Source: Glycera tridactyla (lineage: Eukaryota). Taken from it: a DNA stretch of 64,000 nucleotides. A program made the position numbers and the translations under genes. Positions 1-64,000 of the stretch are shown here, piece by piece; position 1 is the stretch's first letter; each line of letters starts with the position of its first letter. The notes under the pieces were generated by a model. That model had not been told where the DNA came from, ran no database searches, and saw nothing but the letters and a program-made list of their open reading frames with translations. Location: positions 29,450,001 to 29,514,000 of the forward strand of contig OZ286462.1 in assembly GCA_965644265.1 (NCBI GenBank), read 5' to 3'.

Positions 1-944
1 TAGGAGGTCAGTAACAACAGGGTGCTGTCTACAGAAACGAGGCACAGGCTGTATGTGTAGCCTGCGGGCTGACATGACCTCAACATGACCTTTCAGGTGC
101 TGCTCTGTCCACCACCAACCACAGGTCATAATTATCTTCCTGATTTATACCTGAATAGATGTACTTGCATCTTATTCTGATGTCTGAGTCGCTGTGTAAC
201 ATCAGTGTCTACTATGCCACAAAAAAATCAATGGTGGCTGATATTTTGATACACTGGTTGGCTTTCCTTGGTGTATCTTCAGAATCACAAACATTCATAC
301 AAATTATGGATTTCACTGAAACAGTAGACTACAGAAAATGTTGGATTTGATGGAGACTCTTGATTATTGCCGGAAGCACATAAGATGGAAATATCAGGCT
401 TTCAAAAAATTTTGAAACATGAAATCCAACTCCCTTCAATTTATCATGAATGACAAACAACAGAGAAAAACCAAAGAATAAATACTGTATCAGTTGCTGC
501 CATCTTCTGGTGACGCTTGACCAAGATGACACAGAATGAATGAGGAGATGTTTGTTCACAAAAAAGGGGTGAAAAAAGAGACTCATGCCCATTATTTGAG
601 CCTGCACGGACGTGTAAATGTACATGCCAGTTGAAGGACCCAGTGACAGCGTCATGGATGACTGAGCAGGAAAACCACTGAGATGAGTTTCTAGCAAAGA
701 AAACACAACTGTTCTGCATGCCACCATGGATCCGCAAAATTACCAACATTAGTATGAAATGTTTTTTCATCATCAATGTGAAAAGATTTGTTCACATTTG
801 ATCCTACATTGCTCTAACATTGGACAGTGGATGAGATAAAACAATCTCAGACATTCAAAAGCATGCGGAGCAAAGTCCAGTCTTTAATAGAGTCTTTGCT
901 TAGATTGAACCCCCCCCCCCCCACGACACTGACACATACACTTA

Positions 945-948
945 CACA

Positions 949-1032
<84 letters not shown>
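945..1032. repeat. (CA)n microsatellite; other simple repeats include (AAT)n 10408-10502, (GA)n 26313-26376 and (CCTA)n 43396-43485
   Basis: Directly visible. Confidence 0.95.
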
Positions 1033-1033
<1 letters not shown>

Positions 1034-1825
1034 TCACACTGTCCCAAAAAGTTACCAGATGAGATGTCCTACTTTCAGATGCTGAAATGGACAGGGTGCA
1101 AGGAGATGATTTCCCACTTGCCCCTTGGTAGATGTGGTGGGCACATTGAAACCTACCCACCAGATGGACAGGTAAAAAATTAAAATAAATGCAATGAGCG
1201 AATAATGGAGGCATGCTGAATGTTTGAAGGGGGCAGGTAGATCTGAAAATGTACCTGCCCACCAGGCAGGTGGATAATCTTGATGTTGTCATGCCCTAAT
1301 GGAGAGGTATTGAAATCTTGGTAGTAGTGACTGGTCAAAACAGGTTTTTAAGATATGCTGACCTGTCTAGCCAGTCTGAACAGAACTAGGCAATCATGCA
1401 TGGTCACTGACACACTTCATTAAATAATCATGTAAACGAGTCTGGTAGGAAGACCTAACGCAGTTACTGGACAGTGAGATGTTGGCTACAAGACCACTGG
1501 TGGTTGCACAACAAAGTGCCCTCTGAAGACTGGTGGTCTGTGTGGAAAGTAAACAATATGATTGTGGTCACAGCTCAGGGGTGAACTTGGAGGCACAAAG
1601 TCTTCTTGGACAGGCTTCAAATCAGTTGGGGGGGGGGGGGGGCGACCCAGGGCATGCAGCCAATGATAGAATGACCTGCTTTATTGACCCATGAAGGAAT
1701 GATTGACCTGATAGGAGAAGTGTTGTGTTGCTGATAAGCTAAGCATCTTATCTTTCAAGTTGCTGGTATGTAAATGCATGCACCCACAAGCAGGATCAAG
1801 TGTGCTTCATTCCAGCCAAAAACTA

Positions 1826-1908
1826 CAGTCAAACCTCCCTATGAAGACCGCCTTCGGTCGCAACAAAAAGTGGCCTTTATAGGGAGGTGGTCTTTATAGA
1901 GGTCATTT
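1826..1908. mobile_element. Tc1/mariner-type (pogo/Tigger-like) MITE, one end only
   Basis: TA+CAGTCAAACC.., GACCGCCTTCGGTCGCA, AGGTGGTCTTTATAGA; truncated. Confidence 0.75.
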
Positions 1909-2950
1909 GAAGTAAGTAAGTAAGTAAGTCCGACTGTATCTGTCAAATTACTACTCAATCTCATAAGTTGACCACTCCTATCAAACACTCAAAACTTTCA
2001 TCAATATCTATGTCTGCCATCCTCAATGATATCCATGGAATTTGGATAAATTTCATTCTTCATCAATTATGAAATCAATAATCAATCTAAGTTCAATATG
2101 GTCGGATTCATATCCATACACAGAACAGATCTCTAAATGCATAGGACAATGGTGGTGACAGCTTGACTGGTTGAAAACCTTGTAAATTTGTTTCATGGTT
2201 ATGCATATTCATGGCATGAATATTCATCATGGCTTGTTACTGGCCAGATGAGCAGCTGGGGGTAATTTATGCAGCTTGAGACTGACTGCCTGCTTCCTCT
2301 TGAACGAATTGCAGTCTGCAAGCTTCTGGCAGATTGGCTGCCACACTGGTGCATTGGGATGCAAAGGTCACTGAGAGGAGGGGGAGGAGGAGGAGGGGGG
2401 GGGGGGGGTCTGGCATGTGCCCCTCCCCTATATCTCCACCCAAGTGATGACAGGCATGCTTCAAGCAAGTGTGTATTTTCCCATCATCTTCTATAAAAGT
2501 CATGGAATCTGAATTGGCACCAGGGAAATATTTTATGTCACTATTTTGGCTACATTATCCATTCCATTCTAGCCAAACTTATCCTGCTATAGCCAAATGC
2601 TTTGTGAAGTGACTTCATTTTTGCCAAGACATTCATTACATGCTGGTGTATTTAGTTCCTGGCATAAAAAAATGGGTTTGCACCCCCCCCCCCCCCCCCC
2701 CCCCCCCAATATTCTCAGACAAATACAGACTTCTCATGACTAGCATGAGATACATGAGTGGGACACAAAGCTGTCTTCCTTTCCTCCAGATTGATTTCTC
2801 TGAGCAAGTCTGGCTAAACATTTGTCAATTTCTTAAGCCAGATGGGAAAAACATTAGTTCCTGGGTAACTGGATAATGCCAATGCAGGGAATCGCAAGAA
2901 CAGCTTTAGGAGTCAACTACATGTATTCTGGAATTCCCACAGAGAATATA

Positions 2951-3126
2951 CAGTCGAACCTGCTATAAAGAGCACCTGTACAAAGCAACCACCTGCCTTG
3001 AGCAACCACTTACGAAAGCCCCTCCAGAGTATTTCTCACTATAATTAACCTGTATTAGACAACCACCTGCCTTGGGCAACCACTTTTCATTGTCCCAAGG
3101 GTGGTTTCTGAATACAGGTTTGACTG
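2951..3126. mobile_element. Tc1/mariner-type MITE, complete
   Basis: TA|CAGTCGAACCTG ... CAGGTTTGACTG|TA. Confidence 0.9.
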
Positions 3127-4762
3127 TACTTCAGTATTTGAGGGTAGGTGATCTTGTTCAAATCCACAAGAGATTACTTTGTAAATCTGTGCTTAAATCA
3201 TGCATATGATACAGAACAAAATCAAAACCTGATATGGGAAACTAATTCTGGGCATTGCATGCCTACATACAGGTAACCAGGGGCCTGCCTGGGTTAGCTC
3301 TAGTCAAAATCCACAAGGCCACAGGCTAACAGAGTTCAATCATCTTAAGGCAAACTGGTTGAGAGGCATTTGTACGTATCATCAATAATCACCCATCATT
3401 GTCTCCTGATCCATGACAAATCTGTGCTTGAGGCATGATTTTGGAAATCTCCGACTCCAAATTCATGCTTCAAAGATAGATTTCAGATGCATAAAATAAT
3501 AGAATATCTGCGAAAAATATGTTAATCAGATAAATTTAAGCTTTGGGTAAGGATACAACCATAATCTCAGACAGATTTTATGCAGATATTTGGCTCTAGC
3601 ATTAACATAACATCTAATATCACTAAAGTATGTGGGGACAGTCTGAACCTCTTGCATAACAGGGAATCATCAGTGATTTCACTAATGAGTCCTCCTTTGT
3701 GGAGTGCATGAAATGAGCAGGATGCACCTGGAAATTCATCGCTGCTCCAATCCAAAATGTCTGCCGCCATCACACTTCATAAATAGACTAGACATTACAT
3801 TTACGCTAAATGGCAGAGCTAATCCAATGTAAACTCATAAATTGCACATCAAACAGGATTTGCTGACCATCGACCATATCCGCTGACTGTTGACCGAATT
3901 TGTAGCCAGATAGGACCAGATACAGCTTTCACAGGTAAGTCAGTCTAACTGCAAGGCATATTTACTCAGAGCAGGTTGGGTGAGCTTATCGCCAGGTTTA
4001 TGACCGTAATATATAGCAGATAATGGTATTGGTAGAATACCTGAGTCATACCATGCTAAAAATACCCACATCCATATAGAATTCTACCTGCCTTGAGCTC
4101 GCCCTGCCCTAAACAAAACCTAGTGAATATCCTGCATTCAAAATTGCTGGTAAATGAGTGTTGTGAAAAGAGTTTGATATACAGTATAACCTGTTTCAAG
4201 AAACCAGCCTTGAGAAACTGAAACATTTTGATGCAATTGGGGTTGGTCTCAGTGGACAGTTTCCACTGTTGTTCCAAGATGCATAAGGCCATTTGCCATG
4301 TGGGTGACCAGGGTTTCCTCTATAGATTATTTTGAAGTCAAGTACTAAAGGAAAAATAATTATGCTGAAATGATTTGCTGAAATAATTTCTTATTCCTGA
4401 TGACACAAAGGTGGCGGTGGTGCTTCATTGTAGTTGAACCTTTTCCTAATTTCAATTGTTTTGGCTAAAAAAAGCAATAGAAATTAATCTGGCATAAGAT
4501 GCCATCAATTTTTCATATTGCTGAATTGTCTACCAATCACTTCTTGAATTGCTAAAAATATTTCCATTTCACTGAAATCATTCGCTAAAAGGTTTCTCAT
4601 CCTATAGGGATCCCAGGGTGCTGGCATCATGTCCTGAATACCTGCCACCAGCAATCTCCAAAAAGCCTTCAGCTCCCAGTGATTTGAGAGATTTTCCTGA
4701 ATCCTAGCTTGCACAAACCAGAATTTCCATGATTTCATGCAGAAGGTCACAGAAACTTAATA

Positions 4763-4916
4763 CAGTAAAACCTCTTCTGTGAGACCCCTCTTTTGGGACT
4801 GCTTTTCATCGGTTCTTTCTTTTTTGACATAGTCAAATATACCTCCAATGAGACCAACTGTTATGAGACCGCTTGTGGGTGGCATTTGGGGTGGTCTCAC
4901 AAAAGAGGTTTTACTA
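4763..4916. mobile_element. Tc1/mariner-type MITE, CAGTAAAACC subfamily
   Basis: TA|CAGTAAAACCTCTT ... AAGAGGTTTTACTA; internal GTCAAATATACCTCC. Confidence 0.8.
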
Positions 4917-7900
4917 TTGATGTATTACATACATGGGTAATTTTTCACCAATACTTTTATGTAGCTCTCTAACACAGGTCTATAATTAGAAAAGCAAGCT
5001 GGCGGTGTTACACTTCAGTGAATAATGAATCCACATAGGCTGGATTATCAAGCTGCCTAGAGGGATATTTATGCATCCTCAACACATGCTAGAGAAAATA
5101 CACACACACACACACACACACACACCTGTAGATGGAAACAGGGTAAGCCGGATGGAGGGTGTACCTTGTGGTTAGAATGACCATGTCGGGGTCTGGGAGA
5201 ACTGAAATTAAATCTGCATGCATGAGTGGACACTGTTTTCACATCCACCCACATCTGACTACAGTGTTTCTCATCAGTGTGGCTATTCAGTCACTCTACA
5301 GTATGAGATAAACTCATGTTTGGTGAGGTATATTTGTGCACCAATCTAAAATGTGCTTACGGTAATTACACATCACACACCATTTTATGGGGCCACATAT
5401 GCTCGTTCACACATGCAAATTGAACCAGTGATTAGCGTGAGCAATATCCAAGAATATTTCTATCCTCCCTCCCCAAACCGTGCATGGGTCATCTTACATT
5501 TTTTTTAATACATGTACAATGTGTGGGACTGGAGTGATACAAGAGGTCCTTACAAATTGCATTCAATTGGTTTCATGTTGTAATTTCACAAATCCACTCC
5601 TCAAACAAATTACCATAGCTGGAATACCCCAGATACCTACTCAGTTTTGATAGCATTCAATTTGAAAATCTGAGACAAATCTGATAAATGCAACCAAATC
5701 TTACATGACTCACATCTGAACTGGCACTAGTGCAGAATATTCTTCAGCAAATTTGACTGAAGCCAGGAAGACAGGAGACTTTAGGCAATGGTTTACTCAG
5801 AAGAAAATCCACATGTTTCTTGCTGATTGAATACATCATGAATCTGTCTGTCTATATGTACCATATTCCAAACATAAACTCCAGATGTTCAAGAAAGTGA
5901 CAAGAAGATAAGTATAATGATCTATAGAATGCTCCTGAGATTCTCTTTTGGAAAGTGGGTGAAGCTCAGTGGATTTCTTTAGCCAACTTAGCTGAGTCTT
6001 ACCTCATGGCTATTTGGCTAGAGACAAGAGCTGACACAGCATACAGTGTCACAGGAGCAAGACATAACTCATGTCATGCATGGAGCAACAATACTGTACA
6101 TAGAATGATAATAATCTTCCCATGGGAGACACTCTTCCACCTGAGTGAGTCTAGGTCACAAATGAAAGGGTGGTGTCCTACTTCTTTGCATGGTAACGAT
6201 AACTCACACAGCTATACAACTGTAGACATATTTCATGAAGTTTGGGGGCATCAGAACAGTGTTAGATTCAGACTAGTTGCCGCTGTGAGATCATCCATCA
6301 TAATGCTCATGGTTATGTGCATTTGTACTGGTGGGCATGTTTGGATATTGATACAGATAGTTTTCCAGTTCCTTAAAGACAATTAAGGCAAATTATCTAG
6401 GCAATATTCTATTTCCCTCTTATGGATTTTTAGCAGAATATAAATAATATTTTAAATATAAAATATGAATGAAATATAAGCTTGGGTGTTAGTCACTCAA
6501 AGTGAAACCGAATAGCTTCCATAAATTTGATCAAATTCCATGAACCAAGAAGCCAATTTGTCCACTAATATGCTAATGCCAAAACTAGTGTTCACCTTGT
6601 CGAGTTGGGACTTACAACTGATGACTAGGTGATGTGTGATTTACTATGATTGATCAATACTTGCGATCTACAGGTTCAATCCTGGCATGTGTATATGAAA
6701 CTGAAACCGTGGAGTCAATTCTCACATACATGTATATTGTTAACTATATGACATAGGTATTCTGAGTTGATAGGGAACGCCTGAACCCCTAACTAACACT
6801 ATACTAATAAGCAACAATCCCACAAACCACAAATTCTTCACATGGAAATGCTCTTTAATTCTAGTGAGCACAGCTGATCATCAGGACACCACTTCAGCAT
6901 ATATTTATCTAAGTAGGTCATGTGGTGCTTGAGTTACTCAGCTCACCGAATACATTACATCTGACAGCTCTGAAATACACATCCCAATCACCATGAAAGG
7001 GAAAATCAACTAGAAGTTACCGCTTCACCAATGTAGCCTATGAAAAGCTTACATTAGATATGGGAGAAGGACAGACAGTGGTAATAATGAGTAGAGTTTG
7101 TAACCTGGATATGCAATCACATTAAGTAGGGCACGTCTAACGTGTAAAGGTGACAACCTCAAAAGCGTCGCTAGAAACAACATAATTTTTGTCCATAACG
7201 CAGAATGTCGCGCCAATATTCGACCGAATAAGCATTCGCCAAAAACGGAAAGTGAAAGGATCGGTTGAATGAGGTGATGAAGGCATCAATTTCGTTCAAA
7301 AATAGAATTTTAAAGGTGTCAGAGTCGTGAGAGCAGTAACGTGACCTAGATTCAAGTGCGGCAACGGCGTTCCGTTTGAAGACGTATCTTATACAGGTAA
7401 CCCGTACAGGTGTGCTATAAAAACGCGTAAAATTGCGTAGAGCGGACTGGTAGCAGAATAAATCAATCACTTACCATCGACACTGGAATAATCTTGTGCC
7501 TGTATGGAAGAAAGACACAAAGATAGCGATAAAATCGCTAGAGACGGTAAACTCCACCAGTGCTCCATGCTTGATGTGCTGAGCGACCGAGCGCCGATCC
7601 ACTTATGGGGAACCCCCATTCAGCCCGGCCTCATTTGCATGCGCGCGACCGGAGATTCTCCCTTGCACACATGTGCTCGCGCGGATGCTGGTCCGTGGTC
7701 CTCGGCCCCTTTCTTCCGCATGACTAGTGATGTATTAACTTACAAACATGGTCCAAATACTATGGTGAGTAGCAACGTTTACCAAAATATCAANNNNNNN
7801 NNNNNNNNNNNNNNNNNNNNNNNNNNNNNNNNNNNNNNNNNNNNNNNNNNNNNNNNNNNNNNNNNNNNNNNNNNNNNNNNNNNNNNNNNNNNNNNNNNNN

Positions 7901-8251
7901 NNNNNNNNNNNNNNNNNNNNNNNNNNNNNNNNNNNNNNNNNNNNNNNNNNNNNNNNNNNNNNNNNNNNNNNNNNNNNNNNNNNNNAAACACAAATGATTG
8001 GCAATATATAGCTGCACCTCGAATCAGATGTCAGTTCTTACATATTCATACCCACATCATTTATCACGCCAAACAATTCTTTTAAATGTCTTCATCAAGG
8101 GCATAGCAGGCTGAAAATTACAACCTTCACTGACTGGAGCATTGTAATGCTGCGGAAGCTCTCGCAGCACCATCGGTGGTATTAGTGGAAGTATTCCAGA
8201 TAAAGTAGGGTTAGGGTTAGAAAAATACCTATGCCATTATTAAAAGTGCAA

Positions 8252-8402
8252 CAGTCTCTGAATACCATCTTTCTATAAAGACCACCCTGATCTGCAACCG
8301 TGGTAGTATTCTCAACAGTAAATCACCTCTCTATGAAGATCACCTCCTTTAAAGGCCATTTTATATGAGACAGGAGGCGGTCTTTATAGAGAGGCTTGAC
8401 TG
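8252..8402. mobile_element. Tc1/mariner-type MITE, degraded left end
   Basis: Family core CAACCGTGGTAGTATT..CAACAGTAAAT; right TIR GAGGCTTGACTG|TA. Confidence 0.75.
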
Positions 8403-8507
8403 TATAGTAGTGGTATTGTTAGTTTTTTGTCGAAGATTCGTATTGTTTTGGTTGTTGATGTTACTGCCTCTGATGTTGTTTTTGGTAGTCACATTGATTG
8501 TTGTTGC

Positions 8508-8545
<38 letters not shown>

Positions 8546-9022
8546 ATTTGTATACACACGATCGTTCTTATCCCAGTTTTTAGTTTGGTCGGCTTATTTA
8601 TGACGTGACATGATGGGGTCTGACTTCTGAGCTCGTGATCCTTTTTGGAATTCATCCAACCGCTATTTCCTGGTAACGGAATCAATGATTCACACTCCGC
8701 TACTCCTACCTTAGAATCTCATCATACTATGTCAACAAAGAATGTCAGCCCCGCCCACCCCACTAACGCACAACCAACAAACACACATGGTCACAGTCAT
8801 GAAAATTCCGTTATACACACTAGTCACAAATGACAAAGTCGACCATGTATACTCAACGGGAAACTGTACCCTACCGACCGGCACTGACATCAGTTCAACA
8901 TCTGTGGCGTTACCGGCACCGGCAGTTTCAATAAGAACTATGATTCAATAAGGATTCAATGATATTTATTAATGGAGATGGGAGAATGTCTCCTCATTTC
9001 CAGCCCCTACTTTACATTGATA

Positions 9023-9373
9023 CAGTCAAACCTGCTCTAAAGATCACCTCTCTATAAAAACCGCCTCTCTATGAAGGCAAACCTGGGCTGCGATCGTGGT
9101 CGTATTTTCAACAGTAAATTACCCTTCTATAAAGACCACCTGCCGATAAAGGCCCCTTTATGTGCACCTGAAGGCGGTTTTTGTAGACAGGTTCGACTGT
9201 ACAGTTGGAGCTTTCTACCAAGACCACCCATCGATCACATGGCCTCGTAGATGGGCTTGCCATGATAGAGAGTGCATTTACCGTAGAAAATACTCACGGT
9301 CGCAGCCCAGGATGACCTTTGTATCCAGGTGGCCTCTCCATTATAAAGGTGGTCGCTCAAGTAGGTTCGACAG
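9023..9373. mobile_element. Two adjacent MITEs (9023-9199 and 9202-9373) in opposite orientation sharing one TA
   Basis: TA|CAGTCAAACC...GTTCGACTG|TA|CAGTT...GTTCGACAG|TA; the internal cores are reverse complements. Confidence 0.85.
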
Positions 9374-10468
9374 TACATGTGATATAAGATATGGAATATG
9401 TGTTACACTCATTGCATGTGAAAATATCGTCGAATGACCGATTAGATGACTGTCTGACTGGCACGTGGTCTAATGGGCATATCGCTGCATATTCAAACAT
9501 TCAATCAACCACCCAATCGATCAATTAATCAACAGATGGATCGATCGATCAATCAGTTGATAATCTAATCAAGTAATGAATTAAATTCTCGAATGCGCCG
9601 GCAGANNNNNNNNNNNNNNNNNNNNNNNNNNNNNNNNNNNNNNNNNNNNNNNNNNNNNNNNNNNNNNNNNNNNNNNNNNNNNNNNNNNNNNNNNNNNNNN
9701 NNNNNNNNNNNNNNNNNNNNNNNNNNNNNNNNNNNNNNNNNNNNNNNNNNNNNNNNNNNNNNNNNNNNNNNNNNNNNNNNNNNNNNNNNNNNNNNNNNNN
9801 NNNNNNNNNNNNNNNNNNNNNNNNNNNNNNTACGAGAAACTACACCAGGGCATCAAATTTGGTGATCAAACACCAAGCAGTTAATCCCTGCCCAATGATT
9901 TAGTGGGGTAATCACTTGCCCAATGTCTTCAACCTCAAACTTCTTCATTGTTAGAATTATTCCCCAGATGCTATTTCGGTGGCCCGAGAGCCCACATCAC
10001 GGCCCCTGACTCTAGGAGGGATACGTCTGGTTGATGCTTGATTGATTGGGCGTTGTTTGACGTCCTCTTGACACCACGTGGGCCATTCCAGGCTGACCCC
10101 CTCTCCTCCACGCATCTGGTTCGCACGGATCCCGGGCATGTTTCACAAGTGGGACCATCGTGCCCATTGAGCCAACAACTCCGACTAATGGTCTGAATTT
10201 CAAGAGGTACTTCAGGGCACAGAAACGATGATATTCATAATAATACATGTAACACTATCTGACATAATGATTATGACGATGATGATGATAACAACACTAA
10301 TGAAGATATCAATAATGAATAATGGTTGCAGTGATGGTCAATAATCAATACAACAAAGATCAATGATAGTAATACTGACACTCCTGATGATAACAATAGG
10401 TAGTAGAAATGATGATAATAATGATAATAATAATAATAATAATGATAATAATAATAATAATAATAATG

Positions 10469-10503
<35 letters not shown>

Positions 10504-10623
10504 TGGGGCTCACCCAACCAGAGGACCCAAGAAGACAGAATGTCTGACTTATAGGGAGATGGACCCATCTAACGACGGAACACAAAAACCAGAGAAAAAA
10601 CGCAAACGAAACCCTCCTGAACT

Positions 10624-11055
10624 CACATTTACCCACACGACAATGGACAATGCCCCTGTTTCCAAGGAAACAGGTGACGTCATAATGGAAAGCGCGGTAG
10701 AGCCAACAGATGTCACTCCGATGCCTACCAGTGCCAACAACACAGACAGACCACTGAGTAAATCAATTTCCGATTTTAATGTGCCAGTTTTCAAATTACT
10801 GCAGACTCACGCACAGAACAATGAATACCCAACAGTGAAAACACATTTACCAACACGACAATGGACAATGCCCCTGTTTCCAAGGAAACAGGTGACGTCA
10901 TAATGGAAAGCGCGGTAGAGCCAACAGATGTCACCCCGATGCCTACCAGTGCCAACAACACAGACAGACCACTGAGCAAATCTATTTCCGATTTTAATAT
11001 GCCAGTTTTCAAATTACTGCAGACTCACGCACAGAACGATGAATATCCAACAGTG
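10624..11055 (+). repeat. Tandem duplication, period 218 bp (10624-10837 and 10842-11055)
   Basis: Near-identical copies; MDNAPVSKETGDVIMESAVEPTD appears in two frames in the ORF track. Confidence 0.95.
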
Positions 11056-11690
11056 TCTACCATCGAGAGAGAAGAAATCGAATCTAACTACACGCCACCA
11101 TCGATATCCACTGAGCGAAAAAATCCAGAAGAACGAATAAGAAGACTTCTCAAGATGAACATCCCAAGAAAAATCCACACCAGCAGTCGACACCTCTATT
11201 TATACTGTGAAACCCCGGTTTTTCAGTCAAACCAACACTTAAAAGACTCCAGAACTTTGTGATGTTCTTGCATTTATACCTGAGTGTACAACACATCCAC
11301 CCCTCACCCACAACCAACACACACACAGAATAACACAATCACAATCACGCAATCACACAAATATCACACAACATCTCCACCTCTCGATTTATTGATTCAA
11401 ACCAGCTATGATTGTATTTAATTGATGTACGAGGTTCATTGAATCACGCAAACCCAATGAATGGACCCAATTCGGAATGAACAGTCATGAATATTCCGAG
11501 AACAAGTAAGATTAACAAACAATGGGAACCTGAACATTATGACAGAACAATAGGCCGTACGAGCCTATCACGCGATAGTAATATAGGTCACGCAATGCAT
11601 GATGGGTAACCAAGGACTATAAGAACAAGGGGCAGACTGAGACTCCCTCAGTTTGCCTTTGGTAGAACGCCGGTAAGCATACCTTACCAC

Positions 11691-11730
11691 ACACCTGACG
11701 AAGGCCAGCCAGGGCCGAAAGTACTCGTGT
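11691..11730 (+). ncRNA. Minimal type-I hammerhead ribozyme motif (Penelope-like type)
   Basis: ACAC-CTGACGA-A-GGCC-AGCCAG-GGCC-GAAA-GTAC-TC-GTGT: helix I ACAC/GTGT, core CUGANGA, helix II GGCC/GGCC, GAAA, palindromic helix III GTAC. Predicted cleavage after C11726. Confidence 0.8.
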
Positions 11731-11976
11731 ATTAAAAGGTACAAAGCTTCACCCAATCTACCAAGGCAAAACTACTTTATTCATTGAATATTTGTATTTA
11801 CTGAATAAATATACGAGCAGTTGTACAACTGTTGTGGTGTTTAGTGCTTATAAATATTACTACTTTTAAACACCACTTCTGAATTGCCGTGTGCAATCCA
11901 GTTGTACACACCCAAAGGTCCATCTCTCCAACAAATCCTCCACTTAAGCTTGGGCGTTGTGTCACTCGACAACTAC

Positions 11977-12010
<34 letters not shown>

Positions 12011-12011
<1 letters not shown>

Positions 12012-12352
12012 TGTGGAGGAAGAAGACCCAACGAATCACATACTCCAAAGTAGACGATGTATTCCTCTGGTTACATCATCATCAGTAGACAAATGGACAT
12101 GCAGAGAACATGCAGACAAGAGCGACTCGATACATGGCACACCGGGTACTTGATGAATATTACTAAGAAGAGCTCAGGCTCCGTGGAGACTCAGGGAGAG
12201 TCCACAAAGCTTTTCGGACTGTGTCCTCATCAGGTGGTATTTGATCTACCCAAGATACCTAGAGCCTGAGCACCAGAGGAAAGGAGCTGATTCCACTGGC
12301 ATCAGAAGTACCTAAGCTACCCTTCTGGGGGATAAGTACCCCCGATGTGGGG
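12011..12352 (-). mobile_element. Putative solo pLTR or retrozyme-like element bounded by (AAT)n
   Basis: 342-bp block between (AAT)11 (11978-12010) and (AAT)4 (12353-12364), with a central minus-strand hammerhead. Confidence 0.5.
12202..12237 (-). ncRNA. Minimal type-I hammerhead ribozyme motif (Penelope-like type)
   Basis: Minus strand reads CCAC-CTGATGA-GGAC-ACA-GTCC-GAAA-AGCT-TT-GTGG: helix I CCAC/GTGG, exact CUGAUGA core, helix II GGAC/GTCC, palindromic helix III AGCT. Predicted cleavage between 12206 and 12205. Confidence 0.85.
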
Positions 12353-13277
12353 AATAATAATAATTGTATAATTCTTTATTTTACTTCGCCCGTTACATAA
12401 AATGAATATGTATACAGTCGCCCCTTAAAAGGAGCNNNNNNNNNNNNNNNNNNNNNNNNNNNNNNNNNNNNNNNNNNNNNNNNNNNNNNNNNNNNNNNNN
12501 NNNNNNNNNNNNNNNNNNNNNNNNNNNNNNNNNNNNNNNNNNNNNNNNNNNNNNNNNNNNNNNNNNNNNNNNNNNNNNNNNNNNNNNNNNNNNNNNNNNN
12601 NNNNNNNNNNNNNNNNNNNNNNNNNNNNNNNNNNNNNNNNNNNNNNNNNNNNNNNNNNNNNNNNNNNNNNNNNNNNGATTATAACATATGACTTCGTATC
12701 ACATCTTACATCCTGTGACTACCACAGTCAAAACTAGAAATACTCTTTGTCAGTCTCCCACTTCCTTCTGTACAAATCAGCACCTACAGAGCTCGAACTA
12801 CCTGGTGGACAATTTTTGAAACAGCGATATGTCTGTACTATAGAGTGTACCAGAATCACGCACGTAAGCTGGTATGGTTTGAGAAGAATGTAAAGATAGA
12901 GGGGACAGGTTTTTTGTCTATGAAGGGTGATAGCCACAAAGATAAGGGCTTCATAAGGCGTCGTAATTTTTAGTTATTTCAGCGAGGTTTATCCTAAGAC
13001 CGCCGACCCCCCCCCCTCCCCACCCCGAGACGTGCTGTCGTTGCTGTTTCTGGTTACCATGATGATACTAAGATAGTTGATGATGTCTGCAGCGAAATGG
13101 CTGGATGTTAGGTATTCCAATCTCTGTCCCAAGTGATATTGTCACGAACCCCCTTCGGATTTTCACATATCATCACAACAGCAATAATTCCACCCATTAA
13201 AATAGAAGTCATCATGAGGGCGCAATGTCTCTCAGGTGATTCCGGGAAATGATCCAACGCAAACATATCGGCATTGC

Positions 13278-13556
13278 CTTATCTTCGACGGGATATCACT
13301 TTTTCATCACTCTATCTTGTTTTGTATTCTCTTTGACAGAATATCACTATTTTATCACTCTATCTTTTTTTGCATTATCTTTGATGGAATATCACTTTTT
13401 CATCACTCTATCTTGTATTGCGTTATCTTTGATGGAATATCACTTTTTCATCACTCTATCTTGTATTTCGTTATCTTTGATGGAATATCGCTTATTCATC
13501 ACTCTGTCTTGTATTGTATTATCTTTGATGGAATATCACTTTTTCAGCACTCTATT
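13278..13556. repeat. 48-bp minisatellite, about 5.5 units
   Basis: ATATCACT recurs from 13293 to 13533 (240 bp = 5 x 48). Confidence 0.92.
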
Positions 13557-15680
13557 TGGTAAGATCTGTCGTGAGTCAGTGGTCGGCCAGAGCTGATGTT
13601 TCTGTACTAGGGTTGCTTGGCATAGAAGTGGGGTCTCATCGCTAGTTCCAGCCCAGTGCCCGCATGTAGCTTTGGACACTTGGCCCGCCCCGAATCATGC
13701 AGGATATGGGACAAGGCGAAATGTAATGTAGCCTTCATTAGTACCCGTATGTGGAACCGCTATCAGACAAGCTGGATCGGAGCATGGATTCCGTCATTCC
13801 TTTATGCTATAAACACATGTTGCCAGTTTTCCAACTCAAATGTACCCGGCTGTTACGATCTCCATTTTGATTCCAAGCTTGTCAGCAAATTACCATCAAA
13901 TTGATTCAGTTCTTGGGCTCAAACGCTTTTCCTCCTTAGTCGTCCTTATCCATGGAAATCATGATATACTTGTAAGTTTTTATTCATTCTCGATCGCGCG
14001 ACAGCTAATTCACATTTTTTAACCCCATCAGCTTGGAGCGAGGGCAGCTGTCTGGTCACTGTGGTGATTAATATCGGACCCTCTATGTCCTCACAAGGCA
14101 TACTCTATTTTACATATGTTCACGAAGTAACGGAGAAAGTCTGCCAGCACTGTCTGACACAAATAGTCAGAATGCACAGTGCCAGTGCCAGTGCACAGTG
14201 CCATTTCATTCCTCGTGTACCACTTCTGCCACTGTTCAGCATGGAAAAACTGTGACTATTTTGCTTGAGAGAAACTCTTGAATTCTCCAGATGTTCCATT
14301 ATATATCATTAGCATGTTGGCCATAAGTTACATATTTGTATGATTCATATCGCGCTCAACTTCACAAGCAACGAAGTATTTCCCCTGTACTACAATGTTG
14401 AAATTTCAACAGAATACATTCTCAACAATTTTGAAAAAGGAAGCGAACTCAGGGTATGGATATCCCGATATTTGAATCTGAGTGACTTTTTTTTCTATTC
14501 TAGCGTTTCACGGGGTACGGGAGACGAAAGGTTCGCGGACAAACTTGATAGATACCGTTGGTTTATTGGGACAAGCGCTACCACAATGAACCCAATACAC
14601 GTTTTCTGCCAGACATCGCCTCTGCTGGAGAATAAAACACTATTGCAAGTACGAGCGACTCTTGGATTGAGTGACCGTGGTTCGCAAATTTTCGACGTGG
14701 ATTTGGGATTTGTCAGCTTCCATGTGGTGCATTGAAATTTTTCTGATACTTATCAGGAACTGCCACAACAGCCGGATGTCAGAAGTTGTTAAACTGGGCA
14801 TGCCGTAGTGGTTACTCTCCTGTGTTTGACTATAAACCTGCATCTAGCAAGTAATTATTAAAGTTCATGTATTATCGCTATATTGGCTGTGTAATAACAT
14901 TGTTTTTGAGCGACAGAGGCTCGTGGACAGACAGACAGACAGACACACAGACACACTCACACATGCACACACACATGCGCATATACACACATTGATATTC
15001 TTCCATCCATCGATCTGCTGATAAAGTTACGTTCTTAATCGCATCATCGTTNNNNNNNNNNNNNNNNNNNNNNNNNNNNNNNNNNNNNNNNNNNNNNNNN
15101 NNNNNNNNNNNNNNNNNNNNNNNNNNNNNNNNNNNNNNNNNNNNNNNNNNNNNNNNNNNNNNNNNNNNNNNNNNNNNNNNNNNNNNNNNNNNNNNNNNNN
15201 NNNNNNNNNNCATATGTATCATGTATCTTCACTATTTTCAGCCCCGAGTCAACGGTACAACATAACGGATAGTCCCTCAATACATCGGGTTTGTCTCAAT
15301 ACTATGATAACACTACAATCCTACACTGTTTATTTGATTGTATATACTCGTCGTTTTCTTTTATTTCTACGCATATATGACTTCGAATGCTGTGTTTTGA
15401 AAAATATTACTATTGTATGCCTGCTTTGTATATATGCTTATAGGAGTGTGAGATACAATAAAGCGTTTTGAATTTGAATATCTACATTCATCCATCCATC
15501 GCACGACCAATCTCTCTGGTCATACTAACCACCTTATACAGTCATTCATTCCTATTGTCTCTATAACCTTAACGATGTTTGGCATCTACTCTTGATTATC
15601 CATGAGATTCATTTAGCAGATTGATCACCACATGGATGTCTCATTGCAATCACTCTTATCACCGGAACTGACATTCCAGA

Positions 15681-15869
15681 ATGGACAAGCTCGAGTTACA
15701 ACTAAGTGAAATGGAAATGCTTGGAGCCATGTTCCCATCATCGGGGGAGTTGCGGATGCATGATGAGGTGATGCTGGAGGATATGAGACGTTACATCGAT
15801 GGACTGAGAGAGGCGACACCGAGATGTTTGGCCTTCACCGTCACACTTCATCTGTCGGAACCTCATGAG
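15681..15869 (+). CDS. RWDD2A: RWD domain-containing protein 2A, coding exon 1 of 2 (63 codons)
   Basis: ATG at 15681 with an in-frame TGA just upstream (15669-15671). Translates MDKLELQLSEMEMLGAMFPSSGE...LHLSEPHE and ends at a phase-0 donor GAG|GTATGT. I recognise it as the RWD-domain N-terminus of RWDD2A (LQLxEMEMLxxMFP). Confidence 0.93.
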
Positions 15870-16276
15870 GTATGTGTGAGAAAGAATAATCACCTGCGCA
15901 AATGGCCTTGGGTAGGTGCTTGACTATCCCATTCATTGTTGGGTACCATCTGTCAATTAATCTTTCAAATCATGGACAGGAACAGCGGACAGGAATGGTA
16001 CTGAGTAAGTGAAGGAGGCTGGGTATAATTCATTTTCCCTGGCTGTATGTATCTTCATTATAGAATAAAGACTAACTAGACTATCATCATAATAGGATCC
16101 TTGCTCCGTTAGAAGGACACTATCGGTTGATCCCTTAGAATTCGCAAAGAAAACCATCGAGTCATAATGATTTGGAGTTTGGACTATATACCAGAAAATT
16201 TCTATGGAATAGAGTACGTTCTCGTCGCACACATTTTATCAACTTCTTGATGATTCATGTGTTTGTTTTTTGATAG

Positions 16277-16978
16277 GCCGATGTGATCGTTCTGTGTACA
16301 TTGCCTTTGGAATATCCTGATGTTATACCCGAAGTATTTGTGAGGAGTGAATCAATGACGAGAGCCAGCCAGAAATCAGCTAATGATGCACTACTGAATC
16401 ATATCACGGATGTCTTCGAGAGGGGCGAATTGTGTATGGCATCAGTTCTTACATGGGTTCAAGAGAATATTGCCCCATTCATTGACACCAACCAAGACCA
16501 ACCTCACCAAAATGTGCCTAGCAAACGCTGCAAATACTCAGGACTCTCTCGGCTCTGGATCTACAGTCACCACATATACCGGAAAGAACTCCTCAAGAAG
16601 ATTCCAGAAGCGGCTAAGGAATTAGATCTGACTGGTTTTGTACTCTCAGGAAAACCAGGTATCATATGTGTAGAGGGATTACGAGAACACTGTGATGAAT
16701 ACTGGCAACGTTTACGATATCCAAACTGGAAGCATATCTCATGTAAACATCGTGAAGACCACCAATTGGTTGCAGATGAATCTCTAGACTCACAACTTGA
16801 AGTCTTTCGGATGTTCAGCTCATTTGAGGAGCTCGCATTTGAAGCTCATGGTGATTTTGGCTTGCGTAATGACTACCACATGGATCTGGGACAGTTTCTG
16901 GAATATCTGAAACGATATCAGTGTGACTATGTCTACAAGATATTCTTTGGACTGGAAGGCAAAAGTGGGACAAGTTGA
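16277..16978 (+). CDS. RWDD2A: RWD domain-containing protein 2A, coding exon 2 of 2 (joined protein 296 aa)
   Basis: Acceptor TTTGTTTTTTGATAG|GCC, phase 0, in frame with exon 1. Contains RLWIYSHHIY, GFVLSGKPGIICVEG, RYPNWKHISCKH and EAHGDFGLRNDYHMDLGQFLEYL, which are characteristic of RWDD2A. TGA at 16976-16978. Confidence 0.95.
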   Translation, partial: ADVIVLCTLPLEYPDVIPEVFVRSESMTRASQKSANDALLNHITDVFERGELCMASVLTWVQENIAPFIDTNQDQPHQNVPSKRCKYSGLSRLWIYSHHIYRKELLKKIPEAAKELDLTGFVLSGKPGIICVEGLREHCDEYWQRLRYPNWKHISCKHREDHQLVADESLDSQLEVFRMFSSFEELAFEAHGDFGLRNDYHMDLGQFLEYLKRYQCDYVYKIFFGLEGKSGTS

Positions 16979-17469
16979 CCTTATCGTATTGATTGGGAAC
17001 TATACCAAATTGACCATACTTCGTCATATTGTTGGCTTCTTATCACCCACCCATGCACAGAGAGAGCGATAGAGAGGGGGGGGGGGGAAGACAGACAGAG
17101 ACAGACAGGGAGGGGGGGAGAGAGCGAGCGAGCGAGCGAGNNNNNNNNNNNNNNNNNNNNNNNNNNNNNNNNNNNNNNNNNNNNNNNNNNNNNNNNNNNN
17201 NNNNNNNNNNNNNNNNNNNNNNNNNNNNNNNNNNNNNNNNNNNNNNNNNNNNNNNNNNNNNNNNNNNNNTGATTGGAGTGACCTGGCAGACGTTCTCTTT
17301 GCTCCAAGGTATGGAAAGTGCCAGCTAGCTGACGTCTGTAAATAAAATACTTTCAACCTGATGATATCTTTGTCTTCGGATGCCCCTTGAAATATACTGT
17401 AGAATATGCACACGGACACCTACACGCACACACCTTCGTATCCACGTACAGATGGCTCAGAATTTGAAG

Positions 17470-19150
17470 AGTAGGCTGCAGCAGCGGGCTTCAGGAGGGG
17501 CCATTCCACTGGCACGTGCCTGGTATCCATCTTGGAGGAGATTTTGGAGGGAATAGACCAGGGGCGTGCCACTGGGTAAGTCTTCCTGGACCTGAAGAAG
17601 GCGTTCGACACGGTGGATCATGAAGCCCTGCTGTACAAGCTATCACCATATGGTGTGTCGGACAATGCTTTGAGTTGATTCAACTACTTAGAGGATCAGC
17701 AGCAAGTAAATAGAGTTCGTGATATATACTCTGATTCCAGGAATGTTAAGTGTGGGGTACCACAGGGTTCAATATTCGGCCCACTACTCTTCGTCATTTA
17801 TATCAATGACCTTCCCTATTATGTTACAAGCAGCAGAATGAAAATGTATGCTGATGACACTGTTCTCTGTGCCACGAGTAATGACCCTGATCAATTTGAA
17901 TTATACTTACAGCTTGCCATCATCGAAGCTGAGTCGTGACATTAAATGTGAGCAAAACGAAATGAATGCTATTCGGAACCCCATAGAATCTTGCGAAATA
18001 CCATAATATGAGCATGGATATGGGTGGTGGCAAGATAGAAAGAGTCGAGTCATTGAAATACCTCGGGGTTTTCCTGGAGCTGCGACTCAGATTCGACAAG
18101 CATATTATTTACACATCAATAAACTGCTTTTCTTTTCTTTGTTTGAGCTTTAACGGCATGTATCAACCCGTGGGTTATGTATGCCGTGTGTTCCTGGTTA
18201 ATGAAAGCTAGATGTTCTCTCCCCTTCAGAAATTACTCTCACAAACCCTGAACACAAGTTGATGGGGAACCTGAAAGGTTGTCAAGTGGAAGTAGCTGAC
18301 AGTTCAGACACACCTCTACCTAATCTAAACACACATAATAAACCTTTGATGGCATATCTAACTATGTAGCTGGCTGGAAGCTAACACCCAAGCCTGATAG
18401 CAATGCCTTTTTCTCTGCAAAGTGCAGCACTTGACACAAGGGAAAGCATTAGGTTTGGGGAATACTCAACCAAAGTGTTCAATTACAAACTGCCAACTTC
18501 AAACCAGCTTTACAATAATTTCTTGCCCTATGCTCGCAGTACAATGCCATCACACTTCCTAGTAACCTAGTCACAGCCCTAGTAACCCAGAACTGGTGTG
18601 CCTGGTACCCGCTTTTTGCATAGTGTCAATAAACTGCACAAGGAAAATATCCATCATCGCCAAAGCCAGGAAGTCCATTGATATAGATACTGTCACTATG
18701 CTTTATAAGTCCCTTGTGGTACCAATCATAGACTACTATGATCTTGCATACGGCAGCATAGGTATCACAAATCAACACCGATTACAAAAACTTCAGAACG
18801 CGGCTTGCCGGGTCATCTTACAGGCAAATTCTCTAGACTCCCCTCGAGATATTCACCAAATTCTAAGAATGCCTCACCTAACTGAACGAAGGGAAGACCA
18901 TCTTTTGTAAACAAGTGCATACATGACAAGAGCCCATATCCACTAAATAATCTATTTGAAAGTCGTGTGGCCGACGAGGGGCCCTTAACTAGAAGCCAAA
19001 CCACTAGCAAGCTGGTCATACCTCGCTCATCTATCATGATGGGTGACAAACGAATATCGGTGAGGGGAGCTCAATGCTATAAAGGCTTGCCATCTATTAT
19101 CAAATATACAAATAGCCTTACCGTATCTAAAACACGTTTGCACATTTGTT
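17470..19150 (+). mobile_element. Degraded CR1/L2-group LINE reverse transcriptase (stops and frameshifts), interrupted by a SINE-like insert
   Basis: GFRRGHSTGTCL, VFLDLKKAFDTVDH, GVPQGSIFGPLLFVIYINDLP, MYADDT, LKYLGV, then after the insert MLYKSLVVPIIDY...LQKLQNAACRVIL. Confidence 0.92.
18128..18625 (-). mobile_element. SINE-like family A copy with 12-bp target-site duplication
   Basis: TCAATAAACTGC at both 18116-18127 and 18626-18637. The LINE reading frame resumes after the insert. Homologous to copies near 20632, 43558, 45950, 54278, 54738 and 63505. Confidence 0.85.
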
Positions 19151-19524
19151 TTCAATAATAATCGTATGTGATACATTTCGTTTATCATACATGTCAAAAG
19201 CGTTCGGTGAATGCGGTCGCCTTACTCACTCCCTCAAACTGCAATGCTGCAGCATGCAGTGCAGTCTCACTTGCACTCATTCTACTTCACGAAGAAGTAC
19301 TGCCAACATAATTGAGATGAAACAGTCTTATGTTACATTCCGTCTGTATGTATTTGTGTGTGTCTATATGTGAGTAATTTTGCTATTATGAGTTGTAACA
19401 TTGTGATGTATATACATAGAGATGGAAATGAGGATTTTTCCTCATCTCCAGAATAAAAATGTTGAAGCCTTTTGAAGCCTTTGAAGCGCCTTTGAAGCAT
19501 GCACATACAATCATATCTATAAAT

Positions 19525-20240
19525 GCAGACTGCCAGAAGATGCAACTGTGTATTCAGTAGAAGTTAAAGCCATGCAGCTCGCCATAGAACATATGTCAGT
19601 TTCACGGAGGTGAAGCTTCATAATTTTCTCGATCTCTGCAATTCATTGCTCATCCAATTGAAAGGCGAGCACTGAACCTTGACAATTCTATAAGGTTAGA
19701 TGTTTCAATTTTGCTGGACCCCAAGCCATATTGACATCCCTGGCTATGAAACTGTGGACCGAGCTGCTGAATCTGCCCGGGATGATCCCATCCCCGATAT
19801 GAAGGTCCAATGCACGGATTTCATTTGTCAAAACTTTAGTTGGCGGGAAATGGAAAGGAAATGGGATCAAATTACAAATAACAAACCCCGTAGCCTGCAA
19901 CCGCAAATAAAGGAACAAAGATTCCTCGTACATAACTGGCGAGGAGAGATTTTTCTCTCTTATTTGAGAATAAGACAAACTCATCTCAGGCATCCCTACC
20001 TACGGAGAACCAGCCATGGTGGATTGCTCGTCAATGCTCTTCAACTGTTGAACATATCTTGCTGGGATGTGCTGATGTCCTACATAATAGAAATAAATAT
20101 TATTTCAGCGATAGCGAACTTGATTAATCTTGCCTCGGGTTCCGTGGAGGTTCCGTGAACTCGAGCCACTGCTATGTATCTCGTAATCGGCTTGTTCGGA
20201 GATCAGCCGGCACACTTATAGGAGTTATTTATGAAGGAGA
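19525..20240 (+). mobile_element. Degraded I/Nimb-group LINE fragment (RNase H and C-terminal region)
   Basis: RLPEDATVYSVEVKAMQLAIEH...FIIFS and FCWTPSHIDIPGYETVDRAA match WxPSHxGIxGNExAD of RNase H; LRIRQTHLRHPYL matches LRxGHTxLTHxYL. Confidence 0.82.
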
Positions 20241-20631
20241 ATATTAGGGCTTGACTCACAACCTGAACACCTTGGCAGATGCACATTTCCCAAAACTGCT
20301 AACTAACAAACGCCGTGCTCTACCTCCACTCTACCTCCACTTATGTTGGTCCGACTCTCATGCTATAAAAGCCCAAATCATCAGCAAAAATGGCCTATTC
20401 ATTCATATTCATGCTTGCTCCATTTGTGAAACACAGAAATCCTCGGATGCGTGCAACAATGACCTTCCTGGAATATTGGTAATTTTCACACCCACTACAC
20501 TTTGAGCCAGAGTACCACTCCCTTTGTACCTGATGAGCTAGGATGTATAGGTGTTGCCACGATGATGTCATGACCAATGCGCACCATCATCTTGTTTCCT
20601 CATGCAGATTTATGGCCTAGTCCTTTACCTT

Positions 20632-20878
20632 GAGTTTCAGATATGCCATTTTCAGGTTCATTATGTTCATATCACGGAGTTAGAGATATGTCTGAACTGT
20701 CAGCTACTTCCACTTGACAACCTTTCGGGTTCCTCATTGATGCATCATCTTGTGCTCAGGGTTTGTGAGAGTGATGTCTGCAGGGGAGAGAACATGAAGC
20801 TTTCATTGACCACGAACACACGGCATACATAATCCTCTGGCATGATACATGTCGTTAAATGTCAAACAATCAATCAGA
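20632..20878 (+). mobile_element. SINE-like family A, 3' part
   Basis: Reverse complement of the 18128 copy; ends ...CACGGCATACATAATCC...GATACATGTCGTTAAA plus an (AATC)-type tail. Confidence 0.8.
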
Positions 20879-20976
20879 CAATATGGCCAAGTCGGATGTG
20901 GAATGGTACGAAGCATATTTCAACAAATATATGGCACGGTTTGGTTGTCTTTTTCTCCTGGGCACCATCTAAGGTA

Positions 20977-21154
20977 CAGTCGAACCTGTCTATAAAGACC
21001 GCCTTCGGTTGCCCCAAAAAGTGGTCTTTATAAGCAGGTGGTCTTTATAGAGAGGGAATTCACTGTTGGAAATACTACCACGGTCGCAGCTCAGGGTGGT
21101 CTTTGTAGAGAGGTGGTCTCTAAAGAGAGGTGGTCTTTAGAGCAGGTTCGACTG
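20977..21154. mobile_element. Tc1/mariner-type MITE, complete
   Basis: TA|CAGTCGAACCTGTCTATAAAGACC ... GGTCTTTAGAGCAGGTTCGACTG|TA. Confidence 0.92.
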
Positions 21155-22270
21155 TACGTTGAGACACGTATGTAATGGGCAAGGGGCGGATCATTCGAGA
21201 CCACATTTCCCAGGTTTCTAACAGAAGTTGCAGATTGGTCAAATTCTCCAGCCAACTGGCGGCCCAATGAGGTGATCCCTTGTTCACTCCGGGACGCTGA
21301 GGCCAAAAACAACTGACCTACAGAAATGACACCATGTGAGTCAATCTCATATTCACGGGGTAACACTGTGGTCAACATGTTCAATAACACCTTTAGTGTC
21401 AGCCATTTTTAATTGATTTTCACCTTGCGTTTGGGAAACGGGGCGACTTGAATGATCCCTCCTATGCATATTGCATAGGCATTACAATATAGCAGATATG
21501 GTGCTTACGTAACATTAACCTAGAACCAATCAACCAACAATTGGCGAAGTTAGCAGACATTCAAGAGAGGAAGTGGGTCGCCATTGTCGCTGGAGTGTAG
21601 GACACTTATTGTCAAATTACCTCAGCCTCAATCTGAAATCATCGAGTATTCCCCGAACTCAACCCTGTATTGTAATTTTGCAAATCGTTGTGTAGCAATG
21701 AGCATTTTATGGCTTAGGTGTTAGGTAAGCGTGCATGAGACTACTCGTACTAGTCGGGGAGGAAGAGGGGACCAACAAGCACCCCTTCCCCCCCCCCCCC
21801 CAGCATAATGGCATGATTCAAAACGTTGACGTGATTTCAATGGTCCGCTTCCTTGTTTTCAGGGCCAAAAATGAAACCGCGTCTGAAAGCGTCAAAATCA
21901 GCATTTTGGGGGTTGGGGAAAGGCCTAGTGAAAAATGCGTCAGTTTTTCTTTGATGGAATATGTCCTCCATGGTATTAATCACAGTCTCAAATACAAATA
22001 ACGTCAGTTTAACCTGGCTAAAATAGCTACTTGGCCATTACTTGACACCCATGAAACAAATCACATCAACATCAGCACAACTGGTATGTTTCAGCATTAT
22101 GAAGGTCTATCTAGTAGTAGGACTAGGGGAGACGAAACCAGAGTGTCAATGACACCGAAGCTCATCTGACCCTGCATCTGTAATATGCATACTAACACTG
22201 ATTGCAGAATTTGAAAAGTGACCCAATCGGCCTAATTACCAAGTTGTCAACAAGGATTACACACAAAATA

Positions 22271-22529
22271 CAGTCCAACCTCTCTATAAAGACCGCCTTC
22301 AGTTGCATCAAAAAGTGGTCTTTAGAGGGAGGTGGTCTTTTACAAACTCTGAAATTGTTAGTGGCCATTGGGTACAGTAAAACCTGCCAATGAAAAGTGG
22401 TCTCTCAAGACAGATGGTCTCTCATTGGAGGTATATTTGACTATGTCAAACAGAAAAGAGCCGATAGAGAGCGGTCTCCCATTAGAGGGTGGTCTCCCAA
22501 AAGAGGGTCTCCCAAGACAGGTTTCACTG
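22271..22529. mobile_element. MITE fragment (22271-22342) plus complete MITE (22375-22529)
   Basis: TA|CAGTCCAACC... (truncated); TA|CAGTAAAACCTG ... CAGGTTTCACTG|TA. Confidence 0.85.
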
Positions 22530-22700
22530 TACTATCTTTTATGATAGTGTAGCCANNNNNNNNNNNNNNNNNNNNNNNNNNNNNNNNNNNNNNNNNNNNN
22601 NNNNNNNNNNNNNNNNNNNNNNNNNNNNNNNNNNNNNNNNNNNNNNNNNNNNNNNNNNNNNNNNNNNNNNNNNNNNNNNNNNNNACAAATGTATGTGCAT

Positions 22701-22758
<58 letters not shown>

Positions 22759-23019
22759 ATTTTTAAAAAAATAATTAGGAATGGGAAGGGCAAGGGAAGG
22801 AAAGGATGAAAGCAACACCCTAGTCATTGTTAAAGAATTCAATAGGTGTTTACCACTGGAGAACCTTACATAATGATGAAAGCGAAGCCCAGAAGAGTGC
22901 GTTCATTACGGAGAGGTCTCACACAATAGAGACTCAGCGAATGATATGCGTCGATTTCAGCCATTTCAAGAATGTGCACTATTAAGCAAGTTAGGCTTGT
23001 ACACAAATGCGAACAAAGT

Positions 23020-23766
23020 AGCCTAATTGCCAATTTGTTAACAATAATTTTACACAAAACATGACCAGGCTTTATGGCCAATGCTCTCTTCTCACTAATG
23101 AAACAATCATAATCAAAATCCATCAAGAATTGAAGGAGGAGATACAATTTTAGTGACCCCTGGCTAATGACCCAATTAGCCTAATTACCGAGTCATTATC
23201 AAGAAAATCACACAAAATGTGACCAGGATCTGTGTGCAATGGTTGATTCTAACCAATAAAACAATCAGAATCAAAATCCATTGAAAATTGAGGGAGGAGA
23301 TACAGTTTTTGTGATTTTTAGCTGAAAACTCAATTAGGTTTGACACAATTAGCCTGATTACTGAGTCGTGAAAATGAATTTTTGAAAAACCCGACCAACT
23401 TTTGTGGGCAACGCTTATATCTCACCAGTAAAACAATCAGAATCAAAATCCATCAAAAATTGAGGGAGGAGATACGTTTTTGGTGATTCTTGCATAATCA
23501 CTCAATTAGCCTAATTACTAAGTCATTAATGAGAATTTCACACAAAATATGACCAGGATGTGTGTGTAATGCTTGGTCCTGTCTAATAAAACAATCAGAA
23601 TCAAAATCTATCAAGAAATGAGGGAGGAGATGCATTGTCTGTGAATTGTGGACGACGACGGACGACGGACGACGGACGACGGACGACAGACGACGGACGA
23701 CGGACGACGGACGACGGACGCCGCGTGATGGCATAAGCTCATCAGCCTTCGGCCAGATGAGCTAAT
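23020..23766. mobile_element. pearl/HINE-like (non-autonomous Helentron-type) element
   Basis: About 4 diverged 157-173-bp tandem units (AAACAATCAGAATCAAAATCC..AATTGAGGGAGGAGAT), a (GGACGAC)n microsatellite at 23649-23720, and a terminal hairpin AGCTCATC-agccttcggcca-GATGAGCT at 23736-23763. Confidence 0.7.
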
Positions 23767-24738
23767 CAGTTGTGTAGTATGTGTAAACTACCTCGTTCTC
23801 AATTTGGAAGAAAATCTCAATTTCAAACATCATGTGACCTATATGAAACAACAAATACATACAAAGGTCATATCCATAGGTATAATATCATAAATCAAAA
23901 TACTGCTGTAATGCGTTCTGAGTCTCGGGATCTCTCCGAGTGACTACTAGGATATCATACATGGGGCCGGGACTACATCCTCCCACATTGATTAGCGACT
24001 TATGCACGTAGTCAATTGGTAAGATAATACTAGTAGAATCCACACAGATTCTAGTGAAATCCATACATATCCTAATCCTAGTAAAATCCATGCAGATCCA
24101 AACATAGTGAAATCCATATAGATCCCAATCCGTATGAGTTGAGTGGATGAAGTAACACATACTGTCACTCAGGTTTATGCAACAGTGCATCCCCAAAATG
24201 CCTGTAAGGAGGAGCACTGGATTTGAATTTGTAAAACTGCACAGTTATAACACCTCTACAGTTACAGAGCGACCAACGTTGAGAACTCTCTCCTAAAAGA
24301 CATCAACGCCAGCAATAGTCTAGCTATTGACATCTCGAATCGTCCAATATTGATTGCTCAACTGGCATCTCGGCTGTTCTAGTGTTCATGATTATATATG
24401 GTTTGAACTGATTGTTATCAGTAATCACATGTACCATGAACATGCTGTCCTTCTGTGCATAAGTATATTTGCCATGAAATGTGTGTCTTAACATATCCAT
24501 CCTACCTTGATTCTTCACTCCCATTATCCCAGATATGAGAATAATAAAGCGTAATCATATGATAATAAGATAGATGTGATAAAACAATAGAATTGTTCCA
24601 ATAGCCCCATGTATATCTAAACACAGCTCCCATCTTTGTCCAGTGATCATGAGACCAGAAATTGTACGCCAGGTGCCCCTCTACCCGACTCATGTTTTGT
24701 ACGAATGCGAAGTTGCATAGATGCTTCTATAAATGTTC

Positions 24739-50444: not shown

Positions 50445-51811
50445 GTATATGCAGATTGTTCTCCTCTGATAACCCGGAGAATCTACCTGTCTCCACCGCC
50501 CTTAGATTGTTCCATTGCTTGGCCAAACCTATTCTGACCTACAATGCCGACATATGGCTGATGGATACAGACAAAAAAAGAGAAGCTGGCAAATCAAGAG
50601 CCCAAAAATCTGCCAAAGACTTTGACACCCTCGGTAGTGTGGAATCAACTGTATTTGAACGAATCCATTCACGCTACATCAAAACAGTCCTTGGTGTCAA
50701 AAGAACAACCAGCAGCAACGCTGCCAAGCTTGAAGTCGGCGAACTGCCCCTTGAATATAACATTAATCTACAGAGTTTGAAAAACTGGCACAGGATTCTA
50801 GGTTTGGATGACACCCTGGTACATGAAGCACTTCGCTGTGCAACCAAGATGCACAAAAATAAGATCCATTCCTGGGCATCTTATATCCAGAACATTCTGA
50901 ATCTGACCGACACTGGCCTAAAAGTGGACGATATGTCTGCTGGCAATCAGCCCCTCCCCCTTTGCATAATCAAATCTAATCTAGCTAGGTACCATGGCTC
51001 TATTGGACTGAACTCCCTCAACTCCCCTACTGGAAGAAAACCTGGCCAAGGCAACAAGCTACGCACCTATGCTAAATTCAAGAAAAGTTGTGACTTTGAG
51101 CCCTACCTAAACCATGTTAAGAGTTTTTCAAAACGCTCTGCCATCACAAAATTACGTCTAAGTGCCCACATATTAGAGATTGAGCGAGGCAGATTCACGA
51201 AAGTGCCCGCCAACCAGAGATTCTGTGTCTTCTGTCCTAATAGTGTTGGTGATGAAGTCCACTTCCTTCTAGACTGCAACTACCTGTTACATGACCGTCA
51301 CCCTCTTCTAAGAACTTGCTCAATGAATATCCCCAACTTTGATCATCTACCACCCACCACCCAATTCACATCGATCATGAAGGCCGACATCAAGCCTGTT
51401 GCTCTTGCATTGGGTCATTATTGCTCAACAGGTTTTGAACAGCTGAGGGCAAACATTAGCTCAGAGGGCAAAACATAGTATCAGGAAGAAAATACCTTAC
51501 CCTGTCATTTGCACAAACATGCACAAAACATCCAATGATAATACTCACTCATATATCCATGCAATTCGGCTTATGTCATGTGTATGTGCAATAATTGTTT
51601 GAGTCTGTAAATTGAATTTGAACCACGGTTTAACTCTTATGACTATGTGTGCGACTCGACTGTATACTGTTGAATCTGAATTTGAATATATTATAACTGT
51701 CTATTGGTTTTGTCTAGTTAAGATTTGTAGTTACTTTATTTCATATATTAGTGCCTATGTCATGTATACTTGATACGGCGAAATAAAGTCTTTTGAATTG
51801 AATTGAATTGA
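50445..51811 (+). mobile_element. 5'-truncated RTE-X-like LINE with an open C-terminal ORF2 frame, 3' UTR and (GAATT)n tail
   Basis: 356-codon open frame 50408-51478 with LFxxLxKPILTY..IW, LGVKRTTS, KLRTYAKFK..FEPYL, KLRLSAHILEIERGR, RFCVFC...GDEVHFLLDC (CCHC). AATAAA at 51782 followed by (GAATT)n. Clade assignment is from motif recall. Confidence 0.85.
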
Positions 51812-53590
51812 TATTTATTTCATATGATTGGACAGGGGGTGAAAATTTGGGATCGTAACAGCTTTTTGTTTGGACGTTTCCTTATCCAATGTTTTGAATG
51901 GGATATTCTTGGAATTTTGAGGGGATTTAGGGGTATGACATATACGAAATCATCCCCTTTAAAAAAAAAACATCGAATGGGACACTATTCCATGGAATAG
52001 TGGATGGGGTCAAGGTCGTTTGTGTCGTAACAGGGGCTCAATAAATGTTACGATCTTTTCTATGTTGGATATATTTTTTCTCGCCATCTGACAGGCGCAC
52101 ACTGAGTAAGTTTGTTAAATATAGGGTGTTTTCTTTCATTAGACACCCAATTTGTGAAATTACATTGGGTACGAGCTGAGATATGATTTTCGAAAGTTGA
52201 ATAGTTGGTGTGTGTACTTCGAAAATGGCCATCTCCTGGCGGCTTTGCAATCGATTGATAGCAATAAATCACCGTTTTTCCTCGAATGAGACATGATGTC
52301 CGTGTTCCGTGGGTGTTCAAACATAATGTGACACACTTCCAGGTGTTTCGGAGGAGTTTGGGAATGTTTGTGAAAGAAAGGAGTGGACATACGCGATCGC
52401 TAGCGGGCACCACATTTGCGAACACACCCATTTATGTTTGTATCTCATGCAATAAAAATATTTCTGATTCTGATTCTGGGTTATGCCCGAGGTATGTAAT
52501 TCACCGTTGTCAAATACCATTGCCCTATCACCAACAACTGAACTCATATTCATATTCATAGCCATATCCATTATGACTCATCGTCATCAACTCATCCCAT
52601 TTTAGTATTTTGTTCAAAGGTTATATTTTTTTCATATGACTAGTATTGTATTGTTGTGAATATATATTTTCGTCTAACTGGGAAAACTCTTATATAAGAG
52701 TAACTGTGTTGTGCTTATTGTACACTAAGACGAAGTTAAATAAAGACATACCATACCATACGGATAGTGAAACGGCGCGATCACGTAGTATATGTTGATC
52801 CAAGGATTTGTGTTTATTCGGCCACCTCCCACAGTGGTAGCCAGATATAAGCATGGATCGTAATATAGATAGCTCACTCGCATGGCCCAACTTATGCTGA
52901 TCAGTTGCCGTGTGTTTGTGACTATGGCGCTTCACCATGCAGCTGCATCACGACATGATCAGCAACCCAAACTAGTGGATATCTATTATTGATTTGCTTG
53001 AGTTTCAAAAGTGGATACAAGTTATTTGAGGCGCAATCGATGTCTTCCCGTTCGATGATCTTTGGGGTGTTAAAAATGTTGACCACAGTATTATCCTATA
53101 TATTCAAATGGGGACGTTCCTGTGAATAAATGTTGTCACAGTGATTACACCATTTCACAAAGGACAGCCACCTATGAAAGTGGTTCTGTCTATCCCATCT
53201 TCTACACAATTTATGATGGAATTACTCATTTTTGACAATTTCATGAAAAAAAAAATCAACTTTGTGAGAATCGAGCAGTGCTCTCACACAGTGGTGAAGG
53301 GCAGCTGGGAGACCAGATGAATGAGCAGTTGAGGGTGGTTCTCTATATGAATCTAGTCTGGGTCCATATTGCATTGAAAATTATGCCTAAGTTGCCGACA
53401 TTAGGGCTTACTTCTGTATGTATTATACCAACTCTGAATGAGACTAACTATAGATAAACGTGCCAGGCCAGGCTTCCTTCCACCAGCAGCGCAAGGTAGA
53501 GGAGGCCACAGAGCTGAGCAGTATGGAGAGTGGCCACTGCCTGCACTCAGTGCTGCGCGCCACACACAGTCCACCATGTAAACACAGTTA

Positions 53591-53749
53591 CAGTCGAACC
53601 TGTCTTTAAAGACTGCCTTCGGTCGCATCAAAAAGTGGTCTCTATAGGCAGGTGGTCTTTATAGAGAGGTCATTTACTGTTGAAAATACTACCATCGTCG
53701 CAGCTCAGGGTGGTCTTTATAGAGGTGGTCTTTAGTGCAGGTTCGACTG
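53591..53749. mobile_element. Tc1/mariner-type MITE, complete
   Basis: TA|CAGTCGAACCTG ... CAGGTTCGACTG|TA. Confidence 0.92.
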
Positions 53750-54277
53750 TATATTCAGCACACAGCAGTGGAAACCTCCAATGAAATGAGTAGCACTCCC
53801 TGTCAATCATATTCAACACTGACAGTCATATTTTCAGACAGAATTGTGTGCCCATTTGGCCCATGAATTAGAGATACAGAGGGTCATTATTCAAAAAATA
53901 ATGAGCCATCTCCAATATGACAATGGTTGACAGGGACAAAGAGATTGGCCAGAGTCCTCATGATAGGCGATAAATCAATGGGCAGAAAAGGCAAAAATGG
54001 GGGCCCAGAGTTCGGGCCGACCAATCTGAAGTTCTTATCTGTCAACAGACCCTTTCTTTAGTACTGACAAAGATAGGTCATACACATGGTTCATTACCTC
54101 CTGGGAAACCCCCATGATTCACCCATGCATGGCATGGGACTGGCCTAGTGTAATTTTTTCGCATAGCTTCCAGTAAGTCAGTTATTTTTGGCCTCGCGCT
54201 GTATTGTAACACCCATGAAATGGACATGTTGGGATCATTCAAGACTCACAGTCACTCATGGTGTTATTTTCGGTGTT

Positions 54278-54444
54278 GATTGATTGATTGTTTGAGGTTT
54301 AACGGCATGTATCAACCCACAGGATTATTTATGCCGTGTGTTCCTGCTTAATGAAAGCTAGATGTTCTCTCCCCTGCAGACATCACTCTCACAAACCCTG
54401 AACACAAGATGATGGGGAACCTGATAGCAATGCATTTTTTTTTC
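54278..54444 (-). mobile_element. SINE-like family A, internally deleted copy with 13-bp target-site duplication
   Basis: TATTTTCGGTGTT at both 54265-54277 and 54445-54457. The body jumps from GGGGAACCTGA to TAGCAATG across a shared CCTGA. Confidence 0.85.
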
Positions 54445-54737
54445 TATTTTCGGTGTTAGAAATGTTGACCTCAATATTATCCTGTGATCATCTCATTTAT
54501 TCGCATGGTTTCCACTAGGTCAGTTATTTTTGGCCACTATTGTTTGGTTGGTACTTGTTGATAGTCACGTCAGCTCCATTTGTGCTATATTGTGATAGAA
54601 GTGCAATGGCATAGGTGGGATCATTCAAGACTCCTCCTGAGTCCCCAACAGAAGGAGAGAGTTTTTAAGATTCACTGAGAATCGAAATGTCATTTCTGTT
54701 AAGTAAACATGCACTCTGACAAAAAATGATTAGGAGA

Positions 54738-55041
54738 TTTGTTTGTTCGAGGTTTAACGGCATGTATCAACCCACAGGATTATGTATGCCATGTGTTCCT
54801 GGTCAATGAAAGCTAGATGTTCTTTCCCCTGTAGACATCACTCTCACAACCCCTGATCACAAGATGATGGGGAACCTGAAAGGTTGTCAAATGGAAGTAG
54901 CTGACCGTTCAGACACACCTCTACCTACTCTTCATGAACAAAGTGAATCTAATGATGGCATATCTAACTAAGTAACTGGCTGGAAGCTAACACTCAAGCC
55001 TGATAACAATGCTTTTTTTTTGCAAAGCGCAGCACTTGACA
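54738..55041 (-). mobile_element. SINE-like family A copy
   Basis: (TTTG)n tail followed by the full family core through GCAGCACTTGACA. Confidence 0.85.
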
Positions 55042-56952
55042 TTTGTGCAAATCAGATCTTTTATATATCATCTTGCTCATTACAATGTATATACAGTATA
55101 TATACATTCATACAAATATATCCTGAAAATAAGGATGAATTGTCATAATATAAAGGAGCTTTCTTTGGTCAATACAAATCACTCATCACTGATTTCATGA
55201 AAAGGATGACAATCCGATTTCACGAGATAGTGAGTAGTTTGAAGGTTTCTGAATCGGTGCTACAATGTGCAATAGTTTTTTTTTACCAGTGATGGTATTG
55301 AGATATTCGTTGTTGAGGTTTAAAAGTATGTACCACCCCAGGAAATGTGATGAGATGTATCAGTCTTGTGATTTGCCTGGGCCAGTAAAACATGTACTCA
55401 GGCAAGTTGGTTTTCATGACTACTTGCCGGAAAGACATGTATATATCAGCATAATGGTACACTGGAAATATGATGGACATTCACATTTCAGGTAACAATA
55501 TGTCAGCGAGCAATTGACTTAATGGGCAAGCCGGCTGAAAACAAATATCAGTTGAAGACAATAAACAGAAGATAACATCTCATGATAACAATGAACAAAT
55601 ACAGACTAGTAACCTCCTTACTGAGCAAATGAGCCTAGCTGGCCCGAAGGTTGGTTCAGTGAAGTGTTGTTCGTGTGCCTAAGAGATCTGAGCAAAATCT
55701 AGAGATCAACCGAGAGTGTGGTACCACCAGTTCAGCTTTCAGGCCTAATCATGCAAACATTAATTCAGCTGAGTGGATCTCAATCAGTGCAGGTATTAGC
55801 TTTTGACTGGTGTACTCCAACCCCAATTATTGCTTTTGTGTGACCAGGGTGAGAAAGTGTTGAAGTGTCATACATTAATATGTTTCAGCTGAGAAACCAA
55901 CCAAATGCAACACTTCGGAATCATTGGATGTTGGAATTGCAGAAAAAAAAATCAGAGAAGGTAAGAAATACTTGTGGTGAATCATACTATTGTACCGGAT
56001 ATGTTTTAACTGACAAAAGAAATATCAAACATACATCAAACAATCAAAGAGTGACTGCAGTTTGGGGTCACATACCATCCGGATTGGTCACAAATTTCAA
56101 GATGCCATTTGTTGATCTGCTGAATTGAATTACTGAGGGACAGTTGGCTGCATGGATTTGGGTCTGAGCCACTGAATTATTCGGTGAGAAATGATCTTGG
56201 TCAGTGCGTGAAGAACATTCAGTTTGTGCGAGACTCACATTGCAGTGTGCATATGGCCCTCCACAATCCATTGAGAAAACTTCTGTATTGCTTGTGTATA
56301 TAGGAAGGCTGTGTTAGTTCATCGGATGGCCACATTGTTCTTCAATATCACTCATCTGGGATGCAGCACTAAATGATCTTCACAGTAATGGTTCATGGGT
56401 TCATTGTGTTATGAGCTGATGAGTGAATCAATCACAGCCTTGGCGAGATTATCCATACTTCACCATAGCTGTTATTTCACATAGAAGTATGACAGCTGCA
56501 CATCAATCGGGCAATATTTGCTCACTCAAAGCAGGATTCGCAATGTACAGGTTGTAACCTGAGTTTTGACTACTCATCTCCACTATAGCTACTGCTCTTC
56601 AAGACTATTTGGCTTGCACAATGTGTAGTCAGTTTAGGAAAGTTGGACACTGAGTGACTTACAATATAGCAGGCCAGTGGGATAATTTGATGAAGGTGCA
56701 AGCTGAAGTATGGAAATATCACAGCTCTAAAAACCATACCCTGTCAATATTAATGTAGCAATGACACAATGACATCTCATTTAACAATGTCTGATAAAGC
56801 AACACTTGCAATGATGAATACACTAGCCAAAACACACTTCAAACACAACTTGACCTGTAACATGAGTTAAGTTTCCACAAGGTTGTTTGGTTGAGCTTTA
56901 AAAGCATGTATTGACCCAGAGCATCGGGTATGTCACGATTTTGATAGTTTTC

Positions 56953-57043
56953 CTAACTTTCTGTTTCAGCCGATGATGATGTAGAAACATAGTCGACTGC
57001 ACTGAAGTCAATAAGGACTTGTCGGTTCTTTGGTTTCATCTGA
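56953..57043 (-). CDS. DCTD: dCMP deaminase, last coding exon (91 nt)
   Basis: TATGTTGCAG|T acceptor, phase 2. Gives (T)QMKPKNRQVLIDFSAVDYVSTSSSAETES*, matching the ...PKxxxIxIDF C-terminus of DCTD. TAG at 56955-56953. Confidence 0.85.
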
Positions 57044-57101
57044 CTGCAACATATGAAATACCATCATGAGACACTAGAATGAATGGCAAGTGACAGCTAT
57101 G

Positions 57102-57156
<55 letters not shown>

Positions 57157-57922
57157 TGCATGGGCAACAGGTCCATGAAAAGTGTCAAATGCCCAAAGCA
57201 ATCACAGCCTTTGAGTACGGCACCAACTGCCAGCAACACACTGCCAGTGCTCCTTACTGCTACTCTACCAAGACACCCACACAAAAAGGGGAGCTCAGTG
57301 AGCAGCTATGAGGCTAGCACTGACAATGCATCACCCCCAGCAGTCATGGAATCATGNNNNNNNNNNNNNNNNNNNNNNNNNNNNNNNNNNNNNNNNNNNN
57401 NNNNNNNNNNNNNNNNNNNNNNNNNNNNNNNNNNNNNNNNNNNNNNNNNNNNNNNNNNNNNNNNNNNNNNNNNNNNNNNNNNNNNNNNGTAAATCACATT
57501 GAACGATCCTAACTAGTATGAGCAATGAGCTTCTTGGTTAAGCATAGTTTTATGTGGCTAGCACAAGCATCACTATGAAATGTACATGCACATGCAATGA
57601 CACCGAGCTCCAGAATTATTAGATCCAATTTATAGAAGAACATTTACCACACAACACATATCAGACTAGTGCCAAATTATGCAACTGATGCAGGATTATA
57701 GGAGGTGAATGATTGGTTTGATGGTTTGTTCTGCTTTCACCGTCACATCAGATCAAGCTGTGCTATATGAACTCTGATGTTTTGTGATCAGGTGTATATC
57801 TCAACCATGGCATTTGGTATGCCTTGTATTTCATATGTAGATAATTCATGAGTAGATAATTATTTGTTCCAAGCATCGACATGTGTAGTTCACTCATATA
57901 TGGTACAGACATAACTACTCAC

Positions 57923-58136
57923 GTGTATTTGACTCCAGCCAAGTCTAAGAGTTTGCGTGAAGCAACCATCTCTGTCTTATTATGGTATTTATCAGACATG
58001 TAGATGATTTCCTTAATGCCTGACTGGATGATGAGTTTGGCACACTCATTGCATGGGAATAACGCAACATATATTGTGCAGTCTTTGACATCAGCTGAGT
58101 TCTTGTTCATGATGGCATTCATTTCAGCGTGACACA
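57923..58136 (-). CDS. DCTD: dCMP deaminase, catalytic exon (214 nt)
   Basis: TTTTTGCAG|TG acceptor, phase matches the previous exon. Contains the zinc-binding HAE and PCxxC motifs ([12 protein letters not shown]...[16 protein letters not shown]). Phase-2 donor AC|GTGAGT. Confidence 0.97.
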
Positions 58137-58851
58137 CTGCAAAAAAAAAAATAATCTATACCGAACAGAATGAGGACTGGTACCTTCCAATTTTGTAAAA
58201 CCCCATCCCTACCAACATATTCACTAACTATCCACAATCTCCACAGGACAACAGAGATAAAACACATGTAGAATATGTTTTGCACTCAAATGCACTCTTG
58301 TACAATGCAAAGAAGACTTCTTTCAAGGGGGGTGATGACCCAGTGTCAAAATAGAGCCTTCAATGGCACATCTGCAGAAGAGGAACATGCCTACCAAGGA
58401 AAGTTAGATGAGTATTGTCAGGTCCACTTTCCAACTATATCATACCTTGCTAAGCTACCTGTATTCACATGAATGGACCTGCGACCTCCAGCAATGCAAA
58501 GTCGAAATAGTGAGAATAATAAAAAGTGCAGTGCATGAGTAAATTGAACTTGTTCACTTCTATCATATTGAAGGATTCAAGTGGCGTTGATGACATGAGC
58601 TGAAAAGGATTGATACATGAACCACACATGAACGTTCTGATTGTATCAATAACTGGTATCTTGAATCAATTATCGGCTCACTCTTATCACCTGCTATGAT
58701 AGAAGACATACCCATCAAGATAGCACCATTAAACATTTCCCGTTGGGGCATGCTTTTCTTTCTATTTGCAAATCCATTTTGATGTAAACTTCCAGTGTCT
58801 TTGATGAATATTCCATAGAAAGCAGATATCAATTGATGTGACTGTACATAC

Positions 58852-58987
58852 CATAGAGATGTTTGGTGTCTAGTTTGTCATCAGCAACACGTCGCCATGG
58901 CAATATGTCATCACTGCATCCATTGGGCATGCCATTATAGCCTATACCCACAATCTTGTTTTCCTTGTTGACAATACATGCTCCAAC
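58852..58987 (-). CDS. DCTD: dCMP deaminase, internal exon (136 nt)
   Basis: TTATTGTAAG|GTT acceptor; [45 protein letters not shown]; phase-1 donor G|GTATGT. Confidence 0.95.
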
Positions 58988-61249
58988 CTTACAATAAGAA
59001 CACAAATTATGGGATGAAGTATTTTGTCACAACTGATGTATATCTTGTGGCTCAGCCATGAGACAATGTCTAATATCCTGGCTGACTACGCATAACCACC
59101 AAAATGCATAAAAGGTCTGTCGTAGCTGTACAAAACAGGCATGTTCGTTACACTGAGGCCATTTTCAATTATTTGCAGCTGGGCTGCATATATTACATAT
59201 GCTCTGATCTGGTATCAGCAGCATAAGCCAGGAAAAGTAGCCCAGGTGCAGAGAGCTCAGTGTAGAGATGCCAACCTTTGAAGATCAAATATAGTGATTA
59301 TGTTAATTTCCAAGACTAATGATTGCATCAAATACGGGAATTCTGAATTTCTTGGGAGTGATACAATGTGTGAAATGCCAATATTTCTGCTTAAAAAGAG
59401 TAATGATAACTGCAAAAACGTAATTGTTGGCATCTCTGTTAGTGGGATATAAAGAATAAAAGGGACCAGAATATCGATGGCTCAGCGCAATACTAGGCTA
59501 ACTCACTATAGACAAAGAGAAGAGTTAGCCTAGTATTGCGCTGAACCATCAAGATGATAGCATGATTTTGGTAGAGAATGCTTAAAGACAGATGACAGAC
59601 TACCGGAAGTGTTTCTGATTCCCAAACCCAAAGCTGTTGGAAAGAGTAGTGATGATGCCGCACCTTGGCCACATCATCCCGATGGCAACATTATCACATG
59701 GATGTGACAATTTCAGTGAAGTATCAGGTGTTGAGTATCGCGTGTGATACTTCACAGCTGAGCGAGAACTACTTTTTGATGATTTATCCCATGATCCATG
59801 TGATAAAAGCAAGACTAAATGACCGTGAGGTGAAAACACAATACCAAACTTGATGTGAATTTCACCAGGTGTCACAAGGCCGAAGGCATTTTTACTTCAC
59901 GGCCATATAGTCTTGCTATACTTCCAACTAAATGTGCCACGCCAATTGATGGCTGCCATCACCTCACACCCTGAACTCTCACCCTATCCACGGCTCCATG
60001 TCATATCTTCATAACTTGCTCAGGTCTATCGAATACAGGTTTAATTGAACTTGCAGTTGATATTCAGCAGTTACCATGCATAGTGCATGGGTTAGCCTTG
60101 CATCACTCAGGTACCCCATAGTCACGTGCTTGGGCATTCCACACAATAAAAACTTGTGAGAAGCGATAACATGTATTCAAGAAAGTACATCTCAGCAAGC
60201 ATTAGTCTAGTACATAAAACAAGGGTTGATTATAGTATATTTCTTTATTTTAAATCGTCATACAGATGTATATAAACAATTGCCCCAGGGATGAAGGATA
60301 TTCCATGGTAAATATCCCCCACTGTCCCAGAGTCGAGTTGGGTGGATGTGGTGAACAAATATCCGAAACTGAATACAAGAGATTCTGAGAACTATCATGT
60401 ACATGGCAGATAAGGAAATGACTTGTGCAAAAATGATGGAACACATTCTGAGGAAGTGAATAAGTCTTTATTGACATTGGAACAAACGTAGCAGTGAAAA
60501 ACGACGAGTGATATGTGTTTGTAAGAGAATCTCCACATCAAACTATCAAATTAATCCATCATCAGTAAAACATCAAAGACAGGGAAACATACAGACAGCA
60601 CTCGACAAGAGCCTAGCTCTATTCCCATCACTTTTTCCCCTCTACAGATGTCTCGCCCAGCTTTGGTTCACTCCCATCCAAATAGTGCATAATGAATTGT
60701 ATACATGCCAAATCATTAGGATCAGATATTACAAATGTAATTATCAGTGTCATCGATATCTCAAAAGAGAAATACTGCTCGCTCTATGTAGAGTAACACA
60801 ATTTACACCCAGGTATTTTAATACTAGAGCATTTCACATGACATAAGGTGGAACATGCCATGAAGTGACTTCCACCTGTTTTCCCATTAATGCAATAGAA
60901 ATCACCGTGAATGTGAGGTACGATCCCAAGTGCCCATCGGTGATCATAATGATATATTCAAATTTTTGTCATCATTATGGTCAAATGTGACCATTCCACT
61001 ATACATCTCATATGCTTGAGTTGTCACAAATAAAGAACCAACTCATTCAGTCCGTGACTCACTGAAGGATTGTTAGTATATGACTTCGAACCAAGAAACT
61101 ATGCACGTGGGACATCTAACCATGTAACTTGCAAGGAACTTGTAATGCTTCAACATGCAGACAATTGTGCTGCCAGAACAATCCCCATGAAGGATAGGAC
61201 TATTCCCAATCTTACCCTTCATGAAGAGTGAAATTTAATACTCTTAAAA

Positions 61250-61480
61250 TTTCGCAGGTTGAAGCATTCGGCGGTCTTTGTGTACAAAATGTCAAACTGT
61301 GAAAACACACCAGGACATATCAAAAACATGTGCTCATATATTAGCAGTGCGCCCAACAGAACAACGAGAGCTAGTACACAAAAATGCCTCCAGGTCCCAT
61401 GGCTGAGATTAAAGAAATCTCAAGGAAATCTTATTAATTGAGGACCAACAATTTGGAACCAAGTGAAAAAAGAACCGTGG
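61250..61480 (+). mobile_element. CR1/L2-group LINE 3' end remnant
   Basis: TTRASTQKCLQVPWLRL...*GPTIWNQV resembles the TR...LxVP...GPxIWN ORF2 tail. Confidence 0.55.
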
Positions 61481-62699
61481 CAACTAGGAACAGTCACTTA
61501 ATTTATTATGTAGAATATGCACCGGGATGAGGTAGTGCAGACTCCACAAATCATCACTTTTTAAATTGTCTTTTATTCCACTCATACAGGAGGTACAAGT
61601 ACCATATCTGCCATATACGAGTACAAATTCACAATTCAGGGTGAGAAGGCTGAGTGTGAGAAAGTGAATGTCAGAAAGTAATGGAGAAGGGATAGGTATG
61701 GTAAACTAGTATAGAACAGACATTAAGATTGTAGAGTGATACATAGAAGCAAAACAGAGAGGTCAAGAAGAAATGGTGTATAGTTCCTACAGTATGTGTC
61801 AAGATTTATCTAGTTTTATCACTAATTTCCCTGTACCGTATAAGGTAGTTGTGCATATGGGTGAATGAAATTCAGCATCATATTAAAAGCCAGACAGAAA
61901 CTTAGAAACAAGTTAAGATAATGTGAATTCCCATCATGATATAAAAAAATTGTAGATCCTTAAGACAACACAACCTCTGTTGAATCTTTGCCCTAGGTGA
62001 AAATGCGTTGACACTTAGATGATGGTCCTCAATTAAAGGCACATCTATAAAGTTCGATAGTGGTGTCGGTGATTGATTGAATGAGTAAGTCTCTTCAACC
62101 CAGGCAGGATTATTCAGGACTCACAGCATATTTGCAGGCTCTAATTTTTGCGCTAAAGCAAGAAAATTTCCGCAGTATGACAGTTAATAGGAAGGCTATC
62201 CCAATATGTAGAACTTGAATGGAAGAAGCATCTGTCTGAGAGTTTCAGTCGATTGAATGGGACCTGCAGAAAATTCCCCACAGTGCACCTAGTGACTAGT
62301 GGATCTCCCTATACCCAGCTTTTCTGCAAACAATTATCTTTAGCCAATAGGGCAGTCAACACCGCATATTTCAAAAAGCTTAAGGTGACAGAACATTTCC
62401 TGATGCTTGACCAACGGTATCAACTTCGCCTGTTTGAATAACACTGATGAACTGGCCCATCTGTTTTCGAGCAAGACTACACGGAGTGCAGAGTTGAAAA
62501 CTCTGTCCAATTGAGTAGATTGTTCCCAGGAGAGGCCATTTTAGACGTCAGAATACGTGATCAATGGTAAGATCTTTCATTGAACTAGGATTCAGTGAAT
62601 GTGCGTGAGTTTATTTATCGTTTTGGATATGACTGTTCGCTTTTTCATGACTGTATTCTTGTGAAAGTATGTGAAATTTTGAAATGTAACGCTGGAAGC

Positions 62700-62830
62700 T
62701 AGTACATAAAAAGGCTGAATCCCTGAGTCACTAGGACAATATGGGCTTTCCTCAATACCTCCTCTCCAATCAAGGGAGGGGTGAAATAAGGGTCCAGGCA
62801 TGCACAGATGGCCTGATGATTCTAGTTCCG
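62700..62830 (+). mobile_element. Highly degraded LINE RT remnant
   Basis: FLNTSSPIKGGVK*GS resembles the GVxQG RT motif; little other support. Confidence 0.3.
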
Positions 62831-63272
62831 GCGACAAGGCATCCTCACTACCAATGGTAACCAATAGGGGTGATACTTTATATCTCAATTTTCATATCGA
62901 TCCGTCACTCTAGGGCTCTTCAAAGCTTCCATACACATCAATTGGGAAACCGGTCACCACCATGTAGAATATGGGAATAACTGTACAAGAGTGAACTCGG
63001 AAAATTTTGGTTTGAAATTAGGAACGTTCTGGATGTGTGCTGTGAGTGATCATATGCAGGGTAATGGCAATTAGGCTGCCCCTGCCCCTCCTCCAGACAG
63101 GACCCCTGTGACATTGGTATGTGGTTATTACCTCACATCTCAAGATCACTGATAAGTCGGTGAGAGTGAAATTATATATGTGAATGCCATCAACCCTTTC
63201 CCAACTAGAAATTTCTATATGATACTCAACATCTGTCACTGGCCATCATTTAATTAAGTGGATAAAAACATC

Positions 63273-63453
63273 ACAGCATCAAATCTGTCTATTTAAGCCA
63301 CCCTTGGTCATCCCAAAAAATGGTCTTCGCAGAAAGGGTGCCTGTGCAGATATCATTCAAGTGTGTAAAATACTCTCATGATCATCATTCAGGGATGGTC
63401 TTTGTAGACAGGTGGCCTCAGTACAGCAGTGGTCTCTCAAGCAGATTTGACTG
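63273..63453. mobile_element. Tc1/mariner-type MITE, degraded
   Basis: Right TIR CAGATTTGACTG|TA; internal GGTCTTTGTAGACAGGTGG. Confidence 0.65.
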
Positions 63454-63504
63454 TACTCTTGTCATATTTTGCATGAGTCACATCATTAAACATGTCTACA
63501 ACAT

Positions 63505-64000
63505 TTTGTTGTTTGTTTGTTTGAAGTTTAATGGCATGTATCAACCCTGGGGTTATGTATGCCGTGTGTTCCTGGTCAATGAAAGCTAGATGTTCTCTCC
63601 CCTGCAGACATCTCTCACAAACCCTGAACACAAGATGATGGGGAACCTGAATGGTTGTCAAGTGGAAGTGGCTAACAGTTCGGACACACCTCTACCTACT
63701 CTTCATGAACAAACTGAAACTACTGATGGAATATCTAACTATGTAACTGGCTGAAAGCCAACACTCAAGCCTGATAGCAACACTTTTTTTTTGCACAGCG
63801 CAGCACTTGACACAAGGAAAAGCATTAGATTTGGAGAATACTCAACCGATGTGTTCAATTACAAACTGTCAACTTCAAACCAGCTTTACAATCATTTCTT
63901 GCCCTATGCTCGCAGTACTCTGCCATCACACATCCTAGTAGCAACCCTAGTAACCCAGAACTGGTGTGCCTGGTACCCGCTTTTTGCATAGTGACAATAT
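63505..64000 (-). mobile_element. SINE-like family A copy, runs to the window edge
   Basis: Colinear with 18128-18625 over about 490 bp. Confidence 0.85.

Follow-up and report, generated by a model that had tools for sequence, protein, structure and literature searches.

Two families of hammerhead-bearing elements insert almost only into AAT/ATT microsatellite tracts, in either direction, and one copy of each shares a single (AAT)n tract within the window, the 64-kb stretch of DNA analysed here. This adds AAT/ATT to the repeats targeted by a kind of element that is already known (Penelope-like or retrozyme), and it suggests a clear priming rule. We explain the locus by two independent insertions into one tract through microhomology-initiated target-primed reverse transcription, using the enzymes of a Penelope-like element (PLE), an account that we regard as likely when taken as a whole.

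The locus comprises, in this order, (AAT)n, a block of 1475 bp that carries a plus-strand hammerhead, (AAT)11, a 342-bp block with a minus-strand hammerhead and (AAT)4, an arrangement given by the preliminary description and borne out, together with its coordinates, by sequence reading, TRF and a motif scan. The tract limits were obtained from sequence reading combined with TRF. A degenerate AAT-like stretch from about position 10267 leads into the left part of the target tract (10415–10502; 29 units, 92% matches; TRF and sequence reading), which is followed by block 1 (10503–11977, plus strand), one full-length unit (positions 1–1475) of a young non-autonomous family. Block 2 (12011–12352, minus strand, 3′ end at 12011) is a 5′-truncated copy corresponding to the last 342 nt of its family element. 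The 3′ ends of the two blocks are separated by the tract remnant (AAT)11 (11978–12010; TRF and sequence reading), the first AAT of which may have been templated by block 1, and the right-hand remnant (AAT)4 (12353–12364; sequence reading and family alignment) adjoins the truncated 5′ end of block 2. Both block limits are the exact alignment limits of the respective genome-wide families. The original picture of two blocks thus keeps its positions and hammerheads, with the correction that block 2 is a piece of a ~1-kb element; likewise, the limits of the 1475-bp block 1 stand, with the addition of a 68-nt tail that is absent here and present only between tandem units.

Comparison of block 1 with block 2 returned no significant similarity, in agreement with the earlier observation that they have no sequence in common beyond their ribozyme architecture. 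Since the families are unrelated in sequence and differ in age, two independent insertions into one tract, as already suggested, represent the simplest reading. We propose that a 5′-truncated copy of block 2 would have been placed on the minus strand of an (AAT)n tract in the older event, and that a full-length block 1 unit would later have entered the repeat flanking its 3′ end, leaving (AAT)~29 and (AAT)11 and giving rise to the convergent layout. Assembled contigs from public sequencing runs yielded no empty allele. Nothing in the analysis favoured a coupling of the two blocks by convergent transcription, whereas a role of the repeat tract as a 'safe haven' for insertions is plausible.

Genome-wide family searches confirmed that both blocks are multicopy, and the tabulated flanks corroborated the shared (AAT)n target preference. 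In a strict test, the 3′ end adjoined (AAT)n or (ATT)n in 22 of 28 cases for block 1 and in 19 of 27 for block 2, compared with 0 of 124,749 background positions; judged by eye, 26 of the 27 block 2 ends adjoin the repeat. Across 2.04 Gb there are only 108,025 in-phase matches to a perfect (AAT)10. When the flanks are read in the direction of the element, AAT and ATT occur 12 versus 13 times for block 1 and 12 versus 14 times for block 2, and the repeat strand is identical on both flanks in all six fully seen block 1 arrays as well as in all nine two-sided block 2 copies. Such flanking by the same repeat on both sides, above background, is characteristic of microsatellite-specific retroelements, and because both flanks carry the same repeat strand we consider that the repeat was already in place as a target before insertion, instead of having been added as a tail by the element.

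The opposite possibility, in which the elements themselves produce or bring along the AAT repeats as tails (the idea of 'TEs as carriers of SSRs'), has a precedent in shrimp genomes, where transposable elements are closely associated with simple sequence repeats and have been proposed as their carriers (PMC7878876), and the first AAT after the element is indistinguishable from the tract. A templated tail would, however, read one way only, whereas AAT and ATT flanks are equally common here; moreover, the two flanks agree in repeat strand in 15 of 15 informative cases, and the tandem junctions consist of AATATT followed by a 62-nt unique tail, devoid of any repeat, so that we deem this explanation extremely improbable. 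The insertion of elements into existing repeats, and not the carriage of repeats by elements, would directly explain part of the association between transposable elements and microsatellites reported for repeat-rich crustacean genomes.

The two families differ in their genomic organization. The block 2 family is older, dispersed, non-coding and about 1.03 kb in length, its copies being mostly solo and 5′-truncated. Copies of block 1 are 93–99% identical and usually reside in head-to-head palindromic tandem arrays with a period of 1543 bp, the unit resulting from the 68-nt tail added after position 1475, a tail found exclusively between tandem units. All 17 of the 17 two-armed block 1 loci are head-to-head with their 3′ ends facing outward, each arm comprises up to 4–5 units, and the centre junctions overlap by merely 0–4 nt. 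This architecture matches the PLE pattern of tandem units (pseudo-LTR), an inverted 5′-truncated head-to-head copy and a tail extension. With non-coding tandem repeats and one hammerhead per unit at a spacing of 1543 bp, block 1 also has the organization of a retrozyme, which the dispersed solo copies of block 2 lack. Within the unit we observed an internal tandem duplication of 218 bp (10624–11055, plus strand; 2 copies, 96% matches), whose copy number differs between arrays and which, as 218 is not a multiple of 3, splits a small open reading frame in two (10559–10903 and 10861–11262).

Local, satellite-like amplification of a few insertions by unequal exchange or fold-back replication would render the array structure uninformative on integration. 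Some palindromes are indeed near-symmetric, with centre truncation points of 815/826, 79/72 and 728/742, and the unit numbers of the two arms are often alike (4/4, 3/3). Yet strong asymmetry is seen at many centres (1246/69, 1333/1025), at least 27 separate loci on many contigs repeat the outward 3′ ends and the junction motifs, and solo and truncated copies keep the junction rule, making amplification a very unlikely source of the arrays.

The near-identity of units bears on the template as well. Opposite arms of one array, like units within an arm, differ at 0–7 positions per 590 nt, compared with a median of 9 between arrays. In one alternative, the retrozyme route, the hammerhead would process the RNA, which would be ligated into a circle and then copied by rolling-circle reverse transcription; each tandem arm would be one cDNA, formed without template jumps between linear RNAs. 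This route would be consistent with the nearly identical units (0–5 differences per 590 nt within an array), with arms of up to 4–5 units and with the hammerhead present in each tandem unit, and for animal retrozymes a circular RNA has been put forward as the template (PMC7229834). On the other hand, of roughly 35 5′ ends, about 4 map no more than 12 nt from unit position 1, where about 0.5 would be expected by chance; this excess suggests that the RNA is linear and starts at a defined 5′ end. In addition, the 1543-nt unit is much larger than the 170–400 nt of known animal retrozymes. We regard a circular template as less likely than not.

The outer 3′ ends of block 1 fall into three classes, reading ...CTACG|AAT(AAT)n, ...AAT|ATT(ATT)n and, at an internal site, AAATATTA|(TTA)n. 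In the present copy, the internal AATATT(A) site is located at 11853–11859 (plus strand) and corresponds to an alternative 3′ end at family position 1357, where the flank is (ATT)n. The exact 17-mer of the block 1 3′ end occurs 45 times in the genome, with 27 occurrences at tandem junctions, 6 at (AAT)n and 5 at AAT(ATT)n; in this exact 17-mer set, about 5 of 18 terminal 3′ ends have no demonstrated adjoining repeat. The junctions fall on AATATT, which is complementary to both target strands, each arm using the half that matches the strand it faces, and hence they fit microhomology priming from either strand of a broken tract.

Based on these junctions, we propose that both families would integrate by target-primed reverse transcription initiated by microhomology. 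A nicked end ...ATT-3′ would pair with the AAU of the AAUAUU near the RNA 3′ end, and a nicked end ...AAT-3′ with its AUU, so that one RNA could serve as template whichever strand of a broken AAT/ATT tract supplies the primer. Such either-strand priming would account for the two insertion orientations and, in block 1, for head-to-head arrays whose 3′ ends face outward, and the 68-nt tail past AAUAUU would be copied only between tandem units. Sequence reading further revealed a small hairpin (ATTGC/GCAAT; 11881–11899, plus strand) after the AATATT site, and this combination of AATATT and hairpin is found again in the 68-nt tail that separates tandem units. We tentatively put forward, as a possibility short of an even chance, that the palindromic AAUAUU, which comprises a repeat unit from each of the two target strands, and the hairpin in the uncopied tail may form a bipartite 3′ initiation module priming from both ends of a break. 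If so, the head-to-head insertions of PLEs, long without an explanation, would find a concrete mechanism in this module, and microsatellite specificity could be encoded in the RNA and not in the nuclease alone. To our knowledge, PLE integration is poorly understood, including the tandem and inverted copies, the tail, the role of the hammerhead and the way in which microsatellites are found. The two families provide a clean natural data set on which the microhomology-priming model is directly testable.

Our motif scan for compact type-I hammerheads detected exactly two across the 64 kb of the window, whereas 30 shuffled control sequences gave no hit. Both display the type-I features of a CUGANGA ... 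GAAA core, 4-bp helices I and II, and a UC or UU cut site. The minimal hammerhead of block 1 (11691–11730, plus strand; predicted cut after C11726) comprises a 4-bp helix I, a CUGACGA core with an extra A, helix II GGCC/GGCC, GAAA and a 1-bp helix III closed by the palindromic loop GUAC, and it is enclosed by a long stem (11650–11771, plus strand; 131-nt fold, −42.6 kcal/mol, z = −5.2). The plus-strand motif of block 1 stands, but its core departs from the canonical one, the extra A lying between A9 and G10.1. The minimal hammerhead of block 2 (12202–12237, minus strand; predicted cut after the base opposite 12206, a U) has helix I CCAC/GUGG, a CUGAUGA core, helix II GGAC/GUCC, GAAA and a 1-bp helix III with the loop AGCU; its cut site is C in most family copies. 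The motif scan hence also verified that the helix-III palindromes differ between the blocks. The exact 32-nt core of the block 1 hammerhead has 347 copies in the genome and the block 2 hammerhead 265 exact copies, with 0 for the reversed control in each case.

Neither hammerhead was matched by the Rfam hammerhead covariance models, from the gathering threshold down to E ≤ 10. This is expected, as minimal hammerheads with a 1-bp helix III and a palindromic tetraloop (dimer-type) fall outside these models, and we rejected the miss as evidence against the motifs. Among 27 block 2 copies, the hammerhead varies in loop II and at H17 (C/U); compensatory changes were seen in neither hammerhead, the block 1 copies being too young to inform on them, and conservation of the hammerhead modestly exceeds that of its flanks (0.937 versus 0.890). 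When hammerhead pairs were co-folded thermodynamically, the double-hammerhead fold did not emerge, a result to which we gave no weight. The hammerheads are predicted to be active, probably as a dimer formed via the palindromic loop III. The extra A between A9 and G10.1 is likewise found in the (+) hammerhead of CChMVd, which is still active at a moderately lower rate (PMC3705267); this viroid hammerhead is of type III and has no evolutionary link to the elements described here. Both families carry the motif 200–250 nt upstream of the 3′ end, and the predicted cuts lie 195–251 nt upstream of the priming site, indicating that the ribozyme does not define the insert ends.

To the question of the enzymes involved, the coding content of the two families contributes little: neither contains a long ORF or a Pfam match, and hence neither has the RT plus GIY-YIG ORF of an autonomous PLE. 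A search with a 133-aa ORF matched only its own family, in which the frames are open up to 256 aa, and a Pfam search of the small ORFs gave no match. The families are at most non-autonomous PLE derivatives. GIY-YIG PLE ORFs are abundant in the genome (4525 candidates, with the PLE domain set present), and the best 20 of these 4525 loci had no sequence in common with either block and no AAT flanks. The suggested Penelope-like nature is consequently retained as far as architecture is concerned, the RT/GIY-YIG partner not having been found among these 20 best loci. One PLE (L070) carries a hammerhead just ahead of a 3′ end that adjoins a (TA)n microsatellite. Another locus (L021), considered as the start (first 610 bp) of a 4-kb insert, contains no ORF and was rejected.

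According to exact 28-mer probes, sharing of the hammerhead and of the 3′ region extends to sequences other than block 1 bodies, and the exact block 1 hammerhead is also present in a palindromic array with a period of 6081 bp (C13:14002308-14015018). Other hammerhead pairs with long spacing lie at C7:27355809/27363009 and C26:42253610/42260534. With 347 exact hammerheads versus about 145 block 1 bodies, the hammerhead-bearing 3′ module appears to be common to several otherwise different families, which suggests that it may have been exchanged between them. Three features point to mobilisation by PLEs: the arrangement in tandem and inverted units, a 68-nt tail that is left uncopied, and a hammerhead of the minimal type. 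The enzymes, an RT plus a GIY-YIG nuclease, were most likely supplied by a Penelope-like element, an assignment made from architecture.

The elements might instead be passengers of a Dong/R4-type LINE with a (TAA)n-targeting restriction-like endonuclease, the hammerhead being an unrelated passenger motif. Dong elements (R4 clade) have the same microsatellite target, inserting into (TAA)n in insects, molluscs, cnidarians and an ostracod crustacean (PMC7998251, PMC3774820), and the search for a PLE partner found none for either family among the 20 best GIY-YIG loci. Contrary to this view, element orientation is about 50:50 instead of fixed, 17 of 17 two-armed loci are head-to-head tandem arrays, the tail is confined to positions between units and a minimal hammerhead is present. 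Insertion in both orientations, head-to-head arrays, a between-unit tail and a hammerhead are hallmarks of PLEs (PMC8557442) and are unreported for Dong. Among the sequences compared, none showed LINE-like homology at the 3′ end. Furthermore, Dong is autonomous (RT plus restriction-like endonuclease), unlike both families, and its ribozyme is HDV-like and located at the 5′ end (PMC3774820), whereas the hammerhead here lies near the 3′ end. Taken together, mobilisation by Dong is improbable, and we retain the PLE as the source of the enzymes.

Animal retrozymes have been described as non-autonomous PLE derivatives (bioRxiv 10.64898/2026.07.22.740005). The non-LTR retrozymes of animals (Cervera and de la Pena 2020; Li, Clavereau and Pollet 2026 preprint) resemble block 1 in their non-coding tandem units with a type-I hammerhead each (PMC7229834). 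Their unit measures 170–400 nt, compared with 1543 nt for block 1 and about 1 kb, mostly solo, for block 2. Unlike animal retrozymes, the hammerheads here are of the minimal PLE type without loop–loop contacts, and the arrays are palindromic and seated in microsatellites.

The closest parallels are found in PLEs, which are known for tandem and inverted insertions, a 30–40-bp tail, minimal hammerheads and a microsatellite bias (PMC8557442). Like block 1, EN+ PLEs (Penelope/Poseidon, Neptune, Nematis, Hydra, Naiad) form partial tandem units with an inverted 5′-truncated head-to-head copy and a short tail that is one-sided or lies between units, and like both families they show an insertion bias towards microsatellites and bear minimal hammerheads of type I, located in their repeated 3′ region. 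The present families differ from PLEs in lacking the RT/GIY-YIG ORF, and the arms of block 1 extend to 4–5 full tandem units. For PLEs, insertion has been reported into (TA)n, (CA)n and (C)n, a set to which (AAT)n adds a trinucleotide repeat.

Sequence reading of window positions 10100–12700 together with TRF bore out the order given in the preliminary description: an (AAT)n tract at 10415–10502 (29 copies, 92% matches; by reading, surrounded by degenerate AAT-like sequence beginning near 10267), a 1475-bp block with a plus-strand hammerhead (block 1; 10503–11977), a perfect (AAT)11 (11978–12010), a 342-bp block with a minus-strand hammerhead (block 2; 12011–12352) and (AAT)4 (12353–12364), beyond which come unique sequence and an N gap (12436–12676). 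The two blocks, described as having no obvious sequence in common, indeed showed no significant similarity to each other. A 48-bp tandem repeat (5.9 copies, 87% matches; 13273–13555) lies just past the gap, and long open frames elsewhere in the window encode 585 aa at 24742–26496 (−) and 390 aa at 50306–51475 (+).

A purpose-written hammerhead scan called for CUGANGA and GAAA cores and a U-H cleavage site, with a minimum of 4 bp in helix I and 3 bp in helix II, and tolerated one optional additional base after A9. It yielded exactly two matches across the 64-kb window, whereas 30 shuffles gave none. The block 1 motif (11691–11730, +) comprises helix I ACAC/GUGU, helix II GGCC/GGCC and loop III GUAC with a predicted cut after C11726, and the block 2 motif (12202–12237, −) comprises helix I CCAC/GUGG, helix II GGAC/GUCC and loop III AGCU with a predicted cut after the base opposite 12206, thus recovering the two opposite-strand motifs with differing palindromes noted initially. 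In both cases helix III consists of a single A15.1–U16.1 pair capped by the palindromic tetraloop. This motif, here read from sequence, is the minimal form known from Penelope-like elements (PLEs) and from amphibian repeats, where it acts as a dimer (PMC7229834). Because of this one-pair helix III, Rfam misses both motifs: no family reached its gathering threshold anywhere in the window, and relaxing the cutoff to E ≤ 10 still brought up no hammerhead. An additional A between A9 and G10.1 is common to the block 1 hammerhead and the CChMVd (+) hammerhead, which retains activity, though at a moderately reduced rate (PMC3705267). Folding indicated a longer stem enclosing each motif (z = −5.2 for block 1, +; z = −2.9 for block 2, −).

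Both blocks proved to be multicopy in the window's own genome (2.04 Gb), with 682 candidates for block 1 (109 scored, 93–99% identity) and 1110 for block 2 (40 scored, 82–94% identity). Block 1 represents a single unit of a young family, whose arrays have a period of 1543 bp, corresponding to the 1475 bp present in the window plus a 68-nt junction beginning AATATT. An internal 218-bp repeat (window 10624–11055) occurs once, twice or three times in different arrays, resulting in periods of ~1283–1325, 1502–1543 and 1761 bp, respectively. A 28-mer taken at unit position 769, searched exhaustively through the genome, located 94 copies at ~27 loci, and all 17 loci containing both orientations were arranged head-to-head, with minus copies on the left, plus copies on the right and 3' ends pointing outward. 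At the array centres the innermost unit of each arm lacks its 5' part, with truncation points that vary, and the two units adjoin directly with 0–4 nt overlap. Units of one array differ at 0–5 of 590 positions and opposite arms at 0–7, compared with a median of 9 between different arrays; this low divergence within arrays makes each one look like a single event from a single template.

No long ORF was found in any block 1 unit examined. A 133-aa ORF and its upstream partner, matching solely their own family and no Pfam family, are fragments of one small reading frame that the 218-bp duplication has split; a single 218-bp copy would restore a continuous ORF of ~160 aa with a KKRKR stretch. In one array (C40:27881544–27887461; loci L009:3375–4343 and L010:3–740) the arms lie ~6.9 kb apart, and the ORFs between them look LINE-like, with a weak GDSL-esterase match and an RT-like C-terminal motif. 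This inter-arm sequence is probably an unrelated LINE, either a later insertion or pre-existing.

Other block 2 copies reach further on the element's 5' side to varied lengths of up to ~1.03 kb (L036:811–1839), and the window block 2 is a 5'-truncated member of an older, dispersed family. The longer copies contain no ORF of note. The exact block 2 hammerhead is present in 265 genome copies, nearly always solitary. Across 27 aligned copies the hammerhead columns were slightly better conserved than the rest (0.937 versus 0.890), with variation in loop II and at the cleavage nucleotide. At the latter, most copies have C whereas the window copy has U, either of which can be cleaved. Among scored matches, the closest relative of the window copy is 91% identical for block 2 and 99% for block 1, suggesting that block 2 inserted first. 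Block 1 would later have used the repeat flanking the 3' end of block 2, and this landing site would account for the convergent layout. A second convergent pair of block 1-type and block 2-type hammerheads lies at C11:72131524(+) and 72131998(−), ~474 bp apart (507 bp for the window pair); this would reflect either reuse by block 1 of repeats flanking block 2 copies or a duplication of the region. Noted alongside it was C4:9579983(−)/9581177(+).

All flanks were compared in element orientation. The outer 3' ends of block 1 fall into three classes: ...CTACG|AAT(AAT)n, ...CTACGAAT|ATT(ATT)n, and an early stop at position 1357, at the internal AAATATTA, after which (TTA)n begins. For 27 block 2 copies, ...CCACAC AAT is followed by (AAT)n in 12 and by (ATT)n in 11, whereas three pass from ...CCACAC directly into (ATT)n and one has no repeat. 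A strict junction test, which required the repeat to be matched at 13 or more of the first 15 bases past the junction, was passed by 22/28 block 1 ends and 19/27 block 2 ends, compared with 0/124,749 background positions (rest of the window plus 20 unrelated loci), so that the repeat flanks first described for the window extend to other copies. Across the genome, perfect (AAT)10 has 108,025 in-phase matches, well below 0.1% of bases. Genome-wide there are 45 instances of the exact 17-mer that closes block 1 on its 3' side; next to it comes the tandem junction in 27 cases, (AAT)n in 6, AAT(ATT)n in 5 and other sequence in 7 (two of these being degenerate repeats).

Both families show AAT and ATT flanks with equal frequency, and the same repeat strand lies on either side in all six block 1 arrays with both ends seen and in all nine block 2 copies that have a repeat at each end. 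Within the block 1 arrays, an arm that faces (AAT)n stops at position 1475, and one that faces (ATT)n at 1357 or 1481. An AAT tail made by the element itself is ruled out by the equal flank frequencies and matching strands, together with these arm-specific ends. The flanks imply that the empty site would be a continuous AAT tract, and the microsatellite-targeting reading is well supported. At C1:3648788–3652248, a block 1-type array with hammerheads at 3649006(−), 3649750(+) and 3651252(+) is, by pattern coordinates alone, bracketed by perfect (AAT)n of at least 10 copies on the same strand on both sides.

For the observed junction classes and array geometry we infer target-primed reverse transcription beginning on microhomology. 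A downstream (AAT)n flank would result from priming by a bottom-strand end ...ATT-3' pairing with AAU of the RNA, and an (ATT)n flank from priming by ...AAT-3' pairing with AUU. The motif AAUAUU would supply both half-sites, so that one RNA species could be copied from both ends of a tract break, and the two cDNAs would join head-to-head. In block 1, AATATT is found at the tail start and again 124 nt upstream, each followed after ~25 nt by a small hairpin ATTGC/GCAAT (window copy 11881–11899). The tail past AAUAUU would be copied only if synthesis continued into another unit, which could occur if the reverse transcriptase jumps from one linear RNA to the next or travels around a circular RNA. 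The ~4 of ~35 5' ends at unit position 1 (±12 nt) lean towards a linear RNA with a defined start. As the predicted cut sites lie 251 nt (block 1) and 195 nt (block 2) upstream of the priming sites, the putative ribozymes do not appear to define the insert ends.

PLE-type GIY-YIG ORFs are abundant in the genome (4525 candidates, many with open frames of 800–1000 aa), one carrying the PLE domain set RVT_1, HTH_animal, DUF8422 and GIY-YIG. A PLE with GIY-YIG at locus L070 (560–1000, − strand) contains a hammerhead with a ~150-nt helix III insert (CUCGGAAU ... AUUCCGAG), its cut site ~45 nt before the 3' end adjoining (TA)10. The exact block 1 hammerhead has 347 genome copies and the 3' region 208, whereas the body 166 nt upstream of the hammerhead has only 145, so that other families share the hammerhead/3' module. 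At C13:14002308–14015018 the exact block 1-type hammerhead occurs at four places (− − + +) with identical 6081-bp spacing in both arms. This pattern reads as a palindromic array whose unit is much longer, and it offers the strongest lead to a partner, possibly an autonomous relative. The main rival is mobilisation by a Dong/R4 LINE, for which (TAA)n is a known target (PMC7998251, PMC3774820), but two-way orientation, head-to-head tandem arrays and the hammerhead speak against it. On grounds of architecture, the PLE assignment of both families is probable; a specific autonomous element was linked to neither family.

Public data, comprising small runs as assembled Logan contigs, contained sequence fragments of the two families, spread over three organism labels, and the block 1 tandem junction in a second organism label; one contig skips exactly 218 bp, corresponding to the variant with a single 218-bp repeat. 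Judged from sequence, ribozyme activity and circular RNA are candidate properties of both families.

Published PLE features include partial tandems, inverted 5'-truncated copies, a 30–40-bp tail, minimal hammerheads and a microsatellite bias (PMC8557442), and recent work argues that animal retrozymes derive from PLEs and are non-autonomous (10.64898/2026.07.22.740005). New relative to this published work are the trinucleotide target, the proposed AATATT half-site rule tying each arm to one repeat strand, and arms built of several tandem 1.5-kb units.
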